From Candidatus Omnitrophota bacterium (lineage in GTDB: Bacteria; Omnitrophota; Gorgyraeia; B26-G9): a stretch of 64,000 nucleotides of DNA. The position numbers and the translations under genes were made by a program. Below are positions 1-64,000 of this stretch, piece by piece (within the stretch, counting starts at the first letter, position 1; each line of letters opens with the position of its first letter). The notes below the pieces were generated by a model. It saw only the letters and a list, made by a program, of their open reading frames with translations, did no database searches and had not been told where the DNA came from. The DNA lies in contig JBDRJV010000037.1 of NCBI GenBank assembly GCA_043814605.1, positions 31,899 to 95,898 on the forward strand. Direction: 5' to 3'.

Positions 1-53
1 AGTAAGTCTTGATTATTTAGCTATAGGAAATTTTTTGATTAAAGGAGAAAATA

Positions 54-833
54 ATGAAAAAAATAGATAATCGTAATTTATTTAAAAGATCACTTGATTG
101 GTTATTTAAAGAAGAAGATAATTCTTCTCAAAACTCGAGTGAAGAAGAAATCATTGAAATAAATATTTGGCAAATAGTAATAATTTTTATTCTGGTAGCC
201 GGGTTATTCTTGTTAAATATTTATCCTAAAATTGCAAAAAAATTTTTTCAAAGGCACAAAAATAGTAATTTTTCTTATGAATATATTGAAGAAAATATTG
301 AAAAAAATTATTTTGCTGGTAATCAAACAATTAAAAATGGTGATTTTAGCCAAGGGCTTATACACTGGAGCACATCTGATGGGGGAAAAGTTTTTAGAAA
401 TTCAAAGAGTAAAATGACTTTAGAAAAAAATGATTTTCATTCACCTCCCTACGCAATGAAAATCGAATCAATCGTACCGGCAAATCGATATTACTATACT
501 AAAACTGAGAATAGTGCGGTTATCAATAGTGCTTTTGATTTTTACGAAACTGAGCATTGGTTGGGTATTCTCCCTCAAGTTAATGCTAAATTGAGTTTGT
601 GGTATAAGGGGGATGTGCCGCGTGTATCATTGCACTGTCTGGATAAAAGGGGCAAATGGATAGGCTTAGGATCTGTTTCCGGGCCAGCTACAGATGAGTG
701 GACATATTTAGAAATTATGAAAAAAATACCGGAAAATGGCCGGGCGATAACATTTGATATTGTTTTAAATCAGGCTCAAGGCATGCCTCTTCCTGTAATT
801 ATCGTAGATGATGTTTTTTTATCAGTCGAGTAA
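54..833 (+). CDS. Membrane-anchored protein with a C-terminal CBM4_9/galactose-binding-like (jelly-roll) domain
   Basis: 259 aa ORF with the RBS-like aaaggagaa just upstream. It has one N-terminal TM helix (IWQIVIIFILVAGLFLLNIY). The C-terminal region opens with NGDFSQGLIHW, resembling the NG-x-FE-x-G-x3-W signature of CBM4_9-type domains. Motif-level call only. Confidence 0.4.
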   Translation: MKKIDNRNLFKRSLDWLFKEEDNSSQNSSEEEIIEINIWQIVIIFILVAGLFLLNIYPKIAKKFFQRHKNSNFSYEYIEENIEKNYFAGNQTIKNGDFSQGLIHWSTSDGGKVFRNSKSKMTLEKNDFHSPPYAMKIESIVPANRYYYTKTENSAVINSAFDFYETEHWLGILPQVNAKLSLWYKGDVPRVSLHCLDKRGKWIGLGSVSGPATDEWTYLEIMKKIPENGRAITFDIVLNQAQGMPLPVIIVDDVFLSVE

Positions 834-836
834 AAT

Positions 837-2510
837 ATGAGAGAAACTATAAATTTAAAACAAAACATAGATTCAAATAAAACATTTATAACTTTGCTTG
901 CTGTATTATTAGCATTCCACTTTTTTAGTAATGCTTATTTATTAACCAAAAATCCCTTACCAGAAGGTAAGGACAGTTATGCGCACATTATGGGTTATTT
1001 GAATTTTTCTGATATTTTACAACAACGAACCAAGAGTTTATTTTACCAACCAGAGAAAAGTTTATTTTATAACATATTTTTTTCTGTTTTTGACTATCCG
1101 GTATTTTTTTATTTAACTGTTTTTTTTATAAATATGATTTTCGGTAATTTTATATTTTATTGTATAATTTTTACTTCAACAGTATTTTTTTTACTGCTGT
1201 TAATCGCAGTTTATAAAATCGGATGTTTTCTCAACCCGCAAACAGGTATTTTAGCTGCGGTAATTTGTTCTTCTTTCCCGATTGTTTTTATTACAGCGCG
1301 ACATTTTAATTTAGAAATAGCTCTGAGTGCTTTAGTTTGTGTAAGTATCTGGATGCTATTAAGAACAAATTTTTTTACAGAACGCTTATTTTCTATTTTA
1401 CTGGGTATTATTTTAGGTTTAGGGATGTTAACGAAACAGTCTTTCCTGATATATGTTTTAGGACCGATCGCCATAATTTTATACAAATGTTTAGTAGTTC
1501 GCGATCGCGATATATTTTTTACAAGCATTAGGAATATTATTTTTTGCTTTGCAATTGCACTGCTTTTAAGCTTTTATTTTTATAGCCAAGGCGATATTTA
1601 TATGAATATTAACACAAGAATAAACTTTACTGGTGCAGTTAACGGCAATAATATTTTTCAAACACAACATTTGATGTATTATGTAAAATCATTAACATTA
1701 AGTTTAGGCTGGGGATTTACTTTGCTGTTAATATTTTCTTTATTTAGTATCAGGAAAATTACTCAACCGCTGCGGTTTTTACTAATTGCCTGGTTTATAT
1801 TTCCGTTATTAGTTTTTACTTTTATAAAAATTAAATATACTGAATATTCTATTGCCTATCTACCGGCAGCAGCGATAATTTCCGGATCAGCAATCAGTTT
1901 AATTAGAAATATTAAATTAAAAAAAATTTTAATAATTAGTATTTTAGTTATGGCTACAGTGAATTTTTTTATGTTATCTTATTTTAATTTTAAATCATTT
2001 TTTACCACATATTATTACCAAAATCTCAAAGGGGAACTTATTGAGAGTGATCAGATCACTGGGATAAGTCAGATCGAAAGGAAAACAGAATTTAAGGATT
2101 TGTTAAAAAAATTAGGCAATTCTGGCAAAGCAATAGGAATTTTTTATGATGATATAAACCTGCAATTCCCGGCTTATTTCACCAGGTTTATTAGTGTAGA
2201 AACAAAAAAACAAGTTCAAATATTGGATATGCTATTTCGCATCCCTTTATTTTTCAACAAGTTAGATCGGATTGACAGTTTAATTTTTGTTTCCTGCTCA
2301 GGGCAGGATTGGATCAGCGAGAAATCTTTTTTTAAGTTTGAGCAGGATTTAAATAAACAAACTTTTTACAGATACAAATTTAGACCGTATTTTTTGGAGA
2401 GAATCCTGGCGGCTAAAAAAAATTTTATATTAACGCACAAACTAGGTTTTGAAACCACAGGGAATAAATTGCAAAAGGAAAATATTTTTATTTATAAAAG
2501 GATGCCTTAA
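837..2510 (+). CDS. Polytopic GT-C-type glycosyltransferase (ArnT/PMT_2-like)
   Basis: 557 aa with many hydrophobic helices over the first ~380 aa, then a soluble C-terminal domain. The first loop contains an acidic residue (PLPEGKDSYAH). The architecture is typical of polyprenol-phosphate-sugar-dependent GT-C enzymes. It starts 4 bp after the previous gene. Confidence 0.5.
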   Translation: MRETINLKQNIDSNKTFITLLAVLLAFHFFSNAYLLTKNPLPEGKDSYAHIMGYLNFSDILQQRTKSLFYQPEKSLFYNIFFSVFDYPVFFYLTVFFINMIFGNFIFYCIIFTSTVFFLLLLIAVYKIGCFLNPQTGILAAVICSSFPIVFITARHFNLEIALSALVCVSIWMLLRTNFFTERLFSILLGIILGLGMLTKQSFLIYVLGPIAIILYKCLVVRDRDIFFTSIRNIIFCFAIALLLSFYFYSQGDIYMNINTRINFTGAVNGNNIFQTQHLMYYVKSLTLSLGWGFTLLLIFSLFSIRKITQPLRFLLIAWFIFPLLVFTFIKIKYTEYSIAYLPAAAIISGSAISLIRNIKLKKILIISILVMATVNFFMLSYFNFKSFFTTYYYQNLKGELIESDQITGISQIERKTEFKDLLKKLGNSGKAIGIFYDDINLQFPAYFTRFISVETKKQVQILDMLFRIPLFFNKLDRIDSLIFVSCSGQDWISEKSFFKFEQDLNKQTFYRYKFRPYFLERILAAKKNFILTHKLGFETTGNKLQKENIFIYKRMP

Positions 2511-3572
2511 ATGCTGCAAAGTATATATTTTCAATTAAATAATTTTATGGCTTTTTACAATCTTTTTTCAGTACGGCAAGCAGCCAGTTTTTTACAAAAT
2601 TTGCCGTTATCAATTAATTTATTGAGAACGGCAAAGTGTAATTTAAATTGCCGGATTTGCTCAGCTAAAGACATGCTTAATATAGGGAATGAATTAACCA
2701 CGGGTGAAATCATCAGCTTTATTGAAAAAAATGCAGAGTATAAACCGATTTTTTTTATCGGAGGAGGAGAACCTTTTATCCGTAAGGATATCCTGGAATT
2801 TGCCAGAGTGTTCAGCCGGAATAAATTAAAATACGGGATTGTTACTAATGGGACTTTGCTTAATCCCGAAATTATGGGTGAATTGTTCAATAATAAATTA
2901 AATGTGCTGATTTTTTCTTTACATGGCAATCAGCTGCAGCATGATAAGGTGACCGGTAAAAGTGGGGCATATAGTTTAATTAGTAATAATATAAAATTTG
3001 CTGCGAAAAATAAGAAAAGTACTAAAATAATTTTAAATTTTGTAATAAATGAGGAGAATTATTTACAGCTTGAGCAAATTATTAAATTTGGAAAAAATCA
3101 AGGAGTAAATCAAGTAAGAATTGAGCATTTAATTTTTTTAACAAAAAATGAATACAAGCAGCATTTAGAAGTTTGCCGGAAACTTTTTCCAAAGAACAAT
3201 ACAAATCTTGTAATTTTTAAAAAGGATATTAATAATTTGGAAATTGGTGATTTTTTAAAAAAAGAGATACCTCGCTTAAAAAAGAAATACAAAAATTTTG
3301 TTTTATTTAAACCGCATTTGAGTCAAGCTGAAATTGAATCATGGTATTGTGAGAATTTTCAATTAAATCGTAAGTGTTTTTTTGTGCAGCATTCAGTTTT
3401 TGTAAACCCAAACGGAGATATTGTTCCCTGTCAGTTTTTAGGAAATTATAAACTAGGGAATATCAAGGAGGTTGAGTTAGTTGATGCCTGGCGAAATAAA
3501 GCCAGTCAAAATATTAAAAAAACTTTAAAGCAAAAGATTTTACCCGGATGTAACCGATGCTGTAAATTATGA
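2511..3572 (+). CDS. Radical SAM enzyme with C-terminal SPASM/twitch-like Cys-rich domain
   Basis: CxxxCxxC motif in RTAKCNLNCRICSAK and a GGE motif in FIGGGEPFIRKD. C-terminal cysteines occur in NPNGDIVPCQFL and LPGCNRCCKL. Confidence 0.8.
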   Translation: MLQSIYFQLNNFMAFYNLFSVRQAASFLQNLPLSINLLRTAKCNLNCRICSAKDMLNIGNELTTGEIISFIEKNAEYKPIFFIGGGEPFIRKDILEFARVFSRNKLKYGIVTNGTLLNPEIMGELFNNKLNVLIFSLHGNQLQHDKVTGKSGAYSLISNNIKFAAKNKKSTKIILNFVINEENYLQLEQIIKFGKNQGVNQVRIEHLIFLTKNEYKQHLEVCRKLFPKNNTNLVIFKKDINNLEIGDFLKKEIPRLKKKYKNFVLFKPHLSQAEIESWYCENFQLNRKCFFVQHSVFVNPNGDIVPCQFLGNYKLGNIKEVELVDAWRNKASQNIKKTLKQKILPGCNRCCKL

Positions 3573-4117
3573 AAATTTTGTTAAATAAAAGTTATAACTT
3601 ATTAAGGGATATATATTTAGAAAGCATTAATTTTACGGATAAAACTAAGCTTTTAGATATCGGTTGCGGTTTGAGGGGTAATTTTCTAAAGCTGCCTAAA
3701 TTTGTGTATACAGGTGTTGATGCTAATAAACATATTATTGCTAAATTGAGAAAGAAATCAGATGGGCTATATGAGTGTATGGATGCGAATGATTTAAAAT
3801 TTGAAAATAACTTTTTTGATTACATAATATCAACGAGTTTTTTCCATCATTGCTCAAAGAATAATATTCGTGCGATAGTAGAGCAAATAAAAAAGATTTT
3901 AAAAGATTCGGGAAAAATAATTATTGCAGATGGGGTATATCCGGATTCTAAAATTAATATTTTAGGATATTTAATTAGATTTTTTGACCGGGGTAGATTC
4001 GTGAGAAGAAAAGATGAATTCAGAGAGTTATTTGAGAATTTTTTTATTGTTAAAAAAGAAGTTTATTTTGTGAATAAGTTTTTTGCATATTACGTATTAG
4101 TAATGGAAAAAAAATAA
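3569..4117 (+). CDS. Class I SAM-dependent methyltransferase (small, Methyltransf_11-like)
   Basis: Motif I is LLDIGCGLRGN. An acidic post-I residue and FDYIISTSFFHHC are present. ATGA overlap with the upstream gene. It resembles the second small methyltransferase at 53697-54290 (FDYIILNNVLHHM). Confidence 0.7.
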   Translation: MKILLNKSYNLLRDIYLESINFTDKTKLLDIGCGLRGNFLKLPKFVYTGVDANKHIIAKLRKKSDGLYECMDANDLKFENNFFDYIISTSFFHHCSKNNIRAIVEQIKKILKDSGKIIIADGVYPDSKINILGYLIRFFDRGRFVRRKDEFRELFENFFIVKKEVYFVNKFFAYYVLVMEKK

Positions 4118-4118
4118 G

Positions 4119-5555
4119 ATGATAAATCAGTTAAAACAAAAAAAAAATAATTCAGAACTTTTAGTGTTTACAGTAATTTTAGCCTGTGGATTTTTTATGC
4201 GGCTTTTTTCTTTAATAAATTCAGATAATTTCCATGGTATTGCGGCAGGTAAAATTTTTGAAGCTCGTTATTTGCTCAAACATCCAGAGGAGCTTTGGGC
4301 TTGGATTGTCCCGGCCCATGGGCCGGTGCATTTATACTTGATCGCAATTTTATTTAAAATATTTGGTGATTATATAATTATTGCAAGATTAATAAGTTTA
4401 TTTTCCGGAGTGGCCTTATTTTTTCCCTATTATAAACTGATCAAACTTTCCTTCAGCAGAGATATTGCGCTTTTTAGTTGTTTTATCGCAGCTTTTTTTT
4501 ACTTACATGTAATTTATAGTGTGATTTCGACTGCGGAATCAATTTTTATTTTATTTTTATTTTCGGGGTTGTATTTTTATTTTAAATATTTCCAAAGTCA
4601 AAGAGTTTTTGAGTTGATAATTTCTGCGCTTTGTGTAGGAGTTTCAAGTATGTGTCGATTTGAAGGAGGGTTATACATAGTTTTATTAAGTGCTTTTTTA
4701 ATAAAAAAACCAAAAATAATGTTGATTTTTTTAATAAGTTCCTGTATGTTGCCTTGGGTTTGGATAGTTTTTAATTTTATTTTGTACGGCGATTTTTTCT
4801 ATTTTTTAACATCAAGCGATAATATCGTAAAGTATGAATTTGATAACCTAAAAGTTTACGGAACTCAATATACAATAACCGAGAGAATTTTATATTGGCC
4901 AATGGTATTAAAAGGGTATTTTGGAAATATATTATTTATTTTCGGTATAATCGGGCTTTGGTCTAATTTTCGCAACGCTAAAACTAAACTGCTGTTAGTT
5001 CTATTCCTGAGTATTTTAGGTTTTTTTATTTTTAAAACTTTTTATAAAGAACTGGCAATGCAGCCGCGTTATGGATTAAGTCTCGGATGCTTATTCATCC
5101 CGTTTATTGCAGATGCCTTATTAACTGGCTATACAAGAGTAAAAAAAATTTCCAAAAATTTAATACTGGCTCGGGATCAATTTAAAATGCTATTTTTTTT
5201 AATTCTTTTTTATATAGTAATAAGAGGATCATATTTAAGTTTAGTGCAATTACCGCATACTCCTCTCTGGGTAGAGAAAACAGCTAAATTTCTTGCTGCT
5301 AATGTAGACGAAAATAAAAATGAATTAGTGTATATTGATTCTGATGATGATAATTTTATAGAGCCGATTAAAATTTTATCGGGACTGGATGTGGACAGTT
5401 TTGTGGATATGCAGGCAGAAGGAACACATAAAGAATTGATTGAATCAGCTTCTTTAAAAAATATTAAATATCGTATTTTAATTTCAAAAACCAGGAATCT
5501 TAATTTAAAACAAATTTTTCAAGCTTCTGATTGTAAAATTTATAAAATAAAGTAA
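4119..5555 (+). CDS. Polytopic GT-C-type glycosyltransferase (paralogue set with 5561 and 8297)
   Basis: 478 aa and multi-TM, with a soluble C-terminal domain. First-loop motif is SDNFHGIAAGK. It shares CRFEGG and QPRYGLSLG blocks with the next gene. Confidence 0.5.
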   Translation: MINQLKQKKNNSELLVFTVILACGFFMRLFSLINSDNFHGIAAGKIFEARYLLKHPEELWAWIVPAHGPVHLYLIAILFKIFGDYIIIARLISLFSGVALFFPYYKLIKLSFSRDIALFSCFIAAFFYLHVIYSVISTAESIFILFLFSGLYFYFKYFQSQRVFELIISALCVGVSSMCRFEGGLYIVLLSAFLIKKPKIMLIFLISSCMLPWVWIVFNFILYGDFFYFLTSSDNIVKYEFDNLKVYGTQYTITERILYWPMVLKGYFGNILFIFGIIGLWSNFRNAKTKLLLVLFLSILGFFIFKTFYKELAMQPRYGLSLGCLFIPFIADALLTGYTRVKKISKNLILARDQFKMLFFLILFYIVIRGSYLSLVQLPHTPLWVEKTAKFLAANVDENKNELVYIDSDDDNFIEPIKILSGLDVDSFVDMQAEGTHKELIESASLKNIKYRILISKTRNLNLKQIFQASDCKIYKIK

Positions 5556-5560
5556 ATTAT

Positions 5561-7057
5561 ATGTCAAATAAAATCACTAAAAGCAGCATCATTTTAATCC
5601 TGATAATAACCGCGATCTTTATAGGTTTAAGATTATTTTTATTACTGGACACGGATACTTTTCATGGTATTGCCGCAGGAAGAACTTTGCTTGCAGAATT
5701 AATATTAAGGAACGGTTTTTATTCAAAGTTATGCTTTGTTCCCGTACATCCGCCAATACATACAGTTATGCTAGTTGCGGGATTGTTTATCTGGAATAAT
5801 CCGATAATTTTACCTGGGTTAGTAAGTTTATTTTTCGGGACGCTTACTTGCCTTCCTTTTTATTACTATAACAAAAGTGTTTTTGATGAAAAAGTGGCTG
5901 TATTTTCGCTAGCAGCAATTAGTTTGTATTCTGATCATATTGCTTATAGTATTATTGGGACTTCAGAAACAATTTTTCATTTTTTTCTTTTCAGTAGTTT
6001 AGTTTTTGCTTTATTTTTTAAAAAAAACAAGAATATGCGGTATTTTTATCTGAGTGCAATAATGATTTCAATAGCTAGTTTATGCCGGTATGAAGGAATA
6101 ATATTTATCCCTTTTTTTTCTGTTTTTTTAACTAAGAAAATAAAAAATATTATTCTCTTTCTAATTGTTTCTTTAATTTTACCGGGTATATGGATGTGCG
6201 TAAATTTTTATTTTACCGGAAATTTTATATATTTTTTAAATACTAATGATATTACCGTACCTTTACAATTTAATTGGATGCGGTTGCAGGGGCTAGATAT
6301 AAACGTTACTTATAAAATTCTATTTTGGCCGCGAGTTTTAATCAATACAATAGGAGTATTTTTTCTTTTTTTTGGACTTGGGGGAGTTATCTTTTGTTTA
6401 AAGAGAGGAGAAAAATTATTTCCGGCAGGATTAGTCATATTTATATTATGTTTATTTGTATTAAGAACTTATCAAGAAAAACTCTATTTGCAGACTCGCT
6501 ACGGCATAACCATTGGTTTATTATTAATTCCTTTTGCAATTTACTTTTTTCAGGTTACTGTTAAAAAGATTAATCGTAACTTGCCGGACTGGTTAGTTTT
6601 ATTTTTACTTTTGACCCTGATTCCTGCCTGGGGAAAGACACTTTCCCAGGAAAGCTTATTTCTCCCGGATACAGTTAAAAATATAAGCAGTTTTTTAGGT
6701 AAAGAAGTTAAAGAAAATGAAAATATTTTTATAACTTCAGAACAAAATGAAAATTATCGTGAAGTGATAAAATTAAGAAGCCGTCTTAATCCTAAACAAT
6801 TTATACTAATTCCGTATCTTGAGCCGTATGAAAACAAATTTATTATAAAACTGGAAACATTTTTTCAATATTTAGAAAAAGAGAATATTAAGTTTTTTGT
6901 CTATTCTCCAGAGGGAGAGTTAGGAAATATTCTGAAATTTGAGGGAAAAGGGGAAAAGTTTAATATGAATGGGTTCTGGTTCAAGCTTATTTATAAAAAT
7001 AGATTATATCATATTTATAAGGTAGACCCTTTAAAAGAGGGGGTAGAAGATGTTTAA
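5561..7057 (+). CDS. Polytopic GT-C-type glycosyltransferase (tandem paralogue of 4119-5555)
   Basis: 498 aa. It carries TDTFHGIAAGR, CRYEGI and QTRYGITIG blocks collinear with the upstream gene. Multi-TM with a soluble C-terminus. Confidence 0.5.
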   Translation: MSNKITKSSIILILIITAIFIGLRLFLLLDTDTFHGIAAGRTLLAELILRNGFYSKLCFVPVHPPIHTVMLVAGLFIWNNPIILPGLVSLFFGTLTCLPFYYYNKSVFDEKVAVFSLAAISLYSDHIAYSIIGTSETIFHFFLFSSLVFALFFKKNKNMRYFYLSAIMISIASLCRYEGIIFIPFFSVFLTKKIKNIILFLIVSLILPGIWMCVNFYFTGNFIYFLNTNDITVPLQFNWMRLQGLDINVTYKILFWPRVLINTIGVFFLFFGLGGVIFCLKRGEKLFPAGLVIFILCLFVLRTYQEKLYLQTRYGITIGLLLIPFAIYFFQVTVKKINRNLPDWLVLFLLLTLIPAWGKTLSQESLFLPDTVKNISSFLGKEVKENENIFITSEQNENYREVIKLRSRLNPKQFILIPYLEPYENKFIIKLETFFQYLEKENIKFFVYSPEGELGNILKFEGKGEKFNMNGFWFKLIYKNRLYHIYKVDPLKEGVEDV

Positions 7058-8282
7058 ATTGTGCCGAGGCCGAATAATATTTTCAATGGATATATTCGGA
7101 GATTTAATTAAAAGTTTTTTTAGTAAAAAAAATAATGGAGAGTTAACTATTAAAAAATTTGAAGATGATTTTGCTCAATATATTGGCAGTAAACATGCAG
7201 TTGCGGTTGCTTCGGGTAAGATGGCATTGTATTTAACGTTGAAGGCATTAGGCGCAAAGGAGGGGGATCAGATTATTATTCCTGCCTATACAGTTAGCGA
7301 AGTTATTGATGTAATTATTCTTTGTAAATTAATACCGGTTTTTGTGGATATTAATCTTAAAGACGCGAATATTGATGTATCCTTGATTGAAAAAAGAATT
7401 ACTCCGAATACTAAATTTATCTTAATGGTACATATGTTTGGATGCCCCTGTGACATTGATGAAATAATTGCAATAAGCAAAAAATATAATCTTAAAGTTA
7501 TTGAAGATGGAGCTCAGAGCTGTGGGGCTGAATATAAAGGAAAAAAAATAGGAAGTTTTGGTGATATTGGGTATTTTAGCTTTGGCATCATGAAAAATTT
7601 AAATACATTAGGCGGGGGAATGATTGTAGCGCAAAATTCTGATCGAATAAATTTTATTAGAAAACAGATAAATAAGTTTTCTGAAAATTTGATGGGGCAA
7701 CTTTTTAAAAAAACGGTTTTAGTTTTTTTTGTATCTATACTAACTACGCCGGTTATATTCTCATTTGTAGTATATCCGTTACTATTTATTATCGAAGAGA
7801 ACAGAAGAGAAAAAATATTTAAGAGTTTATTTAAAGCTAGACCTGTAACAGCACAGTGTATGGAAAAGCTAAAAGTAAAATTTTCTCCTTATCAAGCGGC
7901 GATTGGCATAGCCGGCCTTAAAAAAATTGAACAGATAAATCAAAAGCGGATAAATAATGCTAAAGTTCTAAATCAGGCTCTTAATAATATCGATGGTGTT
8001 TCTTTGATTAAAGAATCAAGTGATTCAAAAAACATTTATTTAAACTATGTGATCCGCATTAATAACAGACAAAAACTAATTAATCGTATGTTTAATAAAG
8101 GAATTGATGTAAGTGCGGGGTTTATTGAATGCTGTCCGGATTTAGCCAGATTTGAGCTTTACCAGTGCGATTGTCCTAGAAGCAGGATTTGGGAAAAAGA
8201 AAATCTATATTTACCGGTTTATCATCCGCTGAAAAGAGAAGTAATGATAAAAATTTCGAAATTAATAAAGGAAGCATTGTGA
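7050..8282 (+). CDS. DegT/DnrJ/EryC1/StrS-family PLP-dependent sugar aminotransferase with an internal hydrophobic insertion
   Basis: AVASGKMALYLTLKALGAKEGDQIIIPAYT, VIEDGAQSCGAEYKGKKIGSFGDIGYFSFGIMKNL (candidate PLP lysine) and GGGMIV match the family. An alternative start is at 7086 (MDIFGDL). Confidence 0.8.
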   Translation: MFKLCRGRIIFSMDIFGDLIKSFFSKKNNGELTIKKFEDDFAQYIGSKHAVAVASGKMALYLTLKALGAKEGDQIIIPAYTVSEVIDVIILCKLIPVFVDINLKDANIDVSLIEKRITPNTKFILMVHMFGCPCDIDEIIAISKKYNLKVIEDGAQSCGAEYKGKKIGSFGDIGYFSFGIMKNLNTLGGGMIVAQNSDRINFIRKQINKFSENLMGQLFKKTVLVFFVSILTTPVIFSFVVYPLLFIIEENRREKIFKSLFKARPVTAQCMEKLKVKFSPYQAAIGIAGLKKIEQINQKRINNAKVLNQALNNIDGVSLIKESSDSKNIYLNYVIRINNRQKLINRMFNKGIDVSAGFIECCPDLARFELYQCDCPRSRIWEKENLYLPVYHPLKREVMIKISKLIKEAL

Positions 8283-8296
8283 AAAATAATCATAGC

Positions 8297-9676
8297 ATGG
8301 AGGGTGGTTTGAATATAATTAAGAATGCCTTACGAGGAGTCGGCGGGTTATTTTTATTAGCTTTTTTTGTGCGGCTTGGTTTTTTAATGAGTTCTGATAA
8401 TTTTTACGGATTTGGGCCGATGTTAAATATTATTACCGCATTAAAGGCTTTTAATTATTTTTCTTTTTTTGAAAATATTTATTTCTGCCCTTTACCCTTT
8501 TATTTATATTCACTGGTTTTTTCAGTATGGATGGGAACGGAACAAATTATTTGCGCACAGTTTTTAAGTTTATTATTCGGCAGTTTAAGCATACCAATTT
8601 TTTATTTATTTGTAAGAAAAAATTTCAATAAACTAATCGCTTTTTATGCCGCATTAATTTTGTGTTTTTATCCGGCCCATATCATAATGAGTATTATTAC
8701 AAGCGCGGATAGTATAGGTTTTTTTCTTTTACTTGTTTGTTTAAATCTAATTTTAAATAAAAATTATTTTTACGCATCAATAATATTAGCAATAAGTTGC
8801 GGATTTACCTATTTAGCATGGGTTTTTGTGCTGATTTTAAATTTATTTATGTTTATCCAATCGGATAAAAAAAATATAAAAAAAATAATAAAATTATTTT
8901 TTTTCAGTATAATTAGTTGTTCTGTTCCTGCAGCTATCATAGTTTTAATCAAGATTAAATATTGCTCGCAAGGGCTTTTTTACAGGAATTTTTATTTAGC
9001 AGACTCATTTATGCGCTACATAATAAATTATGGCAATACGGTTAAAATCGCAATCAGGGCTTTGTTAATGCAGCCGGTTTCGGGATTTTTCCTGGTTAGT
9101 TTAATCGGAGTTTTTTTCTTTTTAAAACAAAAAAGGATAAAGTGTTATGATTTAATTTTTTTATTTGGACTCACATTAATATTGATTTGTTTAGGGATAT
9201 TTAGAGATGAAATTTGCATTTTAGGTCAGGGTGTAAACTTTTTATCAATCATGTGCATACCTTTTTTTGTTTTTGCCGTTACATCCATATTGCAAAAATT
9301 TAAAATAAAAAAGATAATCTTTGTTTTAATTTGCATTTTTTGTTTGATTTTGTTTTTAGTCAGTACTTGTTTAAAACCGAAATTACCGGAAAAAGTAAAA
9401 GAATTGAGTGCCTGGCTAAAAGAAAATATTGATGAGAAAACCAAAATTTATATAAACAAGGATGAAACAGGGTATTATAGTTCAATTATCATGCTTAGCG
9501 GTCTGCCGCAGGGTAATTTTAAATATTATAATAGCTTTGATGATTTTTCTGGCCAGGTTGATGCTGAGGATAATTATCTTATTCTTAGTCTGGAGCAATA
9601 TAGTCAAGCTAAAAATGTTCCGGGTGAGAATTTAATAGTTTTAGAAGGTTATTCTGTATATAAATTAGATAACTAG
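8297..9676 (+). CDS. Polytopic GT-C-type glycosyltransferase (third member of the 4119/5561 family)
   Basis: The track ORF begins at 8189 inside the previous gene. Plausible real starts are GTG 8279 (GTGA overlap) or ATG 8297. SDNFYGFGPM and FLSLLFGSLSIPIFY blocks are collinear with 4119/5561. Multi-TM with a soluble C-terminus. Confidence 0.45.
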   Translation: MEGGLNIIKNALRGVGGLFLLAFFVRLGFLMSSDNFYGFGPMLNIITALKAFNYFSFFENIYFCPLPFYLYSLVFSVWMGTEQIICAQFLSLLFGSLSIPIFYLFVRKNFNKLIAFYAALILCFYPAHIIMSIITSADSIGFFLLLVCLNLILNKNYFYASIILAISCGFTYLAWVFVLILNLFMFIQSDKKNIKKIIKLFFFSIISCSVPAAIIVLIKIKYCSQGLFYRNFYLADSFMRYIINYGNTVKIAIRALLMQPVSGFFLVSLIGVFFFLKQKRIKCYDLIFLFGLTLILICLGIFRDEICILGQGVNFLSIMCIPFFVFAVTSILQKFKIKKIIFVLICIFCLILFLVSTCLKPKLPEKVKELSAWLKENIDEKTKIYINKDETGYYSSIIMLSGLPQGNFKYYNSFDDFSGQVDAEDNYLILSLEQYSQAKNVPGENLIVLEGYSVYKLDN

Positions 9677-9689
9677 ATTGTTAATAAAA

Positions 9690-10781
9690 ATGAAAATAAT
9701 TTTTATCACGCGAGAATCTAAAGAAATGCCAGCAGTGCGAGTCCGCAGCTATGGGTTTGCAAAATTTTTAGAAAAAGCAGGGTATGAAACTATAATTTTC
9801 TCTTATGCTGATAATTTAATGGCTGGAAGCGGAAAAAAAGAGGATAAGTTAAGTATTTTTGACAAAATTAAATATAATTTTAAAACTCTAAAATATCTTT
9901 CTTCTCAGAAAGCAATTTTAGTTTTACAAAGATGTAATTACCATTCTTTTGCGCCCTTACTGCTGGCATTATTGAACCGGAATAAGTTAATTTTCGACCT
10001 GGATGATTGGGAAGCGCGTGAAGATATTCATTATTATTTTAATAAAATCCCTAATTCAAAAGCAATAATTCTCTTATCGCTAATTGCGAGAAAGAGTAAA
10101 TTATGTATCGGCGCAAGCGATTTTTTATGTGAGTTTCTTTTGAATTATAATAAAAATATTTTAAAAATACCAACAGGTGTGGATGTGGAAAATTTTAAGC
10201 CGGATAAAAAGGATAATAATTTACAGCATATAGTATTGTCTTGGATTGGGACTATTTACCGCAAGGATAATCTGGAAAATTTAAAATTTCTTATAGATTG
10301 TTTTCAGGAGCTGTTTGCAGAATTTAATAATATCAGGCTTGAAATCGCCGGAGAGGGTATTTATGCAGATAAATTAATCGCGCTAATTAAAAATATTAAT
10401 AATCAAGATATCATTTTTAAAAACTGGATTAGTCCTGCGAAAATGCCGGATTATCTAAAGAATGTTGATATTGGCGTTATGCCTTTAACCCAAAATTCAA
10501 AATTTAATAAAGCGAAAAGCCCCACCCGCTTGTTTGAATATATGGCGATGGAAAAGGCAGTGGTGGCTAGTACTGTGGGAGAAGCACAAAAGATTATTAA
10601 AAACGGGGAAAATGGATTTTTAGCATCGACAAAAAGTGAGTTTGTTGCGTGCCTAAAAAAATTAATAGAAAATGAGCAGTTAAGGTTAACAATTGGCAGG
10701 TTCGCACGTAAAACAGTAATTGCAGATTATAATTTAAATAAAATTCCGGAAAAATTATTAGAATATATAGGGAAGATATAA
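9690..10781 (+). CDS. GT-B fold glycosyltransferase (GT4/GT1-like)
   Basis: The C-terminal block PTRLFEYMAMEKAVVASTVGEAQKIIKNGENGFL matches the E-x7-E nucleotide-sugar-binding region. ATG at 9690 is preferred over the TTG at 9678. Confidence 0.75.
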   Translation: MKIIFITRESKEMPAVRVRSYGFAKFLEKAGYETIIFSYADNLMAGSGKKEDKLSIFDKIKYNFKTLKYLSSQKAILVLQRCNYHSFAPLLLALLNRNKLIFDLDDWEAREDIHYYFNKIPNSKAIILLSLIARKSKLCIGASDFLCEFLLNYNKNILKIPTGVDVENFKPDKKDNNLQHIVLSWIGTIYRKDNLENLKFLIDCFQELFAEFNNIRLEIAGEGIYADKLIALIKNINNQDIIFKNWISPAKMPDYLKNVDIGVMPLTQNSKFNKAKSPTRLFEYMAMEKAVVASTVGEAQKIIKNGENGFLASTKSEFVACLKKLIENEQLRLTIGRFARKTVIADYNLNKIPEKLLEYIGKI

Positions 10782-10786
10782 AAAAA

Positions 10787-12253
10787 ATGAAAGTAGTTAT
10801 TGCAAACTCTATAGGTGTTGACAAAAATAACAATTTTATAATTCATTCTCCCAGTCGTTGGTCAGAAGGAGTTAAAAGTAAATCACATTGGTTTGCTTAT
10901 TATCCTTGGGAACTATCCTATTTATCCAGTTTATTAAAAAAAGAAACTGATTTTAATATTAAATTTTTAGATGGTTGTTTGATGCAATGGGATTCAGAAA
11001 CATATTTTTCTAAAATTACAACTATTAATCCAGATGTTTTGATTATGGAAAGTGCAACCAGAATGATTGATGAAAATGTTAATCTTGCTCGGCGCATTAA
11101 ACAAAAATGTCAGGCAACGATAATTTTTGTGGGCCAGCACGCCAGTGCTTTTCCACAAGAATTATTAACCCAGGGTATAGATTATGTTTGTATCGGAGAG
11201 TATGAATATACTGTGCTGGAATTGCTGCAGAATAAGGATAAGAGGCAGATTTTAGGGCTTTATCCTAATCCCAGAAGAGATTTATTAGATATTAACAGTT
11301 TACCCTGGCCTGAGGATTCTGACGTAAAACGTATTGATTATGCATCTCCGGGGGAACCGAGTTCAGAATATCGAGAAATTCAAATGTATGCATCCCGGGG
11401 TTGTCCGGGATCCTGCAGTTTTTGCGTTGCCAGGCACGTTTACTACAACCAGCCGAATTGGCGACCGAGAAAAATAGAAAACATTATTAGCGAAATTATT
11501 TATTTAAAAAATAAATATCCAAAGATGGAAGGAGTTTTTTTTGATGAAGAAGTTCATAATGGCAGAAAAGACTTTATCCTGGATTTAACGCAAGCCATAA
11601 TCGATGCAAAACTGAATAATTTAAAATATGAAGCGATGTGCGATGTAAGATTTTTAGATGAGCAGATCTTAGGAGCAATGAAAAGAGCTGGTTATTACAA
11701 GATCAGAATCGGCATTGAAACAGCAAGCCGGAAAATTATGCAGCAAATTAATAAAAAAATTGATTTAAAACAGGTTTTTAATCTGCTAAAGCTGGCCCAA
11801 AAAATTGGCATAAAAACCTACGGTACTTTTACTTTCGGAGCGCCGGGCTCTAATGAAACTGAGGATAAAAAAACAATTTTACTAATTCAAGATTTAATAA
11901 ATAATGATTATTTAGATAACTTACAGCTTTCAATTTGCACTCCTCAGCCAGGAACTCCTTTTTATGAAAAAGTAAAAGAAAATCATATGCTGCGAAATGA
12001 TTTAACTTTTAATATTTTTGACGGGGGGAATCATTGCATTATAAATTATCCAGATTATCATTATAAAATTATTGAAAAAACTAAACAAAATGCATTATTG
12101 ATGCGAGATCATTTTTTTTTAAAAAATAAAATTCAAAATAAGACTTTTTTCCAATGGATTGGGAATGTTTATAAAAAACATGGAGTTTTCAGAAGCGCGG
12201 CAAAGGCTTTTTTTAGAATATTAACAGAAATTAAATTTTATTTCGTAAAATGA
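10787..12253 (+). CDS. B12-binding-domain radical SAM enzyme (subfamily B)
   Basis: The N-terminal region is Rossmann-like (VLIMESATR..IIFVGQHASAFPQELL..YVCIGEYEYT). It carries the LPWPEDS motif and the radical SAM motif ASRGCPGSCSFCVAR. Confidence 0.8.
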   Translation: MKVVIANSIGVDKNNNFIIHSPSRWSEGVKSKSHWFAYYPWELSYLSSLLKKETDFNIKFLDGCLMQWDSETYFSKITTINPDVLIMESATRMIDENVNLARRIKQKCQATIIFVGQHASAFPQELLTQGIDYVCIGEYEYTVLELLQNKDKRQILGLYPNPRRDLLDINSLPWPEDSDVKRIDYASPGEPSSEYREIQMYASRGCPGSCSFCVARHVYYNQPNWRPRKIENIISEIIYLKNKYPKMEGVFFDEEVHNGRKDFILDLTQAIIDAKLNNLKYEAMCDVRFLDEQILGAMKRAGYYKIRIGIETASRKIMQQINKKIDLKQVFNLLKLAQKIGIKTYGTFTFGAPGSNETEDKKTILLIQDLINNDYLDNLQLSICTPQPGTPFYEKVKENHMLRNDLTFNIFDGGNHCIINYPDYHYKIIEKTKQNALLMRDHFFLKNKIQNKTFFQWIGNVYKKHGVFRSAAKAFFRILTEIKFYFVK

Positions 12254-13143
12254 TTGAAATCAGCATTGTTATTGTAACTTATTCTGCAGAGAAATTCATA
12301 AAAAATTGTTTAGATTCTGTTTTTGCGCAGGATTTAAATAATTTTGAAGTTATTATTATTGATAATAACTCTGGCGATAATACTATTAATATCTTAAAGA
12401 AATATTTGTCAAAAATAATTTTAATAGAAAATAAAAAAAATGAGGGTTTTTGTTTCGCAACTAATCAAGGCATATTACTTGCAAAAGGAAAATATATATT
12501 TACTTTAAATAGCGATGTTTACTTAAGTAAGGACTACGTTTTAAATTTAAAAAATTTTTTAGAAAGAAATTTAGAAGCAGGCATGGCAGGGGGTAAATTG
12601 TTAAGAATGGATAAAATAACTATCGATACTATCGGCCTAAAATTGGGGGTTTTTTATCGGTTCTTAAATATCGCAGAATCGGAGAAAGATACGGGTAAAT
12701 ATAAAGTTCCTTTAGAAATTATGGGTCCTTGTGCAGCCGCGGCCTTATATAAGCGGGAGCTTTTAGAGAGTATTAGATATAAGGATGAATTTTTTGATAA
12801 TCAGTTTTTTTTCTTGGCTGATGATTTTGATATTGCCTGGCGGGCACAGCGAATAGGTTGTAAGGGGTTTTATGTTCCAAATGCAGTTTGCTGGCATTAC
12901 CGGGATAGTTCAGGGCATAAATCCCAGTTCAAACAATACCTTTCATTCAGAAACAGGTATTATTTATTGATTAAAAATGCGGGTTTTAAAACTGTTTTTT
13001 TGTTTGCATTAGGTTTTTTATTTTATGATTTTCCCAGGCTGGTTTTTCTTTTAATAACTAATACTAAGTATACAGCGAAAGCAATAGCGGAAATTTTTAT
13101 GAATATGCCTGAAATTTTATCAAAGCGTGTAAAAAAAATATGA
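12250..13143 (+). CDS. GT2 glycosyltransferase (rhamnosyltransferase-like)
   Basis: ISIVIVTYSAEKFIKNCLDSV..VIIIDNNSGDNT, TLNSDV and DDFDIAWRAQRIGCKGFYVPNAVCWH match the family. Paralogue of 49120-50097. Confidence 0.8.
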   Translation: MIEISIVIVTYSAEKFIKNCLDSVFAQDLNNFEVIIIDNNSGDNTINILKKYLSKIILIENKKNEGFCFATNQGILLAKGKYIFTLNSDVYLSKDYVLNLKNFLERNLEAGMAGGKLLRMDKITIDTIGLKLGVFYRFLNIAESEKDTGKYKVPLEIMGPCAAAALYKRELLESIRYKDEFFDNQFFFLADDFDIAWRAQRIGCKGFYVPNAVCWHYRDSSGHKSQFKQYLSFRNRYYLLIKNAGFKTVFLFALGFLFYDFPRLVFLLITNTKYTAKAIAEIFMNMPEILSKRVKKI

Positions 13144-14252
13144 AAAAATTTACAAGAAGAGAATTTTTGCAAAAAGGAATAGGTTTAAGTACTGCAGTGG
13201 TCAGCGGACAGTTATTCAATGAAAATGTTTTTGCGCGTAATATTAATTTAACTAAACCAAGTCTTGTTTCAATAGCTAAAGGAAAGCATATTTCAAAAAT
13301 TACACAGGAAGCAATTCAAGAAATCGGAGGTATGGATAAAATAGTAAAACCGGGGCAAACTGTATTCATAAAACCTAATTATATTGCGGGAGGATTTATG
13401 GGGCATGATCCGGTGACTTCCGGAGAAATCCCGCATCCGGAAGTAGTGGCGGCAGTGGCCTGTGAATGTTTAGAAGCCGGGGCAAAAAATGTATTGATTG
13501 GAGAATGGTTTGAACGCCCGTTAGAAATAATGTGGCAGGGAAAAGAAGGTAAAGAAGGAGCTCAATTAAAGAAAAAAATTGATTTAATTAATAAAAAATA
13601 CGGAAATAAAGTATATTTAATTGATCTAAGAAAATATACAGAATCATTTTTTTATGTGCCTTCTTTGACAAAGATTAAATGGCTGGCGATTCCGAATTTA
13701 GTTAAAGAAGCAGATGTTATTATTTCAATTGCTGTTTTAAAAACACATCATTACCCAATTTCCGTAACTTTTGGCATGAAGAATTTTGTCGGTATTATGC
13801 CTTCCATTCTTTATGGTGAGCCCAGAATGAAATTACATCAGGCAGGGATTAATCAGATAATCGTAGATATCATACGGGGAATAACGCCAAGTTTAACAGT
13901 GATTAGCGGTGTTTTTGGCATGGAAGGAGAAGGAGTTGTTAAATCTTTTGGTGGAATTTCGGTTGATATCAGTCAAAGGATTGGCGGATACATTGTGATC
14001 GCAGGAGTTGATCCTGTAGCTACAGATGCTATAGCAACCCGGATTATAACTGAAAATTGGCATCCACAACCTAAAAATACTGATTTAGGAGTTCCTTGGT
14101 ATATTAAACATTTGAGACTGGCGTATCAACAGGGATTAGGCAATATAAAAAAATCAAATATTATAATTAAAGGTGCAGCTTTGAACGAGGTAAAAATGCC
14201 CTGGAAAATGCCGCAAGCCAATACATATCCGGAGTTACCTAATTATGTTTAG
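13140..14252 (+). CDS. DUF362-like protein with twin-arginine (Tat) signal peptide
   Basis: The N-terminus MKKFTRREFLQKGIGLSTAVVSGQLFNENVFA has an RR-x-FL motif, a hydrophobic region and a VFA cleavage-like site. VFIKPNYI and VLKTHH blocks are typical of DUF362. Confidence 0.6.
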   Translation: MKKFTRREFLQKGIGLSTAVVSGQLFNENVFARNINLTKPSLVSIAKGKHISKITQEAIQEIGGMDKIVKPGQTVFIKPNYIAGGFMGHDPVTSGEIPHPEVVAAVACECLEAGAKNVLIGEWFERPLEIMWQGKEGKEGAQLKKKIDLINKKYGNKVYLIDLRKYTESFFYVPSLTKIKWLAIPNLVKEADVIISIAVLKTHHYPISVTFGMKNFVGIMPSILYGEPRMKLHQAGINQIIVDIIRGITPSLTVISGVFGMEGEGVVKSFGGISVDISQRIGGYIVIAGVDPVATDAIATRIITENWHPQPKNTDLGVPWYIKHLRLAYQQGLGNIKKSNIIIKGAALNEVKMPWKMPQANTYPELPNYV

Positions 14253-14826
14253 AAAAATAATTCAGATTTTAACAATAAGCATAATTTTTATTAGTTTCAA
14301 TAGGTATCTTTATGCAGAAAATTTATTTTATCCATTTGATGCCCGAGATATTACCGGGAAATGGCAGGAATCAGTAATCGAACAAGATGAGGTAATTAAG
14401 ACGGCATCCTTAAAAACAAAAGGAAAAATACAGTTAAATATCCCGGAAGATGGATTTTACCAATTATGCATTGAATTATATCACAATTGGCACAAATTCT
14501 GTCCTTTTATCTATTTTAATACGAGAGACAGCCAAGGAAAAACTTTTTCGGATTTTTTATTTTCAGAAAAACGATGGTATTTACCAGAAAATAGCGGCCG
14601 CTGGGAAATGAGGGCGCTGAGTGCAAATCCTTTTTGGTTTTTACATAAAGGTGAACTTAATATTGAATTCTGGCTCGAATCAAAACAATCTTGCTGGGAC
14701 AAACAGGATAAAGAAATAGAAGGAGAGTTTTATATTAAAAGATTTATTTTAGTAAAAGTTGATATGCTCGAAAAAAGCGATAAAAACTTTCAAACTAAAA
14801 ATTTAGAAAAAACAGAAGATTTTTAA
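14245..14826 (+). CDS. Secreted hypothetical protein
   Basis: 193 aa with an N-terminal signal-like helix (ILTISIIFISFNRYLYAEN). No recognisable motif. It overlaps the upstream gene by 8 nt. Confidence 0.4.
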   Translation: MFRKIIQILTISIIFISFNRYLYAENLFYPFDARDITGKWQESVIEQDEVIKTASLKTKGKIQLNIPEDGFYQLCIELYHNWHKFCPFIYFNTRDSQGKTFSDFLFSEKRWYLPENSGRWEMRALSANPFWFLHKGELNIEFWLESKQSCWDKQDKEIEGEFYIKRFILVKVDMLEKSDKNFQTKNLEKTEDF

Positions 14827-14832
14827 TAAAAA

Positions 14833-15675
14833 ATGAAAAATAATAAAAAAATATTTTTAACATTTGACCTTGAAGAATGGCCGATAAGAGGACGTTATAA
14901 GATAGATCCTAATTTTGAAAAAAATACAAAGTTTTCAAAAAATGGAACTTTAAAATTAATGGATTTATTTAGTAAATACAATATTAAGTGTACTTTTTTT
15001 GTCACGGGTTTTTTTGCGCAAAATGAGCCAGAAGTTATAAAACTGCTTTCAAGTAAAGGGCATGAAATAGGTTCTCATTCTTTTGCGAACATTAATTTGT
15101 TGGATTTATCAATAGAGGATATTTATTCTGAATTAAGTGCAACAAAAAAATTACTAAAGGATTTAACCGGGCAAAATATAGTTAGTTTTCGTGCACCATT
15201 TTGTTGGTTAACACCCGATATTATTAAAATCTTAGAAAAGCTAGATTTTAAATATGATAGTTCAATTCATCCGGCAATTATTCCCGGCTATTATTATAAT
15301 TGGAAATATCCGCTGGATCCCTATTATCTTTGTTTAAAAAGTAAGTCATTTTTTAATAATAAGAGTAATGGGGTTTTAGAAATTCCTATATCCGTAATTC
15401 CCAGGGTAAGATTTCCTATTTCCTGGTGGTGGATGAGAAATTTAGGCGTAGGGATAACTAAATTAGGGATGAATATGAATTTAAACCAAAACCGGTCAGT
15501 AGTTTTATATTTTCATCCCTGGGAATTTGATAATATCCCTAGAATTAAGGGTATTCCTTATCATTTGATCAGAGGGTGCGGCAAAGCCAATTTAAAAAGA
15601 TTAGAAATTATAATAAAATTGTTTATAAAAAAATACCCCTTTGGTAAGATGAATGACTTTTTAGCTAAGGAATGA
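14833..15675 (+). CDS. Polysaccharide deacetylase family protein (CE4 / DUF3473-like)
   Basis: LTFDLEEW and FFVTGFFAQNEPEVIKLLSSKGHEIGSHSF are the typical N-terminal blocks of the NodB/CE4-type deacetylase fold. Confidence 0.75.
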   Translation: MKNNKKIFLTFDLEEWPIRGRYKIDPNFEKNTKFSKNGTLKLMDLFSKYNIKCTFFVTGFFAQNEPEVIKLLSSKGHEIGSHSFANINLLDLSIEDIYSELSATKKLLKDLTGQNIVSFRAPFCWLTPDIIKILEKLDFKYDSSIHPAIIPGYYYNWKYPLDPYYLCLKSKSFFNNKSNGVLEIPISVIPRVRFPISWWWMRNLGVGITKLGMNMNLNQNRSVVLYFHPWEFDNIPRIKGIPYHLIRGCGKANLKRLEIIIKLFIKKYPFGKMNDFLAKE

Positions 15676-15814
15676 GAGATAATTAATCCGGTGAAGAGGA
15701 TTATTGCTAAACCCAATATAATATTTATTAAAAAATTAGGGACGGTTAAGTTTTAATTAGTTAAGATTTTTATATTTGAGTACAGTATTCCATAAAAGTT
15801 TAGAAAGAAAAGTT

Positions 15815-17362
15815 ATGAGAAAAATGTTTATGATAGTTGTATTCATGTTTTGCACAGTTTTAATTTATCTGGTAAGTTTATATTTATTTTCAAGAACTAA
15901 CATAGAATTATTTCCTCCCGATGAAATGGCCAAACTGACTATTGCTTTAGGCTATTACCAATACTTATTTTCCCCAGAGTTGATGCCGCAATCAAGTTTA
16001 TTTAGTGTAAATTTAAATTATTTCCCGCCGGTTTATTTTGTGACTTCAGCAATGGTCTGCCACTTATTTAACGGGTTTTCCATAAAAACATGTTTACTCT
16101 CAAATCTCATATATTTAGTTACTCTAATTATCTCTATTTTTTTTCTGACAAAAAAAATTAGCAAAAATGAAATGTGTGCTTTATTTGCACTATTTGTACT
16201 ATTATTTTTTGACCCTTTATTTTCTAGATTTTCAAGGCATTATGCAATGGAGTTTGGGGTAGCAAGTTTCGTTTGTTTATTTTTATGTGTTTTGGTTCAT
16301 CTAAATGAATTTAAAAATAAATATTGGTATATAGCGCTTGGCTTAATCTGGGCGATAGGGATGCTTATAAAATGGACATTTATTGTTTATGCTACAGTTC
16401 CATTAGGGGGCTTCATTTATACTTTAATACTAAATAAACGCAAACAAGAATTAAATAGACTTAAAATAAGTTTTTATGTGGGGGCAATAATTTTCGGTAT
16501 TTGGTTTATGTTATTTTGCGACCTATCTTTACTTGTGAATAAGTATTTCCGTACAATAAATCAGGAATCCGTTATTTTTGATATCGTATCGTATTTACAT
16601 TGTACTAAAGAAACATTTTTATTTTATTTAATATGGGTTCTTATTTATTTACCATTTTTATTATTTTTCTGGAAAATAAAATTTTCCTACAAAAAATTTT
16701 TATTAACCTGGGTAGGAGTTCCTTTTATTTTTTATTCTTTTTTTACCGGGTCGCCTTACAATAAGTATCTTATTCCGATAATTCCGGGATTAGCCGTATT
16801 GACAAGCGTAACAGTTTTTCGATTTAGTAGAAAACTTAAAAAATTTTTAATAATCTTGATTATAATAATTGGGCTGTTTATTTACGTATCAAATTGCTTA
16901 AATTCAGGCGATCGAGAAAAATGGAACATAAATAATATTGAAAATTTTAAAAAAATTATACAGATAATTAAAACTAAAGAAGATCCAGAAAATTTTAAAG
17001 ATTTATTATTGATCATAAATCAAGATACAATAAAAAGTAATGCTTTAAATGCTAATTCAATTTATTTACATTACTTATTAATGTTAGAAAAATTAAATGT
17101 AAATTTTACCCAGATGAATATTTATCATTTTAATAGAATTGAATGGTATGATTCAAGGGTGTTTCTTTCGAAAAATATTGTAGGTTATGACTATATTATT
17201 ATCTGCGATAAAGAAGATATTGATTTGCAAAGTATTAATTTTGATTTCCAAAGTTTTGAAAAATTAAATGAATATAATTTAATTTTAAAACATAATCAAA
17301 ACGAATATATATCGACAATTACATTTTTCAAAAAATTAATCCAAAATAAGAGTTTATTATAA
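15815..17362 (+). CDS. Polytopic GT-C-type glycosyltransferase (ArnT/PMT-like, DE motif in first loop)
   Basis: The track ORF starts at TTG 15776, but ATG 15815 (MRKMFMIVV) is more plausible. The first loop FPPDEMAKLTIALGY carries the D-E pair typical of PMT/ArnT loop 1. More than 10 TM helices precede a soluble C-terminal domain. Confidence 0.5.
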   Translation: MRKMFMIVVFMFCTVLIYLVSLYLFSRTNIELFPPDEMAKLTIALGYYQYLFSPELMPQSSLFSVNLNYFPPVYFVTSAMVCHLFNGFSIKTCLLSNLIYLVTLIISIFFLTKKISKNEMCALFALFVLLFFDPLFSRFSRHYAMEFGVASFVCLFLCVLVHLNEFKNKYWYIALGLIWAIGMLIKWTFIVYATVPLGGFIYTLILNKRKQELNRLKISFYVGAIIFGIWFMLFCDLSLLVNKYFRTINQESVIFDIVSYLHCTKETFLFYLIWVLIYLPFLLFFWKIKFSYKKFLLTWVGVPFIFYSFFTGSPYNKYLIPIIPGLAVLTSVTVFRFSRKLKKFLIILIIIIGLFIYVSNCLNSGDREKWNINNIENFKKIIQIIKTKEDPENFKDLLLIINQDTIKSNALNANSIYLHYLLMLEKLNVNFTQMNIYHFNRIEWYDSRVFLSKNIVGYDYIIICDKEDIDLQSINFDFQSFEKLNEYNLILKHNQNEYISTITFFKKLIQNKSLL

Positions 17363-18063
17363 TGAAAAATAAGCGTATTGCAATAATGCAGCCTGGATAT
17401 ATCCCCTGGTTGGGATTTTTTGAATTAATGGATAAAGCGGATTTATTTGTGTATTTAGATGACGTGCAGTATACAATCAGAGATTGGAGAAATAGGAATA
17501 GAATCAGGACGGCTCAGGGGTGGCAGTGGTTAAGTATTCCTGTATTGCATAAATCTAGACGGGAACAACTATTAAAGGATGCCTTAATTAATAATCAAAT
17601 TGATTGGAGGGGTAGTCATTTGCGTGCACTTGAGATTAATTATTCAAAAGCTAGTTTTTTTAGTAACAATTTTAGTGTAATAACGCAAATATTATTAAAA
17701 CATTGGGAAAATTTAACAGATTTAAATATTACAATGATTGAAGTTATCAGAGAATTATTAGGAATCAAAACTCCAACTATACGAGCATCTATGCTTAATA
17801 ATATTAAGACTGGTAAAACTCAACGAATAATTAGTATTTGTAAACAATTACAAGCAAATTATCTTTATGATAGCGCAGCAGCGGCTAGTTTTATTGATAT
17901 TGATTTGTTTGCAAAAGAGGGAATAGTAGTAGAATTTCAAAATTATAAACATCCTGAATATAAACAAGTATATAAACCATTTATTCCGTATATGTCTGTG
18001 TTAGACTTATTGTTTAACTGTGGGAGAGAAAGTTTGCAAAATATTTCTAATCGCAAAAAATAA
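17362..18063 (+). CDS. WbqC-family protein
   Basis: The N-terminus IAIMQPGYIPWLGFFELMDKADLFVYLDDVQY matches the WbqC-like signature (MQP-x-(Y/F)-x-P-(W/Y)-x-G-(F/Y)F..(F/L)DDVQ(Y/F)). TAATG overlap with the upstream gene. Confidence 0.7.
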   Translation: MKNKRIAIMQPGYIPWLGFFELMDKADLFVYLDDVQYTIRDWRNRNRIRTAQGWQWLSIPVLHKSRREQLLKDALINNQIDWRGSHLRALEINYSKASFFSNNFSVITQILLKHWENLTDLNITMIEVIRELLGIKTPTIRASMLNNIKTGKTQRIISICKQLQANYLYDSAAAASFIDIDLFAKEGIVVEFQNYKHPEYKQVYKPFIPYMSVLDLLFNCGRESLQNISNRKK

Positions 18064-18131
18064 TAGATAAAATTAATTTTTAAAGCATAGATTTATGAAA
18101 AAGTATTTAAAAATTTGAAAGGATAAAACCA

Positions 18132-18968
18132 GTGAGGCTAATTAAAGTTTTCAATCTTTGCGTTGTTTTTTTTGCGGTTTTTAGCTTTTTGTCAAAATAC
18201 TGTTTAGAAGCTGCAGATAATCAATGTTTTAAAATAGTTCCTTTTAAAGTAGGTCAATGGGTCGAGTATCAGATCGTTAGTTTAGAGGAGCAAAGTAAAG
18301 ATAATAGATATAAAATTTCAGTTTTAAATGAAGAAATCATTGATGGAGAAATTTATTTTTGGATTGGTTTTGATGTTTTTAACCAAGGAAAAAGAGAAAT
18401 ATCATTTAAGGCCTTAATGAAAAATTTTAAAACAGATGACTTAAAGCTTAAAAAAGAGCAATTTATAGCAGAAGGGATAATAAGTTTTTTCAAAGCTTCG
18501 GATAAACTTTATATAAAAGCAGGTGGTAGCGAGTGGGTAGAGGTTAATCCTAAAACGTACTTTTTAAATTTGAAACTATTAGAAAATTCGTTCTATGAAC
18601 AGGTTCCGGATGAACTAGGGAAAGTTGATTATTCTAAACTTGTGATGATTGGGAGGGAAGAGATTAATGTTTCTTCTCAGGAATTTAACTGTTTGCATTA
18701 CCAAGTAAAAACTAATCCTTCGGATGAATTTTCTGATGAAGGGATAGATTTGTGGCGCTCAGATAAAGTGCCTTTTTTAGGAATTGTAAAATTAGAATTT
18801 TCAAAAACTGATTACGATCTTAAGTTGCGCTATCAAGAAAGCAAAATCCTTGCTTCAAAAAGTATTTTTTATAAAATTTTTTATTACTTATTTAACAAAT
18901 TACCTAAAGATACGCATACTCGTAAAGATATTTATAAAATAAATTTGATTGATTATAAAAATTATTAA
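18132..18968 (+). CDS. Secreted hypothetical protein (paralogue-like to 60954-61658)
   Basis: GTG start and a signal-like N-terminus (LCVVFFAVFSFLSKYCLEAA). Blocks VPFKVGQWVEYQ, QEFNCLHYQV and DLW..FLGIVKL are collinear with FPLAIGNEWHYEQ, GDFFNCYKLI and GWYGKGVGKVK in 60954-61658. Confidence 0.4.
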   Translation: MRLIKVFNLCVVFFAVFSFLSKYCLEAADNQCFKIVPFKVGQWVEYQIVSLEEQSKDNRYKISVLNEEIIDGEIYFWIGFDVFNQGKREISFKALMKNFKTDDLKLKKEQFIAEGIISFFKASDKLYIKAGGSEWVEVNPKTYFLNLKLLENSFYEQVPDELGKVDYSKLVMIGREEINVSSQEFNCLHYQVKTNPSDEFSDEGIDLWRSDKVPFLGIVKLEFSKTDYDLKLRYQESKILASKSIFYKIFYYLFNKLPKDTHTRKDIYKINLIDYKNY

Positions 18969-20805
18969 TTTTAACTGGGGTGGTCCATTGAAGAAAAACA
19001 TAAAAAATTTAACAGCAATTTTGATGATTTTGATTGCAGTCATAATATATTTACTTCCGTTATTATTAAATCTAGACAAAGCATTTGATTTTCCTAAAAA
19101 AAATTTTGTTAATGGATTCTATGATATTTATTATTGTGCAATGATGTATCGATATAGTTTGCTGGAGGAAGGTCAGTTATTGTTTTGGTGGCCATTTAGG
19201 GAAGGAGGTTTATATGTTTTAATGCACCCTGCATTTATAGGAGTCAGTCCTTTCTCAATATTTATTCTGTTATTAGGGGTAATTAAAGGAGTTAATTTTA
19301 TATATGCTATATCCTACTTGATTGCTGGAATATCTATGTTCTATTTAACCCGTATGGTTTTAAAATATGATATTTATGGAGCAGTTTATTCATCCTTAGT
19401 ATTTGCGATGTGTGGGTTTTTCCCCTTTATGCAGTTTAATGGATTTATTTATGCGCGTGAGACAGTATTTTTACCCTTAATTACAGCAATGTATTTAAAA
19501 GCAGAATATTCAAATAAGTATAGTTATTTAACTGCAGTAATTTTGAGTGTATTTATTTTTTCAACAGGAATTTATTTTTTAGTGATTTTACTTTTTTTAT
19601 TCATATTTTCGTGTGTAAATTCTCAATCAGAAAAAAATGATAAATTGTATTTTTCGCATAGATTTTTTATAATTTTTTTAACAATAATATTCTTTACTTT
19701 AATTTTTTCTTTACCAAAAATTTCTCCAGTACCGCAATTAATTGACGCAAACTATGAACCTTTAAATACCGTATATTATCCAGAAAGTATTTTAAGCGTT
19801 AATCATGCGGCGAATAATATAAACCTATTTTTTACTCATCTTCTGGTTCCAGGAATGACTGGATTAGGGACAATGTACACAGGGATTTTACCGGTTTTTT
19901 TATGCATAATATCTTTTGTAATTTTTTTTAAAAAAAATCTAAAGTGGCTGATAATTTTAATAATTTTCATCGTATTATCTTTTGGACCTAATTCGCTTTT
20001 AGATTTACATTACTGGGTACAAAAAATTCCGTTGTTTAAATATATGATTGAAATATCTAAATATTACGCATTGATTATTGTTTTTATTATAAGTATAATT
20101 AGCGGTGCTTTTTTTAAATTATTAAAATCAAATTTTTCAAAGAAGAATAGAAATATTATTGCCATAACTCTTTGTTTGCTCACCTATGGGAATTTATTAT
20201 GGGCTAATATCGGATATTTTAGCGTTTATAATAAAAAAATTATGTTAGAGAAAAAACTTTCTTCAGGCAATTTTAGCAGTGCTAGATGTATTAATATGCA
20301 TCGCAGAGATGAAGGTGGTTTTGTATTGCTATTTAATGCGCTATTTCTAAAAGGAATAGGGGCGCATAATTTTATGTATAGAAGTACCGGAACTTTTAGG
20401 TCCGATTATCTTGAATCTAAATATTTTGTAATTCCTCGTTTTGTTTTCCTTCAACCCAGTACAGAAATAATGATACTCAAGAATCCGGCATATAATGGGG
20501 AGGTAAATTTTCTTAGTAAAAGTAATTTAGTTAAGTATTTTTCTATAAAACCTAATAGTGTTCATTTAAAAATTGAGGTTATTGAACCGGACATATTGAT
20601 CATCAATCAGAATTACTCTAAATACTGGATGTCTCAAGAGGGTAACGTTATCAATTATAAGGGGTTATTAGCATTAGCAATAAATAAAAAAGGTGAGTAT
20701 GAGGTAACGATTAAGTATGTTCCAATAGAATTTTATTTAGGAAGTATTATTTCCCTAATTTTTTTGATGTTATTTGGAATATATTTTTTAAAAAGGAAAA
20801 AGTGA
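18949..20805 (+). CDS. Large polytopic membrane protein, probable GT-C-like (YfhO-type) glycosyltransferase
   Basis: 618 aa with ~12 hydrophobic helices, then a ~170 aa soluble domain and a terminal TM helix. The start is uncertain: TTG 18949, or TTG 18988 preceded by ggggtgg. Family call by architecture only. Confidence 0.35.
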   Translation: MIIKIINFNWGGPLKKNIKNLTAILMILIAVIIYLLPLLLNLDKAFDFPKKNFVNGFYDIYYCAMMYRYSLLEEGQLLFWWPFREGGLYVLMHPAFIGVSPFSIFILLLGVIKGVNFIYAISYLIAGISMFYLTRMVLKYDIYGAVYSSLVFAMCGFFPFMQFNGFIYARETVFLPLITAMYLKAEYSNKYSYLTAVILSVFIFSTGIYFLVILLFLFIFSCVNSQSEKNDKLYFSHRFFIIFLTIIFFTLIFSLPKISPVPQLIDANYEPLNTVYYPESILSVNHAANNINLFFTHLLVPGMTGLGTMYTGILPVFLCIISFVIFFKKNLKWLIILIIFIVLSFGPNSLLDLHYWVQKIPLFKYMIEISKYYALIIVFIISIISGAFFKLLKSNFSKKNRNIIAITLCLLTYGNLLWANIGYFSVYNKKIMLEKKLSSGNFSSARCINMHRRDEGGFVLLFNALFLKGIGAHNFMYRSTGTFRSDYLESKYFVIPRFVFLQPSTEIMILKNPAYNGEVNFLSKSNLVKYFSIKPNSVHLKIEVIEPDILIINQNYSKYWMSQEGNVINYKGLLALAINKKGEYEVTIKYVPIEFYLGSIISLIFLMLFGIYFLKRKK

Positions 20806-20817
20806 ACACTTTTCATT

Positions 20818-22284
20818 ATGAAAATTAAATTTGTGCATTCAGATTTACAGGCGTTGGGTATTGAATATCTTAGTGCAATACTTAAAAAAAATGGGCATAA
20901 TGTGGATTTAATAATTGACCCCATGTTTCCATTTTTGAAAGCAATTTTAAATCCTTTAAAAAAAATTCTTCAATTAAAAGAAAAATTATTAAGAAATATT
21001 TTAAGCAATACCCCAGATATAGTTGCTTTTTCAGTAACAATCCATAATTTTGAATGGGCATGTCAATTAGCAAATGAAATAAAAAAATATTCAAATGCTT
21101 TTATAGTTTTTGGCGGTATCCAAGCAACTTTATTGCCGGAAGTAATTTTTCAAAAAGTAAAAGCTGATTTTGTAATCAGGGGTGAAGCAGAATATGTATT
21201 TATGGAGTTGGTCCAAAGCTTAGAATCTGATAAAAAATGGCATAAAATTAAAAATTTATGTTTCCAGGATAAGGAGAAAATAATAATAAATCCTTTACGA
21301 GAGTTAATTAACAATTTAGATGAGTTGCCTTTTCCGGATAAGGATATTCTCCCCGGATGGTTTAATAAAAAGGCTTACAGGATTATTACAAGCCGTGGTT
21401 GTATAGGAGAATGCAGTTATTGTTGTGCGCCTATTTTAAAAGAATTTTATAAAGGGTTGGGAAGTAAGATTAGAAGGCGTTCGGTTGATAACGTAATTGA
21501 AGAATTGACGTTAGCTCCAGCAAAGTATAATATTAGGAAAGTATTTTTTGAAGATGATTTGTTCACTTTTGATAAAAAGTGGGTAAGAGAATTTACTAAA
21601 CAATATGCTAAAAAAGTCAATTTGCCCTGTCTTATTCATGCTACTCCCGAAACCTTAGATTTAGAGATGATTGAATTATTAAAGGAGATGAACTGTTCTT
21701 GTGTTGAAATAGGAGTGCAAAGTTTAAATCCAGAAATAAGACAAAATTTATTAAGTAGGTATTATTCTAATGGAAAAATAGTAGAAATTATTGAAACTTT
21801 GAAGCAAAAAGGGATAATTTGTATTTGTGATAATATTGTTGGATTGCCGCAGGAAAAATTATCGGATATAAAAGCTGCTATAAAATTTTATGCTAAACTA
21901 AAGCCAGGTAAGATAGAAGTTTTACGCCTTGAGTTCTATCCCCAGGCGTCAATTATCGAAATGAGTAATTTAGCTAAAAAGGATAAAGAAAGAATAAATA
22001 ATGGGGAATTATTTATTTCTAAAGGATCTAATTATAAAAAGGTCTCAAAAATGTTGCTGCTTATAGGCTTAAGTTATATATTACCAGCTAAATCAGTGAA
22101 TTTTTTATTAAGAAAACATTTATTTAATATTTTTCCTTTTTTTGATGATTTTAATCACGTGAATGAATTTATATATTACTTTTCTGCTTTTTTTAAAAAA
22201 AATAAAAAAATAATATTTATTTCCTATCGGAATGATTTACTTGATAAAATTAAGTATGTATTTAAAAATATATTAGAAAATTAA
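20818..22284 (+). CDS. B12-binding-domain radical SAM enzyme (subfamily A)
   Basis: The N-terminus is MKIKFVHSDLQALGIEYLSAILKKNGHNVDLIIDP. It carries FGGIQATLLPE, LPFPDKDIL and the radical SAM motif TSRGCIGECSYCCAP. The hydrophobic C-terminal block is ILPAKSVNFLLRKHLF. Confidence 0.8.
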   Translation: MKIKFVHSDLQALGIEYLSAILKKNGHNVDLIIDPMFPFLKAILNPLKKILQLKEKLLRNILSNTPDIVAFSVTIHNFEWACQLANEIKKYSNAFIVFGGIQATLLPEVIFQKVKADFVIRGEAEYVFMELVQSLESDKKWHKIKNLCFQDKEKIIINPLRELINNLDELPFPDKDILPGWFNKKAYRIITSRGCIGECSYCCAPILKEFYKGLGSKIRRRSVDNVIEELTLAPAKYNIRKVFFEDDLFTFDKKWVREFTKQYAKKVNLPCLIHATPETLDLEMIELLKEMNCSCVEIGVQSLNPEIRQNLLSRYYSNGKIVEIIETLKQKGIICICDNIVGLPQEKLSDIKAAIKFYAKLKPGKIEVLRLEFYPQASIIEMSNLAKKDKERINNGELFISKGSNYKKVSKMLLLIGLSYILPAKSVNFLLRKHLFNIFPFFDDFNHVNEFIYYFSAFFKKNKKIIFISYRNDLLDKIKYVFKNILEN

Positions 22285-22286
22285 TT

Positions 22287-23339
22287 ATGAAATTAAAAAA
22301 AATTATAAGCCCTTTAAATGTAATTGCTAAAATTACTGAAGTTAGATTGTTTAACAAAATTAGATTATTAAATGTTAATTTTTCTGTAACGTCACGCTGT
22401 AATTTAAATTGCAAATATTGTTGGAGAGGAGAGATCAGCAAAAATAATAATCATAATTTTCCGGACGAAATGAAACTTGTACAAATAAAGAAGGCTTTCC
22501 ATAATTTAAGGGAGCTGTATGCAGAAGTGATTAATATTACGGGAGGTGAACCTTTAGTCCGGGAAGATATCTCAGAGATAATCAGGGCTGGACTCAAAGA
22601 TAACTTATGGGTTTCTTTGACGACAAATGGGGTTCTTTTGACACAAAGATTAAAAGAGATTGATGAAGTCAAGCTTCTAATTGTAAGTTTAGACGGGAAA
22701 AAGGAATCTAATGATAGTTTAAGGGGTGAAGGGACTTTTTTAAAAGTAATAAAAGGTATAGAGTTAAGTAAAAACCTAGGCGTACCGCTTATGCTTTCTT
22801 GTGTAATTTCAGCAAAAACTCAAAATGAAGATATTGATTTTCTTTTAAATCTAGCTAAATTTTACGAAATTTATTGTATATTCCATCCTGTAAACGATAG
22901 GGGCATTGTAAATGATAAATGGGAAGTTAATTCGAATATAAAAAAAGTTAAAACAGAGAAAAACGAATTAATTAATAAACTAAATTATTTAAAAAATCAT
23001 CAACTGATTAATAAATCTTGTGGGGGTAAATATTGGTGTGAATTGATGAAAGAATTTCAGGAAAAACAAGAAATACTTAAAAATAAACTGTGTTTTGGCG
23101 GGAGGCTATTTGTAAATATTGAATCAAATGGGGTTGTGACATCTTGCGGGTTAAGCCAAGATCCTTTATTAAGAGACAGGATATTTGATCAGGGGTTTTT
23201 AGAAAACTATCAGTTAGCAGTAAGGAGAATTAGCTGTAAGGGGTGTTTTTGTTATTCATATAAAATGATAAATGATATTTCTAAATTTAATTTGCGAACA
23301 ATTAAGAATTTTTTAATACAAGATAAATTCAAGTATTAG
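22287..23339 (+). CDS. Radical SAM enzyme with SPASM/twitch-like C-terminus
   Basis: SVTSRCNLNCKYCW and ITGGEPLVRED are present. C-terminal cysteines occur in CFGGRLFVNIESNGVVTSCG and ISCKGCFCYSY. Similar to 46178-47167. Confidence 0.75.
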   Translation: MKLKKIISPLNVIAKITEVRLFNKIRLLNVNFSVTSRCNLNCKYCWRGEISKNNNHNFPDEMKLVQIKKAFHNLRELYAEVINITGGEPLVREDISEIIRAGLKDNLWVSLTTNGVLLTQRLKEIDEVKLLIVSLDGKKESNDSLRGEGTFLKVIKGIELSKNLGVPLMLSCVISAKTQNEDIDFLLNLAKFYEIYCIFHPVNDRGIVNDKWEVNSNIKKVKTEKNELINKLNYLKNHQLINKSCGGKYWCELMKEFQEKQEILKNKLCFGGRLFVNIESNGVVTSCGLSQDPLLRDRIFDQGFLENYQLAVRRISCKGCFCYSYKMINDISKFNLRTIKNFLIQDKFKY

Positions 23340-23387
23340 CTTTTATTTGCAAAAGTAATAAAATTTATTTTTAAGGAGATTTTAGCT

Positions 23388-24746
23388 GTGGTAAATAACG
23401 TGAATATCAAAAGAAAAACGCAGAGCCTATGTATTGTTTGTAAACAAAGAGTCCCGGCTGAAGTTTACAAGAAAGACGAAAAAATATTTTTAAAAAAAAT
23501 ATGTCCTGAACATGGAGATATGGAGGTTTTTTTAGGACGAGCGGATTATTATGAATCATTAGATGAGTTCTTTTGTCTTATCCGTACGAATAAAAATAAA
23601 CACATGCCGACTCTTGAGCTTATTGTTAATTTCGATTGTAATATGAATTGTCCGATTTGTTATTTAGGCCCTCAGCGGAAAGAACTAAGCAAATTCTCAC
23701 CGACTCTTAATGAATTAGAAGATTTTATAAAACAAACAAAGTATTATTCTTTTGTCATTTCCGGAGCAGAGGCAACATGCCGGGATGATTTACTGGAAAT
23801 AATTAAATTACTTAAAAAATATGGTAAGACAGTAAGTATTAATACAAATGCTTTAAAATTAGCAGATTATAAATATGCGAAAAAAATGAAAAAAGCTGGG
23901 ATTGACCGTGTTAATATACAGTTTTCCGGTTTTAATGAAAAAGCTGAGAAGATTTTTAGAGGAGAAAATTATATAGAGATTAGGATTCAAGCTATGGAAA
24001 ATCTAAATAAGCTAGGCATCTCTATGGGACTAAATACTCTAATTGCCGGAAGCTTAAATGAGAATGATATAATTAGGGTACTAGAATTTGGCTTAAAATA
24101 TAAATCACTGCGTATGATAAATTTTTCAACATTAATTTTTGTGGGTGAGACAATGGATTATCCTTTAAATTATTACCTAATGCCCGATGATTTAATGATG
24201 CTTGTTGAAAAACAAACAAAAGGGAAAATTAAAAGAGAAAATCTTTATATTTTTAAAAAACTTGAAATTGTTATTTCATCATTTTTAAATAAAGATACTT
24301 GTTTTTATCGTCATGCTTATTTGCTGATCAAAAAAGGAAAAAATTATTTCCCAATAGATAATTTTATAAATCTAAAAAAACTGGAACCATATTTAGAATG
24401 TTATAAAAATCTTTTTAAAAAAAATAAGTTTCTGGGTAAAACCTTTCTGATTGTAATGACTCCATATTTATTGATTATAAATTATAAAATTTTAAAAATT
24501 TTAAGTGAAGTTACAAGAATGATCATATCCTATTTTTTTAAAAGATGGCTTTTCTTGCAGTCTAGCGATATAGTTTATTTACAATTTTCAGCGGTATGTG
24601 ATTTGTACAAAATTGATTATGATTTATTTAAAAGCTGTCAGTGTAAAACTATTTTCTTTTTTGATCGAGAAAATAATAAATTCTTTAAAAAAAGTAAGCC
24701 CATAGAAGATCATTATTGGTTGTTATGGAGAGATCGTGATAATTAA
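23388..24746 (+). CDS. Zinc-ribbon radical SAM enzyme, paralogue 1 of 6 (possibly Tes/GDGT-MAS-like)
   Basis: GTG start after aaggag. The N-terminal motif is CIVC-x20-CPEH. The radical SAM motif is DCNMNCPICY, with ISGAEATCRDD in the GGE position. Conserved extra cysteines occur in DTCFY, AVCD and KSC. Confidence 0.8.
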   Translation: MVNNVNIKRKTQSLCIVCKQRVPAEVYKKDEKIFLKKICPEHGDMEVFLGRADYYESLDEFFCLIRTNKNKHMPTLELIVNFDCNMNCPICYLGPQRKELSKFSPTLNELEDFIKQTKYYSFVISGAEATCRDDLLEIIKLLKKYGKTVSINTNALKLADYKYAKKMKKAGIDRVNIQFSGFNEKAEKIFRGENYIEIRIQAMENLNKLGISMGLNTLIAGSLNENDIIRVLEFGLKYKSLRMINFSTLIFVGETMDYPLNYYLMPDDLMMLVEKQTKGKIKRENLYIFKKLEIVISSFLNKDTCFYRHAYLLIKKGKNYFPIDNFINLKKLEPYLECYKNLFKKNKFLGKTFLIVMTPYLLIINYKILKILSEVTRMIISYFFKRWLFLQSSDIVYLQFSAVCDLYKIDYDLFKSCQCKTIFFFDRENNKFFKKSKPIEDHYWLLWRDRDN

Positions 24747-24779
24747 AGTTATTTGCGTAAAAAATATCAGGATAATATA

Positions 24780-26135
24780 ATGAACGGACAAGAAGTAATA
24801 AGAAAAACAACAAGCTTTTGCCCAGAATGTAAAACCACAATACCGGCAGAAGTTATAAAAAAAGATGGAAAAATTTTCCTGTGCAAGTTATGTCCTGAGC
24901 ATAAGGCGCAGGATTATTTTTTGGGTGAAGCTAAATACCATGAATCTTTAGAAGATTTTTATTTTAAGATACGTAAGAATATTAATAAACCTATAGTAAG
25001 TGTAGAGTTAGTGGTTAATTTTAGCTGTAATATGAATTGTCCGGTATGTTTTTTAGGAGATAATTTTGATACCTTAAAAAATTTTGACCCAACGGTTAAT
25101 GAAATAGAATCTTTTATTAAAAAAACAAAGTATAAATCATTTGTAATTTCCGGGGCGGAAGCAACTTGCCGGGACGATTTATTCGAAATAATTAAAATTC
25201 TAAAAAAATACAGCAAGACAGTGGGGATAAATACAAACGGGTTAAAATTAGCTGAATTTTCATATGTGAAAAAACTTAAAGCTGCAGGTGTGGACCGTGT
25301 AAATCTTCAATTTTCCGGTTTTAATTCAGATGCAGAAAAATATCTCAGAGGAGAAGATTACATCAATCAAAAACTTAAAGCCTTGGAAAATCTCAACAAA
25401 TTAAATATTGCTGTGGGATTAAATGCCCTTATTGCCGGAAATTGTAATGAAGATCAAATCGGTAATATTATCGAAATGGTTTCTGCTTATAGGGTAATAA
25501 AAATGGTTAATTTTGGATCTATGGTTTTTACGGGACTAGCAAAAGATTATCCCAGAAAAAATTATATAATGCCAGATGATTTGTTGAGGTTTGCTCAAGA
25601 ACAAACAAAAAATAAAATTAAACGCCAAAGTGTATATATATTCAAAAAACTTGAAATTGTAATTGCATCTTTTTTTAATAAAGATACTTGTTTTTACCAT
25701 CATTTATATTTAATTGTAAAAAAGAAAAATAGTTATAAACCGATAGATAAATTTCTCAATCTAGAAAAAATTGAATCTGTTTTAGAGCAATATAAAAATA
25801 TATATGGAAGAAGTAGTTTTATGGCTAAAATATATTTAATTATGATTCTTCCTTACCTATTAATTATAAATTACAAAATAATTTTAATTCTGGGTGAGAT
25901 TTTTCAAATGTTTTTTTCTTACTTTTTTAAGAAAGCCAATTTTCTTAAACAGCGCAATATTATTTATTTACTATTTTTTGTTGAATGTGATGTGTTACGG
26001 ATTGATTATGACATATTTAATAAATGTCCGTTTAAATCAATTTTCTTTTTTGACAAAAGTAATAATGGGTTTCAGAAAAAAAGGGATCCCATAGAAAATC
26101 ATTATTGGTTTTTATGGAAAGATAAAAAGAATTAG
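24780..26135 (+). CDS. Zinc-ribbon radical SAM enzyme, paralogue 2 of 6
   Basis: CPEC..CPEH, SCNMNCPVCF, ISGAEATCRDD, DTCFY, VECD and NKC. The track ORF starts at TTG 24753, but ATG 24780 (MNGQEV) aligns with the other paralogues. Confidence 0.8.
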   Translation: MNGQEVIRKTTSFCPECKTTIPAEVIKKDGKIFLCKLCPEHKAQDYFLGEAKYHESLEDFYFKIRKNINKPIVSVELVVNFSCNMNCPVCFLGDNFDTLKNFDPTVNEIESFIKKTKYKSFVISGAEATCRDDLFEIIKILKKYSKTVGINTNGLKLAEFSYVKKLKAAGVDRVNLQFSGFNSDAEKYLRGEDYINQKLKALENLNKLNIAVGLNALIAGNCNEDQIGNIIEMVSAYRVIKMVNFGSMVFTGLAKDYPRKNYIMPDDLLRFAQEQTKNKIKRQSVYIFKKLEIVIASFFNKDTCFYHHLYLIVKKKNSYKPIDKFLNLEKIESVLEQYKNIYGRSSFMAKIYLIMILPYLLIINYKIILILGEIFQMFFSYFFKKANFLKQRNIIYLLFFVECDVLRIDYDIFNKCPFKSIFFFDKSNNGFQKKRDPIENHYWFLWKDKKN

Positions 26136-26144
26136 GAATAGAAT

Positions 26145-27512
26145 ATGGAATTAAGAGTCATAAAAAGAAAAACAACAAGCTTGTGTCATGTCTGTAAACA
26201 AAAAGTCCCGGCGGAGGTTTTTAAGGAAAACAATAAGATTTTTTTACGTAAAATATGCCCGGAGCATGGGAATTTTGACGTTTTTTTAGGCCGGGCTCAA
26301 TTTTATGAGTCTTTAGACGATTATTTATTTTTGATTTATCCCGCTAAAAAAATACATAGTGAAGCCGCAGAATTAATGATCAGTTTTGATTGTAATATGC
26401 ATTGTCCGATTTGTTACTTGAAAGACGAGCGTAAATTTTTAAAAAAGTTTGATCCTTCGCTGTGTGAATTAGAAGAATTTATTAAGAATACCCAGCATCA
26501 TTATTTTGTTATTTCTGGGGCTGAGCCGACTTGTCGTGATGATTTATGTAAAATAATTAAAATACTCAAAAAATACAAAAAAACTGTCAGTTTGAATACA
26601 AATGCTCTAAAATTAGCAGATTATAGATATGTGACTAGTCTTAAGAAAGCGGGGGTTGATAAAGTTAATGTGCAGTTTTCTGGGTTAGATCCAAAAGCGG
26701 AATATTTTTTAAGAGGCAGTAATTATATAGATCTGAAATTAAAAGCGTTAGAGAATTTAGAAAAACTTAATATTTCTATAGGATTAAATACACTTATTGC
26801 GCGCACTCATAATGAAGATCAGGTGGGCAAAGTTATAACTCAAGCATTACAATATAATTCTTTGAGGATGATATGTTTTTCAACCATGGTTTTTATTGGT
26901 CATACAGAAAATTATGTTCTGGATACATATTTAGCTCCAGATGATTTACTAAGATTAGCAGAGGAACAGACACAAGGAAAAATTAAGAGCGAAAGCGTAT
27001 ATATTTTTAAAAAACTTATAATCGTTATATTATCTTTTTTTAATAAAAATACTTGTTTTTATGATTTTGTTTTTTTAATTATTAGGAAAAAAAAATCTTA
27101 TATTCCTATAGACAAATTGATGAATCTTAAAAAAACTGAGCGATGTTTAGATAAATATAAAAATATATATAAAAATAATCAAATTTTAGCCAAGGTTTAT
27201 TTAATATTTATTAGTCCGTATTTATTTTTAATCAATTATAAGATTTTGAAAATAGCAGGAAAACTTATTCGCATGATTTTTTCAAAATTTTTTAAAAAAT
27301 TAGGGATTTTTTATCCTAGTGATTTAATCCTGATCCAATTCTTTACAGATTGTGATCTGTACCGTATTGATTATGATATATTTAGAAAATGTCCGTTTAA
27401 AGCAGTTTTCTTTTTTGATAAAAATAAAGAAGGGTTTAAAAAAAGTGATCACCCGATAGAAGATAATTACTGGTTTTTATGGAATAATAAAAATGATTTA
27501 GGATTAATTTGA
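26145..27512 (+). CDS. Zinc-ribbon radical SAM enzyme, paralogue 3 of 6
   Basis: CHVC..CPEH, DCNMHCPICY, ISGAEPTCRDD, NTCFY, TDCD and RKC. Confidence 0.8.
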   Translation: MELRVIKRKTTSLCHVCKQKVPAEVFKENNKIFLRKICPEHGNFDVFLGRAQFYESLDDYLFLIYPAKKIHSEAAELMISFDCNMHCPICYLKDERKFLKKFDPSLCELEEFIKNTQHHYFVISGAEPTCRDDLCKIIKILKKYKKTVSLNTNALKLADYRYVTSLKKAGVDKVNVQFSGLDPKAEYFLRGSNYIDLKLKALENLEKLNISIGLNTLIARTHNEDQVGKVITQALQYNSLRMICFSTMVFIGHTENYVLDTYLAPDDLLRLAEEQTQGKIKSESVYIFKKLIIVILSFFNKNTCFYDFVFLIIRKKKSYIPIDKLMNLKKTERCLDKYKNIYKNNQILAKVYLIFISPYLFLINYKILKIAGKLIRMIFSKFFKKLGIFYPSDLILIQFFTDCDLYRIDYDIFRKCPFKAVFFFDKNKEGFKKSDHPIEDNYWFLWNNKNDLGLI

Positions 27513-28855
27513 TGGACGTAAGGCAAGTAAAAAGAAAAACTACAAGTTTGTGTAGTGTTTGTAAACAAATAATTCCGGCGGAGGTTTTTACAAAAAACAG
27601 AAAGGTATTTTTACGAAAAATATGCCAGGATCATGGAGAAATAGATGTTTTTTTAGGAGATGCTGATCTTTATGAACAGCTTGATGATTTTTATTTTAAA
27701 ATACGGTCTAATAAAAACAGCACGATAGCAAGTCCAGAGCTTATCGTTAATTTTAATTGTAATATGAATTGTCCGGTATGTTATTTAGGACACAATCGAA
27801 AATATTTGGAAAAATTTAATCCTTCGCTTGATGAAATTGATGTTTTTACTAAAAATACTAGTTATAAATCATTGGTTATTTCCGGAGCAGAGGCAACTTG
27901 CCGAAATGATTTATTTGAGATAATAAAAATTCTAAAAAAATACAGAAAAACTGTCAGCCTGAATACAAATGCCCTAAAGTTAGCAGATTATAAATATGTG
28001 GCTGGTCTTAAGAAGGCGGGGATTGACAGAGTTAATGTGCAATTTTCCGGATTTGATGCACAAGCGGAAAAATTTTTAAGAGGTGACAATTACATCGGCC
28101 AAAAAATAAAGGCCCTGAGGAATTTAAATAATTTAAATATTTCTATAGGGCTAAATTTATTGATTGCCGGGGGTTGCAATGAAAAACAGATGATTGAAGT
28201 TCTAAAAATGGTACCTCAATATGGATCCTTGCGGATGATTAATTTTAGTACGATGGTTTTTGCTGGAGGCGCTGAGAATTTCCCTCAAAAAAATTATTTA
28301 GTTGTTGACGATTTATTGAAAATAATTCAGGTTCAGACAAAGGGAATTATTAATCGGGAAGATATTTATATTTTTAAAAAACTAGAACTTGTAATTTCTT
28401 CATTTTTAAATAAATTTACATGTTTTTATCATCATGCTTTTTTAATCATTAGAAAAAAGAATGGTTATATGCCGATCAGTAATTTTTTAAATTTAAAAAA
28501 AACAGAGCTAATTTTAGAAAAATATAATAAAATATATCAAAATAGTAAATTTTTGGCTAAAATTTTTTTAATAATGAGCATGCCTTATTTATTATTTATA
28601 AATTGGAAAATATTAAAAATATTTAGCCAGATTTGGTTAATCTTATTTTCCTATTTTTTAAAACGTGGGCATTTTTTAAGACAAAGTAATTTAGTTTATT
28701 TACAATTTTGTGTTGAATGTGATAAATATCGCATTGATCATGATATATTTAAAAGTTGTACGTGTAAATCATTATTCTTTTTTGATAAAAGCGAAGATGG
28801 ATTTAGAAAAGTAAGTAAACCTGTTTTAAAGGATTACTGGATGTTATGGAAGTAA
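27512..28855 (+). CDS. Zinc-ribbon radical SAM enzyme, paralogue 4 of 6
   Basis: CSVC..CQDH, NCNMNCPVCY, ISGAEATCRND, FTCFY, VECD and KSC. The ATG at 27512 shares a base with the upstream stop (TGATG). Confidence 0.8.
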   Translation: MDVRQVKRKTTSLCSVCKQIIPAEVFTKNRKVFLRKICQDHGEIDVFLGDADLYEQLDDFYFKIRSNKNSTIASPELIVNFNCNMNCPVCYLGHNRKYLEKFNPSLDEIDVFTKNTSYKSLVISGAEATCRNDLFEIIKILKKYRKTVSLNTNALKLADYKYVAGLKKAGIDRVNVQFSGFDAQAEKFLRGDNYIGQKIKALRNLNNLNISIGLNLLIAGGCNEKQMIEVLKMVPQYGSLRMINFSTMVFAGGAENFPQKNYLVVDDLLKIIQVQTKGIINREDIYIFKKLELVISSFLNKFTCFYHHAFLIIRKKNGYMPISNFLNLKKTELILEKYNKIYQNSKFLAKIFLIMSMPYLLFINWKILKIFSQIWLILFSYFLKRGHFLRQSNLVYLQFCVECDKYRIDHDIFKSCTCKSLFFFDKSEDGFRKVSKPVLKDYWMLWK

Positions 28856-28859
28856 GAAT

Positions 28860-30458
28860 ATGCAACTAAAAAATGATATTAAGAAAATAGTATTAGTCCG
28901 TGCTCCGAAACATATGTGGCCATGGGTTAATGAATCAGACAATTTTCTATTACCATTAGGTTTACCGATTCTTGCTGCTGCAATAAGAAATCAATTTAAA
29001 AATAAAATTGAAGTAAAAATTATTGATTGTCCTCCGTTAAAGATTGGATGGGAAAGTTTAGAACAGATATTAAAGGAAGAGAAAGCGGATGTTATCGGAG
29101 CGGGAGAGGAAGCATTATATCATCATGAGGCCATAAGACTTTTTGAAATATCTAAAAGAATTAACCCTAATGTGATCAATATCGCCGGCGGACATTATTT
29201 TTCCTGGATGGTTAAAGATAGCTTGAAAAATCATCCCATTGATATTATTGTTAAATTTGAAGGAGAGCAGACAATTGTAGATTTGATTGATGCGCTAAAA
29301 CAAAGGCGGGATTTAAACTCTGTCCCGGGAATAGCTTTTAAGAAAAACAGCCAAATTATTGAAACTCAAGCTCGGCCAATTATTCAAAATCTTGATGAGC
29401 TGCCTATCCCTGCCTATGATTTAATGCCCATGCGTAAATATGGTGATAGAGCCATTTTTTGGCCGGAAAGTGCCACGATTGAAGGCAGCCGGGGGTGTAT
29501 AGATACTTGCAGTTATTGCTCATTATGGACATTTTGGGGGAAACACAATAACTCGGGATGCCGAGAAGATAAAATTAAGGCAACGCCTTTTTTTCGGCAA
29601 AAAAGTATTGATCATGTAATGCAGGAAATAGAGATTCTTTATGAAAAATATAATCGCCGATTGCTTTTATGGGCAGATCCGACTTTTAATGTTAATCCGG
29701 AGTGGACAGATAAACTTTGTGATGAAATATTAAGGAGAAATTACAAGTTAGAACATTGGGTATTTTTGCGTACTGATTATGCTTTAAGAGATGAAAAAAC
29801 CGGACTCTTAGCAAAAATGGTGCGTGCTGGTATTGTACATCCACTTTTTGGTGTAGAAAGATCTCATGCTGATGAGTGGAATAAGTTAGGAAAACATGGA
29901 TATAAAAGAGATGAGATTAAAGAGTTATTTCATATAATGAGAGATAAATATCCGCAAATTTTCCGGCAGGCAACTTTTATTACATGTTTACCTTTTGATG
30001 ATGAAAAATCAATGATGAATTTAGCTAAATATGCGGTTGAAATTGATTGTGATTTTCCGGTTTTGCATCCAGCGACGCCTGTACCGGGAACATACCTTTA
30101 TGAAGAGGTGATCAAAAATAATTTTCTTGAAGAAAAAGATCTTAAAGAAGCTTATTGGGAGTATCCATTACTAAAGAATATTCATGGATTATCCAGAACA
30201 GAGCAGGCTCGTTTAAATAGAAAAGCACAATTATATTGCATCCTAATGAATTTTAAAACTATGTTCAAAGGTATTTTCTCAAAATATCCGAGTAAAAGAT
30301 TTCGTTACCGTGAAGTATTAAGAGTTTTAATTTTAAAATCGTTTCAAATGTTTTCTTTGAAGGTTAAAGAATTATTTAATAAACCAACCGATTTAGAAAA
30401 GAAAATTCCTCAGTCGCTATTTTTTATTATGGAAAAGCCTAAGTGGTATGATAAATAG
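28860..30458 (+). CDS. B12-binding-domain radical SAM enzyme (subfamily B)
   Basis: N-terminal Rossmann-like domain (VIGAGEEALYHHE..NIAGGHYFS..IIVKFEGEQT), the LPIPAYDLMP motif and the radical SAM motif EGSRGCIDTCSYCSLW. Confidence 0.8.
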   Translation: MQLKNDIKKIVLVRAPKHMWPWVNESDNFLLPLGLPILAAAIRNQFKNKIEVKIIDCPPLKIGWESLEQILKEEKADVIGAGEEALYHHEAIRLFEISKRINPNVINIAGGHYFSWMVKDSLKNHPIDIIVKFEGEQTIVDLIDALKQRRDLNSVPGIAFKKNSQIIETQARPIIQNLDELPIPAYDLMPMRKYGDRAIFWPESATIEGSRGCIDTCSYCSLWTFWGKHNNSGCREDKIKATPFFRQKSIDHVMQEIEILYEKYNRRLLLWADPTFNVNPEWTDKLCDEILRRNYKLEHWVFLRTDYALRDEKTGLLAKMVRAGIVHPLFGVERSHADEWNKLGKHGYKRDEIKELFHIMRDKYPQIFRQATFITCLPFDDEKSMMNLAKYAVEIDCDFPVLHPATPVPGTYLYEEVIKNNFLEEKDLKEAYWEYPLLKNIHGLSRTEQARLNRKAQLYCILMNFKTMFKGIFSKYPSKRFRYREVLRVLILKSFQMFSLKVKELFNKPTDLEKKIPQSLFFIMEKPKWYDK

Positions 30459-31851
30459 AAATTATTGCAAAAACGGGAACAATAAAAATAATATTATTCG
30501 CAAGACTACAAGCAGATGTGTTGTTTGTTCACAACCAGTTGATGCATCGCTTATTAAAGTTTTGGATAAAGTATTTTTAGAAAAATTTTGTCCGGTACAT
30601 GGAAGTTTTTGTCTGCTGATTTCTGAACATGCAGATGAATATATGGATTTAGAAAAATTTTATTTTAATGTTAGCGAAAATAATCTTAATTTTTGGGCCT
30701 TAGAAGTAGATTTAACATTTGAATGTAATATGGAATGTCCAATTTGTGCTTGGGGTGAGGATGTGGGAATAGGCAAGACTAATAATCAGCCTGTAATGGA
30801 TGAAATAAAGCGGCTGTTAATTAAAACTAAAGCAAAAGTTATTAGATTCTCAGGAGGAGAGCCTACTTGTAGGAATGATTTGTTTGATATTATTAAAATG
30901 GCAAAAAAGTTAAATAAAAAAATTATTTTAAATACAAATGGTTTGAAATTAGCTAATTTTGAATATGTAAAAAAGTTAAAACAGAGCGGAGTTGATTGTG
31001 TTAATTTAACTTTTGATGGTTTTAATATAGAATTTGAAAGAAACATGAGAGGAAATAATTATTTAGAACCGAAACTTAAGGCGCTAGAAAATTTAAATAG
31101 TCTTTGTTTACCAACAGGATTAAATATTAGGGTTGTCCCAGAGGGGAATGAAGCTGAAATACCTAAAATTATTGATTTGGCTAAAAACAATAAAAATATT
31201 AAACTGCTTAGTTTCGGAACAGTTGGCTATTTGGGACATGCACAGAAGCGGAACATTAAAAAATACTTAATGCCAGATCAATTAGTAGATATTGTTGTTG
31301 AGAATGCCTGTGGTTTAATTTCTCGAGAAAGTATTCGATTATTTCAAAAGTTTTTTATTACGGTTAATTCTTTTTTTACGCAGCGTTGGTGTTTCTATGA
31401 TTCTGCAGCAATTATTTTAGTGCGGGATAAAGATAGTTTGGTTACATTGGATAAATATATTGATCTGCATGATTTAGAAAAGATTTTAGATAATTACGCG
31501 GATAAGTATAAACATAATAAAATATTAGCTAAAATATGTTTATTATTGGGTGGGATTAAAGTTTTTTTTAAGATAAAAAATTTAAGAGTAATAAAAGAAA
31601 TTGTTTTCAGAGGAATTAGTTTTTTTATGCAGAAAAAAAAATACTTAAACTCACAATTATTAATTTATGTAAGTATTAATACTAGTTGTGATCGGTATAA
31701 AATGGATGATATGATTGCTAAAAATTGTATTTTTTCAATGGCCTTTAAAGATGAAAACAATAAACTAAGCATTAAAGGCAGCGGTGCTTTTATTTGTGAT
31801 AAAATTTCTAGTTCAAGTAATAAGAATCAGTTAAAATTTATGGGCATTTAA
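30448..31851 (+). CDS. Zinc-ribbon radical SAM enzyme, paralogue 5 of 6 (divergent)
   Basis: CVVC..CPVH, ECNMECPICA, FSGGEPTCRND, RWCFY, TSCD and KNC. It overlaps the upstream gene by 11 nt. Confidence 0.75.
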   Translation: MINRNYCKNGNNKNNIIRKTTSRCVVCSQPVDASLIKVLDKVFLEKFCPVHGSFCLLISEHADEYMDLEKFYFNVSENNLNFWALEVDLTFECNMECPICAWGEDVGIGKTNNQPVMDEIKRLLIKTKAKVIRFSGGEPTCRNDLFDIIKMAKKLNKKIILNTNGLKLANFEYVKKLKQSGVDCVNLTFDGFNIEFERNMRGNNYLEPKLKALENLNSLCLPTGLNIRVVPEGNEAEIPKIIDLAKNNKNIKLLSFGTVGYLGHAQKRNIKKYLMPDQLVDIVVENACGLISRESIRLFQKFFITVNSFFTQRWCFYDSAAIILVRDKDSLVTLDKYIDLHDLEKILDNYADKYKHNKILAKICLLLGGIKVFFKIKNLRVIKEIVFRGISFFMQKKKYLNSQLLIYVSINTSCDRYKMDDMIAKNCIFSMAFKDENNKLSIKGSGAFICDKISSSSNKNQLKFMGI

Positions 31852-31865
31852 AAAGAGGAAAACTA

Positions 31866-32933
31866 ATGTTAAAAACGATTCAACATTCATTTCCGCTAAT
31901 CGGTAATGCTGAGAAAAATGCTCTCAATAAGGTGTTAAATACGAGCTTTCTGGCTCAAGGCAGAGAAGTTGAGAAGTTTGAAAAAGGTGTATCCGAATAT
32001 GTTGGATGTTTTCATGCCCAAGCTGTTAATTCGGGTACAGCAGCTTTGCATTTGGCGCTATTAGCTTTAGACATTAAAGCTGGGGATGAGGTAATTATAC
32101 CTAACTATGTGTGTCGGTCAGTATTAAACGCTGTGCAATATGCTAGAGCACGGCCGGTCTTATGTGATGTGGATAAACGCACATTTAACATATTACCAGC
32201 AGCTCTTAAGTCAAAAATTAATAAAAGAGCAAAAGCTGTAATTGTAGCGCATATGTTTGGCTTTCCGGCTCAGATGGATGAATTAAAAAAAATAAGAATC
32301 CCGATTATTGAAGATTGCGCACAAAGTATCGGAGCTGATTTTAAAGGAAAACTTGTGGGTAGTTTTGGAGATTTATCTATTTTTTCATTTGAAGGGACAA
32401 AAACAATTACTACCGGAGAAGGAGGTATGATTTTAACTAATTCCCAGAAATTATCAAATAAAATTACTAGATTTAAAGAGCCTTATGAGAAAGATCAAAT
32501 GCCTAAATATACATTTCGAATGAGTGATTTACAGGCAGCCATTGGCAGAGTTCAGTTAAAAAAATTACCCGGTTTTATTTTTAGAAGAAGAAAAATTGCA
32601 CAAATTTATAGAAAAGCATTTAAAAATTTAAAGGTTGATTTACCATTTGAAAATGATAATATGATTCATTCTTATCATCGATTTATAATTAGTCTAAAAA
32701 AGAAAAATCAAATAAATAAAGTCATTAATTATTGTCAAAAAAAAAGGGTAATGGTGAAAAGGCCGATTAAACATTATGCGCTTAACCAATATTTAGGCAT
32801 ATCAAATAAATTATTTCCGAATACGGATTTTATAATGAAACATTGTATTTCGATCCCCATATATCCAGCTTTAAGCGAAGCAGAAATTATGAGAATAATT
32901 AAAGTAGTTAAAGACGGGGTAAGTCAGTTGTGA
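31866..32933 (+). CDS. DegT/DnrJ/EryC1-family PLP-dependent sugar aminotransferase
   Basis: AVNSGTAALHLALLALDIKAGDEVIIPNY, IIEDCAQSIGADFKGKLVGSFGDLSIFSFEGTKTIT and GEGGMILTN are present, along with FRMSDLQAAIGRVQLKKL. Confidence 0.85.
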   Translation: MLKTIQHSFPLIGNAEKNALNKVLNTSFLAQGREVEKFEKGVSEYVGCFHAQAVNSGTAALHLALLALDIKAGDEVIIPNYVCRSVLNAVQYARARPVLCDVDKRTFNILPAALKSKINKRAKAVIVAHMFGFPAQMDELKKIRIPIIEDCAQSIGADFKGKLVGSFGDLSIFSFEGTKTITTGEGGMILTNSQKLSNKITRFKEPYEKDQMPKYTFRMSDLQAAIGRVQLKKLPGFIFRRRKIAQIYRKAFKNLKVDLPFENDNMIHSYHRFIISLKKKNQINKVINYCQKKRVMVKRPIKHYALNQYLGISNKLFPNTDFIMKHCISIPIYPALSEAEIMRIIKVVKDGVSQL

Positions 32934-33895
32934 ATATAAAATATGATTTTAGAAATGAACGGGAAAAGAATTTTCCTTTGATGCTTAATTTGGAAATAAC
33001 TAATATCTGTAATTATCAATGTATACATTGTCCTTATCCAAGTATTTCTCAAAGAAAAGATTATACCCCTAAGTTTATGTCCTGGGAAATTTTTAAGAAA
33101 ATAGCTGATCAAACTGCTAATTATCCTGAGACAATTTTTAGATTTGTTTGTGATGGGGAACCAATGATGCACCCAGATTTTTTAAGAATGGTTGAATATG
33201 TTAAAAACTTAAAAATCAGTCCGGTTTGTTTTACTACTAACGGATATTTTTTAACCCCGGAGGTTTCTCGTAAAATAGTTGAATTTGGTTGTGACCTTAT
33301 CGAAATAAGTTTAGATGCTTTTTCAGAGTATAGTTATAATAAAATCCGCCGGGGTGGAAATTATCATAAAGTTATTGATAACCTTAATTATCTTATCCAG
33401 TCAAAAAATGAACTATCTGCAAAGAGTTCAAAGATTATGGTTAGTATTATAGATCAGCCTTTAGTTAAAAATGAGATAACTACATTTAAGAATTTTTGGC
33501 AGGATAAGGTAGATTATGTGATTACAAGAGTATTAACGAGTGCGGGCGGGTTTATTAAGGAATCTATTCGAGATAATAAAACTGATGTGGAAATACGATG
33601 GCCTTGTCCTTTATTATGGCGGAGATTGTTTATTAATGTAGATGGTTGGGCTGAATATTGTGTGGATGATTGGTTAGATCAATCGATTTTAGGTGATGTA
33701 AATAAAGAGAGTATTGCCTCTATCTGGGGAGGCCAAAAATATCGAGATTTAAGAAAAAATCACATAAATAATAATTTTAGTTACAATGAAAAGTGTGCAC
33801 AATGTCAGGATTGGAGAGCCAGAACCTGGGAAAATGATTATTTTCATGCAATAGAGAGGATTTTTAATTTAAATTTTAAAAATGAGAATTATTGA
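32930..33895 (+). CDS. Radical SAM enzyme with SPASM-like C-terminus
   Basis: GTG start overlapping the upstream stop. LEITNICNYQCIHCPYP and CDGEPMMHPD are present. C-terminal cysteines occur in WPCPLLW..INVDGWAEYCVDDW and CAQCQDW. Confidence 0.8.
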   Translation: MNIKYDFRNEREKNFPLMLNLEITNICNYQCIHCPYPSISQRKDYTPKFMSWEIFKKIADQTANYPETIFRFVCDGEPMMHPDFLRMVEYVKNLKISPVCFTTNGYFLTPEVSRKIVEFGCDLIEISLDAFSEYSYNKIRRGGNYHKVIDNLNYLIQSKNELSAKSSKIMVSIIDQPLVKNEITTFKNFWQDKVDYVITRVLTSAGGFIKESIRDNKTDVEIRWPCPLLWRRLFINVDGWAEYCVDDWLDQSILGDVNKESIASIWGGQKYRDLRKNHINNNFSYNEKCAQCQDWRARTWENDYFHAIERIFNLNFKNENY

Positions 33896-35222
33896 TAGTA
33901 CAAAAAGCTTATGTCCGGTTTGTTTACAATGGATTGATTCTGCGGTAGTTACAAAAGATGACCATAAAGTATATTTAGAAAAAAAATGTCCGGAACATAA
34001 AGGAAGTTTGGTGTTTCTTTCTCCGGATGCAGAAGGATTTATTGTTTTAAGAGATTTCTACTTTCAAACTCATCAAAAAATATTTCCCCAAACTCGCTAC
34101 CTTTGTTTTTTAACCCCTAAGTGCAACCTTTCTTGTCCAATTTGTTTTTTGGATTCAGGAATGCAGGATAAAGAAGATATTAATAGGAAAGACTTAGTTA
34201 GGTTTTTGAATAATGGCAAAAAAGAAATAATTATTTTTGGAGCAGAGCCAACTTGCCGTAAAGATATTTTTGAAATAATCAGTTTTCTTAAAAAAAAGCA
34301 GCATTCGGTGAGTCTATACACTAATGGGATAAAATTAGTTGATTATAAATATGCGGAGAAGATTAAGCAAACAAAAGTAAACAAAATATATTTTCAATTT
34401 GATGGTTTTGATGATTCTATTTATGAGGTTTTACGTAAAGTAAAGCTCAAAGATCTCAAGATTAAGGCATTAGATAATTTAAAAAAAATTAATATGCCTG
34501 TGGTTTTAGATGTTGCCTTAGCCAGAGATGTTAATATTAACCAAATGGGATCTATTTTTGAATACGCTCTGAATAACAATTTTATTAAAACAATAAACTA
34601 TATCGCTTATGTGCGTTCTGGTGGAGGAGGAAAATATCTAGCGAATCAAGCAATTATGCCGGATGAATTAATAGACGAAATAAGTAAAGCTACAAAAATG
34701 AGAATAAACAGAGTTAATATGAGAATTTTTCAGAAGTTATTATATGTGTATATGTCAACTTTAAAGAAAAGAACATGTTTTTATATTAAATATTTTTGGG
34801 TTTTCCGCACAGAAAATAACCAGTATTTAACATTTGATCAAATAATTAATTTTGATATGCTAGAAAAAATATTAAATAAGTATGTATTATTAGTAAAAAA
34901 ACAAAATCAGATAATTGCTAGTATGTATTTAGTACTGAAACTTCCTTTTTTACTTTTTTCTATAAAAAACAATAAAGCTTTTTTTCAAATGCTGAAAATG
35001 ATTTTTTCGCATGTTTTTAATCGGGGAGATTATTCTTGCGTTAGGGGTGAGTTTTTACAACTAATATTTACTACTGCCTGTGATGTGGATAAGGCAGATT
35101 TGAAGATTTCGCAGCGTTGTCATGTGGGCATGATGTATAAAAATAAACAAGAAAAATTAGAAGTTTTTAATGAAAATGGTATGTATTTATTAAATCAGGA
35201 AATTCAGAAGAAAGGTGTTTAG
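33882..35222 (+). CDS. Zinc-ribbon radical SAM enzyme, paralogue 6 of 6 (divergent)
   Basis: CPVC..CPEH, PKCNLSCPICF, FGAEPTCRKD, RTCFY, TACD and QRC. It overlaps the upstream gene by 14 nt. Confidence 0.75.
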   Translation: MRIIDSTKSLCPVCLQWIDSAVVTKDDHKVYLEKKCPEHKGSLVFLSPDAEGFIVLRDFYFQTHQKIFPQTRYLCFLTPKCNLSCPICFLDSGMQDKEDINRKDLVRFLNNGKKEIIIFGAEPTCRKDIFEIISFLKKKQHSVSLYTNGIKLVDYKYAEKIKQTKVNKIYFQFDGFDDSIYEVLRKVKLKDLKIKALDNLKKINMPVVLDVALARDVNINQMGSIFEYALNNNFIKTINYIAYVRSGGGGKYLANQAIMPDELIDEISKATKMRINRVNMRIFQKLLYVYMSTLKKRTCFYIKYFWVFRTENNQYLTFDQIINFDMLEKILNKYVLLVKKQNQIIASMYLVLKLPFLLFSIKNNKAFFQMLKMIFSHVFNRGDYSCVRGEFLQLIFTTACDVDKADLKISQRCHVGMMYKNKQEKLEVFNENGMYLLNQEIQKKGV

Positions 35223-35227
35223 CTAAA

Positions 35228-36715
35228 ATGCGGATTGGATTTATTTATTCTGAAATGGAAACACTGGGTATCCAATATTTATCTAGTTTTTTAAAACAAA
35301 ATGGATATACAACCAAGCTTTTTTTTGATCCGCAATTATTTGCAGATACAATTTCTCAGAGCAAGTCTTTAAACAAGGTCTTTGACTATAAAAAACAATT
35401 ATTCAAGCAGATAGAAGCATTTAAGCCGGATTTTTTAGCATTTTCTGTTTTAAGTACTAACTACCATTGGGCATTTAAATTTACAAAAGAAATAAAAGCA
35501 AGGTTGAACATTCCTATTGTTTGGGGGGGGGTTCATCCTACTTTAGACCCGGAATCTGTTTTAAAACTTGATTGTGTGGATTATATAATAGCGGGAGAAG
35601 CAGAAGAAGCATTGCTTGAGTTTGTTAATAAATTTAAGAATAAGAATTCTCTGAGTAAATTGAGAAATGTATATACAAAGGTTAATGGAAAAATTATAAA
35701 AAATTTATTAAGGCCATTAATAAATAATTTAGATCAATTACCTTTTCCGGATAAAGATATATTTTATGACATTATGCCATATTTAAAAGATCATTATACA
35801 ATTGTAACGGGAAGAGGATGTCCGCATGCGTGTACTTTTTGTTGCAATCACAGTTTAAGGAAAATAAATGAGCAAAATAGTGGGAAAAATAATTTTTTAA
35901 GACGTAGATCAGCAGACAATGTGGTTACTGAATTAAAGCAAGCTAAAGAAAAATATCATATCAAAGATGTTTTTTTTGAGGATAGTACTTTTACTTACGA
36001 TAAAAAGTGGTTGAAGGAATTTGCAATCTTGTACCATGATTCAATTAATTTGAATTGCTTTTGCTGGGTTCATCCGGCTGAAATTGATGAGGAAGTAGTA
36101 GGATACTTAAGATTAATGAATTGCCGTGCTGTTGAAATGGGAGTAGAAAGTATAAACTCAGAGATTAGGGCCAAATGGTTAGGGCGTAACTATCCCAATG
36201 AGAAGATTGAAAACGCATTAAAATTATTAAAGAAAAATAAGATTTTTTGCATCACAGATAATATTATCGGATTACCCGAAGAAGAAATAAAAGATTTAGA
36301 AAATTTAGTAGATTTTTATAATAAATTACGGCCTGAAAAAATTTATATATTTGAACTAAGAATGTTTCCAAATACTCAGATGCATGAATTGTATCATGAT
36401 TATCAAGACAGCTTTAAAGAAAACAATGATGGATTGTCCCCGTTTACGTTATCTTCTTCACAGAACAAAATGGCGAAAAAAATTATTGTTTTAATTTTAG
36501 CGATACAATTTTTGCCTAAAAAAGTAATCAATTTTTTATTAAAAAATAAGTTATACAAGTTTTTCCCCGCTATAAATTTATATAATCTTTTAGAAATTAC
36601 GCCTTTTTTCTTGAATTTATTCAAAAGAGAAAAACTTTGGTTTCCCATTCGCGGAACAAGAAAAAGGTATTTATTTTTTGCTAAAAAGATGATTATAAAT
36701 TTTATTAAACGTTAA
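35228..36715 (+). CDS. B12-binding-domain radical SAM enzyme (subfamily A), contains a G9 tract
   Basis: MRIGFIYSEMETLGIQYLSSFLKQNGYTTKLFFDPQLF, VWGGVHPT, LPFPDKDIF, VTGRGCPHACTFCCNH and FLPKKVINFLLKNKLY. WGG is encoded by tgg ggg ggg g. Confidence 0.8.
   Translation: MRIGFIYSEMETLGIQYLSSFLKQNGYTTKLFFDPQLFADTISQSKSLNKVFDYKKQLFKQIEAFKPDFLAFSVLSTNYHWAFKFTKEIKARLNIPIVWGGVHPTLDPESVLKLDCVDYIIAGEAEEALLEFVNKFKNKNSLSKLRNVYTKVNGKIIKNLLRPLINNLDQLPFPDKDIFYDIMPYLKDHYTIVTGRGCPHACTFCCNHSLRKINEQNSGKNNFLRRRSADNVVTELKQAKEKYHIKDVFFEDSTFTYDKKWLKEFAILYHDSINLNCFCWVHPAEIDEEVVGYLRLMNCRAVEMGVESINSEIRAKWLGRNYPNEKIENALKLLKKNKIFCITDNIIGLPEEEIKDLENLVDFYNKLRPEKIYIFELRMFPNTQMHELYHDYQDSFKENNDGLSPFTLSSSQNKMAKKIIVLILAIQFLPKKVINFLLKNKLYKFFPAINLYNLLEITPFFLNLFKREKLWFPIRGTRKRYLFFAKKMIINFIKR
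35523..35531 (+). repeat. G9 homopolymeric tract inside a coding sequence
   Basis: Nine consecutive G at 35523-35531 (tt ggggggggg tt) encode W-G-G-V of the B12-radical SAM gene. It is the longest G/C run I found in the window. Confidence 0.9.
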
Positions 36716-36738
36716 GTAGTGATCAGTAAGGATAAATA

Positions 36739-38199
36739 ATGAAAGTTGCTTTTATTAGCTGCTCTAATGAAAGTTTAGGGATCGAATATTTATCAGCGTA
36801 TTTAAAACAGCAGGGACATAAAACTAGAGTTTTTATTGATCCCCAATTATTTAATGATGAACATTTAGATGTTCCTTTGGCTGCAAAAATTTTTAGTTAC
36901 CAAAAAAACCTAGTGAAAAAGGTCATTGATTATAATCCGGATTTAATCGGATTTTCTGTAGTTAGCGATTTTTATCATTGGGCTTGTGATTTAGCCCGAG
37001 AATTTAAAAAACATCTAAATGTACCGATAATTTTTGGCGGTATCCATGCGAGTTCTGTCCCGGAAGAAGTGATTAAAAATAAATTTGTAGATATGGTTTG
37101 CATTGGTGAAGGGGAAGAAGCTTTAGCTGAGGTTGTTAATCGATTAGAAAATAGACAAAATCCGGTTGATGTTTTGAATGTTTGGGCAAAAAAAGATGGC
37201 AATATTATTAAAAATAAATTACGACCATTGATAAATGATTTAGATCATATCCCTTATCCAGATAAGAAAATATATTATGATACAAGCTTTCATTTTCAAA
37301 TAGGTTATTATACAATAGCCAGCCGAGGTTGTCTTTATACTTGTACATATTGTCATCACTCATTTTTGAGAACAATTTATCCTCATTCTGATTATTATCG
37401 TGTTCGTAGTGTAGGCAATATCATAGAAGAATTATCCATTAATTTTGATAAAAAAAAACATAAAGTTATCCGTTTTTCCGATGATATTTTCCCTTTTAAA
37501 GAAGAGTGGTTAAAGGAATTTGCAGATAAATTTAAGGCGCGTATAAATGCTCCGTTTATTTGTTATATTCATCCGGACACTATTAATCCAGAAAATATTG
37601 ATTTATTAAAAAAAAGCGGATGCGTGGAAGTACAATTAGGAATCCAGACTCTCTATGAGCAGACTCAGAAAAAAATACTAAACAGAAATATTTCTCAAAA
37701 AAGATGGCAGGAAGTATTTTTATTGCTTTATAATGCAAACATTAAAATTACAGCAGAAAATATATTAGGTATTCCCAATCAGGAAATTTGTGAAATTGAA
37801 GATTTAATTAGGTTTTACTGTTATAATAAAGCTGATCGAATTCAGGTTTTTTGGCTTAAATTTTATCCTAAAACAAAAATTAAAGAGTTTATTAACCAAA
37901 TTGACAAAAATACGCAAGTGGATAACTCAAATAAAGAGAAAACTTTTACACAAGGCGGTGATATTTTTACAAAGGAACTTGCCAAATTAAGAATTATTTT
38001 TTGTTTATTGCATTTTCTGCCCCCTAAAGTAATTGAATGGCTGCTTGCTAATAAAAGATATCAATCTTGTTTTTTAATCCCTTTATGGATTTTAAATTTA
38101 ATATCGAATTTTACGAGTAAAGTTGCTTCTGATAAAATCACACGCAAAAGGGAGTGGATGAAATACTTAATCTTTGTCCAGAGAAGGTTTATTCGGTAA
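36739..38199 (+). CDS. B12-binding-domain radical SAM enzyme (subfamily A), tandem paralogue
   Basis: MKVAFISCSNESLGIEYLSAYLKQQGHKTRVFIDPQLF, IFGGIHAS, IPYPDKKIY, ASRGCLYTCTYCHHS and FLPPKVIEWLLANKRY. Confidence 0.8.
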   Translation: MKVAFISCSNESLGIEYLSAYLKQQGHKTRVFIDPQLFNDEHLDVPLAAKIFSYQKNLVKKVIDYNPDLIGFSVVSDFYHWACDLAREFKKHLNVPIIFGGIHASSVPEEVIKNKFVDMVCIGEGEEALAEVVNRLENRQNPVDVLNVWAKKDGNIIKNKLRPLINDLDHIPYPDKKIYYDTSFHFQIGYYTIASRGCLYTCTYCHHSFLRTIYPHSDYYRVRSVGNIIEELSINFDKKKHKVIRFSDDIFPFKEEWLKEFADKFKARINAPFICYIHPDTINPENIDLLKKSGCVEVQLGIQTLYEQTQKKILNRNISQKRWQEVFLLLYNANIKITAENILGIPNQEICEIEDLIRFYCYNKADRIQVFWLKFYPKTKIKEFINQIDKNTQVDNSNKEKTFTQGGDIFTKELAKLRIIFCLLHFLPPKVIEWLLANKRYQSCFLIPLWILNLISNFTSKVASDKITRKREWMKYLIFVQRRFIR

Positions 38200-38918
38200 T
38201 GGTAGTTGATGAAATATCTTTAATTGTCCCTGTTTATAATGAGCAGGAATTAATTCAAGAAACAGTAGAAATATTTTTAACAGATTTATCAAATATCTGT
38301 AAAAATTATGAATTGATTATAGTTGATGATGCGAGCACAGATGAGACAGCAGAGATTTTAAAGAATCTGAAATCTAAATATCAACACCGGTTAATAGTTA
38401 TTACAAATGAGAAAAATATAGGTGGTGGCCGGAGTTTAATTAAGGGCTTTCACGCGGCTAGATATTCGCTTGTGGCAACAAACTTTGCGGATAGGCCATT
38501 TAATTTATTAGAACTTAAAAATATATTACCAAAATTTTTAAAGAATATTGATTTTATCGTTGTGGTCCGTAAAAATAGGTCCGCTAACAGTGTTTACCGT
38601 AAAATTACTTCTCTGATTAATTATTATTTAATTCGGCTGCTTTTTAATATAAAAGTTAAGGATTTCCAATTTGTCCAGATTTATAAAAGAGAAATATTAC
38701 AATCGATAAGCGTAGATTCCCACAGAACTTTTGTGCCCCCGGAAATTATTATTAGGCTGCTTTTGAATAATTACATTATGGATGAATATGAAGCCGATTT
38801 TTATCCGAGGACAAAAGGGATGGCTAAGTGCGGAAATCCGCGGATAATTTTAAGGGCAATTTATGATATGTTTTCTTTCTGGGTAAATTTAAATTTATTG
38901 AAAAAATATAGGGATTAA
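38199..38918 (+). CDS. GT2 polyprenol-phosphate glycosyltransferase-like (DPM1/ArnC/GtrB-like)
   Basis: ISLIVPVYNEQELIQETVE..LIIVDDASTDETAEIL and YYLIRLLFNIKVKDFQFVQIYKREIL. The track ORF starts at 38154, but ATG 38199 (TAATG junction) is preferred. Confidence 0.7.
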   Translation: MVVDEISLIVPVYNEQELIQETVEIFLTDLSNICKNYELIIVDDASTDETAEILKNLKSKYQHRLIVITNEKNIGGGRSLIKGFHAARYSLVATNFADRPFNLLELKNILPKFLKNIDFIVVVRKNRSANSVYRKITSLINYYLIRLLFNIKVKDFQFVQIYKREILQSISVDSHRTFVPPEIIIRLLLNNYIMDEYEADFYPRTKGMAKCGNPRIILRAIYDMFSFWVNLNLLKKYRD

Positions 38919-38924
38919 AGAATC

Positions 38925-40139
38925 ATGCAGGCTAATCATAAATTAAAACCAGCTATTGCAGGGGGGAAACCCGTAAGGAAAAAAATGCTGCCTTTGCATC
39001 AATCTGATTTTTCTCAAGCAGAAGAAAAAGCGGTAATAAAAGTTTTGCGCTCGGGATGGCTGACTAAGGGGCCGCAAACAAAAACACTCGAAGAAAAATT
39101 TACTAAATTTGTTAAAGCCAAATATGCTATTGGGACAAATTCTGGGACAAGTGCATTACATCTTGCTTTGAGTTGTTTAGATTTAAAAAAAGGTGATGAG
39201 ATTATAGTTTCTCCGCTGACTTTTGTCTCTGCGATTAATTCAATTATTCATTGTAATTGCAAACCTGTATTTGTTGATGTTGATCCCCTAACTTTAAATA
39301 TTGATCCCGAGCAGATTGAATCTAAAATCAATATGAGAACTAAATGTATAATGCCCGTACATTTATATGGACAAGCATGTGTGATGAATAAAATTTTAAG
39401 AATAGCTAAAAAAAATAAAATATTTGTAATCAGTGATGCGGCGCATGCTTTAGAAACAGTATATAACCGGAAAAAAATCGGCTCGATCGGGGATATCACT
39501 TGTTTTAGTTTTCATCCGGCTAAAAATATTACTTCTGGGGAAGGAGGAATGCTGGTAACAAATAATAAAAAGTTTGCACAAAAAGCTCAAATGTTAAGTT
39601 TGCATGGTATAGATAAAAGTACTTGGACCAGATACACTCAAGATAGATTTCAGCATTGGACAACAATCGCGCCGGGGTTTAAATATCACATGACTGATCT
39701 GCAAGCTGCAATTGGTTTAGCCCAATTAGAAAAAATCAAAAAATTTTGGCAAAAAAGAAAAAAATACACAAAAATGTATTTATCTGCTTTTAAAGATATT
39801 CCTCAAATAAGAGTGATTACAAAAATGTCATCACTAAAAAATAAAAATGCATATCATTTATTCATAATACAAATAGATACAAAAATGTTAAAAATTAATA
39901 GAGACTATATTTTAAATGCACTACTAGCTGAAAATATTGGGGTAGGGGTTCATTATCGTGCAATTCATTTACACAGTTTTTATAAGAACCATTTTAGTTT
40001 TAAAAAAGGAATGCTGCCTCAGGCTGAGTATGCAGCAGAGAGAATAATTACTTTACCCTTATATCCAAAAATGAAACAAAGTGATATTAGTGATGTTATT
40101 GATGCAGTGAGCAAGGTTATAACCTATTATAAAAAGTAG
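38925..40139 (+). CDS. DegT/DnrJ/EryC1-family PLP-dependent sugar aminotransferase (ArnB/PglE-like)
   Basis: VLRSGWLTKGPQTKTLEEKF, GTNSGTSALHLALSCLDLKKGDEIIVSPLTF, SDAAHALE..GDITCFSFHPAKNITSGEGGMLVTN and YHMTDLQAAIGLAQLEKI. Confidence 0.85.
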   Translation: MQANHKLKPAIAGGKPVRKKMLPLHQSDFSQAEEKAVIKVLRSGWLTKGPQTKTLEEKFTKFVKAKYAIGTNSGTSALHLALSCLDLKKGDEIIVSPLTFVSAINSIIHCNCKPVFVDVDPLTLNIDPEQIESKINMRTKCIMPVHLYGQACVMNKILRIAKKNKIFVISDAAHALETVYNRKKIGSIGDITCFSFHPAKNITSGEGGMLVTNNKKFAQKAQMLSLHGIDKSTWTRYTQDRFQHWTTIAPGFKYHMTDLQAAIGLAQLEKIKKFWQKRKKYTKMYLSAFKDIPQIRVITKMSSLKNKNAYHLFIIQIDTKMLKINRDYILNALLAENIGVGVHYRAIHLHSFYKNHFSFKKGMLPQAEYAAERIITLPLYPKMKQSDISDVIDAVSKVITYYKK

Positions 40140-40166
40140 TTATTAAATTGTTGCATATTTATAAGT

Positions 40167-41591
40167 ATGATGAAAAAAAGAATATTATTGATAAATCCAA
40201 ATTATACTTACTTTCCCGGTTGGTTATCAACGGCGGTTAATTATAAAGGCCTGTCTTTAGGACTAGCTTATATTGCGGGATTTTTAAGAAAACAGAATAA
40301 TGTCAAGGTGCGGATTTTTGATGCAGTTATTTTAAATGCTACAATTAAAGATATCATTTTAGATATAAAAAAATTCAATCCGGATATTATAGGGATTACG
40401 ACAACGACAATTACAATAAATGGTGCCAGACAAATTGCTCAAGCAGCAAAAAAAATATTAAAAGATATTATTATTGTTTTGGGAGGGCCACATGTTAGTG
40501 CGTTACCTTTTGAGAATTTAGATGTTGCAAATTTTTGTGTAATAGGTGAAGGAGAAGTTACCTTTTCAGAATTAGTTACTGAGATTAATAATCAGAAAGC
40601 TTGGGATAATATAAAAGGGATTTCATTTAAAAAAAATGGAGAATTTGTAAAAACTCCATCACGTAATTTAATCGAAAATCTAGATTGTTTACCATTTCCG
40701 GCTAGAGATTTGTTACCTGAACATAAATTTATGCATATTTATCCTTATAGGTTAAATAATCCATATTATGAAAATTTAGTAACTTCTCGAGGATGTAACT
40801 TTAATTGTAATTTTTGCTTAAATGATTTAATGTGGCAAAAAAGAACGAGATATCGTAGTTTGAATAGTGTTTTTGAAGAAATAGATATCTTGGTAAAAAA
40901 TAAAAATACTTCGGTTTTGTTTTTTCAGGATGATAACTTTACATCGAACTTTGACAGGATTTATGAATTTTGCACAAAAAAAAGAATATATTTTCCAGAT
41001 TTAAAATGGATTTGTCATGCTCGGGTTGATTTTTTAACTTTGCCATTATTAAAAGAAATGGAGTCGGCCGGTTGTGTTGAGATTCAATTAGGCGTTGAAA
41101 GCGGTGAAAATAGCATACTGTCTGATTCTAATAAATCGTTTAAGAAAGAAAGCATCATAAAAGCGTTTAATTTTATAAGAAAAACTAAAATTAACAGCTG
41201 GGCAACAGTTATTATTGGGCATGAAAATGATACTAAGGCAACAGTTGAAGAAACAATTAAGTTTGTTAAAGCTATTGATCCAACTTATTGTACTTTTTTA
41301 TTTCTATCCCCTTTACCAGGGACAAAAACGTTTGCTGATTTTTCAAAAAAAAGATTTATTAAAACTTATGATTGGGATAAATATGGCTGGCATGGAGAGC
41401 CGGTTTTTGAAACTCATTTATTAAATAGAAAAATGTTGTTGAAATTAAGAAGGAAAGCTTACTGTGATTTCTATATTCGACCGAAAAATTTTTTAAAGTA
41501 TTTTCACATTCTATTTTATCGTAAGCAATTTAGTACAATTATAAATAATCTTCTAATCATGATCAAATTTATATTTAGCCCAGTAAAATAA
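40167..41591 (+). CDS. B12-binding-domain radical SAM enzyme (subfamily B)
   Basis: LLINPNY..LSLGLAYIAGFLRK, IIGITTTT, VLGGPHVSALP, LPFPARDLLPEHKF and VTSRGCNFNCNFCLND. Confidence 0.8.
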   Translation: MMKKRILLINPNYTYFPGWLSTAVNYKGLSLGLAYIAGFLRKQNNVKVRIFDAVILNATIKDIILDIKKFNPDIIGITTTTITINGARQIAQAAKKILKDIIIVLGGPHVSALPFENLDVANFCVIGEGEVTFSELVTEINNQKAWDNIKGISFKKNGEFVKTPSRNLIENLDCLPFPARDLLPEHKFMHIYPYRLNNPYYENLVTSRGCNFNCNFCLNDLMWQKRTRYRSLNSVFEEIDILVKNKNTSVLFFQDDNFTSNFDRIYEFCTKKRIYFPDLKWICHARVDFLTLPLLKEMESAGCVEIQLGVESGENSILSDSNKSFKKESIIKAFNFIRKTKINSWATVIIGHENDTKATVEETIKFVKAIDPTYCTFLFLSPLPGTKTFADFSKKRFIKTYDWDKYGWHGEPVFETHLLNRKMLLKLRRKAYCDFYIRPKNFLKYFHILFYRKQFSTIINNLLIMIKFIFSPVK

Positions 41592-41972
41592 TAAAAAAAT
41601 AATATCGTATAAAGCGATACTTATTAATTTTACCGCTAAAATTTTTCTACTATTGGTTAGAGGACTAATTATATTACTGTTGTTTCCAAAGAGAAAGATA
41701 GTATTGTAGATATTACTGGTTTATAAAATGATTCGAAAAAAATAACTAATCGATTAAGCTTAATAAAATGTAATTTTAATTATTTTAAAGGACTAACTAT
41801 TAGTTGATTGATAAGGTTGTTACGAATACCGAGACTAATATAATAAGCGATTTAAATTAATCGCCATGTCCTGTAGAAGGTATAATTAGTTTACGTAATT
41901 ATAATAATGTTGTGGTGAATTTTCAAGAAAATATTTTTCAATTAATATATACAATTCGGCGAGAGGATCTAG

Positions 41973-43166
41973 ATGTCTATTTCGAGAAGAAATTTTTTAA
42001 AAAATAGTTTAAAATTTTGTGCAGGAGTTGGATTATGCATCTTAACAAAAAGTTTCTGGGATAATTTTGAAAATACAGAAAGGATAGACAATTTTTTATT
42101 AAAAGAAGCAAAATATTATCGTAAAGGAAGTAACAATACTGTGCAATGCTTATTATGTGCCAGAAATTGTGTAATTAAGGATAAAAAAAGAGGGTTTTGC
42201 CAAGCCAGGATAAATAGTAAAGGTAAATTATTTAGTATGGTATACGGAAGTGTGATTATAACCCATTCAAAGGATAGACCGTTTAGGTCTTTGATTTATT
42301 TTGCTAATGATATTGAAGGGCTATGTATTGGTACAGCTGGATGTAATATGAGATGCAAGTTTTGTCTTGCCTCAGGAATTAGTCAGGTAAAACCTGAAGA
42401 TATTAAGATTAATAATAGATTTCCTTTTACTATGAATAAGAAACAAAATAAGACTCAGATTCTTCCAGATCAATTGATAAGCATGGCCAAAAAAAACAAT
42501 GTAAAATTAATTCATTTTAATCTTAATGAACCTACAATATATTATGAGTATATGCTAGATGTGGCAAAAATAGCGGTAAAAAATGGAATTTTTACAATGC
42601 TATGGAGCAATGCATATATAAATAGGGACCCTTTGCTTGAGTTAGCTCCTTATTTAGGCGGAGCGAGCATTGGATTGAAAGCTTTTAACAATGATATCTA
42701 TAAAAAGTTTTGCAGCGGAGAATTAAGTCCGGTTTTAGATACTTTAAAGTTGCTGAAAAAACAAAAAATTCCTTTTGAGATAATTTATCCAGTCATTCCG
42801 ACTGTTAATGATGATACTCAACAAATTAAAGATATGTGTTTTTGGATTAAAGATAAATTGGGTACGGAAGTGCCATTGCATTTTTATCGTTTCCTGCCTA
42901 GGTATAAATTAGTTAATTATCCTCCAACCCCTATCTCAACCTTGGAATCCATACAGAGTTTGGCTAAAAATACTGGTCTAAAATATGTATATGTTTTCTA
43001 TATGGGAGATTATCCTATCCCGGGCATGGAAGAAAAAATTTATTGTCCAAATTGTAAGAAATTAGTTTTATTACGTAAAAATTTAAATAATCTTGTAATA
43101 AATAATACGAAAAATTCCTGTTGTAAATTTTGCGGTGAAAAATTACTTTTTTTTATTTTTAAATAA
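41973..43166 (+). CDS. PflA/AmmeMemoRadiSam-like radical SAM enzyme with N-terminal twin-arginine signal and C-terminal zinc ribbon
   Basis: The N-terminus MSISRRNFLKNSLKFCAGVGLCIL carries the canonical S-R-R-x-F-L-K. AKYYRKGSNNTVQCLLCARNCVIKDKKRGFCQARINSKGKLF is the family-typical CxxCxxxC..G-x-C-x-x-R block. The radical SAM motif is GTAGCNMRCKFCLA. The C-terminus has CPNCKK..CCKFCGEKL. Confidence 0.7.
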   Translation: MSISRRNFLKNSLKFCAGVGLCILTKSFWDNFENTERIDNFLLKEAKYYRKGSNNTVQCLLCARNCVIKDKKRGFCQARINSKGKLFSMVYGSVIITHSKDRPFRSLIYFANDIEGLCIGTAGCNMRCKFCLASGISQVKPEDIKINNRFPFTMNKKQNKTQILPDQLISMAKKNNVKLIHFNLNEPTIYYEYMLDVAKIAVKNGIFTMLWSNAYINRDPLLELAPYLGGASIGLKAFNNDIYKKFCSGELSPVLDTLKLLKKQKIPFEIIYPVIPTVNDDTQQIKDMCFWIKDKLGTEVPLHFYRFLPRYKLVNYPPTPISTLESIQSLAKNTGLKYVYVFYMGDYPIPGMEEKIYCPNCKKLVLLRKNLNNLVINNTKNSCCKFCGEKLLFFIFK

Positions 43167-43234
43167 TCTAAATTATGGGAAAAATTTATTACTTAATACG
43201 ATTAAATAAAAAATTGAAAATTTATTAAAAATAT

Positions 43235-44644
43235 ATGAGAGTTCAATTTATTTTTCCGCCTTATACGCATAAAAAATTTGAAGAGGACATTTCAATTGTC
43301 AGCCGTAGATTTGGTATTTTCCCGCCGTTAGGGCTTGCATTTGCGGCGGCTATTTTAGAGGCACAGGGACATTGTGTGGATATTATTGATGCGCGGGCTT
43401 CGAATCTATCAAAAGAGCAGACACTGCAAAGAATAAAATATTTTCAGCCTAAATTACTGGGATTTATGCTCACGTTTTATATGTTTCATGATACTTTAGT
43501 CTGGATTAAATTTTTTAAAGAAAAAACTAATATCCCGATTATTGTCGGTAATGTATTAATGGAGTTTTTCCCGCAGGACGTGATGGCGTATCCTGAGATT
43601 GATTATGGAATTATTGGCTCCGCGCAAAAAAATTTACCGCTACTCATAGAATTTTTGGAAAATAATAAAAATATCGAAAACATTAGTGGGCTTTGTTATC
43701 GTAAAGATGGACAAGTAATTATTAATAAACCCAAAGAATTATTTGAGGATTTTCAGACTTTGCCTTTTCCGGCAAGGCATTTATTGCCTAATCATAAGTA
43801 CCATGCGGTAATGTCAAAACGTAAAAATCTTACGATAATGGTTACAACCCGTGGATGTGCCGCTAGCTGTAATTTCTGTCATATTAAAGATATTAAATAT
43901 TCAGCTAGGTCAGCCCAGATGGTTGTGGATGAAATGCAAGAGTGTTATGAAAAATTTAATGTGCGTGAAATTGAAATATTTGATCCTACTTTCAATATGG
44001 ATAAACGCAGAGTGATGGATATTTGCCAAGGCATAGTTGATAGAAAACTGGATATTGATTGGGCTTGCCGTGCGAGAATTGATTGCATGAACCCAGAAAT
44101 GTTGAAAATTATGTGTCAGGCTGGGTGCAAAAGAATATTATACGGGATTGAATCAGGCGATGAAAATATTCTTAAAAAAATTAAGAAAGGAATAAATTTA
44201 TCACAAATTAGAGATACGATTAAAGCTACCCAAGATTTAGGAATAAAGGCATTAGGATTTTTTCTTTTAGGGAGTCCCGGAGATAGTTTAAAAACTATTA
44301 ATAAAACAGTTAAATTTGCTAAAGAATTAAAGCTTGATTATGCGCAATTTCATAAAACAATAGCAAAACCTGGAACCGAATTGTACGACCAAGTTAAGAA
44401 TTATACAGGACGCGATTTATGGAGAGAATATATTCTAGGTAAATATCCAGAATCAAGATTACCTACGCCTTGGACAGATTTATCAGCTCAAACCATAGAG
44501 CAGTGCACTTATCAAGCGTATCGAAAATTCTATTTTAGAATTGGTTACCTCTGGCAAACTCTTAGAGGAATAAAATCATTTCATGAATTTAAGAGATACC
44601 TAGCTTCTTTTTTTGGTTTAATTTTTGAAAAACGGGATTATTAA
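43235..44644 (+). CDS. B12-binding-domain radical SAM enzyme (subfamily B)
   Basis: FPPLGLAFAAAILEAQGHCVDIIDA, LLGFML, LPFPARHLLPNHKY, VTTRGCAASCNFCHIKD and ILYGIESGDENIL. Confidence 0.8.
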   Translation: MRVQFIFPPYTHKKFEEDISIVSRRFGIFPPLGLAFAAAILEAQGHCVDIIDARASNLSKEQTLQRIKYFQPKLLGFMLTFYMFHDTLVWIKFFKEKTNIPIIVGNVLMEFFPQDVMAYPEIDYGIIGSAQKNLPLLIEFLENNKNIENISGLCYRKDGQVIINKPKELFEDFQTLPFPARHLLPNHKYHAVMSKRKNLTIMVTTRGCAASCNFCHIKDIKYSARSAQMVVDEMQECYEKFNVREIEIFDPTFNMDKRRVMDICQGIVDRKLDIDWACRARIDCMNPEMLKIMCQAGCKRILYGIESGDENILKKIKKGINLSQIRDTIKATQDLGIKALGFFLLGSPGDSLKTINKTVKFAKELKLDYAQFHKTIAKPGTELYDQVKNYTGRDLWREYILGKYPESRLPTPWTDLSAQTIEQCTYQAYRKFYFRIGYLWQTLRGIKSFHEFKRYLASFFGLIFEKRDY

Positions 44645-44659
44645 AAGGAATTAATTTAA

Positions 44660-46144
44660 ATGAAAATAATGTTTTATTATTCTGCCTTTGAAAATTTAGG
44701 CATTGAATATCTTTCTGCAGTTTTAAAACAATCCGGACATAAAACCCGCCTTCTCTTTGATCCGGGTTTATTTAACGACCCTTTTTTGAGTATTAAACCA
44801 TTGGCTAAAATTTTCAACTGGGAGAAAAAATTATTACGTGAATTTACCCAATACAATCCGGGTTTAGTAGCCTTTTCTGTGACGAGTTCAACTTATTTAG
44901 CCGCATTGGATTTTTCAAAAAAACTTAAAAAAATAACGAAAATTAAAATAGTTTTTGGCGGGATCCATGCCAGTGCAGTGCCAGAGGTTGTTATAAAGGA
45001 TGATGCAGTTGATTACTTAATTGTGGGTGAAGCAGAAGAAGCTTTATTGGAACTAGTCGAGGCATTAGAAAACAATAAACCGATTAATAGCATTAAAAAT
45101 CTGTGGTATAAAGATAGGTATAAAATCTTTAATAATTCTTTAAGAGACTATATTACTGATCTTGATAAACTTCCATTTCCAGATAAGGATCTTTATTATG
45201 ATCAAATTCCTGAATATAGAAGCGGGTATACAATAATTACCCGCCGGGGTTGTCCGAATCATTGTGCTTATTGCCATAATAGTTTATGGCATAAATTATA
45301 TAAAGATTATGACAGTGAAATTGTCCGGTACCGAGGGGTAGATAATGTAATTACAGAGTTAAAACAGGCAAAAAAAAAGTATAATTTTAAAAGGGTTCGC
45401 ATAAACGATGAAATTTTTACTCTTAATGAAGGCTGGTTAAAGGAATTCTCTGCAATGTATAAGAAATATATTAATCGGCCAATGTTCTGTTTTGTTAGTC
45501 CTCATACTGTAAACGAAAAAACTGTAGAATGTTTAAAAGCTATGAATTGTTATCAGGTTTGTATGGGTGTGCAAACTCTAAATGAAGAAAAGAATAGAAT
45601 CTTGTTAAACCGCAATCAAACTAATAATCAGGTAAAACAGGCAATTAAATTATTTCGTGAATATAAAATTCGTTGTGTTGTGGATAATATAATTGGTTTA
45701 CCTGGTGAAAAGGAAGAAGATTTATTGCAGATGGCAAGGTTTTATAATAATAACCGTCCCGATAGGATTTGTATTTTTTGGCTGATTTATTTCCCTGGGA
45801 CAAAAATTATAGATGCAGGATTAGAAAAAGAGGTGCTTAACCAAAAAATGCTAGAAGAAATTAAAACAAATCCGCAAGCTACAGCGAATACTATCTATAG
45901 TCTGTTACATGAAAGGGGCAAGAATAAGTATTATATTTTGCTTCTGCTGATACATTTTTTACCTAAAAATATTATTGATTTTATCATAAAGAAAAGATTA
46001 TTTGAATTATTTTCATTATTAAACCCCTCGTTGATTGAAATCCCTTTTACGATGATTGCTCGGGACAGATTAGATATAGTCAGACGCAGATATTATTCAC
46101 GTTATATCAAATATGGAATTAAAAAATTATTTTTAGTTGGATAA
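44660..46144 (+). CDS. B12-binding-domain radical SAM enzyme (subfamily A)
   Basis: MKIMFYYSAFENLGIEYLSAVLKQSGHKTRLLFDPGLF, VFGGIHASAVPE, LPFPDKDLY, ITRRGCPNHCAYCHNS and FLPKNIIDFIIKKRLF. Confidence 0.8.
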   Translation: MKIMFYYSAFENLGIEYLSAVLKQSGHKTRLLFDPGLFNDPFLSIKPLAKIFNWEKKLLREFTQYNPGLVAFSVTSSTYLAALDFSKKLKKITKIKIVFGGIHASAVPEVVIKDDAVDYLIVGEAEEALLELVEALENNKPINSIKNLWYKDRYKIFNNSLRDYITDLDKLPFPDKDLYYDQIPEYRSGYTIITRRGCPNHCAYCHNSLWHKLYKDYDSEIVRYRGVDNVITELKQAKKKYNFKRVRINDEIFTLNEGWLKEFSAMYKKYINRPMFCFVSPHTVNEKTVECLKAMNCYQVCMGVQTLNEEKNRILLNRNQTNNQVKQAIKLFREYKIRCVVDNIIGLPGEKEEDLLQMARFYNNNRPDRICIFWLIYFPGTKIIDAGLEKEVLNQKMLEEIKTNPQATANTIYSLLHERGKNKYYILLLLIHFLPKNIIDFIIKKRLFELFSLLNPSLIEIPFTMIARDRLDIVRRRYYSRYIKYGIKKLFLVG

Positions 46145-46177
46145 ATATTAAATTGATCAAAGTATCAGGATAAAATT

Positions 46178-47167
46178 ATGAATTCAGGATTATTGAATAT
46201 ATTAAAAATTGTTAGAATTTTTTTTAAAGTAAAATTTTTTAGAAATAAAATTCCTATTTTTGTGGGCTGGGATTTAACTTACAGGTGTAACTTTAATTGT
46301 CAATATTGTAAAATTCCGAAACTTGATACCGATCGAGAATTGTCAACGGATAAGGTGTTAAAAATGATAGATCAGTTTAGTAAACTTGGTGTTTGCCGTA
46401 TACATTTTGGTGGGGGAGAGGTTCTATTACGAGATGATCTTGATCAAATTTTAAAATTTTGTAAAAAAAGAAATATTTATACTGTTATTCTCACAAATGG
46501 AGCTTTATTTGAAGCTAAGATACCTGTTATAAAGAAAGCAAATCTAATAAAAGTAAGTTTTGATGGTCCTGCTAAAATTCATGATAATTTGCGTCATAAG
46601 GGGTCTTATAGTCAGATTGTTAAAGTATTAGTTTTAGCAAAAAAACTTAAAATAAAAGTAACGTTAAGTGCAACTTTAACTAGAAAAAATTATGAATATA
46701 TTGATTATATTTTAGATTTTGCTAAAGAAAATAGGACCCCAGTAAAATTTCAGTTAGTTAATGAGTTCTTGTCAGGATCTAAAGACATTGCTAATCTTAA
46801 GCTTTCCCGAGAGCAGCAGCAGAAGGCAATGGGAAAATTATTAAAGGAAAAAAAGAGGAGCGGGTATATAATAAATTCTAAAAATGCACTGGAGTATATG
46901 CGTGATTACCCAAATGTAAAAAATTTATGTTGTACGGCAGGAAAGCTTTATGTGCGTGTTTCTGTTGATGGAAGGCTATATCCGTGCGAAATACTAAAAG
47001 ATGAGTTTTTAAAAAATACATCTTTTGAAAAAGATATCGGTAAATCATTCAAAGTATTAAAAAATGTTAATTGTAAATATTGTTTATGTACTACAACATT
47101 AGAATTAAATCAATTATTTTCTTTAAATTTAAATGCAATTTTTAATGGGCTAAAGTATTTTAGTTAA
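46178..47167 (+). CDS. Radical SAM enzyme with SPASM/twitch-like C-terminus
   Basis: WDLTYRCNFNCQYCKIP and FGGGEVLLRDD are present. C-terminal cysteines occur in CCTAGKLYVRVSVDGRLYPCE and VNCKYCLCTT. Similar to 22287-23339. Confidence 0.75.
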   Translation: MNSGLLNILKIVRIFFKVKFFRNKIPIFVGWDLTYRCNFNCQYCKIPKLDTDRELSTDKVLKMIDQFSKLGVCRIHFGGGEVLLRDDLDQILKFCKKRNIYTVILTNGALFEAKIPVIKKANLIKVSFDGPAKIHDNLRHKGSYSQIVKVLVLAKKLKIKVTLSATLTRKNYEYIDYILDFAKENRTPVKFQLVNEFLSGSKDIANLKLSREQQQKAMGKLLKEKKRSGYIINSKNALEYMRDYPNVKNLCCTAGKLYVRVSVDGRLYPCEILKDEFLKNTSFEKDIGKSFKVLKNVNCKYCLCTTTLELNQLFSLNLNAIFNGLKYFS

Positions 47168-47387
47168 AATTTAATATGGCTAAGAACTAATTCTATATTA
47201 AGAATTATAGAAGAACTTTTCCGTGTTATTAATAAAAAAATGGTTCGATTGTGGAAACAAAGTTTAACGTTTTTTTTCGACAATATTGCTTTTGTATTTT
47301 TAGAATTGATAAACGAATCTTCAATTAGAAATAAGAACTGTAGTTTAAAAGTAATTTTTTTATTACCAACACTATGGAGGATGAAGT

Positions 47388-48833
47388 TTGAAAATATTAC
47401 TTATAGTTGAGGAAACTTTTTATATGGATAGACTGGGCATTTTATATTTAAGTTATCCTCTAAAGCGTTTCAACTATGATGTCAAACTTGCTGTTTTTGC
47501 TAAAGAGGGGTTTCCAGGAATAGAACAAATAATGCAAGAATATTCTCCGGATATTGTTGGTTATAGTATGATGACTGGTGAGTATAATACGCTTAATAGA
47601 GTAAATAAGTATTTAAAAAATAAATTTAATTTTTTATCAGTTTTTGGAGGTCCTCACCCGACATTTTATCCGGATTTAATTAAAGAATCCCATATTGACG
47701 CAATTTGTGTAGGAGAGGGAGATATTGCTTTTGCGGAGTTTTGTCGGAGAGTTAAAGAGAGCGATAAATATTGGCAAACTCCAGGGTTTTATGTAAAGCA
47801 TAATGGTAATATTTTTAGTAATCCACTATTATCTTTAGTTAAAGATTTAGACCAATTATCTTTTCCAGATAGAAAATTAATGTATGAGGCCCAACCTGAT
47901 GTCTATGAAGATGGAACCAAAGTTTTTATATCTTCTCGTGGATGCCCTTATAGTTGTTCATATTGTTTTAATAAAAAATATAATGATATTTATAAAAATA
48001 AGTCAATTGTAGTTCGTCATCGTTCGCCTAATAATGTAATTCAGGAAATTGATGCTACTAAGCAGGAATACGGATTAAGACATGTATTTTTTTTAGATGA
48101 TATTTTTACGATAAAACCTAAGGGATGGGTAGAAGAGTTTTCAACACTATATAAGCAAAAGATTGATCTGCCGTTTTCTTGTCACGTACGTGCAAATCTG
48201 GTAAGCGATAGTGAGATAAAACTATTAAAAAATGCCGGCTTAAATTCAGTTTTAATCGGAATAGAATGTGGGGATGAGAGAGTATCAAATGAAGTGTTAA
48301 ATAGAAATTTATCGAATAAAATAATTTTTCAAGCAATACAAATTTTAAAAAAACATGATATTAAAATATGGACACATAATTTATTGGGGATCCCAGTTAA
48401 GGATAGTTTCGAAGTAGGAATTAAAACGCTTGATATGAATTTAAAAATAAGACCAGTTTATGCCCATTCAGGCTTACTTTTTCCTTATCCTGGGACTGAA
48501 ATTCGGAAGCAATCATTACGAAATAATTTTTTGAATGAAAATAGTGTTTTTTTTGAAACTCATCAAAAATATTCAGTTTTTAATTTTAATAAAAAAGAAA
48601 AATCTCAGATTGAAAGATTGCATTATTTATTTGGATTAACAGTTCGTTTTCCTTTTTTACGTAAAATAATTAGATTGCTTGTAAAAATTCCTTTATCAGG
48701 ATTTTATTTTATGATTTTTTATGTTTGGTATGGATACAATCTTAAATTTAAATTTTTTCCCATGCAGTCTTGGACAAAAGAAATAAAAAAATATGTCAAA
48801 TTAGGGGAAAAGATACTAAAAAAACATAATTAA
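47388..48833 (+). CDS. B12-binding-domain radical SAM enzyme (distant member of subfamily A)
   Basis: TTG start, with the RBS-like ggagga ending 6 nt upstream of it. MDRLGILYLSYPLKRFNYDVKLAVF, VFGGPHPTFYP, LSFPDRKLMY, ISSRGCPYSCSYCFNK and LIGIECGDERVSNEVL. Confidence 0.75.
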   Translation: MKILLIVEETFYMDRLGILYLSYPLKRFNYDVKLAVFAKEGFPGIEQIMQEYSPDIVGYSMMTGEYNTLNRVNKYLKNKFNFLSVFGGPHPTFYPDLIKESHIDAICVGEGDIAFAEFCRRVKESDKYWQTPGFYVKHNGNIFSNPLLSLVKDLDQLSFPDRKLMYEAQPDVYEDGTKVFISSRGCPYSCSYCFNKKYNDIYKNKSIVVRHRSPNNVIQEIDATKQEYGLRHVFFLDDIFTIKPKGWVEEFSTLYKQKIDLPFSCHVRANLVSDSEIKLLKNAGLNSVLIGIECGDERVSNEVLNRNLSNKIIFQAIQILKKHDIKIWTHNLLGIPVKDSFEVGIKTLDMNLKIRPVYAHSGLLFPYPGTEIRKQSLRNNFLNENSVFFETHQKYSVFNFNKKEKSQIERLHYLFGLTVRFPFLRKIIRLLVKIPLSGFYFMIFYVWYGYNLKFKFFPMQSWTKEIKKYVKLGEKILKKHN

Positions 48834-49119
48834 TCAGGTATAAATAAATTTTTATTTGATTTCTATGAGTACCACAGTAAAGATTATGAAATTATTTATA
48901 AAAATATGCCTAAAATAAATTTAAATATAAACCATGTTTTATAAAAGAACTTAAAATTTTAAATAAGAAGAATCTAAATATTAAGTTAAAATATGTTACT
49001 GAGTATATTTAGACAAGAAAATTTGTTGTGATGCAACACGTTAGAAAATTAAAAAAATAGGTTTAATTTAAAATACAAAAAAGTTTTAAAATATTTTAAA
49101 AATAAAATAATTATATTTT

Positions 49120-50097
49120 ATGAATAAAACTGTAAGCGTTCTGATTACCTCTAAGGAAAATAAATCTGAACAACTGAAGCATTTGCTGCATAGCTTGGTG
49201 GTTCAGGATATTCGATACCTAAGAATTTACTTAATTTTAGATCGCAAAAATGATCTATTAATTAATGATATCCAAAAAATATTAAAACCAGTGGAATTTT
49301 TTTTTAATGATAACCATTGTATTACTTATATTCAAAATAAAATTATGAAAAATTTAAATAGTGAATTAATTTTGTTATTAAATGATGATATTATATTAGA
49401 AAATTATTTTATTTCTAGTTTAACTGATTCAATTGATAAGAATGAAAAAATAGGTATTTGCTGTGGGAAAATAAAGCGTATGGATAAAATAACTATTGAT
49501 AGCGCAGGGCAATTTTTAGCCCGGAGTCGAAAACCACTAGATAGGGGTTATGGTCAAAAAGATAAAGGGCAGTTTGATAGTGCAGAATATATTTTTGGAG
49601 CTTGTGGGGCAGCAGTTTTGTATCGTAAAAAAATGCTAGAAAGTATTCAAATAACTCCGGGTGAATATTTTGATAATGATTACCATCTATTTTACGAGGA
49701 TTTAGATATTGCCTGGCGGGCGCAAAACTTAGGCTGGAAGGTATTTTATGATCCAAAAGCTGTTTGCTATCATGTTCGCGGAGCTACAGTAAAACAAAAT
49801 AAACCAAAATTTAGTTTTTTAAACAATTTTAATTTTGCTTGGCTTCCGAATAGTTTGAAGGTAGATGTAATAAAAAACCGTTATATGACTATAATAAAAA
49901 ATGATAAATTAAGTAATTTTTTAATTAATTTACCTTTCATTTTATTTTATGATCTTAAAGTTTTTATTTACTGCTTATTTTTTTGCCCGATTGTCATTAA
50001 AAATTGCTTAAATAAAGTGCCTTTGATTATGAACGCTTGGAAAAAAAGAAAATATTACTACTTAAAATATGAAAAAATAAGACAGAAGGAATGCTAA
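49120..50097 (+). CDS. GT2 glycosyltransferase (paralogue of 12250-13143)
   Basis: VSVLITSKEN, LLNDDIIL, MDKITIDSAGQFL and EDLDIAWRAQNLGWKVFYDPKAVCYH, collinear with MDKITIDTIGLKL and DDFDIAWRAQRIGCKGFYVPNAVCWH in the other copy. Confidence 0.75.
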   Translation: MNKTVSVLITSKENKSEQLKHLLHSLVVQDIRYLRIYLILDRKNDLLINDIQKILKPVEFFFNDNHCITYIQNKIMKNLNSELILLLNDDIILENYFISSLTDSIDKNEKIGICCGKIKRMDKITIDSAGQFLARSRKPLDRGYGQKDKGQFDSAEYIFGACGAAVLYRKKMLESIQITPGEYFDNDYHLFYEDLDIAWRAQNLGWKVFYDPKAVCYHVRGATVKQNKPKFSFLNNFNFAWLPNSLKVDVIKNRYMTIIKNDKLSNFLINLPFILFYDLKVFIYCLFFCPIVIKNCLNKVPLIMNAWKKRKYYYLKYEKIRQKEC

Positions 50098-51755
50098 AAA
50101 TAATAAATTATTTAGGATTAATTCTTTTAATTTTTAGGCCGTTTATTTGCGAACAAGTTTTTCCCGTTTGTGGAATTATGTTTAATCTAGTCTTTACGGT
50201 AGTTTTTTTCTCGAAGTTAATTGTTGATAAAAATATTAAAACTAGTAAAACTATTGTAATCATTATTTTTTTTATTTTTGTGTTTTTTATATGCCAAATT
50301 ATTTTTTCTATAAATATTTATAACACCTGTAATGTTTTATGCTATTTATTTACTTTAGTTATAATTTATATGTTCGTTGATTCTTTAGAAAGTGAAAAAC
50401 AAGAATTCTTAATTAAAGCAATGGTTGCGATAAGTTTTATAATTGCTTTACGGGGAGCATATCAATATTTATTTGGTTTAAACTTGATCAATAAAATTTT
50501 TTCAGAAGAACAAATTGCAAAAGAAAGTTTGTATGCTTTTGAATTACTTAAGCGAAGAAGAATCGTTTCCTGGTTTACTACCCCAAATTTATTAGCCAGT
50601 TATTTACTTATGTTTATCCCGCTTGCTTTAGCTCAAATAGATTTCGATAAAAATAATATTTTAAAAGTCAAGAATATATTTTATTTTTTAGGTTTTATTT
50701 GTATATTTTTTGCGGTTTTGTTTGCTAAAGTTATTGCTGTTTATCTGGTAATTATTTTCTTAATTTCATGTTTTTTTATAAAAAAATTTACAATTAAATC
50801 TCAGATTGCCCATAAAAATAGTTTTTTGTTTATAGCCGCTTTTTTTGTGATTTCAGGCGGAGTTTTTTTTGCGGAACGAGCCAGTGCATTTTTACTCAAT
50901 GATATTAATAATTCAATAATTCAAAGATTATACTATTGGCAGGCAACTTTAAGGATAATAAAAAATAATTTATTCTTTGGGTTAGGGCTGGGAAATTTTG
51001 GGATTGTATATCCTTTTTACAAAAATAGTTACGCAAATGAAACCATATATGTACATAATAGTTATTTGCAATTGTTTGCTGAAACCGGAATTATATTTTT
51101 TCTAACTGCAGTTAGTTTACTAGGTTGCAGTTTGAGAAATTTATTTAAAAATGAAGATCAAAAGTTGACAATAGCTTTAAGTTTTAGTTGTGCGGCATTT
51201 TTAATCCATAATCTTGTCAGTTATTCTTTTTTTATTATGCAGGTTTGCTTTGTTTGGGTTGTGTTGTTTGCCTGTCTATTTTCAAAAGTTACTAACCGTG
51301 AGGAAAATTATAAAAAGCTTAAAAAACTATTCAATTTTTTAGTTAAGGCAGCTATTTCCTTCATAATAATTAGTAATGGTTTATTTTTAATTAGTGAAAT
51401 TAATCTTAAAAAAGGAATAGAATTATTAAAAAAAGCTCAATATGATCAGGCAAGGCAGAGTATAAAATATGCTTTAAATTTTATTCCTTTTAATGATGTT
51501 GCGTATTATTGTTTAGCAATTAATGCAAAGCGTGAAGCAAATAATAATTTTTCAAATGAAGTAGTTAAAAATTTTAAAAAAGCAATTATTCATAATCCGT
51601 ATTATGTATATTATTACTTTTATTTAGGCGAGTACTACAAGCAGCATGATTTTTTAGCATGGGCAAAAGATTATTTAGCTATGGCTTCTAGGCTATATCC
51701 GACAAATAAAAAATTTAGGATTGAATTGGATGCGGTTATCAAGAAGGGGCAGTAA
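50091..51755 (+). CDS. O-antigen ligase/polymerase-like (Wzy_C) membrane protein fused to a C-terminal TPR-like domain
   Basis: ~10 TM helices. The loop block GLGLGNFGIVYPFYKNSYANETIYVHNSYLQLFAETGIIFF matches the H-N-x-(Y/F)-L-x3-E-x-G signature of the family. The C-terminal ~150 aa is helical repeat-like (AQYDQARQSIKYALNFIP..AIIHNPYYVYYYFYLGEYYKQ). Confidence 0.65.
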   Translation: MLKIINYLGLILLIFRPFICEQVFPVCGIMFNLVFTVVFFSKLIVDKNIKTSKTIVIIIFFIFVFFICQIIFSINIYNTCNVLCYLFTLVIIYMFVDSLESEKQEFLIKAMVAISFIIALRGAYQYLFGLNLINKIFSEEQIAKESLYAFELLKRRRIVSWFTTPNLLASYLLMFIPLALAQIDFDKNNILKVKNIFYFLGFICIFFAVLFAKVIAVYLVIIFLISCFFIKKFTIKSQIAHKNSFLFIAAFFVISGGVFFAERASAFLLNDINNSIIQRLYYWQATLRIIKNNLFFGLGLGNFGIVYPFYKNSYANETIYVHNSYLQLFAETGIIFFLTAVSLLGCSLRNLFKNEDQKLTIALSFSCAAFLIHNLVSYSFFIMQVCFVWVVLFACLFSKVTNREENYKKLKKLFNFLVKAAISFIIISNGLFLISEINLKKGIELLKKAQYDQARQSIKYALNFIPFNDVAYYCLAINAKREANNNFSNEVVKNFKKAIIHNPYYVYYYFYLGEYYKQHDFLAWAKDYLAMASRLYPTNKKFRIELDAVIKKGQ

Positions 51756-51757
51756 AG

Positions 51758-53491
51758 ATGAATTATGCTAAGTATAAGGCTTTTTGCAGAGTAATATATT
51801 GTTATCAAGAATATTGGATTTGGATTGTTTTAGGTATAATAATAAATATTCTAATATTGTTTGTTGTTAATAAGCTTTTAGAAAAGAGTAAGAATTTAAG
51901 CATTAAAAAGTATATAAAAAAAATAAATTTAAATAGAATTGATTATTTATTACTTTTTATGCTAACATTTATTTTTTTTATTTGGAAAATTACTAATATT
52001 AGTAAAGAAAATGTTGATAGTATGGAATCTTTCAACATGCAATTTAATTCTTTATTGAGTACAAATATTATAAAGTTTTTAGATACTTCAATAGTAATTG
52101 CACATAAGTTGATTTATGCAGTTATGCTTAATCTTGTACAAATATTTTGTGCTCCTGAAAATTTAGTTTTTTTGTATAGATTTATTTCTTTTGGTTTTGG
52201 AGTATTATGTTCTTTACTGCTGTTTAAATTTTCAATCAGAGTATTTCAGAATAAATTGATTGCATACCTAGGGTTCATTTTATTCAACTTAAATGCGCTT
52301 TTTTTGTTTTATTGCCGAAGAATTGAAGTTTATTCTATATTTTGTTTTTTTGTATTATTAAGTTTTTATGATTTCTGGAGAATATTTATTGATCGGGATA
52401 AAAATAAGACCTTACGATATGGCATATGGATAATTATTGTATTTTGCTTACATGATACAGGCGTTGTAGTTATTTTTTCGCAGGCTCTTGCTTTATTTTT
52501 TTTAAACAGGAAGCAGCCACTTGAAACTAGAAATTATTTATATTTAAAGTTTATGCAATCGGTACTTGTTTTTGCTTGTTTATTTTTTTTGTTGGGACCT
52601 ATTTTTTGTGCATCAATTATTAGTAATCATTTAATTCTTTACAAAGGTGCTTGGGAAAATAATTTTTATTTAGGTATGGAAAAATTACCGGAACAAATAA
52701 ATACTATGCTGAATTTAATTTTTGGGATGCCCATATTTACGATAGGGCTATTTAGTTTTCCCTTATTTTTTGCAGTTTTTTCGTTAATTAAAAAAAATAA
52801 TAATTTTTTTTGGCTTTTATTAAGCATATTGATATCAAGTATTCTATTTCAGGCAACTTTCATTTATATGTTTTATATTAAAGTTAATGCTTGTTATTTT
52901 AATATTAGGCATTTATTATGGATAGTTCCCTTTATTATCATGATGTATAGTTTTGGTTTTTGTGATTTATGTTTTTTGAGTAATAAAAATTATAAGAAAA
53001 TTTTAGGGTACAGTTTTTTAATTATTATTTTAAGCTCAGGAATTGTGAAATCAAATACTGTTATTTATAGCAATAAAACTCCTGATTACGAGAAAGCATT
53101 TTATTATATTAAAGATAAATTCAAAGATGGAGATTTTTTAGGTTGGCTGTGTTCTTTTACCAGTGATGTATTTTTTATTCACACTAAAAAAAATGATATT
53201 TTTTATGATCATGATAATACCATTTTAGATGAAAGAAGTGCCGGGGTTATATTTAATAATATCGCTTTAAAGCAAAAAAAATTTAAAAGATTTTGGGTGA
53301 TTGTTGCAAAAGAAGATTATTTTGGAGTTGATCATATGAATTTGGAATTTATTGATAAATGCGTTAATTTTTTAAAAAAAGAATTTAAAGAAATTTCTTG
53401 CGTGAAGATGAATAAAATTGATATCTACTTATTTGAATCAACTAGGGAAAGACTGGGGGGTATAATTGAAATTAACAGAAGAATTTTTTAA
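51758..53491 (+). CDS. Polytopic GT-C-type glycosyltransferase (ArnT/PMT_2-like)
   Basis: 577 aa with more than 10 hydrophobic helices, followed by a ~150 aa soluble C-terminal domain. Same overall architecture as the other six GT-C candidates. Architecture-only call. Confidence 0.4.
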   Translation: MNYAKYKAFCRVIYCYQEYWIWIVLGIIINILILFVVNKLLEKSKNLSIKKYIKKINLNRIDYLLLFMLTFIFFIWKITNISKENVDSMESFNMQFNSLLSTNIIKFLDTSIVIAHKLIYAVMLNLVQIFCAPENLVFLYRFISFGFGVLCSLLLFKFSIRVFQNKLIAYLGFILFNLNALFLFYCRRIEVYSIFCFFVLLSFYDFWRIFIDRDKNKTLRYGIWIIIVFCLHDTGVVVIFSQALALFFLNRKQPLETRNYLYLKFMQSVLVFACLFFLLGPIFCASIISNHLILYKGAWENNFYLGMEKLPEQINTMLNLIFGMPIFTIGLFSFPLFFAVFSLIKKNNNFFWLLLSILISSILFQATFIYMFYIKVNACYFNIRHLLWIVPFIIMMYSFGFCDLCFLSNKNYKKILGYSFLIIILSSGIVKSNTVIYSNKTPDYEKAFYYIKDKFKDGDFLGWLCSFTSDVFFIHTKKNDIFYDHDNTILDERSAGVIFNNIALKQKKFKRFWVIVAKEDYFGVDHMNLEFIDKCVNFLKKEFKEISCVKMNKIDIYLFESTRERLGGIIEINRRIF

Positions 53492-53696
53492 AAAAGGAAA
53501 ACTTAACGTGTTTTATAAGGGAAATTAAGTTTCCATTGCAAGTTTTTTTGAAATTAATAGTATTTCAAAAGAGAAATTGATCCGAACCATTATTAGAAGT
53601 GCTAAAGGTTCCAGAAATATCAGGGCTAAGAACTGATTTAAATTTTATACGATTGGAATTTAATATTTATTTTTTAAATATAAAACGCAAGAAATT

Positions 53697-54290
53697 ATGA
53701 AAAAAATTTATATAATTCTAAATTATTTACTCCAGTTTCTATCCTGTCCGATATCAGCTCATAAAAAATTTATTAGGAAGGAAATTGTTAAAGAAATAAA
53801 TATAAATTTAAAAAAAAATATTTTAGATTTTGGATGTGGTCACGGAATATTTTCTGGTCTTTTTAAAAATACAAATATCAATTATATTGAACTTGATTGT
53901 GATTTAAATTCACTGCTGTTTGCAAAATATATACATCAAAATAACTTATATTTGTGTGCAGGAGAATTGCTGTGTTTTAAGCAGAATATCTTTGATTATA
54001 TTATACTAAATAATGTTCTGCATCATATGGATAAAAAATCAATTATTAAATTATTTGACGAAATCATACGGGTGCTTAAAAATAAGAGAAAAGTTATAAT
54101 AATTGAATTGCTGCCTTTTGAAAAACAAAGAGGATTTTTTTTAAAAATTGTTACCTCTTTAGAAAAAAAAATAAAAAAAATTTCTTATGTTTCTGATGAT
54201 TTTTTAACAGAAATTGCAAAAAAATATTTTAGAAATATTAAAAAATTAGAAGTAAGCCGCAATTTTATTTCTTATATTTTAGAAAACTAG
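53697..54290 (+). CDS. Class I SAM-dependent methyltransferase (small)
   Basis: Motif I is ILDFGCGHGIFS, with ELDCD as the acidic loop and FDYIILNNVLHHM also present. Resembles 3569-4117. Confidence 0.65.
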   Translation: MKKIYIILNYLLQFLSCPISAHKKFIRKEIVKEININLKKNILDFGCGHGIFSGLFKNTNINYIELDCDLNSLLFAKYIHQNNLYLCAGELLCFKQNIFDYIILNNVLHHMDKKSIIKLFDEIIRVLKNKRKVIIIELLPFEKQRGFFLKIVTSLEKKIKKISYVSDDFLTEIAKKYFRNIKKLEVSRNFISYILEN

Positions 54291-54466
54291 CCATTTAAAA
54301 TTAGCTTGAAAATTATCGTGGAAGCTGCTTTTTTAAATCAACTCCCAATTTAAAAAAAAGTAAATAAAGTAAAAAATATCTTTTCTACAATATATTGTGT
54401 CTATTCTTTCTGTAACCTACTATAAATAGTGTTGTTAAATATTTTTAAAAAAACGATATTTTTTTA

Positions 54467-54494
54467 TTGACGTCCCTAAAAAATAGCGTATATT
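54467..54494 (+). promoter_or_regulatory. Sigma-70-like promoter of the dcw cluster (TTGACG - 16 nt - TATATT)
   Basis: TTGACG at 54467-54472 and TATATT at 54489-54494 with a 16-nt spacer. It sits 37 bp upstream of the mraZ ATG and just 5' of the MraZ boxes. AT-rich DNA produces many -10 look-alikes, so confidence is moderate. Confidence 0.45.
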
Positions 54495-54501
54495 TAATAA
54501 T

Positions 54502-54527
54502 GTGGTTAAAAGTGGAGGAAAGTGGAG
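54502..54527 (+). promoter_or_regulatory. MraZ operator: three direct GTGG repeats with exact 10-bp phasing
   Basis: GTGG occurs at 54502, 54512 and 54522. The last two are exact 9-mers, AAAGTGGAG at 54509-54517 and 54519-54527. The position (between promoter and mraZ) and the 10-bp periodic GTG(G/T) repeats match the described MraZ binding-site organisation. Confidence 0.6.
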
Positions 54528-54530
54528 TAG

Positions 54531-54971
54531 ATGTTTTATGGCGAATTTGAACATTCATTAGATAAAAAAAGCCGTGTGATTATTCCGGCTAAATTTCGGG
54601 AAGCATTTAAAGAAAATTTTGTCGAAAAATTTTTCGTTACCCGAGGGTTAGATAGCTGTTTGTTTTTATTCACGGAAGAAGAATGGAAAAAACAGGAACA
54701 AAAATTTAAAGCACTTTCTTTTACCAAGCCGGAAGCAAGGAAATTTAATCGTTTGTTTTTTTCTGGTGCCAGTGAAATTATCTGCGACTCACAAGGAAGA
54801 GTTTTGATTCCTCAATACCTTAAGGATTTCGCGCAAATACAAAAGGATGTTGTAATTATTGGAGTTTCTAATCGAATAGAAATCTGGAGTAAAAATCGCT
54901 GGAAGGAATTTTATGAAAATACTAGAGGAACCTTTGAGGATACTGCCGAAAAACTCATGGGTTTGGAATGA
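54531..54971 (+). CDS. mraZ: Transcriptional regulator MraZ
   Basis: MFYGEFEHSLDKKSRVIIPAKFRE. Two DxxxR motifs (DKKSR and DSQGR) lie in duplicated SpoVT/AbrB-like halves. It is the first gene of the dcw order. Confidence 0.95.
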   Translation: MFYGEFEHSLDKKSRVIIPAKFREAFKENFVEKFFVTRGLDSCLFLFTEEEWKKQEQKFKALSFTKPEARKFNRLFFSGASEIICDSQGRVLIPQYLKDFAQIQKDVVIIGVSNRIEIWSKNRWKEFYENTRGTFEDTAEKLMGLE

Positions 54972-54978
54972 AGAGGAA

Positions 54979-55866
54979 ATGGGCCGACACACCCCGGTAA
55001 TGTATGATGAAGTAGTAGCGTACCTGAAGCTTTCACCAGGGAAGGTGATTGTTGATTGTACTTTGGGGGAAGGGGGGCATAGTGAAGGCATACTGAGAAA
55101 GATAACGCCAGGCGGACAGCTCATTGGCATAGATCAGGATGATGATGCTTTGAGTATAACCCGCCTGCGTCTTTCTCGCTTTGAAGATTCTGTGAGGCTA
55201 GTTCATGATAATTTTCAAAATATTAGGGTTATTTTGAAACGTTTGGGATTAGATAAAGTGGATGGTTTTGTTATGGATCTAGGAATATCTTCTTTGCAAT
55301 TATCTGCTCCGGAACGCGGGTTTAGTTTTCAAATCGATGGCCCTCTCAATATGCGTATGGATAAAAAAGCTCAAATTACTGCTTTTGATTTAGTCAATAA
55401 TTTAAGTGAAGAAGAAATTGCGAATGTTATATATATTTTTGGTCAAGAGAGATTTAGCCGTAGAATTGCACGTAACATTGTACAACAGCGCAACAAACAT
55501 GTAATTACAACCACTCAAGAACTGGCTAATTTAATAATCGAATCTGTTCCCAAACATCAAAGATTTAGAAAAATTCATCCGGCAACCAGAACATTTATGG
55601 CGTTACGGATTGCAGTTAACAGAGAATTGGAAGTCTTACAAAGCACACTTAAAGATGCGGTTGATTTACTGAATCCCGGAGGGAGGATTTGTGTGATTTC
55701 TTTTCATTCTTTAGAAGACAGGATTGTAAAGAATGAATTTAAGTCCCAAGCCAGAAATTCCGTAATAAAAATAATTACAAAAAAACCGCTTGTGCCAACA
55801 CAAAACGAAATCCAGGAAAATCATCGTAGTCGTAGTGCAAAACTCCGGGTGGCTGAGAAAATATAA
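54979..55866 (+). CDS. rsmH: 16S rRNA (cytosine1402-N4)-methyltransferase RsmH
   Basis: HTPVMYDEV, DCTLGEGGHSE, DLGISSLQL, FGQERFSRRIA and SFHSLEDRIVK. The track ORF starts at 54913 inside mraZ. ATG 54979 follows the mraZ stop and a gaagagg RBS. Confidence 0.95.
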   Translation: MGRHTPVMYDEVVAYLKLSPGKVIVDCTLGEGGHSEGILRKITPGGQLIGIDQDDDALSITRLRLSRFEDSVRLVHDNFQNIRVILKRLGLDKVDGFVMDLGISSLQLSAPERGFSFQIDGPLNMRMDKKAQITAFDLVNNLSEEEIANVIYIFGQERFSRRIARNIVQQRNKHVITTTQELANLIIESVPKHQRFRKIHPATRTFMALRIAVNRELEVLQSTLKDAVDLLNPGGRICVISFHSLEDRIVKNEFKSQARNSVIKIITKKPLVPTQNEIQENHRSRSAKLRVAEKI

Positions 55867-55898
55867 ATATCTAGTTTATTTTAAATAGGGGGCTTAAG

Positions 55899-56273
55899 GT
55901 GAGCTTAAAAAAGACACTCATATTTGCTGTAATAACCACTTGTTTATCTATAAGTTATGTTAATCAACAAATTTCTGTGGTTAAACTAAGTTATCAACTT
56001 CGGAGTAAAGAAAAAAACCTGTCTGAACTAATTGACCAAAATAGAATTTTATTATATAATAATGCCAGCCTAAAATCACCACAGTATTTAGCCGGAATGC
56101 TCAAAGAAAATGATCAAGAATTAACATTTCCGGATACTACTGTTGTGGCAAAAGTAAAAATGGTGAGAAAAGATCACAGGCAGCAGGTGAAAACAACGAA
56201 AAGTAACTGGAGAACTAAATTGCTTGATTTGTTTATTCCTAAAGCACAAGCAGCGTTAGATAAAAGACAATAG
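55899..56273 (+). CDS. ftsL: Cell division protein FtsL-like
   Basis: 124 aa with a GTG start after aggggg. It has a single N-terminal TM helix (LIFAVITTCLSISYV) followed by a coiled-coil-like segment. It sits in the canonical position between rsmH and ftsI. Confidence 0.7.
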   Translation: MSLKKTLIFAVITTCLSISYVNQQISVVKLSYQLRSKEKNLSELIDQNRILLYNNASLKSPQYLAGMLKENDQELTFPDTTVVAKVKMVRKDHRQQVKTTKSNWRTKLLDLFIPKAQAALDKRQ

Positions 56274-56335
56274 TTTTTCTCTTCTGCTTCACCAAAAATT
56301 AATTACTTCCTAAATATAAGGATATATTAAAAAAA

Positions 56336-58021
56336 GTGTATAAAAAGGCGCAAAAAATTCGCCTGAGTATAGTTTTTTTCTTTTTTCTTTTAATTCTCCT
56401 AATTATTCTAGTTCGTCTGCTGAATATTCAGGTTCTGAATAATCAGCATTATTTAGAGCTAGCTGATTCGCAACATCATCTAACCTTAACTCTTTATCCG
56501 CAAAGAGGATTAATCTATGACCGAAATCTGAAGGTTTTGGCGTTGAGTTTAAAAGTTTTTTCTGTGTATGCCGAGCCAAGATTAATTGATAATAAATTAG
56601 AAGTAGCGCAAAAATTGGCGGATCTATTAGATTTAGATTATGATAAAACTTTAACCCAGCTTCAAAAGGATAAATCATTTGTTTGGATAAAAAGAAGGAT
56701 TGAGCAAAATCAGGCACAAGCAGTTAATGATTTAAAATTGTATGGAGTGGGATTATTAAAGGAAAATAAACGCTATTATCCGAATAATGAATTAGCAGCG
56801 CATGTATTAGGATTTACGGGAATTGATGATTCCGGGCTGGAAGGACTGGAACTAGAGTATGATTCATATTTAAAAGGAGAATCAGGTTATCGGTCGTTAC
56901 TGCGTGATGCTAAGCAAAGGATGTTGCCTGCTTTTGAGTATGAGTATGTTCCGGCAATGGATGGATATAATTTAGTCTTAACAATTGATCAGATAATTCA
57001 ACATATTGTTGAGGAAGAGTTAAATAAAGCATTTGATAAAAATCAGGCAAAGGGAGCTTCCGTACTTGTTATGAATCCTGAAAACGGAGAGATTTTTGCT
57101 TTAGCTAATCGCCCGGGGTATGATTTAAATTTATTTGAAACTGCAACTTCAGACCAAAGACGCAATCGGGCAGTGTGTGATTATTTTGAACCTGGTTCTA
57201 CCTTTAAAATTATTACAGCCACCGCAGCTTTGTCCGAAAAAGCTGTTGAACTTGATGAGGTATTTTTTTGCGAAAATGGAACTTATCAAATTTCCCGGCA
57301 TACATTGCATGATCATCGGCCACACGGGGATTTAACATTTGTTGAGGTTATTGAAAAATCAAGTAATATTGGTACAGTAAAAGTCGCGCAAAAACTGGGA
57401 GCAGAAGTATTATATAAATATATTAAAAATTTTGAATTTGCGGAAAAAACTAGTATTGATTTATCCGGGGAAACTGCCGGGTTTTTAAGGCCGGTAGCTG
57501 GTTGGTCAAAATTATCAATTGCAGCTATTCCCATTGGACATGAAATTGGAGTTTCAGTTTTACAAATGGCCAAAGCTATGGCGGTAATTGCCAATGGCGG
57601 ATATTTAGTTAAACCGCATCTAGTAAATAAAATAATTGATAATAACCAGCAAATCATAAAGGAATTTGATTATTCACAAAAAAAATCCATTATTTCACCG
57701 GATATTGCTAAAAAAATGCAGGAAATTTTAAAAGGAGTTGTTGAACGCGGTACGGCTAAAAAAGCAAAAATTGATGGATATACAGCTGCAGGAAAAACAG
57801 GTACAGCCCAAAAATTAAATCCTCAAGGCGGGTACTCACATGATCTGTTTATCGCATCTTTTATCGGATTTGCTCCGGTCAAAAATCCAAAGGTTGTAAT
57901 TGCGGTTGTTTTTGATGAACCCAAGCCGGTTTATTATGGCGGGGTTGTGTGTGCTCCAATTTTTAAAAATATAGCCGAAAAAGTGTTAAGATATATGAAT
58001 ACAGAAAAAGAAAGTAAATAA
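56336..58021 (+). CDS. ftsI: Penicillin-binding protein (class B transpeptidase, FtsI/PBP3-like)
   Basis: N-terminal TM anchor. SxxK (GSTFK), SxN (SSN) and KTG (KTGTA) motifs appear in the correct order. Canonical dcw position. Confidence 0.9.
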   Translation: MYKKAQKIRLSIVFFFFLLILLIILVRLLNIQVLNNQHYLELADSQHHLTLTLYPQRGLIYDRNLKVLALSLKVFSVYAEPRLIDNKLEVAQKLADLLDLDYDKTLTQLQKDKSFVWIKRRIEQNQAQAVNDLKLYGVGLLKENKRYYPNNELAAHVLGFTGIDDSGLEGLELEYDSYLKGESGYRSLLRDAKQRMLPAFEYEYVPAMDGYNLVLTIDQIIQHIVEEELNKAFDKNQAKGASVLVMNPENGEIFALANRPGYDLNLFETATSDQRRNRAVCDYFEPGSTFKIITATAALSEKAVELDEVFFCENGTYQISRHTLHDHRPHGDLTFVEVIEKSSNIGTVKVAQKLGAEVLYKYIKNFEFAEKTSIDLSGETAGFLRPVAGWSKLSIAAIPIGHEIGVSVLQMAKAMAVIANGGYLVKPHLVNKIIDNNQQIIKEFDYSQKKSIISPDIAKKMQEILKGVVERGTAKKAKIDGYTAAGKTGTAQKLNPQGGYSHDLFIASFIGFAPVKNPKVVIAVVFDEPKPVYYGGVVCAPIFKNIAEKVLRYMNTEKESK

Positions 58022-59527
58022 ATGTTAGCTTCAGAAATAATAAAACTTCTAAAAATTAAGCCCCAGGCTAAAAATTTTGTAGATTTTGAAGTCAAAGGCA
58101 TTAGTATTGATTCTCGTAATGTCGCAAATGATTTTTGTTTTATCGCTCAAGACGGAACTAAAACAAACGGATATGAATTTATTCAAGCGGCGATAGAAAA
58201 AGGGGCACGTTTGATTATTTATCCTGAATTTTATCCTGAACCTAAAATTAATTCCTTAGAATTAGCAAAGAAGACAATTTTCCTAAAAACTGATAATCTG
58301 CGCAAAGTTACCGGGCTAATTGCGGCGGAATTTTTCCAGAGGCCTTCCCGTAATTTACAAATGATTGGGGTAACAGGCACTAACGGAAAAACAACAGTTA
58401 CTTTTTTTATTGAACATTTACTCAAAAAAAATCAAATTAAAACGGGCATGATTTCTACTGTCTATTACAAAATTGATGATCATATTATTGATGCGACCCA
58501 TACTACCCCGGATGCGATAAAACTACAGCAGTTATTTTTTAATATGATTAATCATAATATTTCCCATTGTGTTATGGAAGTTTCCTCCCATGCTTTAGAC
58601 CAGAAAAGGGTTTCAGAAATTGATTTCCAATGTGCAGTGTTTACGAATTTGAGTCAAGATCATTTAGATTACCATGTGGATATGGAAAATTATTTTAAGA
58701 CAAAAGCACAATTGTTTAAACGTCTTAGTAAAAATAGTTTTGCCGTAATAAATACGGATGATCCTTGCGGTATCCGGCTTAAAAAAATTACTCAAGCAAA
58801 AATTATTGGTTATGCGGTTATGGATAAAAATGCAACTGTCCGGGCACAAAATATAGTTTTTGATTTAAATTCAACAACTTTTGATATAATCACACCCGCA
58901 GGTATACTGCCGGTTAAGACTAAATTTATCGGCCGCTATAATATTTATAATATTTTAGCTTGTATTTGTGTAGGGCTTGCCCAAAATATTGAATTAAATT
59001 CTATTGTTAAAGCAATCCAAACCATGGATTCTGTTCCGGGAAGATTAGAAAGATTATCAAATAATAACATTTTTGAGATTTTTGTTGATTATGCTCATAC
59101 GGATGATGCATTAACTAAAGTTTTGACAACTTTAAAAGAACTAAAACCGCATAAGATTATTACAGTTTTTGGCTGCGGGGGAAATCGAGATACAAAAAAA
59201 AGGCCGCTTATGGGTAAAGCCGCAAGTTTGTTGTCAGATTTTTTGATTTTAACTAATGATAATCCGCGTAATGAAAACCCGGAAAAAATCATTGCAGATA
59301 TTCAGTCAGGGTTTGAGGTTAGTTTTAAAAATTTTGAAGTAATTTTAGACAGAAAAAAAGCAATCGAAAAAGCAATCACAAGAGCGCAACAGGATGACTT
59401 TATTTTAGTTGCCGGTAAAGGACATGAAAATTACCAAATTTTTGGTGATAAGAAAATTGATTTTGATGATCGAAAAATAATAAAGGATCTCCTGCTGACT
59501 AGCCCCAAGCTTACCTTAGGAGAATGA
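58022..59527 (+). CDS. murE: UDP-N-acetylmuramoyl-L-alanyl-D-glutamate--2,6-diaminopimelate ligase
   Basis: GVTGTNGKTT P-loop and DYAHTDDAL. The DNPR motif (TNDNPRNE) is characteristic of meso-DAP-adding MurE. Position is after ftsI. Confidence 0.9.
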   Translation: MLASEIIKLLKIKPQAKNFVDFEVKGISIDSRNVANDFCFIAQDGTKTNGYEFIQAAIEKGARLIIYPEFYPEPKINSLELAKKTIFLKTDNLRKVTGLIAAEFFQRPSRNLQMIGVTGTNGKTTVTFFIEHLLKKNQIKTGMISTVYYKIDDHIIDATHTTPDAIKLQQLFFNMINHNISHCVMEVSSHALDQKRVSEIDFQCAVFTNLSQDHLDYHVDMENYFKTKAQLFKRLSKNSFAVINTDDPCGIRLKKITQAKIIGYAVMDKNATVRAQNIVFDLNSTTFDIITPAGILPVKTKFIGRYNIYNILACICVGLAQNIELNSIVKAIQTMDSVPGRLERLSNNNIFEIFVDYAHTDDALTKVLTTLKELKPHKIITVFGCGGNRDTKKRPLMGKAASLLSDFLILTNDNPRNENPEKIIADIQSGFEVSFKNFEVILDRKKAIEKAITRAQQDDFILVAGKGHENYQIFGDKKIDFDDRKIIKDLLLTSPKLTLGE

Positions 59528-60939
59528 TGGTTACACCGGTTGTAAGCCGGGAACGGAAAGATATGTTTAGACTTAATGAAATAGTTAAATGGACAAACGC
59601 ACAATCAGTTAATATGAGTTCAGATAGGCCTATCTGCGGAATTTCGATTGATTCGCGTACAATAAAGAAGGCAGAATTATTTGTGGCGATTTGTGGTGAT
59701 AAATTTAATGGGCATGATTATTTATTTGAGGCAGAAGAAAAAAGAGCAAGTGCTGTTTTAATCAATAAAAAATGGGCAGATTTCCACCCGGATCAGATTA
59801 ACGGGCTTTCCTGTCCGGTAATTTTAGTGGAAAATACAAATAACGCATTGATGGATATGGCAAAAGGACACCGGAAAAAATTTAATATTCCAGTAATTGC
59901 TGTAACTGGATCAAACGGGAAAACCACAACCAAAGAAATGCTCGCAGAAGTTCTCAGTGCCCGATTTAAGGTATTAAAGAGCAAGGCTTCTTTTAATAAT
60001 AATATTGGTGTTCCGCTGAGTATCCTCGAACTTAATGCTGGACATGATGCTGCTGTATTAGAATTAGGCATGAATCATCCCGGTGAAATTCGCATTTTGA
60101 GTTCAATTGTTAGGCCAAATATTGCAATTATCACTAATGTTGCGGCAGCTCATCTCGGATTTTTCAACAGCGTTGATGAGATTATCAGTGCTAAATGTGA
60201 ATTAATTGAAAAAGCAAATGAACTTGATTTAGTGATTTCTAATGCTGATTGCCTAGATTTGTTTCATAAAATTAAAGAACATATTTTATCTGCTGTAGGG
60301 ATAGGAATTAAAAATAAGTGCTCTTACCAGGCATCCAATGTTATCAGCCGTCAAGAAGGGGTAGCTTTTACCTTGAACTTAAAGGACACATTTAGGTTGA
60401 ATTTATTGGGTGAGCATAATGTTTACAATGCGTTGTGCGCGATTGCGGTTGCGGATCATTTTAAAATTGATATGAGTATAGTACGGGAAAGACTAAAAGA
60501 AATAAAACCGGCTAAAATGAGAATGGAAAGAATTAATTTTCAAGGTATAGAAATAATTGCCGATTGCTATAATGCTAACCCCCAGTCTGTAACCGCAGCG
60601 ATTGAAACGCTTGCGGCGATGAGTTATAAGAAAAGACGGATATTTATTTTAGGCGATATGCTTGAATTAGGAACACATAGTGATAAATTCCATGCACAAA
60701 TCGGAGAACTTTTTACGGATATAAGAATAGATAAGCTGGTTACAATCGGTGAAAAAGCAGCGTTAAGCGCAGAGGTTGCGCTTAAATTAGGAAATAAAAA
60801 AAATAATGTGTTTATGTATGATTCCGTAGAATTAGCTCAGACAGAAATATTTCAAATGCTAAAAGAGGGGGATGTGGTTTTAATCAAAGGATCACGCCTA
60901 ATGCAATTAGAAAAACTTATTCCTGGTTATAAATTATAG
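59524..60939 (+). CDS. murF: UDP-N-acetylmuramoyl-tripeptide--D-alanyl-D-alanine ligase
   Basis: AVTGSNGKTTTKEM, LELGMNHPGEI, DCYNANP and GDMLELG. ATGA overlap with murE. An alternative start is at 59563 (MFRLNEI). Confidence 0.9.
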   Translation: MMVTPVVSRERKDMFRLNEIVKWTNAQSVNMSSDRPICGISIDSRTIKKAELFVAICGDKFNGHDYLFEAEEKRASAVLINKKWADFHPDQINGLSCPVILVENTNNALMDMAKGHRKKFNIPVIAVTGSNGKTTTKEMLAEVLSARFKVLKSKASFNNNIGVPLSILELNAGHDAAVLELGMNHPGEIRILSSIVRPNIAIITNVAAAHLGFFNSVDEIISAKCELIEKANELDLVISNADCLDLFHKIKEHILSAVGIGIKNKCSYQASNVISRQEGVAFTLNLKDTFRLNLLGEHNVYNALCAIAVADHFKIDMSIVRERLKEIKPAKMRMERINFQGIEIIADCYNANPQSVTAAIETLAAMSYKKRRIFILGDMLELGTHSDKFHAQIGELFTDIRIDKLVTIGEKAALSAEVALKLGNKKNNVFMYDSVELAQTEIFQMLKEGDVVLIKGSRLMQLEKLIPGYKL

Positions 60940-60953
60940 ATAGGGATAGGAAA

Positions 60954-61658
60954 ATGTTTCTTATGCGATATTTCATAAAAAAAATTCTGACATTAATTTT
61001 AGTTTTTTTATTTTTAGGAGTGTTTGATAAAAGTTTTGCTGAAGATTTATCAGAATATTTTCCTCTAGCTATAGGCAATGAATGGCATTATGAGCAAAAT
61101 TCAACTGATGATTTGTTTATTGTAAAAGCAGAAAAAGCTGCTTCTAATCATTTCTTTAATAATCAAGATATAATAAAGCTTGTTAATAGCGAATTAAGCT
61201 CAATTTATTTACAAAAAACGATAAATGGGATTATATTCTTAGGAAACTCTTCTGTAAAAAGTGATTTTAATTTTTATAATAAGAAACCGTTAATGTTTCT
61301 ACCTTTTAACAAAAAATATTATAAATATGGAATTATGGAAGAAGAAACAGAAATTTATATGCCGGAAAATAATTCTGACAATGTAGCTGAAATTAAGTTG
61401 AATGTCAAAGTGTGTGGAAAGGAAAACGTGTTCGTAAAAGCAGGAGATTTTTTTAATTGCTATAAATTAATTTCTACTATTACCATCTATAACAAAATTA
61501 ATAATTTTATTTATATTTTTACTGAATATGGCTGGTATGGAAAAGGGGTGGGAAAGGTAAAATATGTTTTAAAATTATCTTTTTTAAACCAGGGGCAAAT
61601 TGATACTCAAACCCAACTTTTTGAACTTAAGGAATGTTTTATTACCAGTAATCATTAA
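60954..61658 (+). CDS. Secreted hypothetical protein inserted between murF and mraY
   Basis: Signal peptide-like N-terminus (ILTLILVFLFLGVFDKSFAED). Collinear blocks are shared with 18132-18968. No known dcw function. Confidence 0.45.
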   Translation: MFLMRYFIKKILTLILVFLFLGVFDKSFAEDLSEYFPLAIGNEWHYEQNSTDDLFIVKAEKAASNHFFNNQDIIKLVNSELSSIYLQKTINGIIFLGNSSVKSDFNFYNKKPLMFLPFNKKYYKYGIMEEETEIYMPENNSDNVAEIKLNVKVCGKENVFVKAGDFFNCYKLISTITIYNKINNFIYIFTEYGWYGKGVGKVKYVLKLSFLNQGQIDTQTQLFELKECFITSNH

Positions 61659-61681
61659 AATATTAGCAAAGGTTACTTGTT

Positions 61682-63130
61682 ATGAATAAAAGAAAAAAAA
61701 TTTTAATTGTACTAGGTCTGCTAGGAAGCGTTATTTGTTTTATTTGCTCAGATTTGTTTTTTATGAATTTATCTTTTTTTCTGATTGATAATTTTCAGAA
61801 AAAATTAGATAGTTATGTGAATGCAGTGAATTTTGAATTAGCAAGTAATAAATATCAATTTTTAGGAGGGAACAGAGAAAAATACTTATTAAAAGACCAG
61901 AATAATAACTTATGGCTTTTTAAGGTCACAGATGATTCTACAGTTGATAGAGTAGTTTTTTTTAATAAAATTATTATTTTTTTGGGAGTGGAAACTCCGC
62001 TGCTTTGCCGATATGAAATGTATATAAATAATATTAAGAAAAGAGGGTATCTTCAGAGTTTTTTAAAAAAATATAAAGATCCTGTAAATAAGCTTATGGA
62101 AAAAGATGATTTTAGTAAAAGAATCTATCCGAAAATTGTAAGAAATGAGCTTCTCGCCTGGATTTTTTTTATGAAAATTTCTCAGAATATAATTGATGAT
62201 AAAACTCAAATTTATTTTATTGATTTAGATAATGCATTTGCTTTAAAAAATAAAGTTAAAAACAATGAGCCTAGTGATAAAGATTTAAAATACCTAGAAT
62301 CTTTCTTCAGCATATTAGAAGGAGACAATAAAAAGTTTATTTATTCATTCGTAGATTGTTTATCCATGTTGAATAAAGACTATTTATTAAATCAGATGAA
62401 AAAAGAAGTAAAAACAGCTAAGGGGCATTTTTTTGTGGACATCAAACATTTTATAAATCGAAAAAATAAGCTAGGTACTTTTTGTAAGACATTGGAAGAT
62501 AATGATATTTTTTTTTATAACAGATTTTTTTATAAGATGAATGTTTTGAAATGTTTATTTAGAAAATTTGGAAGTCATTCGATGCGAATTGGTGATAAAA
62601 AAAACAAGGGGAATCATTCGATTGCTGTAATTGGATCTTCTGATTGTTGGAATTATTTTAATAAAAATTGTAATTATAAAATAATTAATGGGGTATCGCA
62701 AAAAGAACTTTCTATTATTCGCAAACAGATAATTAGCCAACTTTTAGTGATAAGAATGAGTAAGGCTTTAGTTGAGGAAAAACTGGCGGCAACAATTTAT
62801 ATCATGCAGTTTAATGCTTTTTTAAATTATTTTAAAAACTCAAATATTCCTGATAATGATGGCGTTTACCCGCCATTTTTTTTTAGTGAATCGATTATTC
62901 AAGTAGTTCAAAGTGTAGATTCATTTGTAAATTTGAAAAATATTGAAGAGCATTATTTCTTTAAAAAATTTAAATATACTAATTATTTAAGCTATGAGCC
63001 AGGAGAAAAGGCTTATATTTATGGATTAATTAATAGGCTGCAGGGAAATAACCGCGAAGCTTTAAATTTTTTTAACCAGGCTTTAAATAATCAATATGCT
63101 ACGGAAGAAATACAGTATATAATAAATTAA
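61682..63130 (+). CDS. Membrane-anchored hypothetical protein (possible kinase-like core, TPR-like C-terminus) inserted between murF and mraY
   Basis: 482 aa with an N-terminal TM helix (ILIVLGLLGSVICFICSDLFF). GGNREKYLLKD..LWLFKV and IYFIDLDNAF loosely resemble the glycine-loop/lysine and DFG-like elements of PI3/4K- or HipA-like kinases. The C-terminus YIYGLINRLQGNNREALNFFNQALN is TPR-like. Confidence 0.35.
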   Translation: MNKRKKILIVLGLLGSVICFICSDLFFMNLSFFLIDNFQKKLDSYVNAVNFELASNKYQFLGGNREKYLLKDQNNNLWLFKVTDDSTVDRVVFFNKIIIFLGVETPLLCRYEMYINNIKKRGYLQSFLKKYKDPVNKLMEKDDFSKRIYPKIVRNELLAWIFFMKISQNIIDDKTQIYFIDLDNAFALKNKVKNNEPSDKDLKYLESFFSILEGDNKKFIYSFVDCLSMLNKDYLLNQMKKEVKTAKGHFFVDIKHFINRKNKLGTFCKTLEDNDIFFYNRFFYKMNVLKCLFRKFGSHSMRIGDKKNKGNHSIAVIGSSDCWNYFNKNCNYKIINGVSQKELSIIRKQIISQLLVIRMSKALVEEKLAATIYIMQFNAFLNYFKNSNIPDNDGVYPPFFFSESIIQVVQSVDSFVNLKNIEEHYFFKKFKYTNYLSYEPGEKAYIYGLINRLQGNNREALNFFNQALNNQYATEEIQYIIN

Positions 63131-63176
63131 GAAATTAAATTTAATTGTGAATGAAGTTATAAGTTAGGAGATACAT

Positions 63177-64000
63177 CATGTTTTATCATTGGCTTTATCC
63201 TTTGCGCGAATATTTTTTCGGGTTCAATGTTTTTAAATATATTACTTTTCGTGCTGCGGGAAGTGCTGTAACTGCGTTTATTCTTAGTATAATGATGGGA
63301 AAATTTGTTATTCAACTGCTTAAAAAATTTAATATCGGTGAATCAGTACGAAAGGATAAATACTGCGCTACGCTTTATGAGCATCATAAAGAAAAGGAAG
63401 GTACCCCCACAATGGGCGGGGTTCTGATTTTGCTGGTTGTTCTGATTGCAGTATTATTATGGGCTAATCTTTCTAATAAGTATATTTGGATTGTTTTATT
63501 TGCAACGTTGTGGCTGGGAGCAGTGGGGTTTATTGATGATTATATTAAATTAACTCAGAAAAATTCCCGCGGTCTTACCGCAACCGTAAAATTAACCGGC
63601 CAATTAATACTAGGTATTGTTGTGGGATTTATTATTTATTATGATCCTTATTTGGGGGATCAATTGAATATTCCTTTTTTTAAAAACTTTGTTGTGCATC
63701 TGGGATTTATCTATATATTTTTTTCTGCACTTGTAATTATCGGAACTTCTAATGCCGTAAATCTTACAGATGGCTTGGATGGTTTAGCGATTGGGTGTGT
63801 TTTAATTGTGGCGATAACCTACAGCGGGATGAGTTATTTGACTGGCCATTTTAAATTTTCTCAATATTTACAAATGAATTATATCCCCGGAGTGGGAGAA
63901 TTAACAATTTTCTGTACCGCTGTTTTTGGCGCGGGATTAGGGTTTCTCTGGTACAATTGCCATCCGGCGGATGTGTTTATGGGAGATACAGGGGCTTTAG
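63177..64000 (+). CDS. mraY: Phospho-N-acetylmuramoyl-pentapeptide transferase MraY (3' end beyond window)
   Basis: Not in the ORF track because no stop lies within the window. ATG 63177 sits 6 nt after the aggaga RBS. My translation is MFYHWLYPLREYFFGFNVFKYITFRAAGSAVTAFILS...HKEKEGTPTMGG...NAVNLTDGLDGLA, which contains hallmark MraY motifs. Confidence 0.9.

Follow-up and report, generated by a model that had tools for sequence, protein, structure and literature searches.

The junction between murF and mraY is among the most stable gene adjacencies of bacteria, and the two genes are adjacent in almost all bacteria other than those described here. The dcw cluster of Bacillus carries lineage-specific genes, spoVD and spoVE, which are paralogues of core cell-wall enzymes. 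The HipA/CtkA/HipT-type kinases and the type II PI4-kinases possess a catalytic loop of DxHxxN or DRxxxN type, and the loop of HipA is DxHxxN. The Fam20 proteins are eukaryotic and act in the ATP-containing lumen of the Golgi. To our knowledge, the DUF3108-like family has no established function. Proteins of the DUF3108 type are described with a YmcC-type beta-barrel fold (PMC4364669). In the literature found on DUF3108, neither a kinase-fold gene partner nor a dcw location is mentioned. Two genes found between murF and mraY in a Candidatus Omnitrophota bacterium, ORF1 and ORF2, are compared here with these systems. Omnitrophota is an uncultured phylum of ultra-small and probably host-dependent bacteria.

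The window, the whole stretch of 64,000 nucleotides which was analysed, contains murF (59524..60939, + strand) as the upstream boundary of the insert. The murF product, UDP-MurNAc-tripeptide--D-Ala-D-Ala ligase, scored 408.6 bits against TIGR01143 (cut-off 288.6) and also matched the Mur_ligase, Mur_ligase_M and Mur_ligase_C domains. The downstream boundary is the 5' part of mraY (63178..64000, + strand), which runs off the window; its product scored 245 bits against TIGR00445 (cut-off 192) and also matched MraY_sig1 and Glycos_transf_4, and an AGGAG is situated 8 nt 5' of its ATG. ORF1 (60954..61658, + strand) codes for a predicted exported DUF3108-like protein of 234 aa and ORF2 (61682..63130, + strand) for a protein of 482 aa, predicted to be anchored in the membrane, which belongs to an undescribed family and combines an atypical kinase fold with a TPR-like tail. 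A sequence-only reading of this DNA had reported that two same-strand genes split murF from mraY, and this is confirmed, both ORFs being intact and the gaps short. It gave the murF-ORF1 and ORF1-ORF2 gaps correctly as 14 and 23 bp, but the ORF2-mraY gap is 47 bp and not 46 bp. Its premise that murF and mraY are normally neighbours also holds, as none of the 71 other dcw loci carrying both genes had an inserted gene between them (estimated gap -49 to 441 bp). At 25% GC, ~9% of random codons would by our own estimate be stops, which makes an ORF of 482 codons effectively impossible by chance. ORF1 and ORF2 both have homologues in other genomes, and with the length of the ORFs this rules them out as artefactual.

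The order murF, ORF1 homologue, ORF2 homologue, mraY recurs in L082/L083, an NCBI Omnitrophica MAG, and in L089. These two are among the three closest available genomes; the third, L001, is without the insert, and it was found neither there nor in any of the more distant dcw loci compared. The window, L082/L083, L089 and L001 formed one clade in 200 of 200 bootstraps. The synteny survey proposed by the sequence-only reading thus showed the site and gene order shared by three of four clade genomes, in agreement with its suggestion of lineage-specific genes. ORF1-ORF2 is a conserved two-gene module, which one clade of Candidatus Omnitrophota carries as a fixed insert between murF and mraY. In another locus, L098, which lies outside dcw, homologues of ORF1 and ORF2 are also adjacent and overlap by 1 nt, hence the pair behaves as a module and not as an accident of dcw. 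Among the insert-bearing genomes ORF1 and ORF2 are 24-27% identical, whereas the core dcw proteins of the same genomes are 48-85% identical (MraZ ~84%, RsmH 72%, FtsI 67%, MurF 48%), which indicates that the insertion is old. One further locus, L088, has essentially the same sequence as the window; the core common to both differs by one mismatch, the contig ends do not align, and its near-identity means that no dN/dS is obtainable from it. A near-identical contig is present in ERR2191545/PRJEB10519.

The distribution of the pair can also be read as that of a neutral passenger, which came from the adjacent glycan locus by drift or recombination, is tolerated within the operon and has no functional link to the cell wall. 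L001 belongs to the same clade and lacks the pair, so the module is dispensable in the clade; the pair has diverged much more rapidly than the dcw core (~25% against 48-85% identity); dcw has a glycan locus as direct neighbour in the window, L001 and L082, and such loci are the usual residence of the ORF2 family. Against this, position and order are kept in three genomes which have diverged to ~48% MurF identity, and presence of the same pair at the same site in two other clade genomes argues that it is not a passenger. Decay in relatives, which had been named beforehand as the mark of a passenger, was not seen, as the ORFs are intact and retain the family-invariant residues at ~25% identity. 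The insert has 25.5% GC and a GC3 of 0.20-0.22, inside the 0.16-0.31 range of the other window genes, so its composition is not foreign. A mobile element, defence island or foreign island was rejected as well, since besides this native composition the repeats were only AT-rich chance ones and no mobile-element genes were present. Searches against PHROG (phage) and PADLOC (defence) families returned no significant matches. Taken with all this, the passenger explanation appears unlikely. No paralogue of ORF1 or ORF2 was found elsewhere in the window.

Several sequence features point to the pair as a member of the dcw operon. All four genes are on one strand, the gaps are short and without intrinsic terminator, and the position is kept in relatives. 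Scanning of the window revealed no terminator-like site in the three insert gaps, and the corresponding gaps of L082 and L089 have none either; the spacer from ORF2 to mraY is also unstructured (z +2.1). An isolating terminator, which the earlier reading had named as evidence against co-expression, is therefore missing from the three gaps. ORF1-ORF2 probably share a transcript with the dcw genes. Inside ORF2, the scan identified a terminator-like hairpin followed by a T-run at codons 393-402 (62858..62886, + strand). It folds at -11 kcal/mol (z -2.98), and a similar hairpin is present at the homologous position of the L082 ORF2 homologue.

ORF1 starts with a signal-peptide-like sequence of residues 1-29 (60954..61040, + strand), MFLMRYFIKKILTLILVFLFLGVFDKSFA, followed by EDL after a putative cleavage site behind SFA, which was judged by eye. 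This N-terminus agrees with the earlier suggestion that the 234-aa protein is exported, and the signal peptide lacks a lipobox Cys. The hydrophobic N-terminus is kept in the ORF1 homologues of L082, L089 and L098. These homologues align from Met4 of ORF1, and ATG 60963 is a possible alternative start. The NCBI product of ORF1 has 212 aa, is 100% identical over 91% of ORF1 and appears to begin at GTG 61020; with such a start the conserved hydrophobic N-terminus would be lost. PF21347 (DUF3108_like) matched the window ORF1 with 23.8 bits (E 4.7e-5), below the gathering cut-off of 27, and the L082 homologue with 31.2 bits, above the same cut-off, while the L089 homologue gave no PF21347 match. 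The window, L082 and L089 proteins align over the full length, and a profile of the three sequences matched PDB 4fvs, a 'putative lipoprotein', with E 1.2e-3. A word-seeded search with ORF1 returned only its own NCBI entry. Judged from these similarities, ORF1 is a probable member of the DUF3108-like family, with predicted export. Its homologues adjoin ORF2 homologues in L082/L083, L089 and L098.

ORF2 is composed of a single N-terminal anchor, an atypical protein-kinase-like domain, a helical region and a TPR-like tail. It starts with MNKRKK, and the KRKK is followed by a 19-residue hydrophobic segment, the membrane anchor of residues 7-25 (61700..61756, + strand; mean hydropathy 2.49). The kinase-like core spans approximately residues 55-243 (61844..62410, + strand) and contains the invariant Gly63, Glu66, Lys67, Lys81 and Asp181. 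The C-terminal TPR-like helical repeat occupies about residues 440-482 (62999..63127, + strand), with the family motif GE(D)EYIxGL, and ends with GYAxxEI. A single-sequence AF2 model of ORF2 had a pLDDT of 37.7 and was of no use. The predicted structure has a bilobal kinase fold of the atypical type represented by PI4K-II, HipA/CtkA, CotH and Fam20, and CtkA and MavQ, two secreted bacterial kinases, are among its structural neighbours.

Residue conservation was analysed across 18 sequences of the ORF2 family, which was recovered by an exhaustive HMMER search. Lys81 (in WLFK) and Asp181 (in IDLxN) are invariant in 18/18 sequences, and Lys67 is invariant as well. From the secondary-structure order of the model, and not from a residue-level superposition, Lys81 was assigned to beta3, the place of the ATP-binding Lys, and Asp181 to the DFG position, the place of the metal-binding Asp. 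The residues with presumed roles in nucleotide or phosphate binding, namely a G-x-x-E-K loop, the beta3 Lys and a DFG-like Asp, are hence kept in the family. The catalytic-loop Asp/Asn pair is not, since the stretch from the alphaE-like helix to the beta6-like strand contains no invariant Asp. Position 165 is Asp/Glu in 10/18 and position 166 in 8/18 members, the window protein has Lys-Ile there, and at position 168 Glu or Gln stands in place of Asn. ORF2 may possess kinase activity. The window ORF2 matched none of the curated kinase families of Pfam and NCBIfam. In PDB sequence searches, the profile of the family alignment A1 gave only chance annexin matches and P0008 gave none. Comparison of A1 with E. 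coli HipA by hhalign was not significant (probability 0.8%), leaving a lead at motif level only. Word-seeded searches returned nothing for ORF2 and only P0021 for A1, a metagenome scan with the family alignment A2 identified only five loci, and the full-length ORF2 product was absent from both protein collections searched.

The anchor of ORF2 is flanked by +4 charges on the N-side and by +1/-1 on the C-side. The same bias, with +2 to +5 charges on the N-flank, is present in 17/17 full-length family members. The description of the 482-aa protein as membrane-anchored therefore stands, with a predicted N-in orientation and the bulk of the protein outside. By this positive-inside pattern, which is the basis of the assignment, the ORF2 domain would be situated in the periplasm, where ORF1 is also predicted to be exported. 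ATP is not expected in the bacterial periplasm, so any kinase activity of ORF2 there needs another donor, or no such activity exists. Alternatively, ORF2 could be an active kinase facing the cytoplasm, acting on a lipid such as polyprenol or on protein Ser/Thr and regulating or feeding MraY and peptidoglycan synthesis, with ORF1 as exported partner or sensor. The charge bias of all 17 full-length members points to the opposite orientation, a divergent paralogue in L098 has an N-terminus which by eye looks like a signal peptide, the family has no conserved Asp in the catalytic loop, ORF1 as the partner is exported and most ORF2 relatives are located away from mraY. A cytoplasm-facing kinase is accordingly rather improbable. 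Likewise, a HipBA-like toxin-antitoxin pair is effectively refuted by the domain content and is hardly credible. ORF1 is an exported DUF3108-like protein and not an HTH antitoxin, ORF2 is membrane-anchored with a predicted periplasm-facing domain and lacks the HipA catalytic loop, and PADLOC gave no match. A regulator of the eSTK/PASTA type was ruled out, as there is no Pkinase or PASTA match.

Most relatives of ORF2 are not beside mraY. They were found in loci with radical-SAM, DegT, PMT_2, LPG_synthase_TM and GT2 genes (L092, L090, L094, L095, L099, L100 and L101), which encode radical-SAM enzymes, aminotransferases, GT2 proteins, flippase-like proteins and GT-C (PMT_2) glycosyltransferases. 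GT-C enzymes use polyprenyl-phosphate-linked sugars on the membrane's outer face. The same kind of glycan locus is situated directly upstream of dcw in the window. Some family members occur in TPR-rich or unrelated settings (L081, L084 and L102). The sequence-only reading had proposed 'envelope or division factors'; of the two, an envelope factor is better backed, because most other ORF2-family members are in glycan-modification loci, and division is less so. Both proteins carry export signals and the structural neighbours CtkA and MavQ are secreted kinases, so secreted or surface factors aimed at host or prey were also considered, with ORF2 as a kinase effector like those of Legionella or Helicobacter. 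An episymbiotic or predatory life is ascribed to Omnitrophota, and bioRxiv 10.64898/2026.06.07.730766, with 176 complete genomes of the phylum, discusses its host-dependent lifestyle. An effector role is nevertheless very improbable, given that the hydrophobic anchor looks uncleaved in most ORF2-family members, secretion-system genes are absent nearby and the neighbours are housekeeping cell-wall or glycan genes.

The explanation which we favour, with a probability of roughly 0.55, is that ORF1-ORF2 form a periplasmic accessory module for the assembly of a polyprenyl-phosphate-linked envelope glycan or of peptidoglycan. As an accessory unit of such assembly, ORF2 would bind, and possibly phosphorylate, a phosphate-bearing glycan which is lipid-linked or polymer-bound, its TPR tail would dock partners, and ORF1 would handle the substrate or product of ORF2 in the periplasm. 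The position of the pair between murF and mraY would tie its expression to the synthesis of lipid I, which draws on the same undecaprenyl-phosphate pool; it is the gene neighbourhood which suggests this link to undecaprenyl phosphate. A more specific version is that the ORF2 family comprises active periplasm-facing kinase-fold enzymes or phospho-lipid sensors, which with a beta-barrel ORF1 act on undecaprenyl-(pyro)phosphate-linked intermediates or on glycan attached to peptidoglycan, the dcw wiring in this clade coupling envelope decoration to lipid I/II synthesis. This version is unlikely.

A conserved insertion between murF and mraY would mark genes whose dosage has been linked by selection to the synthesis of cell-wall precursors. 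ORF2 defines an undescribed family of predicted atypical kinase fold and predicted extracytoplasmic location, recurrent in radical-SAM and GT-C glycan loci. An active family, or one which binds lipid-linked phosphate, would be a new component of envelope biogenesis and also an entry point to the glycan loci of Omnitrophota, which are large and uncharacterised. If ORF2 is only a scaffold, the insert is still a useful synteny marker for the clade. Current annotation is poor for both genes, the NCBI ORF1 being truncated and full-length ORF2 missing from the two protein collections.

Among the described families, the DUF3108 and DUF3108-like proteins (PF11306/PF21347; PDB 3fzx and 4fvs) are closest to ORF1; its L082 homologue matches PF21347 above the cut-off, the three-sequence profile matches 4fvs, and the ORF1 homologues are likewise predicted exported envelope proteins. 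The window copy differs in scoring under the Pfam threshold and in having no lipobox Cys. For ORF2, the CotH kinases (PF08757; the Bacillus spore-coat kinase, PDB 5jda) gave no match at E <= 1 with the window protein and 16/17 other members, and the single match among the 18 sequences scored 23.0 bits, below the gathering cut-off of 23.8. Compared with CotH, ORF2 possesses in addition an N-terminal membrane anchor and a TPR-like tail, its catalytic Asp is not conserved, and the context of its family is dcw or glycan loci and not the spore coat. ORF2 has no significant sequence similarity to the HipA/CtkA/HipT-type kinases or the type II PI4-kinases, which with it belong to the PI3/4K-like atypical type, and differs from them in its predicted periplasmic location, in having no antitoxin partner and in the absence of a DxHxxN or DRxxxN loop. 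Sequence similarity is also missing to the Fam20 kinases of the secretory pathway (Fam20C, and Fam20B, the glycosaminoglycan xylosylkinase). In genomic organization, ORF1-ORF2 resemble spoVD and spoVE as extra same-strand genes among mur and fts genes, inherited within a lineage. Unlike spoVD and spoVE, they are unrelated to known cell-wall enzymes and split the otherwise invariant junction of murF and mraY.

In one clade of Omnitrophota, murF and mraY are separated by an intact and conserved two-gene module, whose genes are on the same strand and encode an exported and a membrane-anchored protein. The sequence of the window is rich in AT, and all its real-looking genes of at least 110 aa are on the + strand. 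On this strand, the dcw cluster is composed of mraZ (54531-54971), rsmH (54913-55866 as the longest ORF), ftsL (55899-56273), ftsI (56336-58021), murE (58022-59527), murF (59524-60939), ORF1 (60954-61658, 234 aa), ORF2 (61682-63130, 482 aa) and mraY (from 63178 past the window end). Both murF and mraY scored above the NCBIfam equivalog/subfamily cut-off. ORF1 and ORF2 are genuine genes, since chance ORFs of such length are impossible at 25% GC and homologues were found for both. The sequence-only reading had described same-strand ORFs with short gaps, which stands except for one figure: the gaps measure 14, 23 and 47 bp, of which the last had been given as 46. The longest ORF of rsmH overlaps the 3' end of mraZ by 59 nt (54913-54971). 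As the rsmH call of a relative, L082, is 295 aa long and starts beyond mraZ, the real rsmH start in the window is probably a downstream Met.

The murF-mraY junction was surveyed in 80 loci fetched with MurF, among which 71 hold both genes. The estimated gap ranged from -49 to 441 bp and no inserted gene was found in any of the 71, in agreement with the earlier claim that the two genes are normally adjacent. Among the species representatives, the closest genome is L001 ('PVC group bacterium', MurF 48% identical), where the gap is 43 bp without the insert. The order murF, DUF3108-like gene, ORF2 homologue and mraY is identical to the window in L082/L083 (GCA_018895275.1, Candidatus Omnitrophica) and L089 (SDBU01000102.1), so that the lineage-specific insertion proposed before was found at the same site within one clade. 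Core proteins of these two relatives are approximately 84% (MraZ), 72-73% (RsmH), 67% (FtsI), 52-54% (MurE) and 48% (MurF) identical to those of the window. ORF1 and ORF2 show only 24-27% identity to their homologues, yet align end to end. L089 also carries a second non-canonical dcw gene, a radical-SAM/SPASM gene of 358 aa between mraY and murD (10959-12035).

To place these genomes, a neighbour-joining tree of RsmH, MurE and MurF was constructed (1158 columns, 200 bootstraps). The window, L001, L082 and L089 formed one group in 200/200 bootstraps. L001 was not clearly basal, and the split in which the window branches first appeared in 126/200. Presence of the pair in the clade ancestor followed by loss from L001 would be the more parsimonious, though weakly resolved, history. 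Under either history, the insertion is older than the split between genomes with MurF proteins that today share about 48% identity, and it has remained intact. ORF1 and ORF2 have 25.5% GC against 33-39% in the dcw core. Their GC3 (0.20-0.22) is inside the whole-window range (0.16-0.31) and neighbouring poorly conserved genes are equally AT-rich; hence the insert is compositionally native and not foreign. No repeats were found flanking it, and PHROG and PADLOC searches gave no significant match.

Profiles of both families were run against all ORFs of the fetched loci, and ORF1-like genes were found only beside ORF2-like genes. One such pair is in L098, a locus outside dcw, where a 218-aa ORF1 homologue (E 2.4e-25) overlaps by 1 base the start of the ORF2 homologue P0007, with a second, divergent ORF2-like gene upstream. 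The two genes are thus a module which moves together independently of dcw.

The three gaps of the window contain no terminator-like site, nor do the corresponding gaps in L082 and L089, leaving the proposed co-transcription with dcw without an isolating terminator. The spacer between ORF2 and mraY lacks structure, and AGGAG is found 8 nt 5' of the mraY ATG. A terminator-like hairpin with a T-run is situated inside ORF2, about 250 nt before the stop (62858-62886, +; -11 kcal/mol, z -3.0). A similar one is at the homologous alignment position in L082 (11192-11222, +; -15.5 kcal/mol, z -3.3), while the L089 homologue has no such internal hairpin. Possible explanations are an attenuator preceding mraY and a chance effect of Phe codons.

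ORF1 has a signal-peptide-like N-terminus without lipobox Cys, conserved in its homologues, which align from Met4. The product deposited at NCBI, attributed to a Candidatus Omnitrophota MAG, is 212 aa long; it would begin at GTG 61020, so the conserved signal peptide would be missing. By profile similarity, ORF1 is probably DUF3108-like: against Pfam DUF3108_like (cut-off 27) the window protein scored 23.8 bits and the L082 copy 31.2 bits, with no match for the L089 copy, and a three-sequence profile matched the 'putative lipoprotein' PDB 4fvs (E 1.2e-3). DUF3108 proteins are described as beta-barrel proteins of the envelope with the YmcC fold (PMC4364669).

ORF2 had no match in Pfam and NCBIfam, nor in a word-seeded search of 5.8 billion proteins. 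Exhaustive HMMER search of 1.84 billion cluster representatives gave 29 matches (E <= 0.001), most of them 450-520 aa long and aligned over the full length with 21-27% identity. The full-length product is absent from both protein collections searched; the sole entry is a 124-aa fragment, P0002. Its source is a contig of 751 bp in another metagenome (ERZ928008), and this contig matches window positions 62640-63260 except for one mismatch. Another member, P0012 (MBA4405131.1), is labelled 'Nanoarchaeum sp.' at NCBI, probably a binning error as every other named member is from Omnitrophota. The AlphaFold2 model built with the HMMER-derived alignment (pLDDT 81.5, pTM 0.84) showed the fold of an atypical kinase. 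Its structural neighbours were PI4K type II alpha (13.1), actin-fragmin kinase (12.6), CtkA (12.4), MavQ (12.4), Fam20 kinases (12.2-12.3), HipA-like kinases (10.2-11.9) and CotH (11.6). The family member P0008 reached 23.0 bits on Pfam CotH (cut-off 23.8).

Invariant residues of the family include Gln59, Gly63, Glu66, Lys67, Trp78, Lys81, Asn116, Gly122 and Asp181. From the order of secondary-structure elements in the model, Lys81 is the predicted beta3 lysine and Asp181 (IDLxN) the predicted DFG-like aspartate. Non-significant hhalign alignment with E. coli HipA placed G63xxE66K67 on the P-loop G152AQEK156 and Lys81 on Lys181; this correspondence is a lead only. A HipBA-like toxin-antitoxin pair is effectively excluded. 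The catalytic loop is unconserved: positions 165/166 are acidic in only about half of the family and Lys-Ile in the window protein, and Glu or Gln occupies position 168, a site of Asn in related kinases. Conserved invariant residues along with an unconserved loop suggest that the family keeps a predicted phosphate-/nucleotide-binding site and lacks a canonical catalytic base.

In all 17 full-length members, the residues N-terminal to a single hydrophobic segment provide +2 to +5 charges and are hardly ever acidic, and the C-terminal flank is more acidic. Under the positive-inside rule, this pattern predicts a periplasmic location of the large domain. The divergent L098 paralogue has a signal-peptide-like start, read by eye, and ORF1 is likewise predicted to be exported. 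An active cytoplasmic kinase is quite unlikely beside this charge bias and the unconserved loop. A host-directed effector, which could equally be exported, is very unlikely for a pair residing in dcw.

The ORF2 family occurs beside ORF1 in dcw (window, L082/L083, L089) and outside it (L098). In L091/L092, L090, L094, L095/L096, L099, L100 and L101, it is found, often as tandem paralogues, with genes for B12-binding and SPASM radical-SAM proteins, DegT aminotransferases, methyltransferases, epimerases, GT2, LPG_synthase_TM flippase-like and PMT_2 (GT-C) proteins. TPR-rich or SGNH neighbours were found in L084-87/L093 and L102, and an unrelated context in L081. Two family members often share a glycan locus as paralogues, in tandem or one gene apart (L094 5560-8682, L092 5390-9428, L099 709-4849, L098 906-4386). 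In L090 and L092 a member is directly 3' of the flippase-like gene.

A similar same-strand envelope-glycan locus of about 53 kb (837-54290) is directly upstream of dcw in the window. It contains at least four PMT_2 (GT-C) genes, several GT2 genes, a Wzy_C+TPR protein and many B12-binding radical-SAM paralogues. A Cys-rich N-terminus recurs in similar form in six or seven paralogues; scanning of one of them (23388-24746) identified a radical-SAM enzyme that carries an HMPTM-type Zn-ribbon. GT2 and Wzy_C genes adjoin mraZ in L001 and L082 too. In the window, a 577-aa polytopic membrane protein without Pfam match (51758-53491) and a small SAM methyltransferase (53697-54290) separate the Wzy_C gene from mraZ. 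As the Wzy_C gene is directly 5' of mraZ in L001 and L082, these two genes are a further lineage-specific difference at the dcw edge. Given this proximity, ORF1 and ORF2 might be a neutral passenger out of the glycan locus. The sequence-only reading expected a passenger to be absent from all relatives and decayed; the pair is instead kept intact in two other genomes, and this explanation is unlikely.

GT-C enzymes use polyprenyl-phosphate sugars on the membrane's outer face, and MraY draws on the same undecaprenyl-phosphate carrier. In the preferred reading, a periplasmic envelope-glycan role, both proteins would act in the periplasm. ORF2 would bind, or less probably phosphorylate, a phosphate-bearing lipid-linked or polymer-bound glycan, its TPR tail may recruit partners, and ORF1 may handle the same ligand. 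Residence in dcw would couple their dosage to lipid I synthesis. The broken murF-mraY junction is unusually stable and a kinase fold predicted to face the periplasm is odd. The organism is uncultured. Full-text literature searches gave no account of this murF-mraY insertion, and none of kinase-fold proteins forming a family within the dcw clusters of Omnitrophota. Lineage-specific genes within dcw clusters are known from other phyla, and atypical kinase folds are an already known superfamily.
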